Part shown: positions 1 to 64,000 of the stretch, piece after piece
Numbering within the stretch: the first letter of the stretch is position 1
How the letters are laid out: each line of letters opens with the position of its first letter
Assembly: GCA_963771465.1 (NCBI GenBank)
Contig: CAVYTU010000012.1
Location: 192,001 to 256,000 of the forward strand
Reading direction: 5' to 3'
DNA length: 64,000 nt
Origin: an uncultured delta proteobacterium
Lineage (GTDB): Bacteria > Desulfobacterota > Binatia > UBA9968
Position numbers and translations under genes: made by a program
Notes under the pieces: model-generated
The model's input: only the letters and a program-made list of their open reading frames with translations
Told to the model about the DNA's origin: nothing
Database searches by the model: none

Positions 1-927
1 GCCAAAAAGGAAGGCACCATCGAGTTTTACGGTCCTTCCACCCTAGGTCCTGAGGGTGCCCAAGCGATCGTTTCCGCCTTCAATAAAAAGTATGGATTGA
101 ACACCAAAGTAAATTTTACACCTTCCGGTAACATGACTCGGGATACCGCGAAGGTCGTCGGCTTGTCGGCGTCGGGACAACCGCCGGAATGGGACATCAT
201 GGTCGTCACGGATGCGCATCATGGCTCGCTGTGGCTACGAAAGTTGCACAAGACCTTCGACTACACCAGCGTCGGCGTCGACAAGCAGCGAATCGAATAT
301 GACAGTGGCACTATATCCGTCGCGAACCAGTTTGCCCTTCCGACCTATAATACAAAGCTGGTTGCGGCTAAGGATGTGCCGCAAAAATGGGAAGACCTGC
401 TCGATCCGAAATGGAAGGGTAAGCTGGGTGTTATCAATTCGACGCACCATTTTGGGCGTTTAGCCGCGGGCGCCTGGGGCGACGAAAAAACCCTCGATTT
501 CATAAAAAAACTCGTCGCGCAAAAGCCGCTTTTGACCCGCGCGGGAGAAATGGCCCAACGATTGATCTTGGGTGAAGTGCTGGTGACGGCGACCTTGCAG
601 GACAGCCAGCTGCACGAAGCGAAGGAATCCGGCGCGCCGTTGGCTTTCGCTGAGAAGGTATCACCGGTGATCTCGCCCGAATATCACGTTGGCGTGATAA
701 AAAATGCACCGCATCCCAACGTGGGCCATCTGATGTCGGCTTTTATGGCGTCCGCGGAAGTTCAACCAGCGTGGTTAAAGTATACCGGTCATACCTCTGC
801 TTATGTACCTGGCACCGCGGCTCACAAATTCGCCCAGGGCAAGCAGGTGATTTACATGAAACAAGACCAAGCCGACAAGGTTGACAAAATATCCCGCCAA
901 ATCGGCAAAATCCTCGGCTTTGATTGA
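1..927 (+). CDS. ABC transporter substrate-binding protein (Fe3+/thiamine/polyamine-type), 5' end outside window
   Basis: Frame is open from base 1 (AKKEGTIEFYG...); YNTKLV...P.KWEDLLDPKWKG and NAPHPN motifs; followed by permease and ATPase. Confidence 0.85.
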   Translation, partial: AKKEGTIEFYGPSTLGPEGAQAIVSAFNKKYGLNTKVNFTPSGNMTRDTAKVVGLSASGQPPEWDIMVVTDAHHGSLWLRKLHKTFDYTSVGVDKQRIEYDSGTISVANQFALPTYNTKLVAAKDVPQKWEDLLDPKWKGKLGVINSTHHFGRLAAGAWGDEKTLDFIKKLVAQKPLLTRAGEMAQRLILGEVLVTATLQDSQLHEAKESGAPLAFAEKVSPVISPEYHVGVIKNAPHPNVGHLMSAFMASAEVQPAWLKYTGHTSAYVPGTAAHKFAQGKQVIYMKQDQADKVDKISRQIGKILGFD

Positions 928-962
928 GCACGCTGCCACGCTGGCCCGCCGGAGGAAGAGGT

Positions 963-2723
963 ATGAAAGTCGAATCCCGCGATGAATCGACCGTGGATCC
1001 ATGGGACGGTTGGAGCCGGTTCCTACCCCAGGGAATGACGGTGTTTGCCACGGGGCTTTCGGGATTTTTGTTGCTGCTCATCGGACTGCCAGTGTTGATG
1101 GTCATTCTCATGAGTCTTCGCACTGGCTTTCCCGGCGAGACCGTTCCATTTACATTAGAAAACTTCTCTACCGTTTACTTAGAACCACGAACCTATGAAG
1201 TTTTGTTGAACACCCTGTACTTCGCGGTGTCCAGCGTAGCCATCACGCTTTCGATCACGGTGCCGCTCGTCTGGGTCCTCATGCGAACGGACATACCCTT
1301 CAAAAAAACCATTTACGTCTTGCTCACGATCGGCATCCTCATCCCAGTCTTCCTCCGCACTATCGCGTGGATCTTGCTGCTCAGTCCGAGGATCGGCTTG
1401 ATCAACAAGTGGTTGCAACAACTCTTTGCCCTAAGCGAGCCGCCGTTAAATCTGTACAGCATAACCGGCATGGCCTTTGTCCAAGGCGTATCTTTCGTTC
1501 CGGGCGCGTTCTTCATGTTGGCCGCCGCCTATCGATCCATGGATCCTTCGTTGGAAGAAGCGGCGTACACTGCCGGGGTCGGCAAGCTCAGGACGTTTCT
1601 TAAGATCAACATCCCAATCACCTGGCCGGCGATTGCCGGCGTAATGGTGTACCTGTTTATGACCGCCATTGCGGTCTTTGAAGTGCCAGCGATCATCGGA
1701 ATGCCGGCGCGTATTCACGTGCTCAGCTCGCTCATTTTTACCTCGACGACGCCTTCCACAGGCTTGCCGGATTACGGCATGGCGGGTGCTTATGGCGCGA
1801 TCATGCTGTTGCTCGGGCTGACGCTCGCCTATCTGTATGTCCGGCTGGTGAAGCAAGGAAAGAAGTATACGGTGATCACTGGAAGAGGGTATCGCCCGCG
1901 AGAAATTGCACTTGGACCCTGGAAATGGGCGGCGCTCGCTTTTGTTTTCTTTTATCTGTGCATCGAGGTTTTTGTTCCCTTCGCCGTGTTGTTGTGGGCC
2001 TCAGTCTTGCCATACCTGCAACTGCCAAGCGCCGAGGCCGTTGCCAGCATGACACTGAAACACTACTGGGAGATCCCTCAGCATGTGGGCGTGCAGCCGT
2101 TTATCAATACTTTGATATTGATGTTGGCGGTGCCGACGCTGACGATGATTCTCAGCGTGCTGGTTTCCTGGGTGGTGATTCGCACGCAAGTGTCGTTTCG
2201 CGGCTGGCTCGATACCCTGGCATTCGTTCCGCACGCCGTGCCTGGAATTCTGATGGCGGTGGGCCTGGCTTACTTGGGCCTGGCCTATCGCGATATCTTT
2301 CCGATCTATGGCACGGTGCTGATCATTATCGTCGCGCACACCATCAATTGGATTGCTTACGGCACACGCACCACCAATAGCGTTATGATCCAAGTTCATC
2401 GCGAGCTCGAAGAGGCGGGCAGAGTCGCCGGCGCGTCGTCGCCACGGGTGTTGTGGAAGATTGTGCTGCCGTTAGTCGCAGCGGGCGTGCTCAATAGCTG
2501 GGTTTGGATCGGCATGTTGTCGTATCGCGAAGTGACCATGGCGTTGACGCTCTACACACGCAATAACGTCGTGATTTCCACAGTGGTGTGGCAATTCTGG
2601 GGCAGCGGTTGGGTGCCGCAAGTGGCAGCGCTGGGTGTGATCTTAATCCTCTTCGCCGCGCTGGTCGTCGGCGCGGTCCGTTTGGTGCTGTCCCGCATCG
2701 GCGAGATTGGCGCCGCATCATGA
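963..2723 (+). CDS. ABC transporter permease, FbpB-type with two TM domains
   Basis: Two EAA loops (SLEEAAYTAG, ELEEAGRVAG); highly hydrophobic; ATG 963 follows a purine-rich GGAGGAAGAGG. Confidence 0.88.
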   Translation: MKVESRDESTVDPWDGWSRFLPQGMTVFATGLSGFLLLLIGLPVLMVILMSLRTGFPGETVPFTLENFSTVYLEPRTYEVLLNTLYFAVSSVAITLSITVPLVWVLMRTDIPFKKTIYVLLTIGILIPVFLRTIAWILLLSPRIGLINKWLQQLFALSEPPLNLYSITGMAFVQGVSFVPGAFFMLAAAYRSMDPSLEEAAYTAGVGKLRTFLKINIPITWPAIAGVMVYLFMTAIAVFEVPAIIGMPARIHVLSSLIFTSTTPSTGLPDYGMAGAYGAIMLLLGLTLAYLYVRLVKQGKKYTVITGRGYRPREIALGPWKWAALAFVFFYLCIEVFVPFAVLLWASVLPYLQLPSAEAVASMTLKHYWEIPQHVGVQPFINTLILMLAVPTLTMILSVLVSWVVIRTQVSFRGWLDTLAFVPHAVPGILMAVGLAYLGLAYRDIFPIYGTVLIIIVAHTINWIAYGTRTTNSVMIQVHRELEEAGRVAGASSPRVLWKIVLPLVAAGVLNSWVWIGMLSYREVTMALTLYTRNNVVISTVVWQFWGSGWVPQVAALGVILILFAALVVGAVRLVLSRIGEIGAAS

Positions 2724-2738
2724 TCACATGATGCGGCG
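2711..2738. repeat. Perfect 12-bp hairpin over the permease stop codon
   Basis: CGCCGCATCATG-ATCA-CATGATGCGGCG. Confidence 0.7.
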
Positions 2739-2739
2739 A

Positions 2740-2818
2740 TTCCAGCTTTCAAATTCCAAATTCCAGATTGATCGGAGCCGAGAGCCTATGTGGAATATGG
2801 AATCTGGAATTTGCAATT
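2740..2818. repeat. Inverted heptamer-array hairpin element (TTCCAAA-type)
   Basis: TTCCAGC TTTCAAA TTCCAAA TTCCAGA ... TGTGGAA TATGGAA TCTGGAA TTTGCAA. Confidence 0.75.
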
Positions 2819-2837
2819 CCGAGCAGAGCGAGGACCC

Positions 2838-3911
2838 GTGATTAGCATCCGTGCTTTGCAAAAATCGTTTCGCGCGCAGCAGGGACGTGTGGACGCGCTG
2901 CGATCGATCAACCTGGAAGTCGCCGAGGGCGAGTTCTGCGTTTTGCTCGGGCCGAGCGGCTGCGGCAAGACGACGACCTTGCGCTGTGTCGCCGGGTTGG
3001 AGCGGCCCGACGTCGGCGAGATCGAGATCGCCGGCAAGCTGGTCAATTCACCGGCACGACGCGTTTATGTGCCCACGGAACGGCGCGATCTCGGCATGGT
3101 GTTTCAGTCCTACGCCATCTGGCCGCACATGAACGTGTTTCAAAACGTCGCCTTTCCATTGACTCAAGGGCGAACGCGCTATTCCAAAGCTGACGTTGCC
3201 GATCGAGTTGAGAAAGCCCTCAAGCGCGTGCAATTAGATGGGCTTGGCGAGCGGCCGGCGACGGACTTGAGCGGCGGGCAGCAGCAGCGCGTGGCGATGG
3301 CGCGCGCCATGGTCACCGAGCCGAAGATTCTCCTGATGGACGAACCGCTGAGCAATCTCGACGCACGCTTGCGTGAACAGATGCGCGTGGAGCTGCGTAA
3401 AATTACCAAGTCCATCGGCGTGACCACTTTGTATGTGACGCATGATCAAGCCGAAGCGCTAAGTTTGGGCGACCGCGTCTGCGTCATGCATGCCGGCGAG
3501 ATTCTCCAGATCGCGCCGCCACACGAAATTTACGAACGGCCGGCGAGCCTTTTCGTCGCGCAGTTCGTCGGCGAGATGAATTTCGTCAAAGGCACCGTGG
3601 AGGCGAAGGATCGCGTGGCGTCGCCATTGGGCGCCATCGGCGCGGCGGTGCCGAACGGTATTCACACCGGCGCTGCCGTGACCTTGGCGATCAGGCCCGA
3701 ACACGTGCAGGTAGCCGCAGCGCCCAGTTACGGCATTGCCAACACCGTCGGCAAAGTGACCAGCAAGAACTATCTCGGTGACTCGGCGCTGCTGGAAGTG
3801 GAAGTGAACGGCGTGACGCTACTGGCCAAGCTCGCCGGCGATACCGAGTTGAACGTGGGACAGCAGGCGGTCGTTGAAATGCCGGCGCTGCGCTGGCAGG
3901 TGTTTCCGTGA
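2838..3911 (+). CDS. ABC transporter ATP-binding protein (FbpC/PotA-type, TOBE domain)
   Basis: Walker A GPSGCGKT, LSGGQQQR, MDEPLSNLD; GTG start after AGGA. Confidence 0.92.
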   Translation: MISIRALQKSFRAQQGRVDALRSINLEVAEGEFCVLLGPSGCGKTTTLRCVAGLERPDVGEIEIAGKLVNSPARRVYVPTERRDLGMVFQSYAIWPHMNVFQNVAFPLTQGRTRYSKADVADRVEKALKRVQLDGLGERPATDLSGGQQQRVAMARAMVTEPKILLMDEPLSNLDARLREQMRVELRKITKSIGVTTLYVTHDQAEALSLGDRVCVMHAGEILQIAPPHEIYERPASLFVAQFVGEMNFVKGTVEAKDRVASPLGAIGAAVPNGIHTGAAVTLAIRPEHVQVAAAPSYGIANTVGKVTSKNYLGDSALLEVEVNGVTLLAKLAGDTELNVGQQAVVEMPALRWQVFP

Positions 3912-3931
3912 GTTCAGTAGATACCACTAGC

Positions 3932-4005
3932 CACGAAGGACACGAAAAGCACGAAGTTCAAACTCAAGTATATCTGAATCCTTCGGGTCCGTCGTGCGCT
4001 TCGTG
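3932..4005. repeat. Inverted nonamer-array hairpin element (CACGAAGGA-type)
   Basis: CACGAAGGA CACGAAAAG CACGAAG ... CTTCGGGTC CGTCGTGCG CTTCGTG. Confidence 0.72.
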
Positions 4006-4198
4006 ATGCGGAGAGAAAGAACGATGGTAGCGCTACGCTCAAGCTATTCTACTGCCTGACCCTCGGATCCTTCGTAGACGGTTTCTACCGCTCCCATACT
4101 ACTAAGAGTTGGTGCCTCTTTCATATCATCCTCCACGAATCTTTTCCGAATCTTTACTACTTTGACGCCGTATTCGTTGTGAGTTTCCATCACTGCTC

Positions 4199-6148
4199 TT
4201 AGATTTTTGTCGATTTCACTTGCTCTGCCAGTAATTCTTCAGCTGTTTCCTCCGAGAGGGATTCAACTTCCCTCAGCAATCGCTTCAATTCCTCTTCATC
4301 GGCTTTTTGTTCCTCTTTGTTGCTGATTACAACTGACATGGCGGCGACCGTGGGGGAATCGAACAGCGCTTGAACAGGCAATTGCAATTCAAAAGTTGCA
4401 ATAACGCGAGAAATGATTCGAGTAGCCGAGAGCGAATGTCCTCCTAAGTCAAAAAAGTCGTCGTGGATTCCTACCTCATCCGTTGAGAGAACTTCAGCCC
4501 AGATTTTTGCCAGCTCTTTTTCTATGGCGGTTTTGGGTGCAGCGTATGGAGTTGTCAGCTCCGGTCTCGAAGTGCCAGGATTCGGCAGTGCTTTTCGGTC
4601 TACTTTTCGAGTGTCGGTGAGTGGAATGGCTTCAAGCGTAACAAAGTTATGAGGGATCATATAGTCGGGAAGCTTTTCGTTTAAGAATCTTCTCAGCTCG
4701 CCGACTTTTGGTCCAGGCTGTACGGTAGGTACCAAGTACGCAACCAGTCGCTCGTCACCGGAGTTATTATTCCGCGCGACCACGACTGCTTCCTTGATGC
4801 CGGGACACTCGCGAAGGGCCGCCTCGATCTCATCAATGTCGATTCGGTATCCTCTGATTTTCACAAAAAAATCTTTTCGGCCCAGATGTAACAAGCAACC
4901 ATCTGGCAACATTCGTCCCAAATCGCCGGTGCGATAGATCCGTTCCTTTCCGCCCGCCGGACCGGGTAGAAACACGCCATCTGTGAGGTCGGGCCGACGC
5001 CAATATCCCGGGGAAACGTAACGTGTCTTGACTGCGATCTCCCCTTCGTCGCCGGCGATTTGTTTTCCGGCATCATCGACGAGGAGGATCTCGTTATCCA
5101 TAACAGCATAGCCCACGGGGATCAGATTGCCGCTTATTTGGGTTTCCTTGTTTACGAAGTACATGCGGAGACTTCCAGTTTCAGAGCTCCCGAGTCTGTT
5201 GACCAGGATACAATCCTTTGAAAAAAACTTCTTGAAGAAGTCCAATTCTCGCTTGTAAACGGGCTCCCCTCCCAAACGCAAGATGCGAATGTCTGGAAAT
5301 TCGCTCTGACCCGTCAGACCTTCGACGAACTGGCGAAAGACCGTAGGTACCGAATGGTAAATGGTGATCCTCTCCTCGATTAACCAGTCCCCGAGATGAG
5401 TAAACCCATCCTCTTTGAGATCTAGCGGAAAAAGAGATGCCCCGTTGAGTAAAGCCGCGAAAATATCATGGGTGCCACCATTAACGCTGAATGAATAAAG
5501 CAGAGTTAACCTATCGTCCACGCAGATGTGCAGCGAGTTCGTGTAATTCATCATGAAATGAAGCACGTTAAGATGATTTTGAATAACCCCTTTGGGCTTG
5601 CCGGTTGAACCGGAAGTGTAGATCACCCAGCTAAGAGACTCGGGTTGTATTCCTATGCAAGGATTGCCGTCGGCAAGACTGTCAAGCTCGTCAATATTAA
5701 CCAAATCGAGTATGGTTCCGGCTAATGACTTGGCTAGTGATAGATTCTTGTTGTTCGTCACCATGTAACTTGACTGCAAATCCTCCAAGATATACTTGAG
5801 TCTTAAATGAGGAAGCGAAGGATCCAAAGGCACATAAAATTTGCCCGCCTTCAAAGCGCCGAGTATAGCGGCAATGACTGGGGCGTCCTGTTCCAATAGC
5901 AACGCCACAGGTTCGTTTTTCCTACCTCGCTGAGTAAGGATCGTGTGTGCCATACGATTGGCGGCGCTATTCAAATCGTTGTAAGTCAACGAATGATTTT
6001 TTGTCTTGACTGCAAGGTGATCAGGATAATTCCGTGCAATCTTTTCGAAACGCTGCGGAATCGATTGGTCGGTTTCTTCCCTGCTAAATTCAAGGAATCG
6101 TCCATGCGGATGAAAGCATCTGGAGCGAGCAGCGGCGTCTGAAGTCAT
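4199..6148 (-). CDS. Stand-alone NRPS-like adenylation-PCP didomain protein
   Basis: A3 YTSGSTGKPKG, A7 YRTGDLGR, A8 GRKDFFVKIRGYRI, A10 K in RKVDR; PCP DDFFDLGGHSL; GGAGG RBS. Confidence 0.92.
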   Translation of the reverse strand: MTSDAAARSRCFHPHGRFLEFSREETDQSIPQRFEKIARNYPDHLAVKTKNHSLTYNDLNSAANRMAHTILTQRGRKNEPVALLLEQDAPVIAAILGALKAGKFYVPLDPSLPHLRLKYILEDLQSSYMVTNNKNLSLAKSLAGTILDLVNIDELDSLADGNPCIGIQPESLSWVIYTSGSTGKPKGVIQNHLNVLHFMMNYTNSLHICVDDRLTLLYSFSVNGGTHDIFAALLNGASLFPLDLKEDGFTHLGDWLIEERITIYHSVPTVFRQFVEGLTGQSEFPDIRILRLGGEPVYKRELDFFKKFFSKDCILVNRLGSSETGSLRMYFVNKETQISGNLIPVGYAVMDNEILLVDDAGKQIAGDEGEIAVKTRYVSPGYWRRPDLTDGVFLPGPAGGKERIYRTGDLGRMLPDGCLLHLGRKDFFVKIRGYRIDIDEIEAALRECPGIKEAVVVARNNNSGDERLVAYLVPTVQPGPKVGELRRFLNEKLPDYMIPHNFVTLEAIPLTDTRKVDRKALPNPGTSRPELTTPYAAPKTAIEKELAKIWAEVLSTDEVGIHDDFFDLGGHSLSATRIISRVIATFELQLPVQALFDSPTVAAMSVVISNKEEQKADEEELKRLLREVESLSEETAEELLAEQVKSTKI

Positions 6149-6447
6149 TATAGTCTCTACCTCCGACGTTTGTTCCTGATCACGAAACTATCCTTTAGGG
6201 CATCCAAAAGTATGCGGCAAGAGCGCCGTTGGACCAGTCTTCATTATGCAAATTGGTCCATCCTTCCATAGCCGCCTGAATTTCTCTCTACTCTACTAAA
6301 CGGCCAAAATAAATTGAAGGACTGGATTCTGTTAGGAAGATCCAGCTCCATTTGACCCCAAATTCTCCATCACTCCAATTTTCCGATTCTTGCAGTCACC
6401 CTGTGTCTGTGACATAGCAATTCAATCTTGAAATAGAAGGAATTCAC

Positions 6448-8505
6448 ATGGCTAATTTTACCGCGAAACCGGTGGGTAATTTATTGCGCGCGAAGTCGGT
6501 AGCGATCATCGGCGCGTCGCAGAAAGGCGCTTGGCCGCAGGGGATTTATCGCAATCTCAAAGGTGCGAAATATCCCGGCGGCGTTTATCTGATCAATCCA
6601 AACTACCAAGAATTGTACGGCGACAAATGTTATCCCAACCTCGCGGCTTGCCCGGAAGTGCCCGACGAGTTGCTGATTCTTATTCCGACGCGCGCCGTGC
6701 TCGGCGTTCTTGACGAAGCGGCGAAGCTGGGGACGCGTTCGGCGACTATTTACACAGCCGGTTTCGGCGAAGGCGACGATGAAAAGGGCAAAGAGCGCGC
6801 GCAACAGATGCGCGATCTCTGTGACCAGACCGGCATGGTGATTTGCGGGCCCAACTGCATGGGTTCCTATTCCGTCGGTGAAGGACTGTGGACTTTTCCA
6901 ACCGTGACGCCACTGCTCAAGAAAGGTCCGGTAGGTTTGATTTTTCAGAGCGGCGGGTCGCTCGGCAACTGGATCAAGGGCGCTACGGAACGCGGCATCG
7001 GTTTCAGCTATGCGATTTCCAGCGGCAACGAAGTGAGTCTCGATCTGGTCGATTATCTTTCATTCTTAGTCGACGATCCCGACACCAAAGTGATCACACT
7101 CATGGTCGAAGGCATTCGCCGTCCCAACGAGTTCATGAACGTCGCCGAACAGGCGTTGAAAAAAGGCAAGCCGATCTTAGCGGTGAAACTCGGCCGCTCG
7201 GAAATGGGCAAACGCCAAGCGATCTCGCACACCGGTTCGCTCGCCGGCGCCGACGAAGTGTTCGACGCCATGTGTAAACGCTTGGGCATCATTCGCTGCC
7301 CGACGTTGGAGGATATGACCGAGATCACTCTCGCGTTCATGCCCGGAAGATTTCCCAAAGGAAGCCGCGCGGCGATCGTCGTGAACTCCGGCGGCATGAA
7401 AGGTTTGATTTGCGATCACTGTGAAGACTTGAACACCAACTTGGCCCAATTGAGCCAAAAAACTAAAGACGCGGTGCGGCCATTGATCCCACCGGAATTG
7501 GCGGTCGAGAATCCACTCGAATGCGGCGTCGCCGGATTTGGTGATGAAGCCGGTTTCATTAACATCGTCAAACTACACGCTGAAGATCCGGGCGTCGATC
7601 TACTGGCGATCCACGGTGAGTTGCCGCGCGGTCAGAAGCGCAGCGCAGAGTTGTTCAAAAGCGCGATAGCGGCGACGGATAAACCCGTGCTCGCCTTCGG
7701 TCGTTCGACCTACAGTTGCCTGGATGAAAGCCGCGCGTTTCAGGAAGAAGCGGGCATGCCGTTCTTGCAGGCGATCAAGCCGACGCTGCGCGCATTGGCG
7801 GGATTGGGTTTGTACGGAGAGCGCAGAATTGCCGGCGTTCCGGCATTGCCGGCGGCAAGCGGTAATGCGGCTGATCTCGACGGCGAAAAATTGAACGAAC
7901 TCTTGCAGAGCAAAGGCATCGGTCTACCCAAGCAAGCGCTGGTGGACTCGGCAGCGGATGCGGCGGCACGGGCGAAAGAGATCGGCTTCCCGGTGGCGTT
8001 GAAATTGATCGCCGCGGACGTCGTGCACAAAACGGAGTCCGGCGCGGTGGTTCTCGGTTTGAAGAGTGCCGATGAAGTGCAAGCCGAAGGCGAAAAACTG
8101 TTGGCTAAAATTACGGGCAAATCGCAATTGTTCGTCCAAGAAATGGTGCAAGGCACCGAGGTGCTTATTGGCGCGCGCACCGACCCGCAGTATGGTCCGT
8201 TCTTGATGGTGGGTCTCGGCGGTATCTTCGTCGAAGTTTTGAAAGACGTATCGATTCGCTTGCTGCCAGTGGATGAAGAAGAAGCGCGCGCCATGCTCAA
8301 AGAGCTGCGCGGCTATAAAGTTCTCGAAGGCGTGCGCGGCCAGGGGCCGCGCGACGTTGATGCGTTGGTGAAAGCGATGGTTGCCCTGTCCGACATTTTC
8401 GCCGCGCACAGAAATCATTTGTCGGACATGGAGATCAACCCGATCATGGTGCGCGCGCAGGGCGGCGGAGTAGCAGCGGTGGATGTGCGGCTGGTGCGGA
8501 AGTAG
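6448..8505 (+). CDS. Acetate/acyl-CoA ligase (ADP-forming), fused alpha-beta
   Basis: SVAIIGAS, GPNCMG, QSGG, SHTGSLAG (phospho-His), ATP-grasp HKTESGAV, EINP. Confidence 0.9.
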   Translation: MANFTAKPVGNLLRAKSVAIIGASQKGAWPQGIYRNLKGAKYPGGVYLINPNYQELYGDKCYPNLAACPEVPDELLILIPTRAVLGVLDEAAKLGTRSATIYTAGFGEGDDEKGKERAQQMRDLCDQTGMVICGPNCMGSYSVGEGLWTFPTVTPLLKKGPVGLIFQSGGSLGNWIKGATERGIGFSYAISSGNEVSLDLVDYLSFLVDDPDTKVITLMVEGIRRPNEFMNVAEQALKKGKPILAVKLGRSEMGKRQAISHTGSLAGADEVFDAMCKRLGIIRCPTLEDMTEITLAFMPGRFPKGSRAAIVVNSGGMKGLICDHCEDLNTNLAQLSQKTKDAVRPLIPPELAVENPLECGVAGFGDEAGFINIVKLHAEDPGVDLLAIHGELPRGQKRSAELFKSAIAATDKPVLAFGRSTYSCLDESRAFQEEAGMPFLQAIKPTLRALAGLGLYGERRIAGVPALPAASGNAADLDGEKLNELLQSKGIGLPKQALVDSAADAAARAKEIGFPVALKLIAADVVHKTESGAVVLGLKSADEVQAEGEKLLAKITGKSQLFVQEMVQGTEVLIGARTDPQYGPFLMVGLGGIFVEVLKDVSIRLLPVDEEEARAMLKELRGYKVLEGVRGQGPRDVDALVKAMVALSDIFAAHRNHLSDMEINPIMVRAQGGGVAAVDVRLVRK

Positions 8506-8550
8506 GACCTTTAGCCCCGTGTTCAGTAGAGCTGGTCGTAGATCGCGGCT

Positions 8551-9177
8551 TTACTTTGTAATCAACCGGTTTGACAACTCGTCTTTGTCGTCGGCTTGGC
8601 GCGGAAAATGGGTGGCGAGGATGTCGCCGCAACGCGCGATCGCTTGGCAAAATGCATTGCCGGCTTGCCCCGATTTGATGCCGGCGGTGATCATGTGGAC
8701 GATTTCATCCCAGGTGCCGGCGCTGACTTTTTGATTGATGCCGCGGTCGGCGAGCACTTCGACGCGGTGCTCTAAAAGAGAGATGAGAATCAAGATACCC
8801 GTGTGATCGCGGGTGTGGTGCAAGCCCTGATCGGTAAACGACGCGAGAGCGAGAGTGTGAACCGCCTCGTCGATACGACTCTTGGGCGCGAGCAATCGTT
8901 TCACTAATGCGAGCCGGGAGATGAGGAAACCAATTAACGCCCCGATCACCGGCCAAAGTTGAAAGTAAGGCGACCCCCAGGGATCGCTCCAGATCGCTTC
9001 GGCAATCATGCCGATCAGCAGTCCGAAAATGACGCCGAGCAATTCGATTTCCGTATAGCGCGCTGCCGACGTAACGATCATCGGCACGATCTCGCCGGCG
9101 GTTTTCGACTCGGCAGCGGCGACGGCCTGTCTTATCCGTTCTTTTTCGTCGTCGGTAAAAAAAGTTTCCGCTTTCAT
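8551..9177 (-). CDS. TPM-domain membrane protein
   Basis: AESKTAGEIV, TRDHTGILI.ISLLEHRVEVLADRGI; third gene of lemA-TPM-TPM operon. Confidence 0.85.
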   Translation of the reverse strand: MKAETFFTDDEKERIRQAVAAAESKTAGEIVPMIVTSAARYTEIELLGVIFGLLIGMIAEAIWSDPWGSPYFQLWPVIGALIGFLISRLALVKRLLAPKSRIDEAVHTLALASFTDQGLHHTRDHTGILILISLLEHRVEVLADRGINQKVSAGTWDEIVHMITAGIKSGQAGNAFCQAIARCGDILATHFPRQADDKDELSNRLITK

Positions 9178-9179
9178 GA

Positions 9180-10025
9180 TTACCAGCTATCGGAAGAACC
9201 GCCGCCGCCGAAGCCGCCGCCTCCACCGCTGAAGCCGCCGCCACCAGAACCGCCGCCGAAGCCGCCACCACCAAAACCTCCGCCACCCCATCCGCCTGGG
9301 CCGCCAAAAATTATCGGTCCATGACGTCTGCCGCGGCCATCCCACATGCTGTTGCGCCTGCCGCCGGCCCCGGCGCCTAACGCCATCAGACCCAAGATCG
9401 CGAAGGTGATCGCGATCATAACGGGGGAATTCCAGTTCGACCCGGGACTTTGAGTTTTTTTGCGCGCCGACTCGGGCAACGGCTCTTTGCGGATAATTTT
9501 ATCGATCGCGGCGATGCCGGCGACGATGCCGCCGGCGTAATCCTGCTGGCGGAAGTGCGGTACGATGTAGTCAGCGGTGATGCGTTTCGCGATTGCGTCG
9601 GGCACGATTCCTTCGAGACCGTAGCCGACTTCGAGTCGCAGACGGCGGTCTTTGACCGCGACCACCAAGATCGCGCCGTTATCATGCCCCTTTATTCCGA
9701 TCTTCCAGGTCTCGGCGACACGGATGCTGTAACCTTCGATGTCTTCGCCGTCAAGCGTCGGGATCGTCAACACTACGACCTGATGACCGGTATCCCGCTC
9801 AAGCTGAGCGAGCTGGGATTCCAGCGATTGAACCTGATTCGCTTGCATTACGTTAGCGTAGTCGTTGACGCGTCCGCGCAGGGTTGGGACGTCAAGCGCG
9901 CTGGCGATTGCAGAAAATATGAGACTGAAAATAACTAACAACAGCAGGCGCTGCAGTACTGACCTTGTACCGCGTTGCCTGCTGTTGCTATTGCTGATGA
10001 GCGTTTTCAGAAGAGCAATCCGCAC
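9180..10025 (-). CDS. TPM-domain protein (YgcG-like) with Gly-rich tail
   Basis: RVNDYA, DNGAIL, LRLEVGYGLEG, C-terminal GGGGFGGGGSSDSW. Confidence 0.88.
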   Translation of the reverse strand: MRIALLKTLISNSNSRQRGTRSVLQRLLLLVIFSLIFSAIASALDVPTLRGRVNDYANVMQANQVQSLESQLAQLERDTGHQVVVLTIPTLDGEDIEGYSIRVAETWKIGIKGHDNGAILVVAVKDRRLRLEVGYGLEGIVPDAIAKRITADYIVPHFRQQDYAGGIVAGIAAIDKIIRKEPLPESARKKTQSPGSNWNSPVMIAITFAILGLMALGAGAGGRRNSMWDGRGRRHGPIIFGGPGGWGGGGFGGGGFGGGSGGGGFSGGGGGFGGGGSSDSW

Positions 10026-10031
10026 CGTTAC

Positions 10032-10631
10032 TTAGAATTTCACCTGTGGCGGCTTTTGCGCGGCTTCATCGGCGCTGAAGTTTTCGCGCACTTTCATGCC
10101 GAGCAGATACTGCGCGGTTAGATTGGTCGGGAAGGAGCGTACTTTCGTGTTGAACTCGACAATTGCTTTGCTGTAGCGTCCGCGGGCGACGGTGATACGA
10201 TTTTCGGTGCCTTCGAGTTGGGCTTGTAGGTCGCGAAAGTTCTGGTTAGCTTTGAGGTCGGGATATTTCTCGACGACTACCAGTAATCGCGAGAGCGCGC
10301 CGGAGAGATTGCGCTGGGCGTCTTCGAATTTCTTAAACATCGCCGGATCGCTGAGCGCGTTGGCATCGAGCTTGATCGATGTCGCGGCGCTGCGGGCTTC
10401 GACAACTTTTTGCAGGGTTTCTTGCTCGAAAGTGGCGGCGCCTTTTACCGTCGCCACCAGATTGGGAATCAAATCGGCGCGGCGCTGATACTGGTTTTGC
10501 ACCTCGGCCCAGGCGCCTTTCACTTCTTCATCGAGTCGCTGGAGATCGTTATAGCCGCAGCCCGAGACGAGCAGGAGTGCGGCGAAACCAATGGTGAAGC
10601 CGTGCAATGAATTTAGTTTGCGTCCGATCAT
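10032..10631 (-). CDS. lemA: LemA family protein
   Basis: SGCGYN, YQRRADLIPNLV, YPDLKANQNF, LEGTENRI. Confidence 0.93.
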   Translation of the reverse strand: MIGRKLNSLHGFTIGFAALLLVSGCGYNDLQRLDEEVKGAWAEVQNQYQRRADLIPNLVATVKGAATFEQETLQKVVEARSAATSIKLDANALSDPAMFKKFEDAQRNLSGALSRLLVVVEKYPDLKANQNFRDLQAQLEGTENRITVARGRYSKAIVEFNTKVRSFPTNLTAQYLLGMKVRENFSADEAAQKPPQVKF

Positions 10632-10745
10632 GAGTTCGCTCCCTTCGATGCACGTCAATGTAAGACTGGCAGTGGCAAAGGGCAAGGGGCGAGTCGGAAT
10701 GATCGACCCAGAAAGCGGCGGGAGTGTCGTACTTAATCAATACGG

Positions 10746-10779
10746 AAAAAGGGGCACACTTGCTCAGTGCGCCCCTTTT
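10746..10779 (-). terminator. Intrinsic terminator after the marR-permease pair
   Basis: Minus strand AAAAGGGGCGCACTGAGCAAGTGTGCCCCTTTTT. Confidence 0.7.
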
Positions 10780-10815
10780 CGTTAACCCAACCTAAAACTG
10801 AGGATGAATCGTGGA

Positions 10816-11667
10816 CTATTCCGCTGATCCCACTGCGGGGCGCCAGCGATTAAAACGCTTTTCCACCCGGGTGATTAACTCGGTTCCGATCATCCCGGTA
10901 AGTGCGAATATGAGCACCCCGACAAAGACTTTATCGGTCTGGAAGGTGGCGCCGGCCACCGTGATCATAAAACCGATGCCGGCGGTCGCGGCATAAAGTT
11001 CACCCACCATCACACCCACGATGGCCCGGCCAAGTCCGAGCCGCAATCCAGTAAGAATAAACGGAACGGTCGAGGGAAATACTACGGTTTTAAAGATCAT
11101 CCATTCGGAAGCGCCGAAACTTCTCGCGGCGATGAGCAGATTCACCGGCGTGGTCTTCACTCCGTCGCGGGCATTGATCAATATGGGGAAAACCGCGCCG
11201 AGAAAGATGATGCCGACCTTGGACAGTATGCCGATCCCTAGCCAGATGATAACTAACGGCAAAAGCGCCACCCGCGGGGTCGCGTTCATCGCGTTGACGA
11301 AGGGATCGAATATATAGGCCACTTTCTTATACCAGCCGATGGAAATACCAAAGGGGACTGCAACAACGGCCGAAAGGAAATAGCCCCAGAAAAGCTCGAT
11401 GCCGCTAACGTAAAGGTCGTTGTAGATTTCGCCGGAAGAAAACATCTGAATAGCCGCGTTCCAAATTAGGGAAGGCGCGCTCATGAACATCGGATTGATC
11501 AATTGAAAGGTATTTCCGACCAGCTCCCAAATAACCAAGAAGAGGGTAACCGAGAGAGTGCCGAGAATTTTCTTCTCCTGGTTCAGGTAGAATTTGAACA
11601 AGCGCGACGCCTCAGCGACGCGCACGTCTAAAAGTAGCTCTTCGGTGGATTCATTTTGATTAGCCAT
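10816..11667 (-). CDS. ABC transporter permease (NitT/TauT family)
   Basis: PRVALLPL, AARSFGA, GELYAATAGIG. Confidence 0.88.
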   Translation of the reverse strand: MANQNESTEELLLDVRVAEASRLFKFYLNQEKKILGTLSVTLFLVIWELVGNTFQLINPMFMSAPSLIWNAAIQMFSSGEIYNDLYVSGIELFWGYFLSAVVAVPFGISIGWYKKVAYIFDPFVNAMNATPRVALLPLVIIWLGIGILSKVGIIFLGAVFPILINARDGVKTTPVNLLIAARSFGASEWMIFKTVVFPSTVPFILTGLRLGLGRAIVGVMVGELYAATAGIGFMITVAGATFQTDKVFVGVLIFALTGMIGTELITRVEKRFNRWRPAVGSAE

Positions 11668-12160
11668 GGCTCTTGTCCTTTCGTTTTTTATTCGGCGTTT
11701 TTGATTCCGTCGTCGTCAAATCCACCGCCGTGCTAAGCGGCGCATCGATACTCTCGATCAACCCCTGCAATATCTTCACGAACTTCGGACCGGAGGACTG
11801 TAATTCTTGCAAATGATGCAGTGAAAGTTTTTTGAGAAACTCCTCGCCGTCGTGAGTCAGCTTGACCAAGACTTGGCGTCGATCGTCGGTGGCGCGCAAA
11901 CGCAAAAGAAACCCTCGGTCGGACAGCCGGTCGACAAGCTCGACGGCGCTGTGGTGCTGCAACTGCATCCGTTCGGCGAGCACGCCGATAGTTGGTTTCA
12001 ATTTTTTGGGTAATCCCTTCACGGCGAGGAGCAGCTGGTGCTGTTGCGGCTCGATTCCCGCCTGGCGAGCGGCATTTTCACTAAAGCGCAAGAAACGCCG
12101 AATTTGATAGCGCAGCTCGGCCATCGCTATGAAGTCGGGGAGGTTTTTATGGACCGCCAT
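11660..12160 (-). CDS. MarR family transcriptional regulator
   Basis: LAERMQLQHHSAVELVDRL, DDRRQVLVKLT. Confidence 0.88.
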   Translation of the reverse strand: MAVHKNLPDFIAMAELRYQIRRFLRFSENAARQAGIEPQQHQLLLAVKGLPKKLKPTIGVLAERMQLQHHSAVELVDRLSDRGFLLRLRATDDRRQVLVKLTHDGEEFLKKLSLHHLQELQSSGPKFVKILQGLIESIDAPLSTAVDLTTTESKTPNKKRKDKSHG

Positions 12161-12166
12161 AATTAG

Positions 12167-12221
12167 ATCGTGTCACGATATTATCGTAACAAGATATAAA
12201 ATTTTGACCGGGGTTTGTCAA
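12167..12221 (-). promoter_or_regulatory. marR promoter with tandem palindromic operators
   Basis: Minus strand TTGACA-17-TATATC; palindrome ATCGTGTCACGAT (12167-12179) and imperfect TATCGTAACAAGATA (12182-12196). Confidence 0.6.
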
Positions 12222-12386
12222 CCGCATTAGGCCTGTTCGGACGAACTCCTTTGTTGACCATCCAGTGACGATCCGGCTGATTTGTGAAAGTGTAAGGTTC
12301 CGCTCGCAATCGGTATTCGACTGCATTCATGGCTTCGACAATGGCGATCCCGCGCATCCCTTAGCGACGCGGTCACAGGCAGAACG

Positions 12387-12415
12387 TTGACTTTGGGTCG
12401 GTTTTCCTTTAAAAA
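12387..12415 (+). promoter_or_regulatory. Putative sigma70 promoter of rplU-rpmA
   Basis: TTGACT-17 bp-TAAAAA. Confidence 0.4.
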
Positions 12416-12435
12416 CTAACCTTCGAGAAAATCCT

Positions 12436-12750
12436 ATGAAATATGCAGTAATTAGAACCGGCGGTAAGCAATACCGCGTTTCCGAAGGCGATGTTGTCAG
12501 AATCGAAAAGCTCGACGGCGAGGTCGGTGCAAAGATTACCATGGAGGATGTCCTGTTCGTCGGCGGCGATGGCGAGGCGAAAATTGGCGCGCCATTGGTG
12601 ACCAACGCGAAAGTGACCGGCGAGATCGTCGATCAACTGCGCGCGAAAAAAATCATCGTATTCAAAAAGAAAAGACGCAAAAGTTATAGCCGTCAGCAAG
12701 GCCACAGACAGTATCAAACCGCACTGAAGATCACCGGCATCGAAGCGTAA
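12436..12750 (+). CDS. rplU: 50S ribosomal protein L21
   Basis: YAVIRTGGKQYRV...FKKKRRK.Y.R.QGHRQ. Confidence 0.98.
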   Translation: MKYAVIRTGGKQYRVSEGDVVRIEKLDGEVGAKITMEDVLFVGGDGEAKIGAPLVTNAKVTGEIVDQLRAKKIIVFKKKRRKSYSRQQGHRQYQTALKITGIEA

Positions 12751-12767
12751 ATTAGGGAGCAGGCGCA

Positions 12768-13025
12768 ATGGCACACAAGAAAGCGGGCGGCAGTTCGCGC
12801 AACGGCCGCGACAGCAACGGGCAAAGACGCGGGGTGAAGGTATTTGGCGGCGAGACGGTGCGCGCGGGTAACATCCTGGTGCGCCAGCTCGGCACTAAGA
12901 TCCATCCGGGCAAGAACGTTGGCTTGGGGCGCGACTATACGTTGTTCGCGTTGATCGACGGCGTCGTGAAGTATGGGCGCCACAGCAAAATCCGCAAAAA
13001 AGTCGATGTCCTACCGATTCAATAA
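12768..13025 (+). CDS. rpmA: 50S ribosomal protein L27
   Basis: [16 protein letters not shown]. Confidence 0.98.
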
Positions 13026-13045
13026 CTTTCGCCGCCGCCAACGAT

Positions 13046-13071
13046 AAAGCCCCGGAAGGGGCTTTTTTTTT
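13046..13071 (+). terminator. Intrinsic terminator after rpmA
   Basis: AAAGCCCC-GGAA-GGGGCTTT followed by a long T run. Confidence 0.88.
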
Positions 13072-13120
13072 GCCCGGTAGAAGCGGATGATAGCTGGAAG
13101 AGAAGTAGCGAGGTCTGTGG

Positions 13121-13226
13121 TCAAAAGGCGGAAGTCAGGAGTTTGAAGCCAGAAGGGGTTTGCGATTAGCACGATTTGAATTCGCTGCTGAATTCTGACT
13201 TCTGATCTCTGACTGCTGCCCTCTGT
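13121..13226. repeat. Inverted heptamer-array hairpin element (TCAGAAG/CTTCTGA-type)
   Basis: TCAAAAG GCGGAAG TCAGGAG TTTGAAG CCAGAAG ... CTGCTGA ATTCTGA CTTCTGA TCTCTGA CTGCTGC CCTCTGT. Confidence 0.72.
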
Positions 13227-13238
13227 CTCTGTTTATCT

Positions 13239-14294
13239 ATGAAGTTCATCGATGAAACTAAGATCCGTGTAATCGCCGGCAGCGGCGGGCCGGGTTGCGT
13301 CAGCTTCTATCGCGCAAAATATGTTCGCCGCGGTCCGCCCGATGGCGGCAATGGCGGGCATGGCGGCGATGTCGTGGCCGAGTCGGACGCGCAACTGACC
13401 ACGTTGCTCGATCTACGCTATCGCAAGGAGTGTAAAGCGAGCCCTGGAAAGCGCGGCGCCGACGCTGGTTGTGATGGCCGGCGTGGTGATGACTATGTGA
13501 TTCGAGTTCCGGTGGGCACGATGATCCGCGACGTGGCGACGGGCGAGTTGCTCGCCGATTTAAAGAGCCCCGGCGAACGAGCCGTGGTCGCCGCCGGCGG
13601 GCGAGGTGGCAAGGGCAACGCTCATTTCGCCTCGTCAACCAACCGAAGCCCACACTATGCCCAGCCGGGCGAGCCCGGCGCGGAGCGCGAACTCGAGATC
13701 GAACTGCGGTTGCTCGCCGACGTTGGCATCATCGGTTTGCCCAATGCCGGCAAATCGACACTGATCTCGGTGATCTCAGCGGTGCGCCCGAAAATCGCCG
13801 ACTACCCGTTTACTACACTGGTGCCCAACCTGGGTGTGGTCGGATACGGCGAGGGCAGAAGTTTCGTTGTCGCGGATATTCCTGGGCTGATCGAAGGCGC
13901 ACACCAGGGACACGGACTCGGCGATAAGTTTCTCCGCCACGTGATGCGCACGCGCGTGCTGATCCATTTGATCGACGCCTCGCAGATCGACGACGCCGAC
14001 CCGTTGCGCGATTGGAAAACGATCAATCGTGAGCTGGAGCTGTTCGATGCTGAGCTCGGCGAAAAGCCGCAGATTGTGGTGGCTAACAAAGTCGATTTGC
14101 CTGAAGGCCGCGAGAAATCGAAGTTGTTAGCGAAGAAGTTGCCAAAGGCATCTCGTCCCTTGCACGTCATTTCCGCAGCAACGACCGAGGGTGTTCAGGA
14201 CTTGGTCTACTTGGTCGGCCGCAGGCTCGACACCCTAAGACAACAGAGCGAGTTGGATCGTGACGCAACTGGAGCACAAGAAGCCAATCCTTAA
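13239..14294 (+). CDS. obgE: GTPase ObgE/CgtA
   Basis: Gly-rich Obg fold, GLPNAGKST, DYPFTT, DIPGLIEGA, NKVD. Confidence 0.97.
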   Translation: MKFIDETKIRVIAGSGGPGCVSFYRAKYVRRGPPDGGNGGHGGDVVAESDAQLTTLLDLRYRKECKASPGKRGADAGCDGRRGDDYVIRVPVGTMIRDVATGELLADLKSPGERAVVAAGGRGGKGNAHFASSTNRSPHYAQPGEPGAERELEIELRLLADVGIIGLPNAGKSTLISVISAVRPKIADYPFTTLVPNLGVVGYGEGRSFVVADIPGLIEGAHQGHGLGDKFLRHVMRTRVLIHLIDASQIDDADPLRDWKTINRELELFDAELGEKPQIVVANKVDLPEGREKSKLLAKKLPKASRPLHVISAATTEGVQDLVYLVGRRLDTLRQQSELDRDATGAQEANP

Positions 14295-15396
14295 GCGCGC
14301 GCGCCGCGTCGTCGTCAAGATCGGTAGCCAGATTCTCTCTTCGAGCGACGGCATCGAAGAGGCGCGGTTGCGCGGCCTGGTGCGCGAGCTCGCCGAACTG
14401 CACGAACAGAAAAAAGAGATCGTTGTTGTCAGCTCGGGTGCAGTGGCGGCGGGGATGATGCAACTGGGGCGCAAAGAACGACCGAAATCGATTCCTGAAA
14501 AGCAGGCCCTCGCCGCCGTGGGGCAGATTAAATTAATGGCGCTCTACGAGCGCGCGTTTTCGAAATTCGGCAAAAGTGTCGCCCAGGTATTGCTAACGGC
14601 GGATGATCTCGCCAACCGGCAACGCTATATCAACGCCAAGCACACTTTTCAGGTGCTGCTGGAGTCGGCGATTATTCCGATCGTCAACGAAAACGACACG
14701 GTCGCCGTGGACGAAATGAAGTTCGGCGACAACGATCATCTGTCGGCGTTGGTGGCGACGCTATTGGAAGCGGATATTCTCGTGATCTTGAGCGACGTCG
14801 ATGGTGTCTACGACCAAGATCCGCGGGCGCATGAAGATGCTCAGCTGATTCCGCTCATTAGCGAAGCGCGCGGCCTGCGTCAGGCGATCGGCGGCGCGAG
14901 CATGAGCGCGTTGGGCACTGGAGGGATTGTGACCAAGCTGGCAGCGGCGGAAGAGGCTGCCTTGGCGGGTATTCCAACAGTAATCACGAGCGGCTTACAG
15001 AGCGGCGTGTTGGCGAAAATTTTCGATGCTAAAGAACAAGTCGGCACACTGATCTTGCCGGGAGCGGACCGCTTGGCGAGCCGCAAGCATTGGATCGCAT
15101 ACAATTTGAAACCGAGCGGCGAGATTGTCGTCGACCAGGGCGCGCACGATGCCGTGGTACAGAAAGGCAAGAGTCTTTTGCCATCGGGTTTGAAGGAAGT
15201 GCGCGGCGTTTTCGGTGTCGGGGAGTGCGTGCGTTGCTTGGACCTGGACGGCAAAGAGTTCGCCCGTGGTCTGGTCAACTACAGCGCCCAGGAGTTGAAT
15301 CGGATCAGAGGATTGCATACAAGCAGGATTGAAAAAGTTCTGGGCTACAAAGCTTACGAAGAGATCATTCACCGCGACGATTTGGTCATATTGTGA
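14260..15396 (+). CDS. proB: Glutamate 5-kinase with PUA domain
   Basis: RVVVKIGS, VSSGAVAAG, NENDTV, FGDND, SLLPSG. Confidence 0.97.
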   Translation: MTQLEHKKPILKRARRVVVKIGSQILSSSDGIEEARLRGLVRELAELHEQKKEIVVVSSGAVAAGMMQLGRKERPKSIPEKQALAAVGQIKLMALYERAFSKFGKSVAQVLLTADDLANRQRYINAKHTFQVLLESAIIPIVNENDTVAVDEMKFGDNDHLSALVATLLEADILVILSDVDGVYDQDPRAHEDAQLIPLISEARGLRQAIGGASMSALGTGGIVTKLAAAEEAALAGIPTVITSGLQSGVLAKIFDAKEQVGTLILPGADRLASRKHWIAYNLKPSGEIVVDQGAHDAVVQKGKSLLPSGLKEVRGVFGVGECVRCLDLDGKEFARGLVNYSAQELNRIRGLHTSRIEKVLGYKAYEEIIHRDDLVIL

Positions 15397-15403
15397 GAAG
15401 CGC

Positions 15404-16675
15404 ATGCCGGCGACGAATGAAAAGTTAACCCAAGAGGCGCTGCGGCTTGGCAAGCAGGCGAAGATGGCCGCGCGCCAATTGGCGCCGCTCGCTTCGGCGG
15501 AAAAAAATCGCGCGCTGTTGCTGATGGCCGACAAGCTCGAAGCCAAGAGCGCCTTGTTGGTCGGGGAAAATCACAAAGACCTCGAGCTCGCCAAAGCCAG
15601 CGGCGCGGCGAGCGCGCTGCTCGATCGCATCGCGCTCAATCCCGGCCGGGTGCAGGCGATGGCGCAGGGACTGCGCGAAGTCGCGGCGTTGGCCGATCCA
15701 GTGCGCGAGGTGGTCAAGATGTGGCGCCGGCCCAACGGCTTGCAAGTGGGCCGCATGCGCATCCCGCTCGGCGTCATCGGCATGATCTACGAAGCGCGCC
15801 CCAACGTCACTGCGGACGCGGCGGCGCTCTGCCTCAAATCCGGCAACGCCGTGATACTGCGCGGCGGCAGCGAAGCGCATCATTCAAACCAAGCGATCGG
15901 CGCGGTGCTGCGCGAAGCTTGCGCCGAGACCCGCGTGCCGCAGGATGCGGTACAAGTCGTCCAATTCAAAGATCACGCGCTGGTCAACGAGCTGTTGCAG
16001 TTGGAAGATTATATCGATCTGATTATTCCGCGCGGCGGCGAGGATTTGATTCGCGCCGTGGTAGCGAGCTCGAAAATTCCCGTTATCAAGCACTACAAAG
16101 GCGTGTGCCATATCTACGTCGATGCCGACGCGTCGTTGGCAATGGCCGAGCGCATCTGTTTCAACGCCAAGGTGCAGCGGCCGTCGGTGTGCAACGCCAT
16201 GGAGACGCTGTTGGTTCATGAAGCCGTGGCGGCGAAATTTTTGCCCGCGATGATCGCCAAATATCAGGCGGCGGGCGTGGAGATTCGCGGTTGCGAGCGG
16301 ACTTGCGAGCTGGTCGCTGGATTAAAACCAGCGTCCGATGGGGATTGGTCGACTGAATATCTCGATCTGATTCTCGCCGTGCGCGTTGTTAAAGACATGG
16401 ACGCAGCGATCGCGCATATCGAGCGCTACGGTTCGGAGCACACCGAAAGCATCGTCACGACTAACTATCAACGGTCTCGCGAGTTCATCGATCGGGTCAA
16501 TTCTTCTGCCGTGATGGTCAATGCGTCGACCCGTTTCAACGACGGCGGTGAGCTTGGTTTAGGCGCCGAGATCGGCATTAGCACGAGTAAGATCCACGCC
16601 TTCGGGCCGATGGGTTTGGAAGAACTGACGACGACTAAGTTTATCGTCTTCGGCGACGGGCAAATCCGGGAATAG
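15404..16675 (+). CDS. proA: Gamma-glutamyl phosphate reductase
   Basis: PLGVIGMIYEARPNVT, VCNAMETLL, NASTRFNDG. Confidence 0.97.
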   Translation: MPATNEKLTQEALRLGKQAKMAARQLAPLASAEKNRALLLMADKLEAKSALLVGENHKDLELAKASGAASALLDRIALNPGRVQAMAQGLREVAALADPVREVVKMWRRPNGLQVGRMRIPLGVIGMIYEARPNVTADAAALCLKSGNAVILRGGSEAHHSNQAIGAVLREACAETRVPQDAVQVVQFKDHALVNELLQLEDYIDLIIPRGGEDLIRAVVASSKIPVIKHYKGVCHIYVDADASLAMAERICFNAKVQRPSVCNAMETLLVHEAVAAKFLPAMIAKYQAAGVEIRGCERTCELVAGLKPASDGDWSTEYLDLILAVRVVKDMDAAIAHIERYGSEHTESIVTTNYQRSREFIDRVNSSAVMVNASTRFNDGGELGLGAEIGISTSKIHAFGPMGLEELTTTKFIVFGDGQIRE

Positions 16676-16680
16676 AAAGA

Positions 16681-16778
16681 AGGCGGACGGATGACGGCGG
16701 AAGGCGGAAGAGGGAAACGAGTTCGTGTCGATCTATGCTGGGGTTGGTGGTCATCCTTTATCACTTGTCCTTCATTCT
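16681..16778. repeat. Inverted heptamer-array hairpin element (AGGATGA/TCATCCT-type)
   Basis: AGGCGGA CGGATGA CGGCGGA AGGCGGA ... TCATCCT TTATCAC TTGTCCT TCATTCT. Confidence 0.65.
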
Positions 16779-16806
16779 CACCTACATCGCGTCCGGCATT
16801 CGCCTC

Positions 16807-17463
16807 ATGAAAATCGGTATCTTCGGCGGCACCTTCGACCCGATCCATTGGGGCCATCTGCGCAGCGCCGAAGAGGTCGGCGAAACTTATCGGCTTGAGC
16901 GCATCTATTTTATTCCCGCGTCTATTCCGCCGCATAAGCGCGGCCAGACCACGACACCGGCGCGTGATCGATTGCGCATGGTGCGCCTGGCGGCGTCGCG
17001 TAATCCGCGCTTCGCGGTATCCATGGTGGAGTTGGCTCGTCCCGGCTTGTCTTATTCCGTCGATACGATCCGGGAGTTTGCCGGCAAGCTTAAAAAAACC
17101 GATGCGCTCTATTTCATCATCGGTTTAGACGCGTTTCGCGAGATCGGCACCTGGAAGGATTTCCCAGAAATATTTCCGCTTTGTAACTTCATCGTCACCT
17201 CGCGGCCCGGCAGCAAGGAGAACGATCCCCTCAAAGGCACCGGCGTTGCCGTCAAAAAACTCTTTTGTTATGATTTAAAGCATAAGAATTATCGCCATCG
17301 GAGCGGCACACGCATATACTTCATCGAGCTTACGGATATCGCCATCTCAGCTTCAGAAATACGCGCCTTGGTCCGGCAAGGAAAGTCGATTCGTTATTTA
17401 GTGCCAGCGGCAGTGGAAAAATATATCAAACAGCGCGGGCTGTACGCCAGCCGGCGCGGCTAG
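16807..17463 (+). CDS. nadD: Nicotinate-nucleotide adenylyltransferase
   Basis: GIFGGTFDPIHWGH, PPHK, ISASEIR. Confidence 0.96.
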   Translation: MKIGIFGGTFDPIHWGHLRSAEEVGETYRLERIYFIPASIPPHKRGQTTTPARDRLRMVRLAASRNPRFAVSMVELARPGLSYSVDTIREFAGKLKKTDALYFIIGLDAFREIGTWKDFPEIFPLCNFIVTSRPGSKENDPLKGTGVAVKKLFCYDLKHKNYRHRSGTRIYFIELTDIAISASEIRALVRQGKSIRYLVPAAVEKYIKQRGLYASRRG

Positions 17464-17473
17464 TGGTGAAACT

Positions 17474-17881
17474 TTGAAAGACATCAGTTCTTGGGACAAA
17501 GTCTTAATGCTGACGCGCGCCGCGTTGGAGAAGAAGGCCTGTGACTTGGTCGTTTTGGACGTGCACGAACATACGTCCATCGCCGATTATTTCATCGTTT
17601 GTTCGGGCCGCTCCGACCGCCAGGTGCAAAGCATCGCGCAAGGGTTGGAAGAAGAGTCCGGTGAAGAAGGCATCAAACCCTTCGCCGTCGAAGGGGCGCA
17701 GCGCGGCCATTGGGTATTGATGGATTTCTCCGACGTGATCGTCCACATCTTCTACGAACCGGTGCGCCAGTTTTACGATCTCGACGGTCTGTGGGGTCAT
17801 GCTCCGATAGCAAAGCTGCCTGAAACCTACGCCAAATTGATCACACAGTTTCAGGCTTCCGACGAGCGCTTATCCTCGTAA
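17474..17881 (+). CDS. rsfS: Ribosome silencing factor
   Basis: EKKA.D, ADYFIVCSG, WVLMDFSDVIVHIF, FYDLDGLW. Confidence 0.95.
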   Translation: MKDISSWDKVLMLTRAALEKKACDLVVLDVHEHTSIADYFIVCSGRSDRQVQSIAQGLEEESGEEGIKPFAVEGAQRGHWVLMDFSDVIVHIFYEPVRQFYDLDGLWGHAPIAKLPETYAKLITQFQASDERLSS

Positions 17882-17941
17882 GCGAACTTTCCCGCTTAAT
17901 TCACGCTGCGGCGGGAAGTTCTAACCAGAAAGGAAATCCCC

Positions 17942-19486
17942 TTGAGCACGATTGAGCCCGTGGTTCTGATTATCTTGGACGGCTTCGGCATCAATCCGCG
18001 CAAGGATTATAACGCCATCGCCAACGCCACGAAGCCCAATCTCGACGCGTTGCTGCGGGATTACCCCAATTCCAAGCTGTCCATGTCCGGCGTCGACGTC
18101 GGTTTACCGGCGGGACAGATGGGCAATTCGGAAGTCGGCCACATGATTCTCGGCGCCGGGCGAATTGTTTTTCAGGATTTGACTCTGATCCACAAAGATA
18201 TCGACGAGGGAAAATTTTATCATAATGCCGTACTGCTCGATGCGCTGCGCAAGGCCAAAGCGAAGAGCGACCGGCTGCATTTGATGGGACTTCTCGGTGA
18301 CGGCGGCGTGCATAGCCACCAGCGGCACATGGAAGCGCTCCTGGAGATGGCCAAGCGCGAGAAACTCGGCCAGGTGTATCTCCACCTGTTTCTCGACGGC
18401 CGCGATACGCCGCCGAACAGCGCCGAGCAGTTCATGCTCGATTTGAATGACAAGCTCAAAGCATTTCCCAACGTAAAAATCGCCACGGTGAGCGGGCGCT
18501 ATTATGCCATGGACCGGGACAAACGGTGGGATCGGGTCGAGAAGGCTTATCTTTGTCTTACTGAGGGGATAGGCAATCAGGCTTCATCGGCGCTCGAAGC
18601 GATTCGCAACAGCTACAAAGAGAATGTGACCGATGAGTTCGTCTTGCCGACGACGATTGCCGGCGTGGTTCCCGATGGACTGATCCGCAACGGCGACGGC
18701 GTGATATTTTTTAACTTTCGCGCCGACCGAGCGCGCGAGTTGACGCGCGCCTTGACCGATCCGGAGTTCAAAGAGTTTTCCCGGCCGCGGCGCATCGAGC
18801 TATGCAGTTATACGACGATGACGCAGTATGACGAGACGTTTAAACATCCGGTCGCCTATCAACCGCGCGAGATTAGAAAAATTCTCGGTGAGGTGGCGAG
18901 TCAGGCCGGGGTTAAGCAATTGCGCATCGCCGAGACCGAGAAATACGCTCATGTGACGTATTTCTTCAATGGCGGCGAGGAAAAGAAGTTTCCCGGCGAA
19001 GAGCGGATTCTCATTCCGTCGCCGAAAGACGTCGCGACCTACGATTTGAAGCCAGAGATGAGCGCCCGGCCGGTGACCGAAGCTTTGGTGAAGCACTTGC
19101 GCGAGACCGATGTCGGCCTCGTGATTGCCAACTACGCCAACGCCGATATGGTCGGCCACACGGGCAACTTCGAGGCGTCGATTAAAGCCGTCGAGGTGAT
19201 CGACGAGTGCCTCGGCAAGGTCGTCGACGCCGTGCTCGGCAAAAAAGGCAAGCTCATCATCACCGCCGACCATGGCAACATCGAGCAACTGATCGACTAC
19301 GACACCGGCAAGCTGCACACCGCACATACGATCAATCTCGTGCCGGTGATTCTCATCGACGAAGAGCATCGGAAGTGCCGGCTCAATCAAGGCACGGCGA
19401 TCGATGTAGCGCCGACGGTGATGCAGTTACTCGGATTGCCCCTGCCAGCCGAAATGACCGGCCATTCCTTGATCGTCGAAGCGTAG
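17942..19486 (+). CDS. gpmI: 2,3-bisphosphoglycerate-independent phosphoglycerate mutase
   Basis: GQMGNSEVGH, DGRDT, AETEKYAHVT, DMVGHTG, TADHGN. Confidence 0.97.
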   Translation: MSTIEPVVLIILDGFGINPRKDYNAIANATKPNLDALLRDYPNSKLSMSGVDVGLPAGQMGNSEVGHMILGAGRIVFQDLTLIHKDIDEGKFYHNAVLLDALRKAKAKSDRLHLMGLLGDGGVHSHQRHMEALLEMAKREKLGQVYLHLFLDGRDTPPNSAEQFMLDLNDKLKAFPNVKIATVSGRYYAMDRDKRWDRVEKAYLCLTEGIGNQASSALEAIRNSYKENVTDEFVLPTTIAGVVPDGLIRNGDGVIFFNFRADRARELTRALTDPEFKEFSRPRRIELCSYTTMTQYDETFKHPVAYQPREIRKILGEVASQAGVKQLRIAETEKYAHVTYFFNGGEEKKFPGEERILIPSPKDVATYDLKPEMSARPVTEALVKHLRETDVGLVIANYANADMVGHTGNFEASIKAVEVIDECLGKVVDAVLGKKGKLIITADHGNIEQLIDYDTGKLHTAHTINLVPVILIDEEHRKCRLNQGTAIDVAPTVMQLLGLPLPAEMTGHSLIVEA

Positions 19487-19608
19487 CGAAAAGAAAATCT
19501 CCCTCGCTTGCCCATTTCTAAGCGAAAGACTGTTTGGCACTTTTTTTTGATCGGCGGCAATTTTTGCTTTGCCAGTTGGAGCACGGATTTGATAGATTTC
19601 CTGGCGCG

Positions 19609-20376
19609 ATGGAACTGGCTGAACAGCGAAACCTTTCCGATCGGCTCGATTGGCTGGTGGATTGGCTCTATCCGCCGCGCTGCCGCGCTTGCGCCGGGCG
19701 GATTCATGGGCGGGATGCGGAATATTTCTGCGCGGCTTGCTGGTGCCAGATCCAATTGGTTTGCCATCCGCTCTGTCGGATTTGCGGCCGGCCATTTCCC
19801 GATGCCGGCGGTGACGATCATACCTGCGGCGTTTGTCTGGAGCGCGCACCGCGTTTCGCCGCGGCGCGCGCTTGGGCCTGCTATCCGAGAGAAGAGTCGG
19901 CGGAACATCCGCTGCGTCAAGTGGTGCATAAATACAAATACGGCCGCAAGGTCGCGCTCGGCAAACCACTCGGACGGTTGATGGCGCGCGGCTGTGCGGA
20001 GTTTCTCAGTGAATTTCACGCTGACTTGATCGTTCCGGTGCCGCTCCATGGACGAAGATTGCGCTGGCGCGGCTTCAATCAATCGTTGCTCTTGGCACGC
20101 CAAGTGAGCCGAGCTTACACCGTGCCGGTCGATCCCTTCGTCCTGCAACGGCGCAAGGAAACCGCGGCGCAAACCCAGCTTCCCGAAGACGACCGGAGGC
20201 GCAATGTGCGCGGCGCCTTTGCGCTTCATCCGGACAAATCGGTGAAAGACAAAACGGTCTTGTTGATCGACGATGTTTACACCTCGGGCGCGACAGTAAA
20301 TGAATGCAGCCAAACTTTGAAGCGAGCCGGCGCCAACGAAGTCTACGTGCTGACGCTGGCGCGGGCGGTTTACTAA
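19609..20376 (+). CDS. comF: ComF family protein (zinc ribbon plus PRTase)
   Basis: CxxC clusters, VPVPLH, RGFNQS, LLIDDVYTSGAT. Confidence 0.9.
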   Translation: MELAEQRNLSDRLDWLVDWLYPPRCRACAGRIHGRDAEYFCAACWCQIQLVCHPLCRICGRPFPDAGGDDHTCGVCLERAPRFAAARAWACYPREESAEHPLRQVVHKYKYGRKVALGKPLGRLMARGCAEFLSEFHADLIVPVPLHGRRLRWRGFNQSLLLARQVSRAYTVPVDPFVLQRRKETAAQTQLPEDDRRRNVRGAFALHPDKSVKDKTVLLIDDVYTSGATVNECSQTLKRAGANEVYVLTLARAVY

Positions 20377-20380
20377 GGAG

Positions 20381-20977
20381 ATGCAAGGATCACTCTTGTC
20401 TCAAGAAGATCAAGTAAGATGGGATAAGCAGCACGCCGATTCTGCGGACACCGCACAACCGGCGAGTTTCTTGCGACAAGTTTTCGCAACCGACGCTTGG
20501 GCATTGCCGCGCGGGCGAGCCTTGGACATCGCCTGCGGCAAGGGGCGAAATTCTCTGTATCTTGCCGAGCTCGGCTTCGAAGTCGCCGCCATGGATATTT
20601 CTGCTGTGGCATTGGACGAAGCGCGCACACGAGCCAAATCGAGGCAGCTTTGCATCGATTGGCGCCAATCCGATCTCGAAGTCGTGCAACTCGCTGAAGC
20701 TGTGTTCGATCTAGTGGTCAACTTCAACTACTTGCAGCGCTCGCTGATTCCGCAAATCATGGGCGCGGTGAAGGTCGGCGGTTACGTTATCTTCGAAACC
20801 TATTTGATCGATCAAAGGGAGATCGGTCAGCCGAAAAATCCTGATTATCTGCTCGGCCACAACGAGTTGCTTGAACACTTCCGCGATTTCCGGGTGCTTT
20901 ACTATCGCGAGGGAAAATTCACTGAAGGCGAGGAAGCTTCCTATCGCGCCGGTATCCTAGCGCAGAGAACTGTGTGA
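20381..20977 (+). CDS. Class I SAM-dependent methyltransferase (TehB-like)
   Basis: RALDIACGKGRNS, FDLVVNFNYL. Confidence 0.85.
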   Translation: MQGSLLSQEDQVRWDKQHADSADTAQPASFLRQVFATDAWALPRGRALDIACGKGRNSLYLAELGFEVAAMDISAVALDEARTRAKSRQLCIDWRQSDLEVVQLAEAVFDLVVNFNYLQRSLIPQIMGAVKVGGYVIFETYLIDQREIGQPKNPDYLLGHNELLEHFRDFRVLYYREGKFTEGEEASYRAGILAQRTV

Positions 20978-20999
20978 GAACCCCATCGGATCTGGTTTT

Positions 21000-21683
21000 A
21001 TGGCGGTAACGATGCTTAACACCGACATCACGCATCGCTCGGCTCGATGGCTCGACCGCACCGAATATCGCCTTTGCTGTCCCCGTTGCCGCCGGCCGCG
21101 CAGCGGCTGCTACTGCTCCGTGATTTCGCCGTTCGAATCCGAGCCGCGTTTTATCATTCTCAGCCAGCCGCGCGAGGCCAAGCACCGGCTCGGCACGGGA
21201 CGCATGGCTCATCTTTGTTTAGCCAACTCGGCGCTTTTCCAAGGCGTCGATTTTTCCGATGACGATCGGGTGAATCGCGAGATTGGCGACCCGGCGAATT
21301 GTCCCGTCTTACTGTACCTAAGCCGATTCTCCATCAACCTGTCACGGCTGGTTGAGAGTGAACGACAGAGGTTGTTTACCAATGATCGTAAGCTCGTCGT
21401 TTTCGTTTTGGACGGAACCTGGAAGAGCGTGCGTAAAATGATTCGTTTGAGCAAAAACCTGGCGCGTCTGCCGACGATCTGTTTCGATCCGCCGACGCCG
21501 TCGGCATATCGGATTCGCCGCGAACCGCGCCCGCAATGTTATTCGACCATCGAGGCGATCCATCAAGTGATCGAACTGTTCACATTCGAGGCTGCCCCTT
21601 ACGGTCCATTTTCCCGGCCCCATGACACGATGCTCGGTGTCCTTCGTTCCGTGATTGAGCGCCAGTTGACCTACACGGCTTAG
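21000..21683 (+). CDS. DTW-domain tRNA-uridine aminocarboxypropyltransferase (TapT-like)
   Basis: CPRC...CYC, LDGTW, YSTIEA. Confidence 0.87.
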   Translation: MAVTMLNTDITHRSARWLDRTEYRLCCPRCRRPRSGCYCSVISPFESEPRFIILSQPREAKHRLGTGRMAHLCLANSALFQGVDFSDDDRVNREIGDPANCPVLLYLSRFSINLSRLVESERQRLFTNDRKLVVFVLDGTWKSVRKMIRLSKNLARLPTICFDPPTPSAYRIRREPRPQCYSTIEAIHQVIELFTFEAAPYGPFSRPHDTMLGVLRSVIERQLTYTA

Positions 21684-21737
21684 CCGACCGCGCCTTGGCG
21701 CCGGCCCGGTCTGAGCGCCGCTTGGCGCAATCGGCCG

Positions 21738-21766
21738 TTGTTAATATCACAATATTCACATATAAT
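21738..21766 (+). promoter_or_regulatory. sigma70 promoter of the sahR-metH operon with candidate operator
   Basis: TTGTTA-17 bp-TATAAT; imperfect 20-bp palindrome ATATCACAATATTCACATAT (21744-21763). Confidence 0.6.
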
Positions 21767-21786
21767 GATTGACTAAGAGTCGATCC

Positions 21787-22775
21787 ATGGATTTTGTTCG
21801 CACACTCAAGGCTTTGGCCGATCCTTTGCGCCTGCGGGTTCTTGCCGCGGTGGCGGAAGAAGAGTTGACCGTCGGTGAAGTTCGCGAAGTGGTGGCTTCG
21901 GTGCAATCGTCGGTGTCGCGCAATCTGGCGATGTTGCGCGACGCCGGCTTCGTGCGCGACCGCAAGGAAGGCACCAACGTGTATTTTTCGGTGCGTCCGG
22001 ATATGGCGGCGCCGGCGCGCGAGCTGTTCAAGTCGCTGCAGTCGCGCTTTGCCGAGATCCCGGAGGTCAGAGGTGATCAAGCGCGCTTAGCGGAGTGCCG
22101 GCGCCGACGACTGCGCCGATCGGCCGGTTATTTCGAATCGGTGGCCGGGGACTGGGAGCGCATTCGCAAAAGCTATTTCGACGACCGCGTGACTTCATTG
22201 GCCATCGAGAAACTCTTGCCGCGGGATTTGACCCTGGCCGATATCGGTTGTGGCACGGGCAGTCTGACCTTTGAATTGGCGCGCTTCGCGCATAAAGTTA
22301 TCGGTGTCGACTTATCGTCGGAAATGCTTCGGCGCGCGCGCGGCGTCGCCGAAGAGCGGCGGATTCACAACGTCGAGTTCCAACAAGGGGACGCGCTCAA
22401 GTTACCGCTGGCTGCGCACAGCGTGGATGCGGCGTTTTGCGTCATGGTGTTGCATTTTCTCCCTGATCCGGCGCGCGCCGTCGCCGGCTTGTGCCGCATC
22501 GTTCGACCGGGCGGTTCGGTGATACTCGTCGACTTGGTGCAGCATAACCAGGAGTGGATGCGCGAACAGATGGCGCATCGATGGCTTGGCTTCGAGCGCA
22601 AAGCGATGGAACGGTGGTTTCGTGACGCCGGGATTGCCGACTTGGATTACGATCTGACGGGTTCGTTTGCCGGTGAAAAAATGGCGCGCAACGGCAATCG
22701 GCCGGTGGAGATATTCGTCGCCCGTGCAAGTATGCCAGCGAAGGCAACCGGAGAATTAGCGAGAAAGAAAAATAA

Positions 22776-22779
<4 letters not shown>
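21787..22779 (+). CDS. sahR: ArsR HTH plus SAM-binding methyltransferase-fold regulator (SahR-like)
   Basis: [13 protein letters not shown]...SVSRNLAML ArsR domain; ADIGCGTG; overlaps the metH start. Confidence 0.8.
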
Positions 22780-26474
<3,695 letters not shown>

Positions 26475-26533
26475 GCCCTGCGGTTTGTTTAGCATGTAAA
26501 GCTTCATCCGCGAGCGTCGTCGTATTTCAACGT

Positions 26534-26549
26534 TTCCGGAATTCCGGAA
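26534..26549. promoter_or_regulatory. Perfect 16-bp palindrome, candidate operator upstream of the cupin gene
   Basis: TTCCGGAATTCCGGAA, 40 bp before the ATG. Confidence 0.4.
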
Positions 26550-26588
26550 TGTCGAAGAGGGTTAGCAAAGTAAAGGAGGCAATGAAGG

Positions 26589-27734
26589 ATGGCGCAAGAT
26601 TTTGTCGGTACCAAACGCTGGATACGGCCGGCCACTCCCTATGAGCTTTACATGGAGGAGCAAAATCTCCCCATCCATCGCGGGACGGTGGGATTCTACG
26701 ACCTCCGCGACCTGACTTTAGGATCTTGGCAGCGCATGGGCGCGCAAGGCGCCTTCATTGAGCTCAACGGCTGCGGCGGGCTCCAAGGGATGTACGTCAT
26801 CGAGGTGCCCGGTGCCGGCGTCATCACTCCTGAAAAGCACATGTACGAGGAGATTTTCTACGTGATCGAGGGACGCGGCACGACGGAAATCTGGAGCGAT
26901 GACGCCACCAAGAAACAGACCTTTGAATGGCAAGCGGGCAGCCTGTTCTCGCCGCCGCTAAACACTTGGCACCGCATCGTCAACGCCACCTCGAGCCCAG
27001 CGTTACTACTCGGCGTGACCAATGCGCCGCCGATTTTTCAGCTGTACCGGAGCCAGGACGCCCTGTTCAACAATCCGTACCAGTTCAAGGATCGTTATGA
27101 TGGCAGTGCGGATTATTTTAAAGCGCAAACCTCGCTCGGCAAAGATCCGCGCCACGGCCGCGCGCGCAACTACGGTAATATTATCCCGGATGCCGATCGC
27201 GTCGAGCTGCCGCTCGATGGCCAGCGCGGCGTCGGGCACCGAACTTTTTTCTGGAACCTGTCCGGCAATAGTTTTCAGGGGTTCATCGCGCAATACGCGC
27301 CCGGTCGCTATTCCCGCTGTCATGCCCATGAAGCTGGCCCGGTTTTACTTTGTCTCGGCGGCAAGGGTTACACGATCACATGGCCCGGCGAAGCGGGGAC
27401 GACGCCTTGGGCGGATGGCAAGGGCGAATTGGTGCAGCGACAGGACTACAAAGCTGGCGGTATCGTGAGCGCCGCTCCCGGCGACGCCGGTTGGTTCCAC
27501 GGCCACTATGGCGCTTCGAAAGAACCCTTGCGTGTGCTGGCCTTTCTGGGCGGCTATCCTCGGCGGGTCAAGGGTGTGCCCGGTGTCGATTGGCGCGGCT
27601 TGAATCTCGACATCAAAGAGGGTGGCAACACCATCGAGTATCGCGACGAAGATCCGCATATCCGCAAAATGTTTCAAGAGCAATTGGCCAAGGAAGGCGC
27701 GGACTTCAACATGCCTAATGATGCGTATTTGTAA
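26589..27734 (+). CDS. Bicupin protein (gentisate-dioxygenase-like fold)
   Basis: KHMYEEIFYV.EG.G, PLNTWH; second cupin CHAH...WFHGH; GGAGG RBS. Confidence 0.78.
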   Translation: MAQDFVGTKRWIRPATPYELYMEEQNLPIHRGTVGFYDLRDLTLGSWQRMGAQGAFIELNGCGGLQGMYVIEVPGAGVITPEKHMYEEIFYVIEGRGTTEIWSDDATKKQTFEWQAGSLFSPPLNTWHRIVNATSSPALLLGVTNAPPIFQLYRSQDALFNNPYQFKDRYDGSADYFKAQTSLGKDPRHGRARNYGNIIPDADRVELPLDGQRGVGHRTFFWNLSGNSFQGFIAQYAPGRYSRCHAHEAGPVLLCLGGKGYTITWPGEAGTTPWADGKGELVQRQDYKAGGIVSAAPGDAGWFHGHYGASKEPLRVLAFLGGYPRRVKGVPGVDWRGLNLDIKEGGNTIEYRDEDPHIRKMFQEQLAKEGADFNMPNDAYL

Positions 27735-27918
27735 GTCATGTGATGTCCGTCGCCCCGACTGAGTTGTCCACAGGAACTCCGGCAGCGGCGATCGAGCCTG
27801 CCGCATAAGCCGTTCACGTCTGCTCGTCAGCGAAGAGTGGGGTCCAGAAGGCGAACGCTTAAGGAATGACGACTCGCTTTGATGGATTCTGTTTTGCTCA
27901 AAACTAGGCTTGCTTCAA

Positions 27919-28629
27919 TCAATGGCGAGAGAGCGCGGCAGCGCTGGTCTTAGTTTCCGTCAAGAGACCGCCCAACTTTCTAAGCTTGTAGTGCGCTGAT
28001 CCATACACCAATCCCTCATCTAAGCGGCAGCCCAGGCCAACCGTCAACAGGAGTTGGCTATGATATTCCATATCCATCTTGTGCTCGATTTCGACGTGAT
28101 AGCCGTCGATGAGGCCCGCCGGAGTGCTGAACTGCGACCGTGAAATTCGTTTTACTAAATGAGTTACGCGGCCGGCGCGTTTGAGCTTGCCGGTCTCGAC
28201 GCTATACATTTTATACCCCGTCTGGCGCACAACGGCGTCGGCGGAATCGATCTTGGCCGGCAGCACGCTTAGCGCCGGTTCATAGGTGACATAGCTCTTG
28301 CTTTTGAACAGATCGAGCCGATCCATAATCAGGGCCCCCGAGCTGCTGCGCAGGGAGATGCGTCCGTAGTCGCCGAAGCTGAACGTCCATCTTTTTTCAT
28401 CCGTAGGATCAGCCTGGAATGTCACCGGCACCAGTCTTCCCTGGTCCTTGCCGTCGATGATCTTGAATTCCTTCTGCGAGCTGGTGAACGGTATTAGTTC
28501 AGTGGCGGTGACATGCTGCGGTAGGGAACGCTGCGGTGTGATGCCGGCGAGCGTCCCCGTGGCCACTAAAAGCGCAACAACGAAAACGATAAGGCGTGCA
28601 CAATACATCGATTGCTGATGCTCCTTCAA
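27919..28629 (-). CDS. Hypothetical secreted protein
   Basis: 236-aa ORF with hydrophobic signal peptide; no recognised motif. Confidence 0.6.
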   Translation of the reverse strand: MKEHQQSMYCARLIVFVVALLVATGTLAGITPQRSLPQHVTATELIPFTSSQKEFKIIDGKDQGRLVPVTFQADPTDEKRWTFSFGDYGRISLRSSSGALIMDRLDLFKSKSYVTYEPALSVLPAKIDSADAVVRQTGYKMYSVETGKLKRAGRVTHLVKRISRSQFSTPAGLIDGYHVEIEHKMDMEYHSQLLLTVGLGCRLDEGLVYGSAHYKLRKLGGLLTETKTSAAALSRH

Positions 28630-28791
28630 GCAATATTACAAAGGCGCTGGAGCAAGAAACAACCGCTTCCGAGTCACCACTGTGCCTTCAGTGTACCGGG
28701 ATAAAAGCAAAATGAAAGTGGGGATTTCCGCGATTGCGCTCGGCAGGGCTCTTGGCTTGATTCCAGGCTCAATGATTCTTAGTCTCTTAGA

Positions 28792-29538
28792 ATGGCAGAT
28801 CGGGTTCAAAGTCCCAGAGCGGGAAACCAAGCGACGACGGGAACGAAAATTGGCCACAAAAGATCCCTACTGAAGGGGTTTGCCCTACTTTTTCTGCTGC
28901 TAGCGCTACCAGCCGCCTGGCGCTGGACACCGCTCAATCACTGGGTGGACTTCGAAAGGGTAGTCGTTTTCCAGGAGGTCGTGCGCAGCCATCCCGCGGC
29001 ATTTTTATGGGTCCTGGCCATCTACCTCCTAGCAACTGTGGTGCTTTTTCCTATGACTATGCTGAATGTCGCAACGGTTTTGACGTTTGGCCCATTTCTG
29101 GGAAACGCGTATGCGTTGGCAGGTTGGTTGCTCAGTGCGACCGTCGGTTACGGCAGCGGCCGCATGCTCGGACAAGAGATGCTTCACAGAATCGTCGGAC
29201 CCCGGCTCGATCGCCTCATCCAACAGGTCGGACATCACGGTTTTCTTACCGTGTTAACGATACGTGTCCTCCCGGTAGCGCCCTTTACTCTTGCCAATCT
29301 CTTTGTCGGCGCGTCGGGAATTCGTTTTCGTGATTTCTTTTTAGCCAGTGTGGTCGGCCGAATTCCCGGAATTTTGGTTTTGAGCGTCGCCGGCGTCCAT
29401 ATTGAAAACGCCCTCCGCAAACCCTCGACGGGAAGTTTTATTCTACTCGGGCTGGTGTTGATCTTGATTCCCTTGTTGACCGTGTGGCTATCGAAGCGAT
29501 TCGCCGCGGCTCACAACCGGCGACGGACTTCGACCTAG
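28792..29538 (+). CDS. TVP38/TMEM64 (VTT/DedA-like) membrane protein
   Basis: FGPFLG, RVLPVAPFTLAN, GRIPG. Confidence 0.85.
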   Translation: MADRVQSPRAGNQATTGTKIGHKRSLLKGFALLFLLLALPAAWRWTPLNHWVDFERVVVFQEVVRSHPAAFLWVLAIYLLATVVLFPMTMLNVATVLTFGPFLGNAYALAGWLLSATVGYGSGRMLGQEMLHRIVGPRLDRLIQQVGHHGFLTVLTIRVLPVAPFTLANLFVGASGIRFRDFFLASVVGRIPGILVLSVAGVHIENALRKPSTGSFILLGLVLILIPLLTVWLSKRFAAAHNRRRTST

Positions 29539-29565
29539 TAGTGAATGCAGGCCTCCAGCGTAGAA

Positions 29566-30831
29566 TCAAAGTAACTCTCTGATCGGAAAAGAGAAGAGCT
29601 CGAAGAACTTTTCCTTAAATCCGCGCGAGTCCCACTCCTGGTAGGATATCTTTTTGGCATGCTTGAGGTCCTCATCAAAAATCTCTTCGAGACGGTGGGC
29701 GAAGGCGCTGTCGTAAACGGTAAGATTCAGTTCTTCGTTCAGAGCGAATGATCGGTTGTCAAAGTTGGTGCTGCCGATGGTTGCCCAAACGCCGTCCACA
29801 ACCATGGTTTTAGCGTGCATAAGCGCGGGCAAATATTCGAAAATCTGAACACCCGCGAGCAGCAGCCGGCCGAAGTTGCGACGGCTGGCTCGATAGACAA
29901 TCTTATGGTCTATCTTATCGGGCACCAACACGGTTACCCGGACTCCCCGGGCAGCGGCCTCCAGCAAAACATTGATCATCCGATCGTCGGGGATGAAGTA
30001 CGGATTGGTGATCAGAATGGATTTTCGCGCTGATGCGATCGAGATCAAAAAGAGCATGTAGTTTTGAAAGCTGCCGCCGACAGGCGAGCTTTTGACGATT
30101 TGCGCCGAAATTTTTCCGCGCGGCTCAAGGCGAGGAAAATAATGATCGCCGCCGAGCAGGGCCCCGGTCGCCTCAAGCCAACTCTCCGCAAACGCGCTTT
30201 GAAGATTTTTTACGATCGGACCCTCGATCCGCGCATTGGTTTCCCGCCAATGATCTGCGGTGCGGCCGTCTCCGGTCCAGGCTTCACTGATTCCATACCC
30301 GCCGGTGAAGCCGATCCGTCCATCGATCACGAGAATCCGGCGATGGTTGCGATAGTTGTATCTCAGCAACTTCCAAATGAAGATCACCTGCGGCGCTTCG
30401 ACCCTGCGAAACAACTCCACCTGACAACCGGCATCGCGCATCATGTCGGGAATCTCGGCGGGCGTATTGGTTCCATGGCTATCTAAAAGGATGTTGACGA
30501 CAACTCCGGCTCGGCAGCGTTCGGCAAATGCCTTCGCCAACTCGTAAGCGATCGAGCCGTCTTCGTAGAGGTACTGGGCGAAGGTGATCGTCTGGGTTGC
30601 GCCTTTTATGTCACGCAACATGGCTGGGAAGGTTTCATCGCCATTGAGCAAGATATCGACACGGCTGCCGCCGATGATCGGCGCATCGGTGTGAGCTTCG
30701 ATGGTGGGGAAAAATGACGGTTCGCCGAGAGTCATGTCGGGGATTTTGTAGACCGGGAGGACTTTGGCGCAGCTCAATAACAGCAATACTACAAGCAACC
30801 AGGTAGCAGGTTTCATAATCGTGAACTCCAC
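29566..30831 (-). CDS. Cardiolipin synthase / phospholipase D family protein
   Basis: LLNGDETFP, NHRRILVIDG, MHAKTMVVDG...GSTNFDNRS; lipobox-like LLLSC. Confidence 0.9.
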   Translation of the reverse strand: MEFTIMKPATWLLVVLLLLSCAKVLPVYKIPDMTLGEPSFFPTIEAHTDAPIIGGSRVDILLNGDETFPAMLRDIKGATQTITFAQYLYEDGSIAYELAKAFAERCRAGVVVNILLDSHGTNTPAEIPDMMRDAGCQVELFRRVEAPQVIFIWKLLRYNYRNHRRILVIDGRIGFTGGYGISEAWTGDGRTADHWRETNARIEGPIVKNLQSAFAESWLEATGALLGGDHYFPRLEPRGKISAQIVKSSPVGGSFQNYMLFLISIASARKSILITNPYFIPDDRMINVLLEAAARGVRVTVLVPDKIDHKIVYRASRRNFGRLLLAGVQIFEYLPALMHAKTMVVDGVWATIGSTNFDNRSFALNEELNLTVYDSAFAHRLEEIFDEDLKHAKKISYQEWDSRGFKEKFFELFSFPIRELL

Positions 30832-31046
30832 AGTGTTACTACTTCACCGACATATTAAAACACATTAAAGAGCTCAATTCAGGACTGGCAAAACTAGCTG
30901 GGTCAACACTCAGGCATGACCCTCCTGGTTTTTTGTTCCCTTGCGAAGCGCCAAATTGATGCAATCGCTCGGTGCAGGCCCGCAGGGTGTTGCATGCTAC
31001 CCTAAAAAAGAGTCGAGGTGTGAGAACTGAGCAGGGGAAGCTTCTA

Positions 31047-31835
31047 TCAACTCGCCGCCAGTTGCACAAAGCGCTTTTTCATTTGGTCCATTTGAGTGAG
31101 GTAGCGCGGCAGGCTATGAGTGCCGCAAAGCTCGCCCGGCGCTACGCGAAAGCCGCGGGCGGTGAAGGTTTCTCCTCGTCTCACTCCGCACAGATGAATA
31201 ACTGCAGCCAGTTGTTGTTTTTGCACCCGGCTGGCCTTTGCGGGGCGACGAGCCGCCAGAATATCGACCACGCTCTGGTGCAGATAGGCGGAGGTCATTT
31301 CAACCGCATGGCTCGGCAGCGTTCGAGTGTAGAAGGCATTGAACCAGCAGGAACGCGGATCGTCCCACGGGCCTTCGGTCACAACGGTATGATCGCGGAT
31401 GCAATATTTGCGCATCGCCGCGAAAGTTCCGTCGGTGAGTTGAAACATGCCGAGCGCGCTCGAGGCCGGGCGATAGATTTCAAACAGGTTCCACGACCAT
31501 TGCCAGCGCCAGTAGGTGCGCGCAACGGGATTCCCGTCGCTCTCGAGTTGGGCCAGCGCGGCGAGTAATTCAGGCGGAATAATATTTGTCGAGTACTCCT
31601 GGAAAAGCGCACCGTAACTTTGCCAGGTAGCCGCGGGACTTTTTGATAGGGAGCCGCTAATCGGGGCGAACAGTTCACCAGGCTTCCGGATCACCTGATA
31701 GATCAAGTTAAGCGCAAAAAAACCGGCGATCCCAAGAACGCACCACCGGACGAATGCTCCTTTCCACTGGAGCTTGGTAGAACGTCTCGACTTTCGCCTG
31801 CGATATCGGACGCCGCTATAGACGGTAGCTGTCAC
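31047..31835 (-). CDS. Lytic transglycosylase SLT-domain protein
   Basis: N-terminal TM; LLAALAQLESDGN, ALGMFQLT. Confidence 0.8.
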   Translation of the reverse strand: MTATVYSGVRYRRRKSRRSTKLQWKGAFVRWCVLGIAGFFALNLIYQVIRKPGELFAPISGSLSKSPAATWQSYGALFQEYSTNIIPPELLAALAQLESDGNPVARTYWRWQWSWNLFEIYRPASSALGMFQLTDGTFAAMRKYCIRDHTVVTEGPWDDPRSCWFNAFYTRTLPSHAVEMTSAYLHQSVVDILAARRPAKASRVQKQQLAAVIHLCGVRRGETFTARGFRVAPGELCGTHSLPRYLTQMDQMKKRFVQLAAS

Positions 31836-32089
31836 GTAGTAAGATTAGCCCCTCGGACAATTTGCAGCAAGACTGCGTTGGACTCATTGAATGTTAATTT
31901 GTCGCCAGGCCCGACCCCACCCCCGCGAGACTTGTCCTCGACTATGACTCTGACTAGAGTGAGCTAGGAGTCGCGAGGATTCGACTTCGACAATTCCGTC
32001 GTAACCGCCGAGTCGTAAAGGTCTGAATCGGTTGCGCCGGCGCCGCAATCCAGGATGCAACGCCGGCAATCAACTACGAACGGAAAAGA

Positions 32090-32581
32090 GTGAGTTTTGT
32101 GACACCACTCGCCTGTCCAATATGTTCTGCGGAATTCGTAAAGCGGGTTACCAAATACGGCTTCAAGGAGCGTCTACTGGGTCGAATTGGCGTTTATTCT
32201 TTTAGATGCCAGATTTGCCGGCACCGTTTCCGCGCTCTGCAACGGAGTATTCGATATCCCAGCAATGAGAAGGATCAACGCGAATACGAACGACTCGCCA
32301 TGAATTTCCCGATATCCTTTGTCGGGGAAAATATCGCGGGAGCCGGAGCCGTCTTCGATATTTCCATCAATGGCTGCGGATTTGCCACTGACGTAGCATT
32401 AAGCGCGGGAAGCATCATGCGTTTGACGCTGCAAATCTCAAACGAGCTAGAGCCGATAACGATCGACGCGGCAGTCGTTCGCTATGTTCAGCACGACCGC
32501 ATAGGTGTTGAGTTTTTACGGGTTCAACCAGCGGAGCAGGAACGGCTGCAAATGCATATCCGCGGCCTTCGGCGCAAGTAA
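32090..32581 (+). CDS. Zinc-ribbon plus PilZ domain protein
   Basis: CPIC...CQIC; RxxxR (REYER) and DxSxxG (DISING). Confidence 0.82.
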   Translation: MSFVTPLACPICSAEFVKRVTKYGFKERLLGRIGVYSFRCQICRHRFRALQRSIRYPSNEKDQREYERLAMNFPISFVGENIAGAGAVFDISINGCGFATDVALSAGSIMRLTLQISNELEPITIDAAVVRYVQHDRIGVEFLRVQPAEQERLQMHIRGLRRK

Positions 32582-32744
32582 GGCCGTGACGGCAATACTC
32601 ATAGTAACGGGTTCAGCGTCAAACACACCCGACTAGTCGGCAGGTCGCGACCGGAGTCGTCGGAGTTAAAACACAACACACGTTCTAGGGGACAGGCCTT
32701 TCAATCTGACAAATCTGAGCCAAGACCCTTTTGTTCCCGTTCCG

Positions 32745-33968
32745 CTAGCCCCATAGTTCTTGGCTCGCCAGCCGCGCTCCTTCGGCCAATGCGTAGAGTT
32801 TAGCGAAAGCGAGACTGGCATCGGGGAGATGGCGCAAGCCGCAATCGGTGCATGCTATGACATTTTCTTTGCCGACAAGTTTGGCGAAACGTACGATGCG
32901 CTCGGCGACGAGTTCGGGATGTTCGATAAAGTACGTGGTGTCGTCGATCACCCCAGGGAAAAGAATTTTGCCGTCGGGCAACCTTATCTCTTGCCAAATC
33001 TTCCATTCATGACCATGACGCGGGTTAGCGGATTCGATGGTGATGCCCGTGACGTTGGCTTTGAGCGCGATATCGATGACGTCGCTCAGCGCGATATCGC
33101 GGTGGTGCGGCCCTTGGTAGTTGCCCCAGCAGACATGGATGCGCACCTGTTCGCGTGGAATCGTCTTCAGCGCATAATTGAGACATTCGACATGTTGTTC
33201 CATGACCTTGCGAAATTGCTTAACGCTCAGGTGGGCGTAGTCCGTGTTGGCGCCGGATGCCAAGTCGGGGCAGTCGAGTTGCAAGACGAATCCGGCATCG
33301 ATGATGGCTTGGTACTCATGGCGCATGACATCGGCTACTGCCTGCATGTAAGTCTCTTCGTTGGGATAGAATTCGTTGCGGAAAAAGCGCACGAAGCAGC
33401 CGGGCGACAGCGCCGACATAAAGACGTCGTGGGGTTGATTCGTCGTGACTGCCGCGGCCAGCCGAGCAACGTCGGTTTCCACCGCGGCAAAATCCTCCCA
33501 GCCTATGGGACCGGTACAGACATAAGCCATGCCGCCGTTATCGTGACCGTTGCTCTGGGCGCGCGCCAGTTCGTGAAACTCGGCGATGTCGGTGCGGTAG
33601 TGGCGCGGCGCGCCTTCGATGTCGCGTCGCACGAGTCCGCTATCGCGCGGCCGGACAATCCCTTGGGCAACGCTCCACGGTTCAGCGCTCTGTGCCCGTG
33701 AGCGCGGTTTTCTTTCCAGACCGCTGACGCGGTGAACGACATAATCATTCCACGCGGTTTTGCTGAGCTCGCCGTCGTTGACGATGTCGATGCCGACTTC
33801 GATTTGGCGCCGTACCGCCGCGCCGATGGCCGTTGTCAGTGTGGAATCGATTACTGCCTGATCGTAGGCCTCGCCGCGGCGCTTGGCTACGAAGGCTTGG
33901 CGAACCAGCGCCGGCAGTGGCAGGCTGCCGGTATGGGTGGTGAGAATACGGTCGGTACTGCGCTTCAT
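32745..33968 (-). CDS. Cobalamin-independent methionine synthase II family protein (single barrel)
   Basis: ILTTHTGSLP, NDGE, LQLDCPDL, Zn ligands HVCWGN...E...DCG. Confidence 0.88.
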   Translation of the reverse strand: MKRSTDRILTTHTGSLPLPALVRQAFVAKRRGEAYDQAVIDSTLTTAIGAAVRRQIEVGIDIVNDGELSKTAWNDYVVHRVSGLERKPRSRAQSAEPWSVAQGIVRPRDSGLVRRDIEGAPRHYRTDIAEFHELARAQSNGHDNGGMAYVCTGPIGWEDFAAVETDVARLAAAVTTNQPHDVFMSALSPGCFVRFFRNEFYPNEETYMQAVADVMRHEYQAIIDAGFVLQLDCPDLASGANTDYAHLSVKQFRKVMEQHVECLNYALKTIPREQVRIHVCWGNYQGPHHRDIALSDVIDIALKANVTGITIESANPRHGHEWKIWQEIRLPDGKILFPGVIDDTTYFIEHPELVAERIVRFAKLVGKENVIACTDCGLRHLPDASLAFAKLYALAEGARLASQELWG

Positions 33969-34178
33969 TGGGAGTTCCTCGCCGTAGATGATGCTACAAG
34001 ATTATGGACTGAGATGTCATTACTATCTTGCGGAGAAAAGGAAAAGGGACAGCCCTACGTTGAGGGAGCTTCCAATGACGAAGGGTCGAAGGACTTGACT
34101 CATCCCGGGAGCGCGATTAAAAAGTCGTTAGTCACGTCACCACGCATTTGCTTCTCAATTGCGGAAAGGAGTCATGTC

Positions 34179-34739
34179 ATGTTTGAAACCGAGCGCTTCA
34201 TCCAGGATTGTCGCGACGGCCTTCGAGAACAAAACACGCACGCCGCGATGCGCGAGATTGTCTCGAGAGCGGTGAGTGAACCCGGCCAGGTTCTCAAGGC
34301 GCTGGGAGAGCCAAAGCTTTCGGGTATTCAGACGCTGTACCGTTCCGATACCTTGACGATTCTCAACGTCCTGTGGGGACCCGGTATGACTTTGTACCCG
34401 CATGATCATCGAATGTGGGCCGTGATTGGGATTTATAGCGGGCGCGAGGACAATTCGTTCTATCACAGGAGCGAAGCTGGTCTCGTTCCCCACGGTGCAA
34501 AAACGCTTGGCCTCAAAGAGACCATTCCTCTCGGTGAAGCGGTTATCCACGCCGTGACTAATCCGCTCGATCAGATCACGGCGGCGATTCACGTCTACGG
34601 CGGCGATTTCTTTTCCGTGCCCCGAAGCGAATGGGACCCGCGGACGTTTCAAGAGCAGCCCTTCGACATCGAGCACGCCCGAGAAGTATTTGCCGAAGCG
34701 AACAAACGCCTCGCCTCTTCAGAAATGGGCTCCAGTTAA
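34179..34739 (+). CDS. Cysteine-dioxygenase-like cupin metalloprotein
   Basis: PHDH.MWAVIGIY.GREDN, IHAVTNP, AIHVYGGD; AAAGGAG RBS. Confidence 0.8.
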   Translation: MFETERFIQDCRDGLREQNTHAAMREIVSRAVSEPGQVLKALGEPKLSGIQTLYRSDTLTILNVLWGPGMTLYPHDHRMWAVIGIYSGREDNSFYHRSEAGLVPHGAKTLGLKETIPLGEAVIHAVTNPLDQITAAIHVYGGDFFSVPRSEWDPRTFQEQPFDIEHAREVFAEANKRLASSEMGSS

Positions 34740-34839
34740 CGCATCACGCCGGCTCTTGTGCAAGCGCTGCCGATACGTTGTCTTCTTCTTGGAAACTGCT
34801 GTCGCAGTGAGTATCTCCTAGGCGGAGGTGTATTGCTAA

Positions 34840-36060
34840 ATGCTCCCTCAAGAACACAACGAGCTTTTGACCAGGACCGCGGCAGCCACTCCCATGGGGA
34901 AGCTGATTCGGCGTTACTGGATTCCCGCGCTGTTATCCGACGAAATCCCGGAGCCTGATTGCCCGCCGGTGCGGGTTCACATCTTAAGCGAGAGGCTGGT
35001 CGCGTTCCGCGACAGTCAGGGACGCGTTGGTTTGTTGGAGGAGCACTGTTCGCATCGCGGCACGTCGCTATTTTTCGGGCGCAACGAGGAATGCGGCCTC
35101 AGGTGCATTTATCACGGCTGGAAATACGACATGGAAGGTAACGTGCTCGACACGCCGGCGGAACCGGCCGGTAGCGACTTCAAGAGCAAGCTTAAGCATG
35201 TGGCTTATCCGACGATGGAAGCGGCGGGAATCGTCTTTGCCTACCTGGGGCCGCGGGACAAGATGCCGCTGTTCCCGAACTACGAATGGACGCTGTTGCC
35301 GAAGGAGCAGACCTATGTGACCAAGGGTTTATTGGAGTGCAATTATTTGCAAGGGCTTGAAGGCGAATGCGATTCCTCGCACCTGTCGTTTTTGCATCGC
35401 GAGTTCACCGCTTTGGGCCGCCGCCAACTCTTCGCTTTGGACTCTGCGCCCGCGTACGAAACCGAGGAGACCGACTTCGGTGTGCGCTTGATCGCGACGC
35501 GCAACGCAGGCCTCGACACCCAGTACGTGCGGGTGTCGAGCTTCGTCATGCCGATCGCTTGCTGGGTGCCGGCGCGCAACCGGGAGACGCACATTTATGT
35601 TCCCGTCGATGATCAACACGCGTGGCGTTACGATCTCGGCTTTCTGCGCGACCGCAAGCCGACGGTAGAAGATTGGAATCGCAAAAGCCAAATAGGCCCC
35701 GACTATCGCCGGCTCCGAAACCTACAAAACAATTATCTCCAAGATCGCCAGCGTCAGGCGACCACGGATTACACCGGCATCGAAAACTTTCTCAACCATG
35801 ACGGCTGCGCCACCGAATCCATGGGGCCGATCTTTGATCGCTCGCAGGAGCACTTGGGCGTGAGCGACAAGGCGGTGATCGCCGTGCGCAAATTCCTGAT
35901 CAATGCGGTCAAGCAGTTTGAGGAGGGTCAAGAACCGCCGCACATCGTGCGCGATCCGGCGCAAAATAGCTTTTCGCACATCGACACGTTCGCGCAAACG
36001 ATCCCCGCAAGCGTTCACTGGCGCGATCGTTTCGGTCATCTGAAGTTATCGGCGGCGTGA
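34840..36060 (+). CDS. Rieske non-heme iron oxygenase alpha subunit (phthalate 4,5-dioxygenase/LigX-like)
   Basis: CSHRG...CIYHGW; DSSHLSFLH; ESMGPI.DRS.EHLG.SD. Confidence 0.9.
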   Translation: MLPQEHNELLTRTAAATPMGKLIRRYWIPALLSDEIPEPDCPPVRVHILSERLVAFRDSQGRVGLLEEHCSHRGTSLFFGRNEECGLRCIYHGWKYDMEGNVLDTPAEPAGSDFKSKLKHVAYPTMEAAGIVFAYLGPRDKMPLFPNYEWTLLPKEQTYVTKGLLECNYLQGLEGECDSSHLSFLHREFTALGRRQLFALDSAPAYETEETDFGVRLIATRNAGLDTQYVRVSSFVMPIACWVPARNRETHIYVPVDDQHAWRYDLGFLRDRKPTVEDWNRKSQIGPDYRRLRNLQNNYLQDRQRQATTDYTGIENFLNHDGCATESMGPIFDRSQEHLGVSDKAVIAVRKFLINAVKQFEEGQEPPHIVRDPAQNSFSHIDTFAQTIPASVHWRDRFGHLKLSAA

Positions 36061-36077
36061 AGCGGTAGCGCGCGCGA

Positions 36078-37070
36078 TTACACGCCTTCGTCGTAGGGCA
36101 CTTCGGCGAGCTGATCCATCGCCGATGTCGTGTCGTCGTTCCACATTTGCAGAAGTTTCTTGGCAATCGGTCCGGGTTTGCCGTCGCCGATCTTTTGTCC
36201 GTCCCATTCGACCACCGGCGCGACTTTGATCGAGCTGCCGATCAGCATCATCTCGGCTGCGGCGCGCCCTTCGTCGACTGGAACATCGGCGAGGCGCACC
36301 GCGTCGAGCACGCCTTGTTGCACGAGCCGCTGGGCGAAATCGAGAACTCGCTGGACCGTGATCCCCGACAGGATCGCGTCAAAGGGTGGATGGCGGAATA
36401 CGCGATCTTTGGTGACGAAGGCCACGTTCATGATGGCGCTTTCCGCTACCATGCCGCGCTGGTCGACAAAAACACCGTTGTCGGCGCCGCGGTCTTTGGC
36501 TTCCAACACGACGAGCACGTTGGGCAGATAATTGGTCGACTTGATGCGGGCGAAGAGCGGCGGCTTGATCGGCACCCGGCTGGTGACGAGCTTGACGCCC
36601 TGCTGATAATAACGCTCCGGGTAAGCTTCCGGCTTGAAGACGATCACGTAGAAGCTGCTGCCGACGCATTCGGCGGGACCGATACCGTAGCCGCCGGGAC
36701 CGGCGGATAACCAGTAGCGCACCGAGCCTTCGCGCCGCCGGCTCGCCGCCGCGGTTGCCAAAATGATCTGGCGCAATTGTTGGCGCGAAAACGGCAACGC
36801 AATGCGCGCGCCTTCGGCAGATTTGAGCAAGCGATCCAGGTGTGGGTCGAGCTGATAGAGCATTCCATGCGTGAGCGCCGCCGTGTCGAAGACCGCGTGG
36901 CCGCGGTGCACCATGTGGTCGTCGAGCGGCAACACCATGAACGCAGGGTCGGTGACGATGCCGCCAAGGACGCTCGAGTACATCGCATAGAAATTCGCCG
37001 CTTTGTCGTGGATGGATCGCCGCAAAGCCGCAATCGCTTCGTCGGCGGTAAATATCGGGATTGTCGACAT
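36078..37070 (-). CDS. Class IV PLP aminotransferase, plant DAAT/ADC-lyase-like
   Basis: LDDHMVHRGHAVFDT, HLDRL, KSTNYL (PLP Lys), ILSGIT. Confidence 0.9.
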   Translation of the reverse strand: MSTIPIFTADEAIAALRRSIHDKAANFYAMYSSVLGGIVTDPAFMVLPLDDHMVHRGHAVFDTAALTHGMLYQLDPHLDRLLKSAEGARIALPFSRQQLRQIILATAAASRRREGSVRYWLSAGPGGYGIGPAECVGSSFYVIVFKPEAYPERYYQQGVKLVTSRVPIKPPLFARIKSTNYLPNVLVVLEAKDRGADNGVFVDQRGMVAESAIMNVAFVTKDRVFRHPPFDAILSGITVQRVLDFAQRLVQQGVLDAVRLADVPVDEGRAAAEMMLIGSSIKVAPVVEWDGQKIGDGKPGPIAKKLLQMWNDDTTSAMDQLAEVPYDEGV

Positions 37071-37138
37071 GACTTAATATTCGCTTTCGTCGTGAATTCA
37101 GCTCAGCTCCATGGCTTCCGAGCAGCCGATGATTGGTT

Positions 37139-38221
37139 CTAGTCTCTAATATCCTGCAAAAACCAACTCGTGGGAATCTCCTGTCCAAGCCCACGCTTCT
37201 TGGCTTCGCGCACGACGTAGCCGGCGGTGGCGGCGAACTGCAATCCCTGCGTGCCGCTGTTGGCGAAGAAGCTCACTTGCTTATTGTCGGTGCGGCCGGG
37301 AATCTTGCCGGACATCACGTCGGTTAACAGCGGATAGTCTTTGGAAAAGATGTCGACCTTTGGGTTGGCGATGCGTTTGATCTCTTCGGCGTTGCCGGCG
37401 ACTACCGCAGCCTCGCCGCCGATGCGAATCTGGCCGACGTCGAGATTCAAAGTCGGCCGCCCCATGCGAATCACCAGATCTGAGTTCTGGACAATTTCCG
37501 GCGCCCACTCGTTGGCCTTGACGCAGGTCAGGTGCATGCCGGACTCGATCAGTTCGGGGTCGCTGACAAGAACCTGGATCGAATCGGTGCAGGTGGCGAC
37601 GATATCCGAGCCGCGCAGAACTTCTTCGGGGCGCTCTACCGGGATGATTTCGACCGCTAATTTCTTGCTCATCTCGTCGGCGTAAGTCTCGCGATGCTTT
37701 TTTGTCGGACTGTAGACTTTTACTTTTTTGAGCTTGCGGACTTCGTTGAACGCGAGCAGGTAGGTGCGTGCCATGCCGCCCGAGCCGAAGATGCCAACCG
37801 TGCTGGAGTCTTCGCGGGAAAGATATTTTACGCCGAGACCGGCGCAGGCGCCGACGCGCATATGTTGGATGATGCCGTCGTTGATGATTGCCAGCGGCTC
37901 GCCGTTGCGGGTGGAGAAAACCATGACAAAGCCACAGAAGGTGCCGGGCTCGACGCAATATTTTTCCACGGTCTGGCCGTCGGGCCACTCGAGCATGTCT
38001 GACTTCATCCGAATCGCGAAGGTTTCGAAGGAACGCGAGGCGCCTTCCATGGTGCCCCAACGGTACATTAACTTGGGATCGTCGCTGGGGACGAAAAAGT
38101 CGTAGCGGCCGCGATAGGAAGCGCGCTCATTGACCAGGTCGCGATAGCCGATATCGAGCGCTTCGATGCAGCTTTTCATGTCGAGTATCTGCGCGACGAC
38201 CTGATTGTTGATGAGCAGCAT
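37139..38221 (-). CDS. Ornithine cyclodeaminase/mu-crystallin family protein
   Basis: GEPLAII, GIFGSGGMA, SDIVATCT, PGRTD. Confidence 0.87.
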   Translation of the reverse strand: MLLINNQVVAQILDMKSCIEALDIGYRDLVNERASYRGRYDFFVPSDDPKLMYRWGTMEGASRSFETFAIRMKSDMLEWPDGQTVEKYCVEPGTFCGFVMVFSTRNGEPLAIINDGIIQHMRVGACAGLGVKYLSREDSSTVGIFGSGGMARTYLLAFNEVRKLKKVKVYSPTKKHRETYADEMSKKLAVEIIPVERPEEVLRGSDIVATCTDSIQVLVSDPELIESGMHLTCVKANEWAPEIVQNSDLVIRMGRPTLNLDVGQIRIGGEAAVVAGNAEEIKRIANPKVDIFSKDYPLLTDVMSGKIPGRTDNKQVSFFANSGTQGLQFAATAGYVVREAKKRGLGQEIPTSWFLQDIRD

Positions 38222-38346
38222 GACTTGCCTCCAGAAAATCGGGCTGCCAAATCTATTTCGTAGACGCCCGTCGAATGCAAGCGGTGAAAATAAAAAGCGC
38301 CGCACGGTGGCGGCGCTGGCGCTGCAACAATTCTAAAATGGGCGGT

Positions 38347-38790
38347 TTAACTATCCAGCTCGGGTTTCGGCAAGGCGACGAAGGGCACGCCGTCCTCGGC
38401 AAGCTCTTTGGTCTCTTTGACCGTTGCCGTGCCGTGAATCGGCCGCTCGGCGGCGTCGCCTTTGTGAATCTGGCGCGCTTCTTCGGCGAATCGTGGGCCG
38501 ACATCTTCGAAGTTCTGCTTGACGTAATGGTGTACCTGAATCAGCATTTCTTTAAATTCCGCCGCGGTCGGCGGCGCCGCAGGGGTTTGCTTGGGTTTTT
38601 TCGCAGGCGGCGTGGCCTGCTCTTTCTTTACATGCACAGCGCATGCGTGGGGCACTTTTTCGACTTTGGTAGTGCCGCAGCTCGGACAGGAGATGAGTTT
38701 CTTGTCGGCCTGCTTCTGATAATCTTCGAAACTGGGAAACCAGCCTTCGAAGCTATGCTTCTTTCTACAGACGAGGTTGTAAATCACCAT
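38347..38790 (-). CDS. DUF1178 family zinc-ribbon protein
   Basis: C...HSFEGWF, CPSCG, EDVG.RFAEEARQIH.G. Confidence 0.88.
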   Translation of the reverse strand: MVIYNLVCRKKHSFEGWFPSFEDYQKQADKKLISCPSCGTTKVEKVPHACAVHVKKEQATPPAKKPKQTPAAPPTAAEFKEMLIQVHHYVKQNFEDVGPRFAEEARQIHKGDAAERPIHGTATVKETKELAEDGVPFVALPKPELDS

Positions 38791-38931
38791 AGGACACCTG
38801 GATGTATTGAATAAGGGCGCAAGGCCGTCTTGTCAAGGGCGAGGCGCCGAGCGCGCCCGGGATACTGCCAGGAATTCGCTTACATTCCAGAAAGTTTGCT
38901 GGCGGCGGTGCTCATGCTAAGATCGCTCACG

Positions 38932-40092
38932 ATGGCTGAGGATCTTACTCTACGAGTGATTCGTAAGGCGGCGGAGATTTCCCGTGAACGGTGGGATGCT
39001 TTGGTCGGCAATGCCACGCCGTTCGTGAAATGGGATTGGCTCGATAGCTTGGAGCAGTCGGGCTGCGTCAACGAAGCGACCGGCTGGTTGCCGCATCATA
39101 TCGTGGTCGAAAAAGGCGGCCAATTGGTGGCCGCTTGTCCGATGTATTTGAAGCTTCATAGCATGGGCGAATTCGTCTTCGACTACGAATGGGCCGAGGC
39201 GGCGCAGCGCACGGGCATCCAATACTATCCCAAAATGTTGGTCGGCGTGCCGTTCACGCCGGTGACCGGCCATCGGTTTCTCACCGCTGCGGGGGAGGAG
39301 CGCACGCCCTTGATTCAGTTCATGGGCCAGGCGCTGGCGAAAATCGCCGTCGACAATAAAATTTCTTCCGTGCATGTGAACTTCTGTTTGGCTGACGAGC
39401 GCGAGGCGTTGGCGGCGGTGGGATTTTTCCCGCGCAACGGTATTCAGTACCAATGGCAGAATCGCAGTTTTACTTCCTTCGACGATTATCTGGCCAGCTT
39501 TCGCAGCGACCGGCGCAATAAAGTGAAGCGCGAGCGGCGCGAAATGAGCCTGCGCGGTATCACGATTCGCGCTTATGAAGGCGCCGAGCTAACGCAGAAT
39601 CATTTGCGCACCATGTTTCGGCTCTACAAAGGCCATGTCGACCGGCTGTACTATGGCCGCCAGTATCTCACCCGAGAGTTCTTCGACGATCTGCACAAGC
39701 GTTTTGCCGCGCATCTTTGCCTGATGCTCGCCGAGCGCGACGGCAAGTTTATCGCCGGCACGTTCAACGTGCGCGACGACACGGCGATGTACGGGCGCTA
39801 TTGGGGCTGCTTCGAAGAACATCCGTTCCTCCATTTCAACGTCTGTTATTATTCCGCCATCGAGCATTCAATAAAATTAGGCTTAGACCGCTTCGAAGCC
39901 GGCGCCGGCGGCAGTTTTAAACAATTGCGCGGCTTGGATCCGGAGCATACCACCAGCGTGCACTATATCGTCGACGGAAAATTTCGCCGCGCCGTGGAGC
40001 GGTTTCTCGACCAAGAGCGCGAGATGATTCGGCGCAAGCGCGAGTTACAGCTCGAACATAGCCAGCTCAAACGCGAGCAAGAAGAGCCGTAA
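38932..40092 (+). CDS. GNAT/FemAB-like acyltransferase (DUF482)
   Basis: HSMGEFVFD, YYPK..VGVPFTPVTG, YGRYWG, FEAGAGG. Confidence 0.88.
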   Translation: MAEDLTLRVIRKAAEISRERWDALVGNATPFVKWDWLDSLEQSGCVNEATGWLPHHIVVEKGGQLVAACPMYLKLHSMGEFVFDYEWAEAAQRTGIQYYPKMLVGVPFTPVTGHRFLTAAGEERTPLIQFMGQALAKIAVDNKISSVHVNFCLADEREALAAVGFFPRNGIQYQWQNRSFTSFDDYLASFRSDRRNKVKRERREMSLRGITIRAYEGAELTQNHLRTMFRLYKGHVDRLYYGRQYLTREFFDDLHKRFAAHLCLMLAERDGKFIAGTFNVRDDTAMYGRYWGCFEEHPFLHFNVCYYSAIEHSIKLGLDRFEAGAGGSFKQLRGLDPEHTTSVHYIVDGKFRRAVERFLDQEREMIRRKRELQLEHSQLKREQEEP

Positions 40093-40119
40093 TCCCGGAT
40101 TCCCAGTTAAAATTGAAGC

Positions 40120-40300
40120 GCCGAGTGAGACGCGATCCTTCCGTAGTGAAGACAATGGGCCTGTGCCTCTGAGCAGGCAACCGACATATTGCCCGCGAGC
40201 AATCCCCAGAGCCTTTGGAACTTCTTGCCAGACTAGGCAAATGACTTTGCAACGGCAGCGTTGGGTGTCTTCACTACTCCAGGATCGCCTCTCACTCGGC
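40120..40300 (-). ncRNA. Candidate structured ncRNA, copy 1 (rod with central bubble), 3' of mgtE
   Basis: About 30 bp closing stem with a GGA/GGA internal loop plus an inner arm; homologous to 48568-48759 (32-nt identical block); strand not certain. Confidence 0.55.
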
Positions 40301-40344
40301 CGCGCAATTACTCAAACTGTGAAATCTGGTCTAACCCGCGACCA

Positions 40345-41658
40345 TTACAACAACGTGCCGCGCAGAATCACCGCGGCGACGGTGAAATAGATCACCAGTC
40401 CGGTGACGTCCACCAGGGTGGCGACAAACGGCGCCGACGCGCTGGCGGGATCGAAGCCCAAGCAGCGCAGGATGAACGGCAGAACCGAGCCCATCAAACA
40501 TCCCCATAGAACCACGCCGACCAGACTCAACGCCACGGTCAGGGCGACTAAAAAATAGTGATCGCCGTAAGAATCGAACAAGAACTGCCAGAGCAGTATA
40601 CGAACCAGACCGATGGTGGCGAGTATCGCTCCGAGCGCTAGCCCCGTGGCGAATTCACGGCGCACCACCCGCCACCAGTCGCGAATACGCACCTCGCCCA
40701 GCGCCATGGCACGGATTACCAAAGTGGTCGCTTGGGAGCCGGAATTGCCGCCGCTGCTGATAATCAGCGGCACGAAGAGCGCAAGAATCACCGCGCGGGC
40801 GATCTCCGCTTCGAAATATCCCATGGCGGTGGCCGTCAACATCTCGCCGAGAAAGAGCGCGGCGAGCCAGCCGGCCCGCTTGCGGATCATGCGCAGGAGA
40901 GAAACCTGCAGGTACGGCGCGTCGAGAGACTCGGCGCCGCCGATCTTGTGAATATCTTCGGTGGCTTCTTCTTGGACGACATCGACGATATCGTCGACGC
41001 TGACAATGCCTTTGATGCGCCCCTGTGGATCGACGACGGGAATCATCAACAAGTGGTGGCGCATGAACAACTTGCTCAAAGCTTCCTGGTCCATATCTTC
41101 GGCCGCCGAAATCACCTCGGTGCGCATGACTTCGCGAATCAACTTGTCGGCCGGGGCAATGATCAAATCGCGAAAGGTGATGACGCCGAGCAATCGTTCT
41201 TCAGGGTCAACGACGTAGGCATAAAAGGTCGTTCTCTGCCGCGTTTGAGCGTCCCGGCGTAGATAACTGATCGCCTCGCCAACGGTCATGTCGGGGCGAA
41301 GCCGGGAGTAGCGGGTGTTCATCAAGCCGCCGGCGTCGTCTTCGGCATAATCGAGCAGCCCTTTGACTTCCCTCTGGGTGACTTCGTCCAATAATACTAG
41401 TACTTCAGCGCGCGCGTTTGCCGGCGCTTCTTGGATCAGATCCGCCGCGTCGTCGGGTGCCAGCAGCCGCATCCACAGTCGCCGCTCACCCGGCGGTAGT
41501 TCGAGCACCAGGCCGGCTCGATCATGAACATTCAATTGCAGAAAAAACGACTCGGCGTCGTTTCGTTGCAGGGACTCGAAGCCCTCGACTCGTTCCGTTT
41601 CTGAGAGGACCGGCCAGGCGTCGTATAATTCCGCCGCTGTAAAATTGTTCTGGGCCAT
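40345..41658 (-). CDS. mgtE: Magnesium transporter MgtE (paralog 1)
   Basis: N domain, CBS pair, KRAGWL, SSGGNSGSQ, DPA.ASAPFVATLVD. Confidence 0.95.
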   Translation of the reverse strand: MAQNNFTAAELYDAWPVLSETERVEGFESLQRNDAESFFLQLNVHDRAGLVLELPPGERRLWMRLLAPDDAADLIQEAPANARAEVLVLLDEVTQREVKGLLDYAEDDAGGLMNTRYSRLRPDMTVGEAISYLRRDAQTRQRTTFYAYVVDPEERLLGVITFRDLIIAPADKLIREVMRTEVISAAEDMDQEALSKLFMRHHLLMIPVVDPQGRIKGIVSVDDIVDVVQEEATEDIHKIGGAESLDAPYLQVSLLRMIRKRAGWLAALFLGEMLTATAMGYFEAEIARAVILALFVPLIISSGGNSGSQATTLVIRAMALGEVRIRDWWRVVRREFATGLALGAILATIGLVRILLWQFLFDSYGDHYFLVALTVALSLVGVVLWGCLMGSVLPFILRCLGFDPASASAPFVATLVDVTGLVIYFTVAAVILRGTLL

Positions 41659-41778
41659 GACACTCTGTCCTTTCACGATCGTGGCTTTCATTCCTAACAC
41701 AACGATGGGCTCGTGCAATTCAGCGCGATTCCCCTGTCCTCATCGGCGGTCAATTTGCTCATCGGCGCGAGCAATTTC

Positions 41779-41807
41779 TTGACTCCACCCAGGCTTTCCA
41801 TTAACGT
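41779..41807 (+). promoter_or_regulatory. Putative sigma70 promoter of the ABC operon
   Basis: TTGACT-17 bp-TAACGT. Confidence 0.35.
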
Positions 41808-41824
41808 CGGCGCGGAGTACAGCC

Positions 41825-42601
41825 GTGAAATCTTCTTGGAAAAACGCCGCTGAGCCCGTGCTCTTCTTTCTCGCCTTGTTAGTGCTGTGGGAAATTCTCG
41901 TTGAAGTGATCAAGGTGCCGGCGTTTATTTTGCCGCCGCCGCGCGATCTATGGACGGCATTTTTTAAGAAGCTGCCGATCCTCGGCAACCACGCTTTGAT
42001 CACCTTCATCGAAGCCTTTGGCGGTTTCGTCTTGTCGTTGGTCTTGGGTGTCGGCTTCGCCATCTCGGTCGTTTATTCGCGCCATCTTCAGAACACCGTC
42101 TATCCACTCATCGTAATTCTTTACGCCATGCCGAAAAGCGCCTTCGCGCCGCTCATGGTGATCTGGGTGGGTTACGGCCTGTTTTCCAAGATTGCCATCG
42201 CCTTTCTCGTGGCGTTTTTTCCGATCGTCGTCAACACGGTGGTTGGACTGAAGGAAGTCGAGCCTGAGCTGTTGGAGTTGGCGCGCATCAACCGCGGTTC
42301 GGCGTGGGATGTCTTCAAAAAAATTCGCTTACCCAATTCGCTGCCTTACATGTTTGCCGGTATCAAAGTGGCGATCGTGTTGTCCGTTACCGGCGCCATC
42401 GTCGCCGAGTTCGTCGCGGCCAACGAAGGGCTTGGCTACCTGGTCTTGCAAGCCAACTACAGTTTGGACACGGCCTTCGCGCTGGTGATCCTGCTGATTC
42501 TCGCGGTCTTGTCCTTGGCGCTGTTTTGGCTCGCCGAGATGTTACAGCGCAAATTGGCGCCGTGGAGCGCAGCGGTACGCGAGGTCGAAGGCTCGTTCTA
42601 A
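41825..42601 (+). CDS. ABC transporter permease (NitT/TauT)
   Basis: PKSAFAPL, LPNSLPY, AEFVAANEGLG. Confidence 0.9.
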   Translation: MKSSWKNAAEPVLFFLALLVLWEILVEVIKVPAFILPPPRDLWTAFFKKLPILGNHALITFIEAFGGFVLSLVLGVGFAISVVYSRHLQNTVYPLIVILYAMPKSAFAPLMVIWVGYGLFSKIAIAFLVAFFPIVVNTVVGLKEVEPELLELARINRGSAWDVFKKIRLPNSLPYMFAGIKVAIVLSVTGAIVAEFVAANEGLGYLVLQANYSLDTAFALVILLILAVLSLALFWLAEMLQRKLAPWSAAVREVEGSF

Positions 42602-42622
42602 TTTTTTTGCTGGGGAGGTTGC

Positions 42623-43627
42623 ATGATGTTTTCGAAAAGACCGATCATTCGAGTAATCGCGCTTGCTTTTGTGGTCGCAATTCTTGGCTCTCAAGCCGAG
42701 GCGGCCGAGCTCACGCCGGCGAACGTTCGCTTGGATTTCATTATCGGCGGTAAGCACGCCCCTTGGTACGTCGCGTTAGACAAGGGCTTTTACGCCAAGC
42801 GTGGCCTGGCCGTGACGATTCAATCGAGCACTGGCTCGGCGGATACCGTGCGCACGATTGGCTCGGGCGGCGCCGACTTCGGCTTCGCCGATATCGCAAC
42901 CATGATGGTCGCCAAATCCCGCGGCGCGCCGGTGCAGGCGGCGGCGCAGTTCGGTTACGTCGGCGCGACGATTATGTGGCGCGATGAGGGGATCATCAAA
43001 GGGATCAAAGATCTCGAAGGCAAATCTTTGGCGATCAGTCCAGGACAGGCGCAATGGTTCTTGATGCCGGCCTACGCTCGGGTCAACAAGATCGACTTCA
43101 AAGCGATCAAGATTCAAGAAACCGCGCCGCCGATCCAGCCAGCTGCGCTGGCGACGAAGAAAGCCGATTTTATCATCATGTTCCGCGCCTCGAACGATGA
43201 AGTCGCCGAGATGGCGGCTTCCAAGGTCGGAGTTAAGCTTAAACGGGTGTTCATGAAGGACACCGGATTGGATATCTACGGTACCAGTCTGATCGTCAAG
43301 GATGACGATATCAAGAAACGGCCGGAGTTCGCCCGGGCCTACGTCGAGGCGACGTTGGAAGGGTTGCGCTACGCGCGCGACAATCAGGAAGAGGCGCTGA
43401 AGATTTTGCTCAAGCATAAACCCGAGCTCGATTCGGTGCTGACGACCGTGCAATTAAAAAATGCCCTGACCGAAGTATTCTTGCCGCTGGAATCGGTCAA
43501 CGTCGGCTTGGGTTTCATGAAGCCGGAGATCATGGAAAAAACCGTCAAGGTGGTCAACGAGTACTTCGACGTCGGCCGCAAGGTGACGGCCAAAGAGGTT
43601 TATACTAACCAGTTCATCAAGCGCTAA
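42623..43627 (+). CDS. ABC substrate-binding protein (NMT1/THI5-like)
   Basis: Signal peptide; HAPWYVALDKGFY, DLEGK. Confidence 0.87.
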   Translation: MMFSKRPIIRVIALAFVVAILGSQAEAAELTPANVRLDFIIGGKHAPWYVALDKGFYAKRGLAVTIQSSTGSADTVRTIGSGGADFGFADIATMMVAKSRGAPVQAAAQFGYVGATIMWRDEGIIKGIKDLEGKSLAISPGQAQWFLMPAYARVNKIDFKAIKIQETAPPIQPAALATKKADFIIMFRASNDEVAEMAASKVGVKLKRVFMKDTGLDIYGTSLIVKDDDIKKRPEFARAYVEATLEGLRYARDNQEEALKILLKHKPELDSVLTTVQLKNALTEVFLPLESVNVGLGFMKPEIMEKTVKVVNEYFDVGRKVTAKEVYTNQFIKR

Positions 43628-43647
43628 ATTTTCATAGTCAATTTACC

Positions 43648-44439
43648 GTGCCGCCGCTGATCGCCATCGAGGAAGTCTCGCGAGTTTTTACCAGCGGCGC
43701 CCGCACTGTCCTCGCGCTGGATAATGTATCGTTCGAGATTCAGGCCGGCAATTTCGTTTCCATCGTCGGCCCGAGCGGCTGCGGCAAGAGCACTTTGCTC
43801 AAGATTATTTCCGGCTTGATGCCCGCCTCCTCCGGTAAGGTCACGGTTAATAGTCAACTTGTCCATGGTCCACTGGAAAATGTCGGTATGGTCTTCCAGG
43901 CGCCGGTGCTGTTGAAGTGGCGCTCGGTGCTGGGCAATATTCTATTGCCGGTAGAATTCGCCAAACGCGATGTCGCCGATTACACCGCCCCAGCCCGCGC
44001 GTTGATAAATCTGGTCGGATTGGATGGCTTCGAAGAAATGTATCCGCACGAGCTCTCCGGCGGCATGCAACAACGCGCCTCGCTGTGCCGCGCCCTGGTG
44101 ACCGATCCGCAACTGTTGCTGATGGACGAGCCGTTCGGCGCGCTCGACGCCATGACGCGGGACGATCTCGATATCGAGTTATTACGCATCTGGGAAGAGC
44201 GCAAGAAAACCGTGTTGTTCGTCACCCATAGTATTCAGGAAGCGGTGTTTCTCTCCGACTTGGTCTTCGTTATGTCGGCTCGACCGGGAAGACTGATAGA
44301 AACGATTGCGGTTGACTTGCCACGGCCGAGAACGATGGAAATGATGAGCACGGCGAAATTCGGCGAATACACCCTCAAAATTCGCGCGCTTCTGGCCGCC
44401 AGCGGAGCTTTGGGTTCGAAAGCCGGCTCCACCATGTGA
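43648..44439 (+). CDS. ABC transporter ATP-binding protein (NitT/TauT)
   Basis: GPSGCGKST, LSGGMQQR, MDEPFGALD. Confidence 0.92.
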   Translation: MPPLIAIEEVSRVFTSGARTVLALDNVSFEIQAGNFVSIVGPSGCGKSTLLKIISGLMPASSGKVTVNSQLVHGPLENVGMVFQAPVLLKWRSVLGNILLPVEFAKRDVADYTAPARALINLVGLDGFEEMYPHELSGGMQQRASLCRALVTDPQLLLMDEPFGALDAMTRDDLDIELLRIWEERKKTVLFVTHSIQEAVFLSDLVFVMSARPGRLIETIAVDLPRPRTMEMMSTAKFGEYTLKIRALLAASGALGSKAGSTM

Positions 44440-44517
44440 ATTTTTCTCGCCGGTGGGCTATCATAGCAATTAAGTCGGCAGCAGCCCGCCGAAGCCGTTT
44501 CCTAGAAAAGATAAATA

Positions 44518-45555
44518 ATGTCTCAAGGACTCACCTATGCCAAGGCCGGCGTTAGTATCGTAGCAGGCGATGAACTTGTGCGACGCATCGGGCCCATCAC
44601 CCGACGGACCAAAGTTCCCGGCGTGCTCTCCGGGGTCGGCGGTTTTAGCGCGCTGTTCGATCTCAAACCGCGCGGCTACCGCCAGCCGATTCTCGTCGCT
44701 TCGACGGACGGTGTTGGCACTAAACTGAAGATCGCGTTCATGACCGGTGTGCATGACACCATTGGGATCGACTTGGTCGCCATGGGCGTCAACGATATTC
44801 TCACCCAAGGAGCGGCGCCGCTGTTTTTCTTGGACTACTTCGTCTGCGGCAAGCTCGACGTGAAAATTACCACAGCGGTGGTGCGTGGCATCGCTGCCGG
44901 CTGTTTACAAGCGGGTTGCGCCTTGATCGGCGGCGAGACCGCCGAACATCCCGGCGACTTTCCCAAAGGCGAGTACGACCTCGCCGGCTTCGTCGTCGGC
45001 GTGTTGGAAAAAAAGCAAATCGTCGATCCAAATTCCATCGTCCCCGGAGATATCTTGGTCGGCATTCCCTCCAGCGGGCTGCATAGCAACGGCTATTCGC
45101 TGGCGCGCAAAGTTTTGCTCGAACGCGGCCGCTTGAAATTATCCCGGCGAATTCCTGAGCTGGGCCGAAAGCTTGGCGCGGAGTTGCTCGAACCGACGCG
45201 CATCTACGCCACCATCACGCGCCGATTGTTTGCCGACTTCGACATCAAAGGCGCGGCGCATATCACCGGCGGAGGCATTACCGGCAATCTGCCGCGCGTT
45301 TTGCCGCCGGGACGGCGCGCGGTGATCGAGCGCGGCAGCTGGCCGGCGCCGCCGGTGTTCGCTCTAATTAAAAAAATTGGTGCGGTCGAGCAGGCCGAGA
45401 TGGACTCGACGTTCAATAACGGTCTCGGCATGATTCTCGTTGTCAGCACAAAGCAAGCCGACGGCGTCGTGGGCACGCTTAAATCGATGGGCGAGCAAGC
45501 TTTCATTATCGGCGAGATCCGCAAAGGAGCGCGCGGCGCCACGCTGCGCGGATAG
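44518..45555 (+). CDS. purM: Phosphoribosylformylglycinamidine cyclo-ligase
   Basis: TDGVGTK, GGETAE, SSGLHSNGYSL, AHITGGG. Confidence 0.97.
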   Translation: MSQGLTYAKAGVSIVAGDELVRRIGPITRRTKVPGVLSGVGGFSALFDLKPRGYRQPILVASTDGVGTKLKIAFMTGVHDTIGIDLVAMGVNDILTQGAAPLFFLDYFVCGKLDVKITTAVVRGIAAGCLQAGCALIGGETAEHPGDFPKGEYDLAGFVVGVLEKKQIVDPNSIVPGDILVGIPSSGLHSNGYSLARKVLLERGRLKLSRRIPELGRKLGAELLEPTRIYATITRRLFADFDIKGAAHITGGGITGNLPRVLPPGRRAVIERGSWPAPPVFALIKKIGAVEQAEMDSTFNNGLGMILVVSTKQADGVVGTLKSMGEQAFIIGEIRKGARGATLRG

Positions 45556-45560
45556 GAAAT

Positions 45561-46220
45561 ATGGCGCGGCAGGTTTCGATCGGGGTACTGATTTCCGGCG
45601 GCGGAACTAATTTGCAATCGATCATCGACGCCATCGAGGCGAAACAGCTCGACGCCAAAATACAATTTGTCCTGAGCAACAAAGCGGACGCTTACGGCCT
45701 GGTGCGCGCCAAGAACCACGGGATTCCGACCGAAGTGCTCGATCACAGATCGTTCCCGAGCCGCGAAGCCTACGACCAAGCCGTCGTCGATTTGCTGCAT
45801 GGGCGCGGCGTTGAACTGGTCGTGCTCGCCGGTTTCATGCGACTGCTCTCGCCGGTGTTTATCAAAGCTTATTCCAATCGGATCATGAACATTCATCCGG
45901 CCTTGCTGCCGGCGTTTGCCGGTTTACAGGTGCAGAAGAAAGCGCTCGAGCACGGCGTGCGCTTCGCCGGCTGCACGGTGCATTTCGTCAATGAAGAGTG
46001 CGACGAGGGGCCGATCATCATTCAAGCCGTAGTGCCGGTTTTTACCGACGATACCGAGGCAGCGCTGATGGCGCGCATTCTCAAACAAGAGCACAAAATT
46101 TATCCCCGGGCAATTCAGCTCTACGCCGAAGGCCGTTTGCGCGTCGTCGGACGGCGCGTTTTTGTCGATGGTGCTGGCAAAGATGAAGCTCAGGTTCTCA
46201 TCGAACCGCCGTTGGCTTGA
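45561..46220 (+). CDS. purN: Phosphoribosylglycinamide formyltransferase
   Basis: ISGGGTNL, LAGFMR, NIHPALLP, GCTVHFV, DEGPII. Confidence 0.97.
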   Translation: MARQVSIGVLISGGGTNLQSIIDAIEAKQLDAKIQFVLSNKADAYGLVRAKNHGIPTEVLDHRSFPSREAYDQAVVDLLHGRGVELVVLAGFMRLLSPVFIKAYSNRIMNIHPALLPAFAGLQVQKKALEHGVRFAGCTVHFVNEECDEGPIIIQAVVPVFTDDTEAALMARILKQEHKIYPRAIQLYAEGRLRVVGRRVFVDGAGKDEAQVLIEPPLA

Positions 46221-47200
46221 TGAAGATCTCCAAAGCGACCTTGATATTTTTCGCTAAGATCCTAGTTAGCGCCGGGTTGTTGGCGTTTTTTCTTTCGCGC
46301 ATCGACGTGAGCCAGTTTTGGGGCACACTGCTCGCCGCCGATGTCCGCTACGTCGGCGTCGCGCTGGCCGCCTATCTCGTTTGTCAATTTATCGGTGCGC
46401 TGCGCTGGACCGTGTTGTCGCGGCCGTTGGGTTTTACCATGGGACTCAGCGGCATGACCGCCTATTACTTTATCGGTATGTTTTTTAATTTGTTCGCGCC
46501 AGGAACGGTCGGCGGCGACCTCAGCAAGATTTATTATCTCACTCTCGACGGTCAAAAAGCAGGGGAAAGGAGCTGGTCGGCGGCGACCTTGCGCGCGACG
46601 GTTTCGGTGGTGGCTGACCGCGCGGTCGGCATGTTCGTGTTGGTTTGGTTGGGTGCGATCGGGTTGTTCTGGTTTTCCCAGTATGCGGTTCCCGCTCCTG
46701 TTCGCTCTGTGACTTTCGCTCTAGCAGCGGCTTTGTTAGTTGGCGGCATCTGCTTGCCCTTGGCAACCCGGTTTCTGCCCCATGACAGCCATCCGCTGAT
46801 CGCCAAATTGCGCGTGGCACTGCAGAGCTACGGATCAGGATTCGGCGCGATTCCGGTGGCGCTGCTGTTGTCTGTCGTCGTCCACCTCATTCAAGCCTGG
46901 ATGCATGTCGTGATGGGCAAGGCGCTCAATCTTGAAATCCCGTTTACCTTCTGCCTGATTCTCTACCCGTTGGTTGGAACGTTTGCGGCGATTCCAATCA
47001 GTTTCAACGGCATCGGTTTGCGCGAATCGGGTTATCTTTTTTTGCTCAGCGCGATCGGTGTCAGTTCAGAAAAGGCGGTCGCCTTCGGTTTACTGCTGTT
47101 TATGATCGTGGCACTTGATAGTTTGTTGGGCGGCCTACTTTTCTTGTTGAAGCGCAAAGAGAGTGCGGCGATTGTTAACGCCGGCGCTCAATTCAAATAG
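46220..47200 (+). CDS. Lysylphosphatidylglycerol-synthase TM domain (flippase-like, YbhN) protein
   Basis: RW, FFNLFAPGTVGGD, DR, PISFNGIGLRE. Confidence 0.83.
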   Translation: MKISKATLIFFAKILVSAGLLAFFLSRIDVSQFWGTLLAADVRYVGVALAAYLVCQFIGALRWTVLSRPLGFTMGLSGMTAYYFIGMFFNLFAPGTVGGDLSKIYYLTLDGQKAGERSWSAATLRATVSVVADRAVGMFVLVWLGAIGLFWFSQYAVPAPVRSVTFALAAALLVGGICLPLATRFLPHDSHPLIAKLRVALQSYGSGFGAIPVALLLSVVVHLIQAWMHVVMGKALNLEIPFTFCLILYPLVGTFAAIPISFNGIGLRESGYLFLLSAIGVSSEKAVAFGLLLFMIVALDSLLGGLLFLLKRKESAAIVNAGAQFK

Positions 47201-48540
47201 TGACGAAAGATCGTTGCCAGCCCAAGAAATGAGAGAAAGCCAAAGGCATCGGTCAGCCCGGTGACGATGATGCCGGACCCTAACGCGGGGTCGAGCTTCA
47301 AGGATTTTAACAGCAACGGAATCACCGCGCCGGCGACTCCCGCCATTAGTCCAAGATTGAGAATCATCGCGCCCGCGAGCACCAGTCCGAAATAAGGATT
47401 GCCCTTCCAGATGAACGCGGCCACGGCGATTACCGCCCCGGCGGCGAGGGCGATGCAAATACTGACCGACACTTGTTTGACCACCGCTTTCCATGCCGAG
47501 GAGAATTCCAACTCGCCCAACGCGATTGCGCGTATCATGACCGTCGCCGTCTGCGTCGCGCCATTACCGCCGACGCCGGCAACCACGGGCATGAAGGTGA
47601 CCAAGGCGATGATGTCGTGCAAGGTGTTTTCGAAGATACCGACAACGGAGGCGGCCAAGGTCGCGGTCAGGAGATTCAACATCGTCCAGGGAAGCCGCAT
47701 TCTGACCGAGCGCGAAACCGGTGTGAACACGCGGTCTTCCTCGGTCAAGCCGACCATCTTATACATGTCCTCGGTGCTTTCCTGGTTGATGATATCGATC
47801 ACATCGTCGACCGTGATGATCCCTTCCAAGCGGCCGCCTTCGTCGACGATCGGCAGAGCGAGCAGCTCGTACTTGCTGACCAAACGCGCCGCTTCTTCTT
47901 GATCCATGAAGACGTTGGCTTTGACCGGGTCGGCGATCATCATTTCACTCAGCGTGCGCGCGGGCGGCGCGATGACGAGATTGCGAATCGGCACGACGCC
48001 GACCAATTTACCCGCGTCGTCGACGACGTAGAGATAGAAGAAGGCCTCTAACTCGCCGCGCTCGCGAATCTTGTCGATGGCGCCTTGGGCGGTGGTGTCG
48101 GGCGGCAGCGCCATGAACTCCGTCGTCATCAAGCGGCCGACGGTGCCTTCGGGATAGTTGATAATTTCCCGCACTGCGGCGCGCCGCTCGGGATCTAGCA
48201 AGCCCATGACGTGCTCGCGCCGCTCATCCGGCAGGCTATCGATAAAAGTCACGGCATCGTCGGGATCGGCGCGGACGATCAAGCGGCCGACTTTTTCGTC
48301 GTCGATCAAGGCGAGAATATCGGGCAACAACTCAGGCGGCAGCTCTTTGAGCGTCTTGGCGGCGCGCCGCGACGAGAAGAGAATGTCGAAGAGCTGGCGA
48401 ATTTCCGCTGCTTCCAGCCCTTTGAACAGCAAGGCGATATCGGCGGGATGGCTCTTGCCGATGAACCGCAGCACACGATCCGGCGTTGCCGTGCGCAACA
48501 TCTCGCGCACTGTATCGTAGTCGATGGGAGCCGGTTTCAT
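47188..48540 (-). CDS. mgtE: Magnesium transporter MgtE (paralog 2)
   Basis: HPADIA, CBS pair, RLPW, GGNGATQ, DPALGSG...TD. Confidence 0.95.
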   Translation of the reverse strand: MKPAPIDYDTVREMLRTATPDRVLRFIGKSHPADIALLFKGLEAAEIRQLFDILFSSRRAAKTLKELPPELLPDILALIDDEKVGRLIVRADPDDAVTFIDSLPDERREHVMGLLDPERRAAVREIINYPEGTVGRLMTTEFMALPPDTTAQGAIDKIRERGELEAFFYLYVVDDAGKLVGVVPIRNLVIAPPARTLSEMMIADPVKANVFMDQEEAARLVSKYELLALPIVDEGGRLEGIITVDDVIDIINQESTEDMYKMVGLTEEDRVFTPVSRSVRMRLPWTMLNLLTATLAASVVGIFENTLHDIIALVTFMPVVAGVGGNGATQTATVMIRAIALGELEFSSAWKAVVKQVSVSICIALAAGAVIAVAAFIWKGNPYFGLVLAGAMILNLGLMAGVAGAVIPLLLKSLKLDPALGSGIIVTGLTDAFGFLSFLGLATIFRHYLN

Positions 48541-48567
48541 GTCAATCCCGAAGGCCTCAGTTGAAAA

Positions 48568-48759
48568 CGAAGCAGCGAGTGAGGCGTGATCCTTCCATAG
48601 TGAAGACAATGGCCCTCTGCCCCTGAGTGGTCAATGATCGTCGGTGTCGGGGGAAATTTCCGTGCGTCCATCGGAATGGCTTGCCAAGCATACAAAATGA
48701 CTTTGTAATCGTAGCGTTGGGTGTCTTCACTACTCCAGGATCGCGCCTCGCTCACTTCG
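48568..48759 (-). ncRNA. Candidate structured ncRNA or leader, copy 2, in the 5' UTR of mgtE
   Basis: Same closing stem and inner arm as copy 1; lies between a putative promoter and the mgtE ATG. Confidence 0.55.
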
Positions 48760-48788
48760 GATTTTGGCTTAACCTCTCCGCCGATGGG

Positions 48789-48825
48789 GTCGTTACTTCA
48801 TAACGACAGGCTGTGAGTTTTGCAA
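48789..48825 (-). promoter_or_regulatory. Putative promoter for the element plus mgtE, with overlapping palindrome
   Basis: Minus strand TTGCAA-17-TATGAA; GTCGTTA-CTTCA-TAACGAC inverted repeat (48789-48807). Confidence 0.4.
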
Positions 48826-48910
48826 ATGTAGAGTCGATTTTGGCCGTGTTTCACTGCATGGGAAAAATTTGCTAGTGTACGAGACGGGGTGGCGACAGCG
48901 ACTCGGTCCC

Positions 48911-50347
48911 ATGAAACACTACCAACGCATCTGCCAGGTCATTCGGGATAAGCCCAGAGGATTTTTTCTTTTGCCGATCTCGGTGCTCGCGTTGTGCGCC
49001 GAACTGTACGCTGCAAGTTTGGCGGCATTGGACGGCACTCGGCCGCCGTCGTTTGCGGCGATTGCCAAAAAAACCATGCCCGTGGTGGTCAATATTTCGA
49101 CGACATCGCAGCGTTCGCCGCGCTCCGGGTCCAACGACCCCATTGAAGATTTTTTTAACCGTTTCTTCGGTGAAGCGACGCCCAAAGAAAACAATCAGCG
49201 CAGTTTGGGTTCGGGCATCGTGATCAGCAAGGACGGCGAGATACTGACCAATTACCACGTCGTGCGCAACGCCGACTCGATCAAAGTAAAACTGGCCAAT
49301 CAAACCGAATATGAAGCGCGGCTGATCGGCAAGGACGACCGCACCGACTTGGCGTTGATCAAGCTTCGCCGATCGGGCGGCAATCTGCCTTTCGCACGAT
49401 TGGGATCATCGAGTCAGATCGACGTTGGCGATTGGGTGATGGCGATCGGCAATCCGTTCGGTCTGGAGCATACGGTCACCGCCGGCATCGTCAGCGCCAA
49501 AGGCCGGGTCATCGGTGCCGGTCCGTATGACAGCTTCATACAGACCGACGCTTCGATCAATCCGGGCAATAGCGGTGGACCGCTGATCAACGCCGATGGT
49601 GAAGTGATCGGTGTTAACAGCGCGATTTTCAGCCAGTCCGGTGGCAACGTCGGCATCGGTTTCGCGATCCCTATCGATTTGGTGAAAAAAGTCACCGACC
49701 AATTGCGCAAGCATGGCAAAGTCGTACGCGGCTGGCTCGGTGTGCGGGTCCAGGACGTCATGCCCACTCTTGCGACGTCGGTCGGCCTGACGCGAAACCC
49801 GAACGAGACTGCGCTGGTGACGGAAGTCGCCGACAAAAGTCCGGCGGCGGAAGCGAGCGTCAGGACCGGCGACATCATCGTCGAATTTAACGGCAAGCCG
49901 GTGCCGAAGAGCCATGACTTTCCCAGCGTGATCGCCGACACCCCACCCGGCCAGAAGGTGACACTGAAAATCTTCCGCGACAAGAAAGAACAAGTGGTCA
50001 GCGTGCGTATTGGCGAGCTGGCCGAGGATAGTGAAGCCAATCAGCAGGCGGAGGCGCGCGACCCGGAGCTCGGATTACGCGTTCAACGGATCACGCCGGA
50101 AACGGCGCGCCGCTTGGGGCTCGCTTCGGCTAAGGGCGTATTGGTCGTCGAAGTTCAGCCGGGCAGCCCGGCCGATCAAGTCGGCATCGAGCCGGCGGAC
50201 GTGATTCGCGAAGTCAACCAGCGCGCGGTCAGCAACGTGAAAGAGTTCGAACGCGCGACGCGCCAGGGGCGGCGCGGCGATCGGATCTTGCTCCTTGTGC
50301 AACGCGGCGATAACGCGGTATTCTTCGCCGTGAAGCGTAAGAGTTAG
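48911..50347 (+). CDS. DegQ/HtrA (Do family) serine endoprotease
   Basis: LGSG, TNYHVV, TDLA, INPGNSGG, two PDZ domains. Confidence 0.95.
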   Translation: MKHYQRICQVIRDKPRGFFLLPISVLALCAELYAASLAALDGTRPPSFAAIAKKTMPVVVNISTTSQRSPRSGSNDPIEDFFNRFFGEATPKENNQRSLGSGIVISKDGEILTNYHVVRNADSIKVKLANQTEYEARLIGKDDRTDLALIKLRRSGGNLPFARLGSSSQIDVGDWVMAIGNPFGLEHTVTAGIVSAKGRVIGAGPYDSFIQTDASINPGNSGGPLINADGEVIGVNSAIFSQSGGNVGIGFAIPIDLVKKVTDQLRKHGKVVRGWLGVRVQDVMPTLATSVGLTRNPNETALVTEVADKSPAAEASVRTGDIIVEFNGKPVPKSHDFPSVIADTPPGQKVTLKIFRDKKEQVVSVRIGELAEDSEANQQAEARDPELGLRVQRITPETARRLGLASAKGVLVVEVQPGSPADQVGIEPADVIREVNQRAVSNVKEFERATRQGRRGDRILLLVQRGDNAVFFAVKRKS

Positions 50348-50355
50348 GAGGAAAC

Positions 50356-50550
50356 ATGTTTGGACTTGGCGTACCGGAATTGATGGTCATACTTGTGATC
50401 GCGCTGGTGATATTCGGGCCGAGCAAGCTGCCCCAAATCGGCAGTGGACTGGGCAAGGCGATCCGTGATTTCAAGAAAGGCGTTACCGAGAACAACGATG
50501 AGGAAGCCGGCAAGGAAGCGAAGAAGGATCCTAAAGACCTGCCGCGATAA
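50356..50550 (+). CDS. tatA: Twin-arginine translocase TatA/E subunit
   Basis: MFGLGVPEL..ILVIALVIFGPSKLP..G..LGKAIRDFK; AGGAGG RBS. Confidence 0.95.
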   Translation: MFGLGVPELMVILVIALVIFGPSKLPQIGSGLGKAIRDFKKGVTENNDEEAGKEAKKDPKDLPR

Positions 50551-50768
50551 TTTATTCGACCATTCTGGATATTATTAACTACCAACCACCGCCCGCGCGT
50601 TGCAGTTGCCCACCGCGGTCGCAGAATAATCGCGCCGAGCGCGTTCTCGCCGTTCGATCCGAAACTGCTATTCGATCTCGAGCCCGCCAACGCGTCAAAG
50701 TTTAGCGTGAAAAATCGATTGCGCTAAGGCTCAACCACGCAATCCATTATGTGATTTTTATCGCACGC

Positions 50769-51428
50769 CTAGAGTTCCCGGGTTAGGTAACGGTCGCCGG
50801 GCTCTTTTCTGGCAAGCACCACGGTGTAGAGGGAAGTCTTGTTGATTTTGTAGACCTTCTCGATGGTGAGGCCGGTTGTTTTGATGAACGGTTTGAGTTG
50901 GAGATCGGTGCGCCAACCCAGCCAGCGAGTCAGCGGGTCCATGGCTCGGGTGAGTGTGCCCAGCACCGGAACATCGGTGGTGAAGTGATTGACGATGACA
51001 ATCCTACCGCTCGGTTTGCAGACCCGTTTGGCCTCGGCGATCATGCGCACCGGATCGGGAACCACGGTGACGACATGGAACGCCATGACATAATCGAAAC
51101 TATTATCGGGAAACTTGAGATCGAGGGCGTTCATCTCGATGACTTTGAGATGGCGCCAGCCGTTGTCGGCGATTTTTTGCCGCGCCCGCGCGAGCATGTC
51201 GGGTGCCAAATCTATGCCGGTAATATTGCAATGCGTAGGATAGGCTGGAAAGGAAGTGCCGGTGCCGGCGCCGACTTCGAGAACCTGCGCGCCCGGCGGG
51301 ATGTATAGATCCTCGATGACCTGTTCGAGCCGATTGTAGAAAATCTTGCCGAAGATGCGGTCGTAGAGCGGGGCGAACTCCGAATAGAGTTTGCTCTCGT
51401 GCGCCTCGATGTCAGCTATTTTCCCCAC
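50769..51428 (-). CDS. Class I SAM methyltransferase (PmtA phospholipid N-methyltransferase-like)
   Basis: VLEVGAGTG, GIDL, VVTVVPDP, IVIVNHF. Confidence 0.8.
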   Translation of the reverse strand: MGKIADIEAHESKLYSEFAPLYDRIFGKIFYNRLEQVIEDLYIPPGAQVLEVGAGTGTSFPAYPTHCNITGIDLAPDMLARARQKIADNGWRHLKVIEMNALDLKFPDNSFDYVMAFHVVTVVPDPVRMIAEAKRVCKPSGRIVIVNHFTTDVPVLGTLTRAMDPLTRWLGWRTDLQLKPFIKTTGLTIEKVYKINKTSLYTVVLARKEPGDRYLTREL

Positions 51429-51448
51429 CCCCGGCGAACCTCCCGTTG

Positions 51449-51643
51449 CTAGGCGTCGCGAATTTCCTTGGGCTGCTTTTTGAAGAAGAGCGAGATGTCG
51501 CGCCGGCGAAATCTCCACTGTTTACCTTTTTTGAAAGCGGGCAAAATATTTTTGCGGGCGAATTCATTGACCGTGTCGGGGCTCATGTCCAAAATCACGG
51601 CGACTTGTTTGCTGTTCAATAACTCCTCATCGCGTTCCAACAT
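51449..51643 (-). CDS. Small helix-turn-helix protein (HTH_17, excisionase-like)
   Basis: LLNSKQVA.IL.MS..TV..FAR...LPAFK.GKQWRF; GGAG RBS. Confidence 0.85.
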   Translation of the reverse strand: MLERDEELLNSKQVAVILDMSPDTVNEFARKNILPAFKKGKQWRFRRRDISLFFKKQPKEIRDA

Positions 51644-51978
51644 GGCGTCTCCCTGAAGCAAATTTTCGCTGCCCGTAGGTAAAAAGTTTTTCTTATCTAA
51701 CAAGTTCACCTTGGGCTGTCAAGGCAAGAACGTAACACAAAAACGCGCCGGGTCGATAAGAATTTTACGCTTGGGAGTAGCCACTGGCGCGCCGCGCGGT
51801 TTTGCCGTTTCGAAATTGTTCCTAAAGTAAGAGATACCGTTTATAGCCGGCAAACGCAACGTTACCATCCCTTGCGCGTATATCTAACTTCCTCTAGCAT
51901 GAGCCGCAATCGGCGCGGTGACGAACGACCGCCGCTGCGGTTGCGGTCTTGCGAGATTCTCGGCGACGCGCGCTTATC

Positions 51979-54900
51979 ATGAGAAGAGCACTTAAGTTCA
52001 TCGGTTTTGCGTCCATCACTGTTGTCCTATTTTTCGTCGTCGCCGGTTTGGCGTTTTATCACTTGATCAGCATCGGCGAATTCCGCCGCTTCTTAGTTGA
52101 CGAGATTGAAAAGAACACCGCGCTCAAAGTCCGGCTGGGCGCCGCGGATCTAGAAATCGGCTGGATCACCGGCGTGGCGTTTCGCGACCTGGCGTTGTCC
52201 GAAGGCGATGCGGCGGAGCCAGCGATCACCGCCGAACGGGTGACCGGACGGGTGGCGCTGCTGCCGTTGTTGGAACGCAAGATCATCATCTATGAGATCC
52301 GATTACAGCGGCCTGCGATTCAACTTCAAGCCGATGCGAAGGGGCGAATTCCGCTCCTCGATAAGCTGCTGAACCTGCCCTTTCTCAAACAACAAAACGA
52401 ACAGTTCAATCTCGACCTGCACTCGATCCAAATTCGCAATGGCGAGATCGACTATCTCGACCAACGCAAAGCGGTGAACCTGGGCAGGTGGCGCTTGCGT
52501 AAAGCGGACGTCGATTTGAGCCGCGCGCGCGGCCAGCGCTTAAGCGACTCGATGAAAGATCTCTTCAAGCGTCAGCCGTCGGAGCCCACGGGTGCGGCGC
52601 TCGAATTCGATCTCAAGAGCGTGGTCGAAAGAGATCAGGATCGGATGAATTTGAAAGCGCGCGGCCGGCTGGTGTTCCCCCAGGAGACGCTCGAGTTTCA
52701 CCAGGCTCGTTGGAACGCCGATCTCGAGCTGGTCGACTTTCCCGCCACGTTGATTAAAGAGCGTGTAGGCGCGCGCGTGCCGATCAAATCGATGACCGGC
52801 CTGCTCACCCAGCGCGTCCATCTCGAAGGCAACGTTGAGAAACAGTTGCAGCTCAAAGGCGATCTCGAATTCAAACGGCTCTCGATGGAGGCTCCGGAGC
52901 TTTTCCTCGCGCCGCTCACCGATGCCAATGGCCGAACCAGTTTTGAACTCGAGTGGACACCGCAGCGCTTGCAAGTGCGCCGCGCCGAGTTTCGCGCCAA
53001 CGACATCAAGTTTTCCTTACAAGGTGAGATCGGCGCGCTGGATAGCGCCGATCCGCATTTGCGCTTAACGCTTTCCGCGCTGTCGACATCGTTGTCCGCT
53101 TTGCGCAGGTATATGCCGCTCAAGCTGGTGGAGTCGCCACAGCTGGCGAAAACCTTTAATTCGAATCTAACCGGCCAATTAGAAGTGAAACACGCCAGCG
53201 TCGATGCCCGGCTAGCCGAGCTGCGCCGCCTGACTCAGAGCGGCACGGGAAAGCATATTCAGTTCGATGCCGAGCTGCGCGACGTGGCCGGCAGCTTGGG
53301 CGTCGACAGCATGTTGCCACTGCGCGGCATTCAAACCCATGTCAGTCTGGCGAATGGGATATTAGCCATTCAGAACCTCAAGGGATCCTACGGCGACGCG
53401 CGTCTCAGTGATGTTGACGGCCGCTATGATATGAGCGCAGCGGCAGGCGGAAAATTTGACCTGCAAGCACAGGGCGATTTCAACTTGGCCGAATTGCGTG
53501 AGCAGCTAAAATCAGGGTTAGTCTCGGAGACCACGGCGAGAGTCGCCACTTCAATTGAAGAGCTGAGCGGCCGCGGTAAATTCGATCTCGTGCTCAAGCG
53601 CGGCGCCAACGAAGATATGCAATTCGACGGCAAAATGGCGCTCGACAACGCCCGTCTACGCTACGATGTATACACACTCAGCGAGATCAAGGGTGAGCTC
53701 GCGTTCACGCCGCGAGAAATCAAAGGCGAGAAAATTCGCGCGCAAATCGGTGGCTCGCCGATCCAGATCCAGGTGTCGTTAAAGGATTACGGCGCTGACG
53801 ACGGCACGTTCGACTTAGCGATCGACTCTACCGGGGTTAAGGCCGGCGTGATTACCACCCTGCTGCTCAACACAGGGACGCCGCAGGACCTCGGGGTCGT
53901 CAACGGCGCGGTGCGTTATTCGGGTTCTATCAAGAACAAAGAGCGGCGCAAATTTGCCGGTAACCTCGATCTCACTAACGTGCAGGTCGTCTTGCATCCG
54001 TTGCTCCAACCGCTGCGTGAGCTTAACGGTAAAATCATCATCGACGAGAAGGGCGTCGATTTTCAGAACTTGAAAGCGATGCTTGTGGGTTTCCCGGCCG
54101 GCGCCAGCGGCCGTTGGCGCTATGGGGAGACGCCGCCGTTGTTGTTCGATTTCGCCGCGCCGAGTTTGGACGTGACGTATTTGATCTCGCAGATCGATCC
54201 GGAAGTGGGTGCGTTTTACACTAACCTTCAGGCTGAAGGGAAAATTACCCTTGCCAAGGGACGGATCAAGAATTTTGAATTTAGCGATTTGAAAACTGAC
54301 GTGACCATCGACCGCCGCACCTGGCGCTTAACCAATCTCACCGCACGTTCAGCGGGTGGAAACATCGTCGGTGTCACCACCATCATCGACCGGCCCGACA
54401 CGTTGGGCGTGATTGCCGATCCGAAGATTCACGCGGTGCCGGTGCAGTCCTTCCTCAAATGGTTCGATATCACCAACACGGAGATGACCGGGCGCGTCAA
54501 TCTTACCGGCAAGTTGGAAACCGTCGGCAAAAACGATGTCGAACGCAAGCAAAACTTAAACGGCGCGTTCACCCTACGTATCGAAGACGGCACGATCAAC
54601 CGCATGCGTGCCTTGGTTCAAATACTCAATCTGCTCGATTTATCGCGCTGGTTCACGTTTCAACTGCCCGATCTGAGCAAACAAGGGATTACCTTCCGCG
54701 CCATTACCGGCGACTTCAAAGTCGTCAAAGGCGTTTATGCTACGGAAAATTTGCTGATGGACAGCAACGACTTACGCATGACCGGTTTGGGCAAGATCGA
54801 CGTGCCGAAAGACGAGCTCGATCTCGTCGTCGCCGTCAGACCGTTCGCCGGCATCGATTCGGCGATCAACCAGATTCCGATTCTCGGCTGGGGCATTGTC

Positions 54901-55101
54901 GCGATCAAGAATTCTTTTATGGTGGCGAGCTTCAACGTCACAGGCAAGATCGAGGATCCGACCATCACGCCGGCGCCGCTGGGCACTCTGTCAGAAATGT
55001 TCTGGAGCGTTCTCGGCATCCCGAAGAATATTATCGGACTGGGCGAGCCCGAGAGAAGAGAAGAAGCGAAGGAGCCGGCGAAAACGCCGGCATCGAAGTG
55101 A
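51979..55101 (+). CDS. AsmA-like (YhdP/TamB superfamily) envelope bridge protein
   Basis: About 1040 aa; N-terminal TM anchor, beta-rich, AsmA_2-like C-terminus (IPILGW...VTGKIEDP). Confidence 0.82.
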   Translation: MRRALKFIGFASITVVLFFVVAGLAFYHLISIGEFRRFLVDEIEKNTALKVRLGAADLEIGWITGVAFRDLALSEGDAAEPAITAERVTGRVALLPLLERKIIIYEIRLQRPAIQLQADAKGRIPLLDKLLNLPFLKQQNEQFNLDLHSIQIRNGEIDYLDQRKAVNLGRWRLRKADVDLSRARGQRLSDSMKDLFKRQPSEPTGAALEFDLKSVVERDQDRMNLKARGRLVFPQETLEFHQARWNADLELVDFPATLIKERVGARVPIKSMTGLLTQRVHLEGNVEKQLQLKGDLEFKRLSMEAPELFLAPLTDANGRTSFELEWTPQRLQVRRAEFRANDIKFSLQGEIGALDSADPHLRLTLSALSTSLSALRRYMPLKLVESPQLAKTFNSNLTGQLEVKHASVDARLAELRRLTQSGTGKHIQFDAELRDVAGSLGVDSMLPLRGIQTHVSLANGILAIQNLKGSYGDARLSDVDGRYDMSAAAGGKFDLQAQGDFNLAELREQLKSGLVSETTARVATSIEELSGRGKFDLVLKRGANEDMQFDGKMALDNARLRYDVYTLSEIKGELAFTPREIKGEKIRAQIGGSPIQIQVSLKDYGADDGTFDLAIDSTGVKAGVITTLLLNTGTPQDLGVVNGAVRYSGSIKNKERRKFAGNLDLTNVQVVLHPLLQPLRELNGKIIIDEKGVDFQNLKAMLVGFPAGASGRWRYGETPPLLFDFAAPSLDVTYLISQIDPEVGAFYTNLQAEGKITLAKGRIKNFEFSDLKTDVTIDRRTWRLTNLTARSAGGNIVGVTTIIDRPDTLGVIADPKIHAVPVQSFLKWFDITNTEMTGRVNLTGKLETVGKNDVERKQNLNGAFTLRIEDGTINRMRALVQILNLLDLSRWFTFQLPDLSKQGITFRAITGDFKVVKGVYATENLLMDSNDLRMTGLGKIDVPKDELDLVVAVRPFAGIDSAINQIPILGWGIVAIKNSFMVASFNVTGKIEDPTITPAPLGTLSEMFWSVLGIPKNIIGLGEPERREEAKEPAKTPASK

Positions 55102-55391
55102 CGCCCAGGCTGACTCTATATTCGCGTCAGGACTGCTGCCTGTGCGATGAGATGAAAGCGGTGATCCGGCGCGTTTCCGAGCAGATTCCCATCGAATTAC
55201 AAGAAATCGACATCGATGCCGATGCTGCGCTGCGCGCGCAGTACAATGACAAAGTCCCGGTTTTATTCATTGACGGTCGCAAAGCATTTAAGTATCGCGT
55301 GACGGTCGTTGAATTGATGCGAACACTTAAACGAAAACGACGGCGGTTTCGCATGGGAATAGCGCGCTTAATGGGAAAGGACTCGCCATGA
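55098..55391 (+). CDS. Glutaredoxin-like protein (DUF836)
   Basis: LTLYSRQDCCLCD, VPVLFIDG; GTGA overlap with the asmA-like stop. Confidence 0.85.
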   Translation: MTPRLTLYSRQDCCLCDEMKAVIRRVSEQIPIELQEIDIDADAALRAQYNDKVPVLFIDGRKAFKYRVTVVELMRTLKRKRRRFRMGIARLMGKDSP

Positions 55392-56389
55392 ATGCGACAT
55401 CGATACATGGCTTGTTCACGCTGGCTATAATGACATGCGCGAATTGGACTTCGGCGGCGGATCGTATTATCGGCGTGCAGTCGGCGCGGGTGATGTCGCA
55501 GTCAATGCCGTGGATCGCCGAGGAGACCGGCATCTTTCGCAAATACAATTTGGAATTTCCGCTGGTCTACATCGGCACATCGCCGTTGGCGACGGCGGCG
55601 ATGTTGGGCGGCGAGGTGCAGGTTATGATCGACGGCGGTGTCGGACTGGTGCGCACGGTGATCGGCGGCAACGCCGATCTCGTGTTTATCGGCGGTATCA
55701 AGAATCATCTAACCCAGAGCATTCTCGCCAAGCCGGAAATCAAACGGCTCGAAGATCTGCGCGGCAAGAAGATCGGCGTCACGCGCATCGGCGCGACGAC
55801 GCATTACTTCGCGATCCAAGTTTTCAAGCGGCGCGGTATGGAAGCCGGAAGAGATTACTCGATGGTGCAAACCGGCGGCGCGCCGGAGATGTTTGCCGCG
55901 CTGGTTTCCGGGACCATCGATGCGGGCACGATGTCGGCGCCCTGGGACGCGCGGGCGCTTTCGCAGGGCTACAACTATGTTGTCTACGGCCCCGATCTGC
56001 GGATTCCTCAGGTGGCGGTGTCGCTGATCACGCGCCGATCGTTCATCGCGCAGAATACTCCGCTGCTTAGCCGCTACATGCGGGCGATGGCTGAAGCCGC
56101 GAAGATTTTGCATACCGATAAAGAGGTCGTTTTGAAAGTCTTGAGCAAATACCTGCGCATCGAAGATCGCAAAGTGCTCGATCAAGCTTATGGAGCGGAA
56201 ATTAAGGCGCTCGAACCGCGCATGGAGTTGCGGCTCGAAGCGGTCCAAGCGATCCTCGACGACATTGCGCCCACCGACGCGCGCGCGAAAAAATTCAAAC
56301 CGCAGGAACTCTACGACCGGCGATACTTGGAGGAAATGGAAAAGAGCGGGTTTATGGATAAATTATGGGCGGGAGTGGCGGCGCGATGA
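55388..56389 (+). CDS. ABC substrate-binding protein (SsuA/NMT1-like), orphan
   Basis: Signal peptide; DLRGKKIGVTR.G, ALVSGTIDA. Confidence 0.85.
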   Translation: MNATSIHGLFTLAIMTCANWTSAADRIIGVQSARVMSQSMPWIAEETGIFRKYNLEFPLVYIGTSPLATAAMLGGEVQVMIDGGVGLVRTVIGGNADLVFIGGIKNHLTQSILAKPEIKRLEDLRGKKIGVTRIGATTHYFAIQVFKRRGMEAGRDYSMVQTGGAPEMFAALVSGTIDAGTMSAPWDARALSQGYNYVVYGPDLRIPQVAVSLITRRSFIAQNTPLLSRYMRAMAEAAKILHTDKEVVLKVLSKYLRIEDRKVLDQAYGAEIKALEPRMELRLEAVQAILDDIAPTDARAKKFKPQELYDRRYLEEMEKSGFMDKLWAGVAAR

Positions 56390-56611
56390 ATTTCGATGGG
56401 ACGACGATGGCGCGCAAGTAATTTTCCTTGTGATTTTCTTCCATCACCTGGTCGGTCATTTTTCAATTTCGCGATCACGGCTCTTTAATCGTTTTTTTTC
56501 GGCTCACCGGCTAGGAAAATCTACCGAATTCGCCTTTCAATTGTAACGGGACATTAGTGTTTGAAAAAATGCCTTGTTATTAAGCGTCGGGTTCACTATA
56601 AGAGCCGAACC

Positions 56612-56935
56612 ATGAAAGTCACGCGACTCTACACCGGAGCGGACGGCCAGTCGCATTTCGATGATGCCGAGGTGGAGACAGGCAAGCTCCAGCCCGGCGA
56701 TGGTATTGTGTTTCGCGAGGGTACCCCCGACACTGTTAATCAATGGCATCGGGCACCTAGACGGCAGTACGTGATCAACCTATCAGGTGAAACTGAGATC
56801 GAGATCAGCGATGGTACCAAGCGCCGCTTCGGTCCCGGCGATATTCTTCTGGCAGAGGACACTTCGGGTGAGGGTCATATCTCGCGAGACGTGGGCACCC
56901 AGCCGCGCCGCTTTGTATTCATCCCAGTAAAATAA
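56612..56935 (+). CDS. Small cupin-fold protein
   Basis: LYTGADGQSHF, WHRAPRRQYVI.LSG, AEDT.G.GH. Confidence 0.8.
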   Translation: MKVTRLYTGADGQSHFDDAEVETGKLQPGDGIVFREGTPDTVNQWHRAPRRQYVINLSGETEIEISDGTKRRFGPGDILLAEDTSGEGHISRDVGTQPRRFVFIPVK

Positions 56936-56958
56936 AGAGAAGCGCATTGCATCACAGC

Positions 56959-56987
56959 ATTGAACTGAACGACGCTTCAATTCGATT
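56959..56987. repeat. Hairpin direct repeat, copy A
   Basis: ATTGAACTGAA-CGACGC-TTCAATTCGATT; 25/29 identical to 58139-58167. Confidence 0.7.
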
Positions 56988-57038
56988 ACCGAGAAGATTG
57001 GATTGATGGAGAATTCGGTTCCTGGCAGCGCCGCGCGG

Positions 57039-58025
57039 TTACTTGATTACCTTATCCGCTCGCACCAACACGTTCGGCGGAATCATTAAACCAATTTGTT
57101 TCGCTGCTTTCAGATTGACGACGAACTCAAACTTTCTCGGCTGTTCGACTGGAATGTCGCCGGGCTTTGTTCCTTTTAGAATTTTGTCGACAAAAACAGC
57201 CACGCGGTTATAGGCTTCGGTTTGATCGCGCGCGTAGAACATCAAGCCACCGAAATCAGTATATTCTCGCGAGGTGTACATTGCTGGCAGCTTATTCTTA
57301 GCCGCGAATTCGACGATGCGCTTACTGTGAGTAAGTATGAGCGGGTGGGACAAGTTCAATAGAGCCTGAGCGCGCTCTTTAATGGCCGAGTCTAATGCCC
57401 TGCCAAAGTCACTGCTGGTCCGTACGCCAAGCGATTGCATTTTCAATCCCAATCCCAGTGCCGCAGCTTGAATCTCTTTCCACTCCTGTGGCTGAGTCGG
57501 ATTGGTGAGATCCGAAAGAATTCCTATACGGATGACCTTGGGAGCAACCTCCTTAAGTAACTCCAGCCTTTTGCCGCTTAATGTCTCGGTAAGATTTGTC
57601 AGGCCCGTAACGTTACCTCCCGGACGCGCAAAGCTCGCGATGATCCCGTTCTCGACGGGATGGCTGATCGTTGTGAAAATAATCGGCATTGTGGCGGACG
57701 CTTTCTTGATGGCCAAAACACTGGGTGTGGAGGAAGTAATAACGACATCTACTTTTAAATCCACCAACTCAGCCGCTAGATGGGAAAGACGGTCTGGGTT
57801 CCCATCTGCATATCGGTATTCGATACTAATAGTCTTTCCTTCAATATAACCTAGATCGTGAAGTCCCTGTCGGAGAGCGTTGAGTCTCCCCGTGAGAGCC
57901 GAAGCTGAGGCGGCGCCGAGAAACCCGATGCGCGGGATTTTCGCTGGCTGCTGCGCCTCGGCAACAACTCCAATAGTAAGCTGCCCCGCGACGACCAGGA
58001 TTGATAGGAGCGTAGTTTTCTTCAT
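57039..58025 (-). CDS. ABC_sub_bind (PF04392-type) substrate-binding protein, orphan
   Basis: AQQPAKIPRIGFL, RPGGNVTG, KRLELLKE, PVEQP.KFEFVVNLKAAKQIG. Confidence 0.9.
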   Translation of the reverse strand: MKKTTLLSILVVAGQLTIGVVAEAQQPAKIPRIGFLGAASASALTGRLNALRQGLHDLGYIEGKTISIEYRYADGNPDRLSHLAAELVDLKVDVVITSSTPSVLAIKKASATMPIIFTTISHPVENGIIASFARPGGNVTGLTNLTETLSGKRLELLKEVAPKVIRIGILSDLTNPTQPQEWKEIQAAALGLGLKMQSLGVRTSSDFGRALDSAIKERAQALLNLSHPLILTHSKRIVEFAAKNKLPAMYTSREYTDFGGLMFYARDQTEAYNRVAVFVDKILKGTKPGDIPVEQPRKFEFVVNLKAAKQIGLMIPPNVLVRADKVIK

Positions 58026-58138
58026 TGCCCACCTCGTTCGGGAGTAGACTTATCACGCGCATCGCAATTCCGAAAAGGATTATTTGACTAGAAAACGAAT
58101 TCGATTTGTTGAGGGGAAAAGGCTAATTTGGCCGTAGG

Positions 58139-58167
58139 ATTGAACTGAAAGGCGCTTCAGTTTGATT
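58139..58167. repeat. Hairpin direct repeat, copy B
   Basis: ATTGAACTGAA-AGGCGC-TTCAGTTTGATT. Confidence 0.7.
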
Positions 58168-58289
58168 GTATGATAAGGGTAGAGAAGTTAATTTGATTCT
58201 CAATCCTGCACGCGGTAGTTTCAGTCATTCTGTTTTTCCCGTTGCTGCCAGTTGATTCATTACAGATGAGAAAACCAACGGAGTGACTT

Positions 58290-58652
58290 ATGGCTAATCA
58301 AATCGTTTGGTGTGATATTCCGGTACTCGATTTGGATCGGGCGGTGAGGTTTTATTCGGCGGTGTTGGGTCAGGAAGTGAAAAGGCATGAGTTTCCCGGC
58401 ATGACCGTTGGCGTGTTGCCGCACGGTGACGGCGAGGTCGGCGGTTGTCTGCTCGTGAGTGGCGATCAAAAGCCGAGCGAGCACGGTGTCATGATCTATC
58501 TCAACGCCAACGGTAGGCTGGATGACGCGAGCGCCGCCGTTGTGCCGAATGGCGGCAAGCTTGTGCAGCCGAAGCATTCGATCGGCCCTTTCGGTTGGCG
58601 TGCGATCATCCTCGACAGCGAGGGCAATCGAGTTGCGCTGCATTCGGATTGA
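58290..58652 (+). CDS. VOC/glyoxalase family protein
   Basis: VWCDIPVLDLDRA..FY, DSEGNRVALH. Confidence 0.9.
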   Translation: MANQIVWCDIPVLDLDRAVRFYSAVLGQEVKRHEFPGMTVGVLPHGDGEVGGCLLVSGDQKPSEHGVMIYLNANGRLDDASAAVVPNGGKLVQPKHSIGPFGWRAIILDSEGNRVALHSD

Positions 58653-58662
58653 GGCTTGCACC

Positions 58663-58986
58663 TTGACGAACCTGAAATTTCGTATTCTGCTCACCGTTGG
58701 GCTCGTCCTGGGAGTTTTGCCAATCTCGGCGCTGTCTGCAGAGTGGTTGTTGGTGGGCCGCCAGGGTGAATGTTTACCGCTGTCGAGTTTGGCGAGGAAA
58801 GGTCCAGAATTTCGTGGCCTGCAAACTCCTTATCAGCTGATCGAGAAGATGCGCGCTGCGGGACATCAGGTTGAGGTCAAAGAACACGCGACACCCAAGG
58901 GTCCCATGGTGGAAGTTCGTGTGCCTGCCTAAGAGATCGCCGTTATGGTCGTCGCGGCGCAGGTCTGTAAGGCGTCGTCGCGCTGA
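58663..58986 (+). pseudogene. Secreted hypothetical protein with premature TAA (58930-58932); paralog of the next gene
   Basis: Homology to 59048-59464 continues past the stop: VPA*EIAVM...C vs APSAGIHVM...C. Confidence 0.7.
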
Positions 58987-59047
58987 CGGTGGATGTCGAG
59001 TTGCGCCAAACGCTGAGAAATTTTAGAATTTGCGGCGGAGGTTGATG

Positions 59048-59464
59048 ATGAACGCCATTGCATCACGTTTTGGTCTCGCGGCGATGACCGTGACAATAAC
59101 GATCACGTTGATGGCCGGCCGATTTGCCGTCGCTGCACAGGTCACTAAACGCGCACCGACCAAAGAGCCGGGGAGCAAAGCGGCGCCCATCGACGACAAA
59201 GCGACCTGGCTGCTCGCTGGCCGCGAAGGGGAATGTGCGCCTTTGACGATTTTTGAAAAAAAAGGCCCGGAATACAAAGACCTAAAAAGCCCGTATCAGT
59301 TGGCAGAGAAATTACGCGCCAGTGGTCACAAGGCGGAGGTCAAAGAATTCAAGGCGGGCGTCCGCCCGGCAGTTGAAGTGCGCGCGCCGTCAGCCGGGAT
59401 TCACGTTATGTTCATCAAACAGGAACACTGCGACAAGAAACCACCGGCCGTCGAGAAAAAATAA
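59048..59464 (+). CDS. Secreted hypothetical protein (two conserved Cys)
   Basis: Signal peptide, GGAGG RBS; WLLAGREGEC...KGPE...PYQL.EK.RA.GH. Confidence 0.72.
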   Translation: MNAIASRFGLAAMTVTITITLMAGRFAVAAQVTKRAPTKEPGSKAAPIDDKATWLLAGREGECAPLTIFEKKGPEYKDLKSPYQLAEKLRASGHKAEVKEFKAGVRPAVEVRAPSAGIHVMFIKQEHCDKKPPAVEKK

Positions 59465-59469
59465 GGATT

Positions 59470-61305
59470 TTATTCTTCGGCTTCGTGGCGTCGGCGCGGC
59501 CGGTCCGCCTGTTTAAGAATTTTTTTGCGGAGTCTAATCGATTGCGGCGTGATCTCCACTAACTCATCGTCAGAGATCCATTCCAAACCTGCTTCTAACC
59601 CCATCTCGCGGTGCGGCGAGATGATGATGTTTTCGTCTTTGCCGGCGGCGCGCATGTTGCTGAGCTTTTTCTCTTTGCAAATATTTACGTTCAGATCGTT
59701 TTCGCGCGCATACTCGCCGACCACCATGCCTTCGTAAACCTTTGTTCCCGGCGCGATGAACAGCACGCCGCGTTCCTGCAGGTGGAAAATCGCATAGGGC
59801 GGGGCTTGGCCTTCACGGTCGGCGACCATGGCGGCGTTGGTGCGCGATTGAATCGTCCCATGCCAGGGTTCCCAGCCGTTGAACAGCGCGTTCATGATGC
59901 CGGTGCCGCGGGTGTCGGTGAGAAATCGCGAGCGAAAGCCGATCAAACCCCGCGACGGCACGGCAAATTCTAAACGCACGCGGCTCGAGCCGCCGTGTGT
60001 CATCTTGGTCATTTTGCCCTTGCGCATGGCTAGCAGCTGCGACACCACGCCGATAAAATCTTCGGGAACATCGATCACCAGCAATTCCATCGGTTCATGG
60101 ATCGCCCCGTCGATTTCGCGCGTGATGACGGTGGGCTTGGAGACCATCATCTCATAACCCTCGCGCCGCATGGTCTCAATGATAATCGCCAGGGCGAATT
60201 CGCCACGGCCGGTGACTTGAAAGGCGTCCGGTTGGGCGGTTTCCTCGACGCGCAGGCTGACATTGCGCCGCTGCTCGAAAAACAATCGTTCGCGCAGTTT
60301 GCGCGAGGTGACGAATTCCCCTTCGCGGCCGGACCAGGGCGAATTGTTAGCGCAGAAAAGCATCGCGATGGTCGGTTCGTCGATCCGTAACGGCGCCAGC
60401 GCTTGCGGCTTTTCGCGGTCGCTAATGGTATCGCCGATGCCGATATCCTCGATGCCGGCGATGGCGGCGATGTCGCCGGCTTGCACCGATGCGACTTCGA
60501 CGCGTTTGAGTCCCTGCCAACCATAGACTTGGGTGACCTTGACCAGTTGCTGGCTGCCGTCGACTCGGCAGAGCATGTATTGTCCGGGCGTGAGGGAGCC
60601 GTTCTTAACTCGGCCGACCGCCAGCCGGCCGACGTAATCGTTGTAATCGAGGTTGTTGGCTTGGAACTGCGTCGGCATCGCCGGGTCATAGCTTGGGCCC
60701 GATAGGGTTTCGACGATCAGGTCGAACATCGGTTTAAGATTTTCCCCGGGCTGTTTGAGGTCGAGGGTCGCCGTGCCGGCGCGGGCGTTGGTATAGACCA
60801 CGGGGAAATCGAGCTGGTCTTCGCTGGCGTCGAGGTCGATGAAGAGATCATAGATCTCGTCAAGCACCACGGCGATGCGCGCGTCGGGCCGGTCGATTTT
60901 ATTGATGCAGACGATCGGCGTGAGCTTGGCCTCCAGCGCTTTTTTCAATACGAAGCGAGTCTGCGGTAACGGTCCTTCCGAGGCGTCGACCAGCAGCATG
61001 ACGCCGTCGACCATCGCCAAGGTTCGTTCCACTTCGCCGCCGAAGTCGGCATGGCCCGGGGTGTCGACGATATTGATCTTGACGTTGTGGTAATGGATCG
61101 AGATGTTTTTCGCCATGATCGTGATGCCGCGCTCGCGCTCTAGATCCATGGAGTCCATGACGCGCTCGGCGACTTGTTCATTGGCTCTGAAAATCCCGCT
61201 TTGATGCAGCAAGGCATCGACCAAAGTCGTTTTGCCATGGTCGACGTGGGCGATGATCGCGATGTTGCGCAGATCGTCGCGCCGGGTGAGTTGGGCTTGA
61301 GTCAT
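59470..61305 (-). CDS. typA: Translational GTPase TypA/BipA
   Basis: [40 protein letters not shown]. Confidence 0.97.
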
Positions 61306-61429
61306 GACCAACTGTTATCAAAGTTCGCTTCGCCGAAGTCAAGCGAGCGGCGAAATGTCCCGCAATTCTCAGCCGTTGGACATCGTTACCTTGCGATTGC
61401 CGGGGGCGTAGAGTATTTTTAAAAGTTAC

Positions 61430-63169
61430 ATGGGGCGTTTGTGGCACTACTTGGGGCGCTATCGGCGCCTCTACTTGGTCGGCGGCGTGTGTTTACTCGG
61501 CACGGTGACCTTGGTCATGTGGATCCCTTGGTGGACCCGGGAGATCGTCCGCATCATCGAGCAGGGCGGTTCGATGCGCGACGTTACCGTTTACGCCTTG
61601 CTGATCATCGCCGCCGCCTTGTTGCAAGGCGTGGTGCGCACCTATTCACGGGCGCTGATTTTTAACGCCGGGCGCAACGTCGAGTACGATTTGCGCAACG
61701 ATCTGTTCGCCCATCTGGAAAAACTGCCGCTGTCTTTCTACCAGTCGCGCCGCACCGGCGATCTCATGTCGCGGGTGATCAACGATATCTCGGCGGTGCG
61801 GGTGATGCTCGGCCCCGGCGTGCTCAACTTCGTCAACGCGCCGCTTTATTACGTTTACGCCGTCGCGCTGATGCTGTCGATGGACGTGCGCATGACACTG
61901 GCGGCGCTGGTGCCGTTTCCGCTGTTGATGTACGTGGCGCGCAAGTTTCGCGGCCGCATAATGAATACCTCGCTGCAGGTGCAGCAGCAGATGTCGGTGC
62001 TGAGCAGCCACGTCCAGGAAAATTTGAGCGGCATGCACGTGGTCAAAGCCTACTCCCAGGAAGAGTTTCAAACCCAGCAGTTTATTGCTTTCAACAAAGA
62101 CTACGAAGTCAAAAGCATGGAAATGGCTAAGATGCGCGGCATCGTCAATCCGGTGATGCAGGGCATTAGCGGACTCACGGTGCTGATCGTTATCTGGTAC
62201 GGCGGCGTGCGCGTTATGCGCGGCGATCTGCTGGTCGCCGATATCGTCGCTTTCATCGCTTACTTGAACGTGTTGGCGTGGCCGACGGCGGCGTTTGGCT
62301 GGATGTTGTCGCTGGTCGAGCGCGGCCGCGCGGCGATGCGCCGCCTGGAGGAGATTTTAGAAACTCAACCTGAGATCGCCAACCAGTCGGTACCGCTCGC
62401 ATCCCACGGGCTTAAACAAGGCATCGAATTCCGCAACGTCTCGTTTGCGTTCGATCGGCAAAGAAACGGCCACGGCGCGCTGGAAGGTATTAGTTTTAAA
62501 TTGCCCGTGGGCAAATCGGTCGGCCTGGTCGGCCGCATCGGCTCGGGAAAGAGCACCGTGGCTCAATTGGTGCCCCGGCTTTTCGATGTCTCGTCGGGAG
62601 CGATTCTTTTCGACGGTCAGAACATCGGCCAGATGGCTTTATCCGACCTCCGCCGCATGATGGGCTATGTACCTCAGGATCCGTTTCTTTTCTCGACGAC
62701 GCTCAGACGCAATCTCGCCTTGGGCCGTGAAGAGTACACTGAAAGCGAGCTCGAACGTGCGGTGAGCATCGCCAGACTCGACCGCGATCTGGAGATTTTT
62801 CCCCGCGGGTTGGAAACCATGGTCGGCGAGCGCGGCGTGACCTTGTCCGGCGGCCAAAAGCAACGCGCTACGCTGGCGCGCGCATTGATGATGGACCCGC
62901 CGGTGTTGGTCCTGGATGATTGTCTCTCCAGCGTCGATGCGCAGACCGAAGCGGAGATTCTCCAAGGGCTGCGTGCGTTTCTCAAGGATAAAACCTGCCT
63001 AATCATTTCCCACCGCATCTCCGCAGTCAAAGAAGCCGACGAGATTCTCGTACTCGAAGAGGGCAGGATCATCGAGCGCGGCGACCACGAGGAGTTGGTG
63101 CGCCAGGGCGGCGTCTATGCCGAACTTTATCAGCAGCAACGGCTCAGCGAGGAGCTTGAACAGATCTGA
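61430..63169 (+). CDS. ABC exporter, fused permease/ATPase (MdlA/YheI-like)
   Basis: TGDLMSR, GRIGSGKST, LSGGQKQR, degenerate Walker B LDDCLS. Confidence 0.92.
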   Translation: MGRLWHYLGRYRRLYLVGGVCLLGTVTLVMWIPWWTREIVRIIEQGGSMRDVTVYALLIIAAALLQGVVRTYSRALIFNAGRNVEYDLRNDLFAHLEKLPLSFYQSRRTGDLMSRVINDISAVRVMLGPGVLNFVNAPLYYVYAVALMLSMDVRMTLAALVPFPLLMYVARKFRGRIMNTSLQVQQQMSVLSSHVQENLSGMHVVKAYSQEEFQTQQFIAFNKDYEVKSMEMAKMRGIVNPVMQGISGLTVLIVIWYGGVRVMRGDLLVADIVAFIAYLNVLAWPTAAFGWMLSLVERGRAAMRRLEEILETQPEIANQSVPLASHGLKQGIEFRNVSFAFDRQRNGHGALEGISFKLPVGKSVGLVGRIGSGKSTVAQLVPRLFDVSSGAILFDGQNIGQMALSDLRRMMGYVPQDPFLFSTTLRRNLALGREEYTESELERAVSIARLDRDLEIFPRGLETMVGERGVTLSGGQKQRATLARALMMDPPVLVLDDCLSSVDAQTEAEILQGLRAFLKDKTCLIISHRISAVKEADEILVLEEGRIIERGDHEELVRQGGVYAELYQQQRLSEELEQI

Positions 63170-64000
63170 TGGCGCAAGCGGCAGAGCAAGAAGAAGTTCT
63201 CGGCAAAGCCTACGATCTCCGCCTGATCAAGCGTTTGTGGAAATTTATCATTCCCTACAAGCGGTTGTTTTTTTTCACCATGCTGCTCTTGCCGTTGCAG
63301 CAAGCCTTTGGCTTGGCCCAGCCGTATCTGATGAAGATCGGCATCGATCGATACATTGCCGGCAAGGATCTCTGGGGCTTGCAGAACGTCATGCTACTGT
63401 TTCTGCTGGCGTTGATCGGTGAAACCGTAGCGGCGTTCGCGCATCATTACTTTTCCATGCTGGTGGCCCAGCGCTGTCTGGCCGATATGCGCGTGGCGAT
63501 TTTTGCTCATGTGCAGAAACTGCCGTTGAGTTATTTCGACCGCAATCCGGTGGGCCGGCTGGTGACGCGCATGACCACCGATGTCGACGTGCTGCAAGAA
63601 ATGTTTTCTTCCGGCGTGATGACGCTGTTATCCGACTTCATCATGGTCGCCTGGATCGTCGGCATCATGTTCTATCTCCATCCCGGATTGGCGCTGGTCT
63701 CGCTGGCGTTGATCCCGCCGATGGCGTTGGCGATCAATTTTTTTCGCGTCAAGGCGCGGCAGAATTATCGCCAGATCCGCGAGCGTATCGCGCGGGTCAA
63801 CGCTTATCTGGGCGAAGCGATCTCGGGCATGGCGGTGATCCAGCTTTTTTCCCGCGAGCAAAAAACCTACCGTGAGTTCGAAGCGCTCAACGCCGATCAT
63901 CGCGACGCTTATCATTTGTCGAACCTCTACGAAGCGGCGCTCTACTCGATGGTCGAAGCGGCCGGTTCGGTGAGCCTCGGGCTTTTGCTCTGGTACGGCG
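63169..64000 (+). CDS. ABC exporter partner subunit (MdlB/YheH-like), 3' end outside window
   Basis: TGATG overlap; MAQAAEQEEVLGKAYDLRL..., FDRNPVGRLVTRMTTD. Confidence 0.88.
   Translation, partial: MAQAAEQEEVLGKAYDLRLIKRLWKFIIPYKRLFFFTMLLLPLQQAFGLAQPYLMKIGIDRYIAGKDLWGLQNVMLLFLLALIGETVAAFAHHYFSMLVAQRCLADMRVAIFAHVQKLPLSYFDRNPVGRLVTRMTTDVDVLQEMFSSGVMTLLSDFIMVAWIVGIMFYLHPGLALVSLALIPPMALAINFFRVKARQNYRQIRERIARVNAYLGEAISGMAVIQLFSREQKTYREFEALNADHRDAYHLSNLYEAALYSMVEAAGSVSLGLLLWYG

What the first reader, a model, noticed from the sequence alone, without database searches (positions are those of the whole stretch)
40120..48759. Duplicated ~180-nt rod-shaped non-coding element attached to both mgtE Mg2+-channel genes
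Seen: 40120-40300 and 48568-48759 are diverged homologs in the same orientation. They share a 32-nt identical block (AGCGTTGGGTGTCTTCACTACTCCAGGATCGC at 40257-40288 and 48713-48744) and a conserved GATCCTTCCrTAGTGAAGACAATGG. On the minus strand both fold by hand into a long closing stem (GATCCT-gga-GTAGTGAAGACA / TGTCTTCACTAy-gga-AGGATC, a symmetric GGA/GGA loop), a central bubble and an inner arm. Inner pairing is kept despite sequence change (TTCCA/TGGGG vs TTCCG/CGGAA; GGCAA/TTGCT vs GGCAA/TTTCC). Copy 2 lies in the 5' UTR of mgtE-2; copy 1 lies just 3' of mgtE-1. Known: mgtE genes are often controlled by RNA leaders (M-box/ykoK), and 6S RNA is a ~180-nt rod with a central bubble, but I cannot match either consensus. 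Inference: an undescribed Mg2+-linked structured RNA (leader or sRNA), a divergent 6S-like pair, or a MITE. Strand evidence is mixed.
Basis: partly seen in the sequence, partly recalled or inferred. Interest (0 to 1): 0.85.

Follow-up and report, generated by a model that had tools for sequence, protein, structure and literature searches.

The report
Small mobile DNA repeat beside mgtE
The two look-alike hairpin elements next to the magnesium-channel genes are copies of a small non-coding jumping element found about a hundred times in this genome, so the link to magnesium transport is a coincidence and the finding is ordinary.

Summary
Two homologous, rod-folding, non-coding elements sit beside the only two mgtE genes of the genome.

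- The unit is longer than reported, about 237 bp: copy 1 is 40094-40330 and copy 2 is 48547-48767.
- It is a dispersed repeat with 94-97 places in the 6.9-Mb genome, in two subfamilies, A and B.
- It has terminal inverted repeats. Perfect 5-bp target-site duplications flank 5 of 15 full copies, against 10 of 210 control pairings.
- It shows no orientation bias and its neighbours are unrelated genes.
- Its first 18-19 nt match the ends of roughly 1.55-kb IS1380-family insertion sequences in congeneric genomes. Those IS make the same 5-bp duplications at TTSAA-like sites.
- No such transposase was found in this assembly.
- The orthologous mgtE sites in relatives lack the element: 0 of 28 for mgtE-2 and 0 of 4 syntenic sites for mgtE-1.
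- One soil metagenome holds both a filled and an empty allele.
- Rfam gives nothing.

One residual oddity is that the interior rod keeps its pairing through compensatory changes between the subfamilies, and keeps a conserved TCC/TCC internal loop.

Verdict: a new member of a known kind (bacterial MITE), of low interest.

The parts
40094..40330 (+). MITE copy 1 (subfamily A), 237 bp. It fills almost the whole spacer between the stop codon of a FemAB-like gene (ends 40092) and the stop codon of mgtE-1 (40345).
   Evidence: nhmmer family model positions 2-251 at 215.7 bits; ends read; fold. The flanking 5-mers GTAAT and CTAAC match at 3 of 5, so the duplication is decayed.
40094..40113 (+). Left terminal inverted repeat of copy 1 (CCCGGATTCCCAGTTAAAAT), the presumed transposase-binding end.
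   Evidence: It matches the ends of IS1380-family IS in congeners, CCCGGATTCCGCAGTAGAA.
40311..40330 (+). Right terminal inverted repeat of copy 1.
   Evidence: It is the reverse complement of the left end.
40118..40154 (+). 5' arm of the interior rod, containing the conserved TCC internal-loop strand at 40140-40142.
   Evidence: MFE structure; pair counts.
40266..40303 (+). 3' arm of the interior rod, containing the conserved TCC internal-loop strand at 40278-40280.
   Evidence: MFE structure; pair counts.
48547..48767 (+). MITE copy 2 (subfamily A), 221 bp, with an internal deletion near its 3' end. It starts 6 nt from the mgtE-2 start codon (CAT at 48538-48540 on +) and lies in the divergent spacer towards an HtrA/DegP-like gene.
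   Evidence: nhmmer positions 3-234 at 181.2 bits; alignments; empty orthologous sites; filled and empty alleles in metagenome contigs.
40345..41718 (-). mgtE-1. This is a neighbour, not part of the element.
   Evidence: Pfam MgtE, CBS and MgtE_N.
47188..48540 (-). mgtE-2. This is a neighbour, not part of the element.
   Evidence: Pfam MgtE, CBS and MgtE_N.

Best explanation
Both elements are copies of a miniature inverted-repeat transposable element (MITE). It is a roughly 240-bp, non-coding, non-autonomous transposon whose 18-20-nt terminal inverted repeats are those of IS1380-family insertion sequences.

Shown here:
- It is a dispersed family with two subfamilies.
- It has terminal inverted repeats and 5-bp target-site duplications.
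- Its ends are shared with transposase-carrying IS in congeneric genomes, and those IS make the same duplications.
- Filled and empty sites exist at both mgtE loci.

Inferred:
- Copies were mobilised in trans by that DDE transposase, which cuts AT-rich TTSAA-like sites with a 5-bp stagger. These sites lie mostly in short spacers just past gene ends.
- In this genome the copies are old (about 74% pairwise identity) and now stranded, because no cognate transposase is in the assembly.
- Their position beside both mgtE genes is coincidence. Copy 1 landed in a TTCAA-rich spacer between two convergent genes. Copy 2 landed 6 nt upstream of the mgtE-2 start codon, so mgtE-2 transcripts must now read through it.
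- The interior folds into a long hairpin, as is usual for bacterial MITEs.
For: 1. Copy number. BLAST of copy 1 against its own genome gave 58 matches on more than 10 contigs. Iterated nhmmer gave 94 non-overlapping places. Subfamily models gave 97 places: A 56, of which 26 are at least 150 nt, and B 41, of which 35 are at least 150 nt.

2. Terminal inverted repeats. Positions 19-55 of the copy 1 query match the reverse complement of positions 167-201, and the repeat extends to the CCCGGATTCC ends.

3. Target-site duplications. 5 of 15 full-length A copies have perfect direct 5-mers (TTCAA, TTCAT, CTGAA, ATAAT, ATCAA). The same test on non-self pairings gave 10 of 210, binomial p = 4.9e-4.

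4. Autonomous partner.
- The NCBIfam IS1380 transposase model hits 12 of 30 congeners, with 6 of the 31 genomes scored (own included) over the curated cut-off.
- In loci L083-L087 the 1546-bp IS ends in CCCGGATTCCGCAGTAGAA on both sides. The MITE-A end is CCCGGATTCCGCAGTCGAA.
- These IS carry 5-bp duplications: TTAAG/TTAAG in L086, TTGAA/TTGAA in L085, and 4 of 5 in L084.
- The encoded protein is Pfam DDE_Tnp_1_4.
- Subfamily B ends (CCCGGATTATTC.., flanked by CTAG) recur on a 1.66-kb IS1380-family IS in L081.
- IS1247 of the IS1380 family is tabulated with 5-bp direct repeats (PMC3281130, Table 2, passage seen).

5. Insertion polymorphism.
- 0 of 28 orthologous mgtE-2 loci in other genomes of the genus carry the element, and empty sites are visible.
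- 0 of 8 mgtE-1 downstream loci carry it. In the 4 syntenic loci the spacer is unrelated sequence, and in 3 of them it holds TTCAA repeats.
- In metagenome run X3, one contig spans the filled site (48508-49099) and another joins 48540 to 48777 with 9 other letters between them.

6. No functional theme.
- 78 of 94 places are intergenic by crude ORF calls.
- Orientation relative to tandem neighbours is 25 same and 23 opposite, p = 0.89.
- Of 28 flanking ORF segments of 14 other A copies, 20 have Pfam hits, and 0 of the 28 matches a Mg2+ or other metal-ion transporter family.

7. The family is confined to one genus among the genomes searched: 12 of 24 congeners and 0 of 16 genomes from two other families of the order.
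Against: - No IS1380-family transposase was found in this genome (0 matches), so mobilisation cannot be shown here. The partner is inferred from congeners.
- Ten of 15 full A copies lack a perfect duplication, including both window copies (3 of 5 for copy 1, about 1 of 5 for copy 2).
- Under a uniform model, the chance that both of two given genes abut a copy is about 6e-4. The coincidence is therefore not trivial, although it was noticed post hoc.
- MITE presence and IS presence do not track each other among the 24 congeners searched for both: 5 have both, 7 have the MITE only, 4 have the IS only.
- The interior rod is unrelated to the IS interior. It keeps its pairing through compensatory changes between the subfamilies and keeps a conserved TCC/TCC loop. 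Binding of a transposase to the termini does not explain this.
- The counts for congeners include G005, an unpublished genome. Without it they are 11 of 23, 11 of 29 and 0 of 27.
Confidence: 0.93

Rival explanations
1. The element is a MITE, but its interior rod is itself a functional module. It would act at the RNA level (3'-end stabiliser, roadblock or terminator, or a protein-binding hairpin that presents GGA/GGA on one strand) or as single-stranded DNA during transposition. In this reading many copies matter to the host or to the element beyond their termini.
For: - On 42 copies, 82.7% of cells form a standard pair, against 75.7% in shuffles and 36-45% when the partners are slid.
- 21 of 33 pairs have changes on both sides, for example AU 18 / GC 18 and CG 25 / UA 14.
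- The TCC/TCC loop is kept in 31 of 38 A+B copies on each arm, although A and B are only 49% identical in the core.
- Copies are enriched between convergent genes (25 observed, 13.7 expected) and depleted between divergent genes (5 observed, 13.7 expected), chi-square p = 5.5e-4.
- A contig from an RNA library covers 48669-48982, the right half of copy 2.
Against: - Within subfamilies the pairing excess is small: A 79.4 against 77.5, B 84.3 against 82.8. Most compensation could therefore stem from one split between two master copies, or from arm-to-arm conversion.
- There is no orientation bias.
- No sigma-70-like promoter was found, and only one weak terminator-like site, no more than in shuffles.
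- Enrichment at gene ends is also what purifying selection against promoter disruption would give.
- The RNA contig has no strand and may be DNA carry-over.
Confidence: 0.15
2. The element is a Mg2+-responsive leader or riboswitch-like RNA, or an sRNA, dedicated to mgtE regulation.
For: - Both of the only two mgtE genes abut a copy.
- Copy 2 occupies the 5' leader of mgtE-2.
- The fold is strong.
- The uniform-model chance of both genes abutting a copy is about 6e-4.
Against: - There are 94-97 copies next to unrelated genes.
- Copy 1 is downstream of its mgtE gene, not upstream.
- The element is absent from 28 of 28 orthologous mgtE-2 loci and from 4 of 4 syntenic mgtE-1 loci.
- There is no M-box hit or any other Rfam hit.
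- It carries target-site duplications and IS-type ends.
Confidence: 0.02
3. The two elements are a pair of divergent 6S-like RNAs.
For: A rod of about 180-240 nt with internal loops.
Against: - No match to 6S (RF00013) even at E up to 10.
- The family has about a hundred copies in both orientations.
- The element is missing from half of the congeners searched. A 6S RNA gene is expected to be conserved and single- or few-copy; this expectation is recalled knowledge.
Confidence: 0.01
4. The element is a REP/BIME-type repeat handled by a RAYT (HUH) transposase, or a single-strand IS200/IS605-type derivative.
For: It is a hairpin-forming intergenic repeat that sits close to gene ends.
Against: - The direct 5-bp duplications vary in sequence. 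By recalled knowledge, HUH elements make none.
- The unit is about 240 bp rather than about 35 bp.
- The ends match IS1380-family DDE elements.
- RAYT genes were not searched for.
Confidence: 0.02

Closest known systems
IS1380-family insertion sequences (ISEcp1, IS1247, ISPme1)
   Same: The terminal inverted repeat starts with CC and matches the IS1380-family IS of congeners at 18 of 19 positions. Both make 5-bp duplications at AT-rich sites. IS1247 is tabulated with 5-bp direct repeats (PMC3281130, passage seen). Transposases of this family are reported to accept imperfect IR-like ends (PMC9330008, passages seen).
   Different: The element has no transposase gene and is about 240 bp rather than 1.5-1.7 kb. 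Its interior is unrelated to the IS interior. No partner was found in this genome.
Bacterial MITEs such as Correia/NEMIS, ERIC, RUP and BOX (names and properties recalled, not tested here)
   Same: Short, non-coding and intergenic, with many copies, terminal inverted repeats, target-site duplications and a long hairpin when transcribed.
   Different: The host lineage is different: MAGs labelled Syntrophobacter, Deltaproteobacteria or Thermodesulfobacteriota. So is the parent IS family. No sequence comparison with those families was made.
TIMEs, Tn3-derived inverted-repeat miniature elements (PMC4133298; listing and start of abstract seen)
   Same: Non-autonomous miniature elements mobilised in trans. 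The 5-bp duplication of Tn3-family elements is recalled, not checked.
   Different: The ends here match IS1380-family IS, not Tn3-type repeats. The features of the Tn3 repeat are recalled, not tested.
M-box (ykoK) Mg2+ riboswitch, RF00380
   Same: A structured element that can precede mgtE.
   Different: No covariance-model match. The element is multi-copy and mobile, and is not conserved at mgtE.
6S RNA, RF00013
   Same: A rod-like fold of similar length.
   Different: No covariance-model match, about a hundred copies, and a patchy presence in the genus.

Membership tests
MITE | Short (under about 600 bp) with no transposase or other conserved ORF | tested here: met
   The unit is 221-245 bp. 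No ORF of 80 aa or more is confined to either window copy.
MITE | Terminal inverted repeats | tested here: met
   Self-antisense matches; aligned left and right ends.
MITE | Target-site duplications of fixed length | tested here: met
   5 of 15 copies have perfect 5-mers against 10 of 210 in controls, p = 4.9e-4. The two window copies themselves have decayed duplications.
MITE | Many dispersed copies | tested here: met
   94 places or 97 places, on most of the 19 contigs.
MITE | Ends shared with an autonomous transposase-encoding element | tested here: met
   Met in congeneric genomes: A-type ends in L083-L087 and B-type ends in L081. Not met in the window's own genome.
MITE | Presence or absence polymorphism at orthologous sites | tested here: met
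   Filled and empty alleles occur together in run X3.
MITE | Demonstrated mobilisation in trans | not testable with these tools
   This needs a transposition assay.
IS1380-family derivative | Inverted repeats beginning with CC and 4-5-bp duplications (family features partly recalled; the 5-bp repeat for IS1247 was seen) | tested here: met
   Subfamily A has CCCGG.. ends with 5-bp duplications. Subfamily B is flanked by CTAG.
IS1380-family derivative | Cognate transposase in the same genome | tested here: not met
   NF033539 gave 0 matches in G000, which is 99.36% complete in 19 contigs. IS copies can be lost at contig breaks.
M-box riboswitch (RF00380) | Match to the covariance model | tested here: not met
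M-box riboswitch (RF00380) | Conserved position in the 5' leader of Mg2+ transport genes | tested here: not met
   0 of 28 orthologous mgtE-2 loci carry it. Copy 1 lies 3' of its gene.
6S RNA (RF00013) | Match to the covariance model | tested here: not met
6S RNA (RF00013) | Conserved gene of low copy number | tested here: not met
   94-97 places. Found in only 12 of 24 congeners.

The most novel reading that the evidence does not exclude
The interior rod could be a selected structural module that two MITE subfamilies with different IS1380-type ends have both kept. Its stems are compensated between the subfamilies, and its symmetric TCC/TCC internal loop (GGA/GGA on the other strand) is nearly invariant. 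It might be a protein-binding RNA or ssDNA hairpin that shapes the 3' ends or stability of neighbouring transcripts, or that is needed for mobilisation. About a hundred insertions would then wire a common post-transcriptional feature into unrelated genes, mgtE-2 among them.
Probability: 0.15. Interest if true: 0.45.

Novelty: new member of a known kind. Interest (0 to 1): 0.15.

Why it matters
The main value is as a correction. A striking "paired RNA at both mgtE genes" turns out to be a repeat family, and it should be masked before anyone looks for structured RNAs or regulatory leaders in this lineage.

There is some secondary value:
- It documents an IS1380-linked MITE family, with two subfamilies each matched to its own IS, in uncultured Syntrophobacter-like Thermodesulfobacteriota.
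- One copy is inserted 6 nt from a start codon and is nonetheless retained in several soil and groundwater populations.
- An IS110-type element sits at one fixed site inside the MITE.

Two full-text searches turned up no description of this family. In the listing, no title or abstract start among the 15 papers shown (of 21 holding both terms) describes an IS1380-derived MITE; only passages of two of them were read, and supplements were closed.

Tried and rejected
- RNAalifold on the 42-copy alignment returned no consensus structure. I therefore projected the copy 1 MFE rod onto the alignment and counted the pairs.
- An automatic regex placement of the element ends misplaced several of them and gave only 2 of 16 perfect duplications. 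I replaced it with model-anchored ends allowing 1 nt of slack, plus a non-self control.
- A search of this genome for pairs of facing ends 0.1-6 kb apart found no autonomous element. The only long pair (C15, 2941 bp) encloses cysD/cysN-like genes, not a transposase.
- A megablast of the genome against itself showed no obvious IS with these ends (only the first 120 of 161 rows were read).
- Promoter and terminator scans found nothing above the shuffles.
- I considered whether the folded hairpin brings the displaced GGAGAGG Shine-Dalgarno-like sequence back near the mgtE-2 AUG. In the copy 2 fold the rod does not close at the element ends, because its 3' end carries a deletion, so I dropped the idea.
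- The RNA-library contigs of X15 gave no listed piece over copy 1, and no strand or transcript ends for copy 2. They are not usable as evidence of expression or of silence.
- RAYT/HUH genes, Tn3 transposases and other transposase families were not searched for.
- Supplementary files of papers were closed and were not consulted. ISfinder-type tables in them might already list related elements.

Full report
**What is in the sequence.** The 32-nt block is identical at 40257-40288 and 48713-48744, and the GATCCTTCCrTAGTGAAGACAATGG motif occurs in both copies. The two regions align in the same orientation at 82% column identity. Copy 1 folds into a long rod on either strand, with z = -8.4 and -8.1 and none of 200 shuffles folding as well. 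Copy 2 folds less strongly, with z = -4.2. The flanking genes are true MgtE channels with MgtE_N, CBS and MgtE domains. They are 32.5% identical to each other and are the only two in the genome. No Rfam family reaches its gathering score anywhere in the 64-kb window. With E up to 10 around each copy, only chance hits to eukaryotic lncRNA and snoRNA models appear. There is no M-box hit and no 6S hit.

**It is a repeat family, not a pair.** Copy 1 finds 58 BLAST matches in its own 6.9-Mb genome, on more than ten contigs. An iterated nhmmer profile finds 94 non-overlapping places. Separate subfamily profiles find 97 places: A 56, of which 26 are at least 150 nt, and B 41, of which 35 are at least 150 nt. 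In window coordinates, copy 1 is 40094-40330. It starts one base after the FemAB-like gene's stop codon and ends 14 nt before the mgtE-1 stop codon. Copy 2 is 48547-48767, starts 6 nt from the mgtE-2 start codon, and has an internal deletion near its 3' end. Copies are old: the median pairwise identity is 74% within A (15 rows), 76% within B (23 rows) and 49% between A and B.

**Transposon hallmarks.** Five of 15 full-length A copies are flanked by perfect direct 5-mers of differing sequence: TTCAA, TTCAT, CTGAA, ATAAT and ATCAA. The same test on left and right flanks taken from different copies gives 10 of 210, so p = 4.9e-4. The other ten, including both window copies, have decayed flanks. 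Subfamily B copies are flanked almost always by CTAG or a YTAR variant on both sides. Because CTAG is a palindrome, this cannot be told apart from a longer inverted repeat.

**The autonomous partner.** The NCBIfam IS1380 transposase model has no match in this genome. It does match in 12 of 30 other genomes of the genus, with 6 of the 31 genomes scored (own included) above the curated cut-off. In five such loci (L083-L087) the transposase gene lies in a 1546-bp unit whose two ends read CCCGGATTCCGCAGTAGAA or a close variant, which is 18 of 19 identical to the MITE-A ends. These units are flanked by 5-bp duplications: TTAAG/TTAAG in L086, TTGAA/TTGAA in L085, 4 of 5 in L084 and 3 of 5 in L083. 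L087 is cut by a contig end. The protein is Pfam DDE_Tnp_1_4 and DDE_Tnp_1. A different IS1380-family IS in L081, about 1.66 kb and the best transposase match at 384 bits, ends in CCCTAATTATTCATGG / CCATGAATAATCCGGG flanked by CTAG. Those are the subfamily B ends. Only the terminal 20-30 nt are shared, and the MITE interior does not match the IS interior. A published table lists IS1247 (IS1380 family) with 5-bp direct repeats (PMC3281130, passage seen). A review describes IS1380-family transposases as using imperfect IR-like ends (PMC9330008, passages seen).

**Is there an mgtE link?** No.
- Fourteen other A copies were examined through 28 flanking ORF segments. Twenty have Pfam hits, among them an amino-acid permease, a sigma-54 activator, RNase E/G, a nitroreductase, Hsp70, an aminotransferase, TPP enzymes, LptF/G, UDG and CoaBC. 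None of the 28 matches a Mg2+ or other metal-ion transporter family.
- By crude ORF calling, 78 of 94 places are intergenic. In tandem gene contexts the element points with the genes 25 times and against them 23 times, p = 0.89.
- Of 28 orthologous mgtE-2 loci in other genomes of the genus (79-94% protein identity, with 1.5 kb of flank), none contains the element at E up to 1 with filters off. An alignment shows the short native leader without the insert in three relatives. The closest relative has a different insert of about 130 nt at the same place.
- Downstream of mgtE-1, none of 8 loci contains the element. In the 4 loci that keep the FemAB-like neighbour, the spacer is unrelated sequence. 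In 3 of them it is about 110 nt long and holds several TTCAA motifs, which is the preferred target of subfamily A.
- The two copies stand in different relations to their genes, one 3' and the other 5'.

Under a uniform model, the chance that two given genes both abut a copy is about 6e-4. That is small, but the pairing was noticed after the fact and the evidence above outweighs it.

**Population evidence.** Contigs of three DNA metagenome runs from three other studies (X2, X3, X10) carry the mgtE-2/MITE junction with 0-1 mismatches, so the insertion is established in nature. In X3, a second contig joins 48540 to 48777 with nine other letters between them, which is an empty allele in a related strain. 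A contig from an RNA library (X15) covers 48669-48982, the right half of copy 2 and the conserved leader. It carries no strand information, and DNA carry-over cannot be excluded.

**Distribution.** By BLAST, the family occurs in 12 of 24 congeners and in 0 of 16 genomes from two other families of the order. An exact scan for a 23-nt degenerate core motif over about 186,000 species genomes found 38 stretches. All are in MAGs labelled Syntrophobacter sp., Deltaproteobacteria, delta proteobacterium or Thermodesulfobacteriota, except one in a bin labelled Streptomycetaceae. G005, an unpublished genome, is included in the genus tallies. Removing it changes them to 11 of 23, 11 of 29 and 0 of 27.

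**What remains unexplained.** The rod is more than a pair of transposase sites.
- On 42 copies, 82.7% of the cells in 33 rod pairs form a standard pair, against 75.7% in shuffles and 36-45% with the partners slid.
- 21 pairs show changes on both sides, mostly distinguishing A (GTAGTGAAGACA / TGTCTTCACTAC) from B (GGAACGAAGGCA / TGCCTTCGTTCC).
- A 3x3 TCC/TCC internal loop is kept in 31 of 38 A+B copies on each arm.
- Within each subfamily the excess pairing is slight: 79.4 against 77.5, and 84.3 against 82.8. Most compensation may therefore trace to one split between master copies or to arm-to-arm conversion.
- Copies are enriched between convergent genes (25 observed, 13.7 expected) and depleted between divergent genes (5 observed, 13.7 expected), p = 5.5e-4. 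This fits either selection against hitting promoters or a role at 3' ends.
- No promoter-like site was found, and only one weak terminator-like site, which is no more than in shuffles.

I put about 15% on the rod having a function of its own.

**Verdict.** The element is a MITE of the IS1380 family, in two subfamilies, stranded in this genome. It is a new member of a known kind and the mgtE association is coincidental. Interest is low.

Noticed in passing
G000:C10:78937-80246 (locus L015) and G000:C15:1048751-1049394: An IS110-family element of 1310 bp is present only twice in the genome. It has a Transposase_20 domain (PF02371), and its N-terminal part lies in another frame, so it may be frameshifted. 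One copy is full-length and one is rearranged or deleted. Both are inserted at exactly the same site inside subfamily-A MITE copies, CCTCTGA|..|TGAGCAGGC, with different outer flanks. Either the IS targets this MITE sequence or the MITE carried it as cargo.
   Followed up: partly
window 48789-48876: The native mgtE-2 leader, displaced by copy 2, is conserved in congeners. It has a perfect 7-bp hairpin, GTCGTTA-CTTCA-TAACGAC, at 48789-48807, and an inverted pair TTTGCAAAT / AAATTTGCTA about 45 nt apart. This is a better candidate for real mgtE-2 or htrA-like regulation than the MITE.
   Followed up: no
L044 (G009) about 130 nt upstream of its mgtE-2 start: The closest relative has a different hairpin-rich insert of about 130 nt at the same place where G000 has the MITE. 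The site just upstream of the mgtE-2 start may therefore be an insertion hot spot.
   Followed up: no
L073-L075 (relatives), spacer between the FemAB-like gene and mgtE-1: The empty orthologous spacer holds a run of GGTTCAAGGTTCAAAAGTTCAAAGGTTCAAGG-like repeats, that is, several copies of the TTCAA target preferred by subfamily A.
   Followed up: no
window about 43750-44160: Metagenome contig depth rises to hundreds or thousands here, with many loose ends at 43760, 44117 and 44150-44159. The likely cause is a highly conserved gene segment shared with many other organisms, such as an ABC-ATPase motif region. It is unrelated to the finding.
   Followed up: no
G000:C15:333541-336481: Two solo MITE-end fragments flank a cysD/cysN-cysC-like gene pair. 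They are probably two independent remnants rather than a composite transposon.
   Followed up: partly
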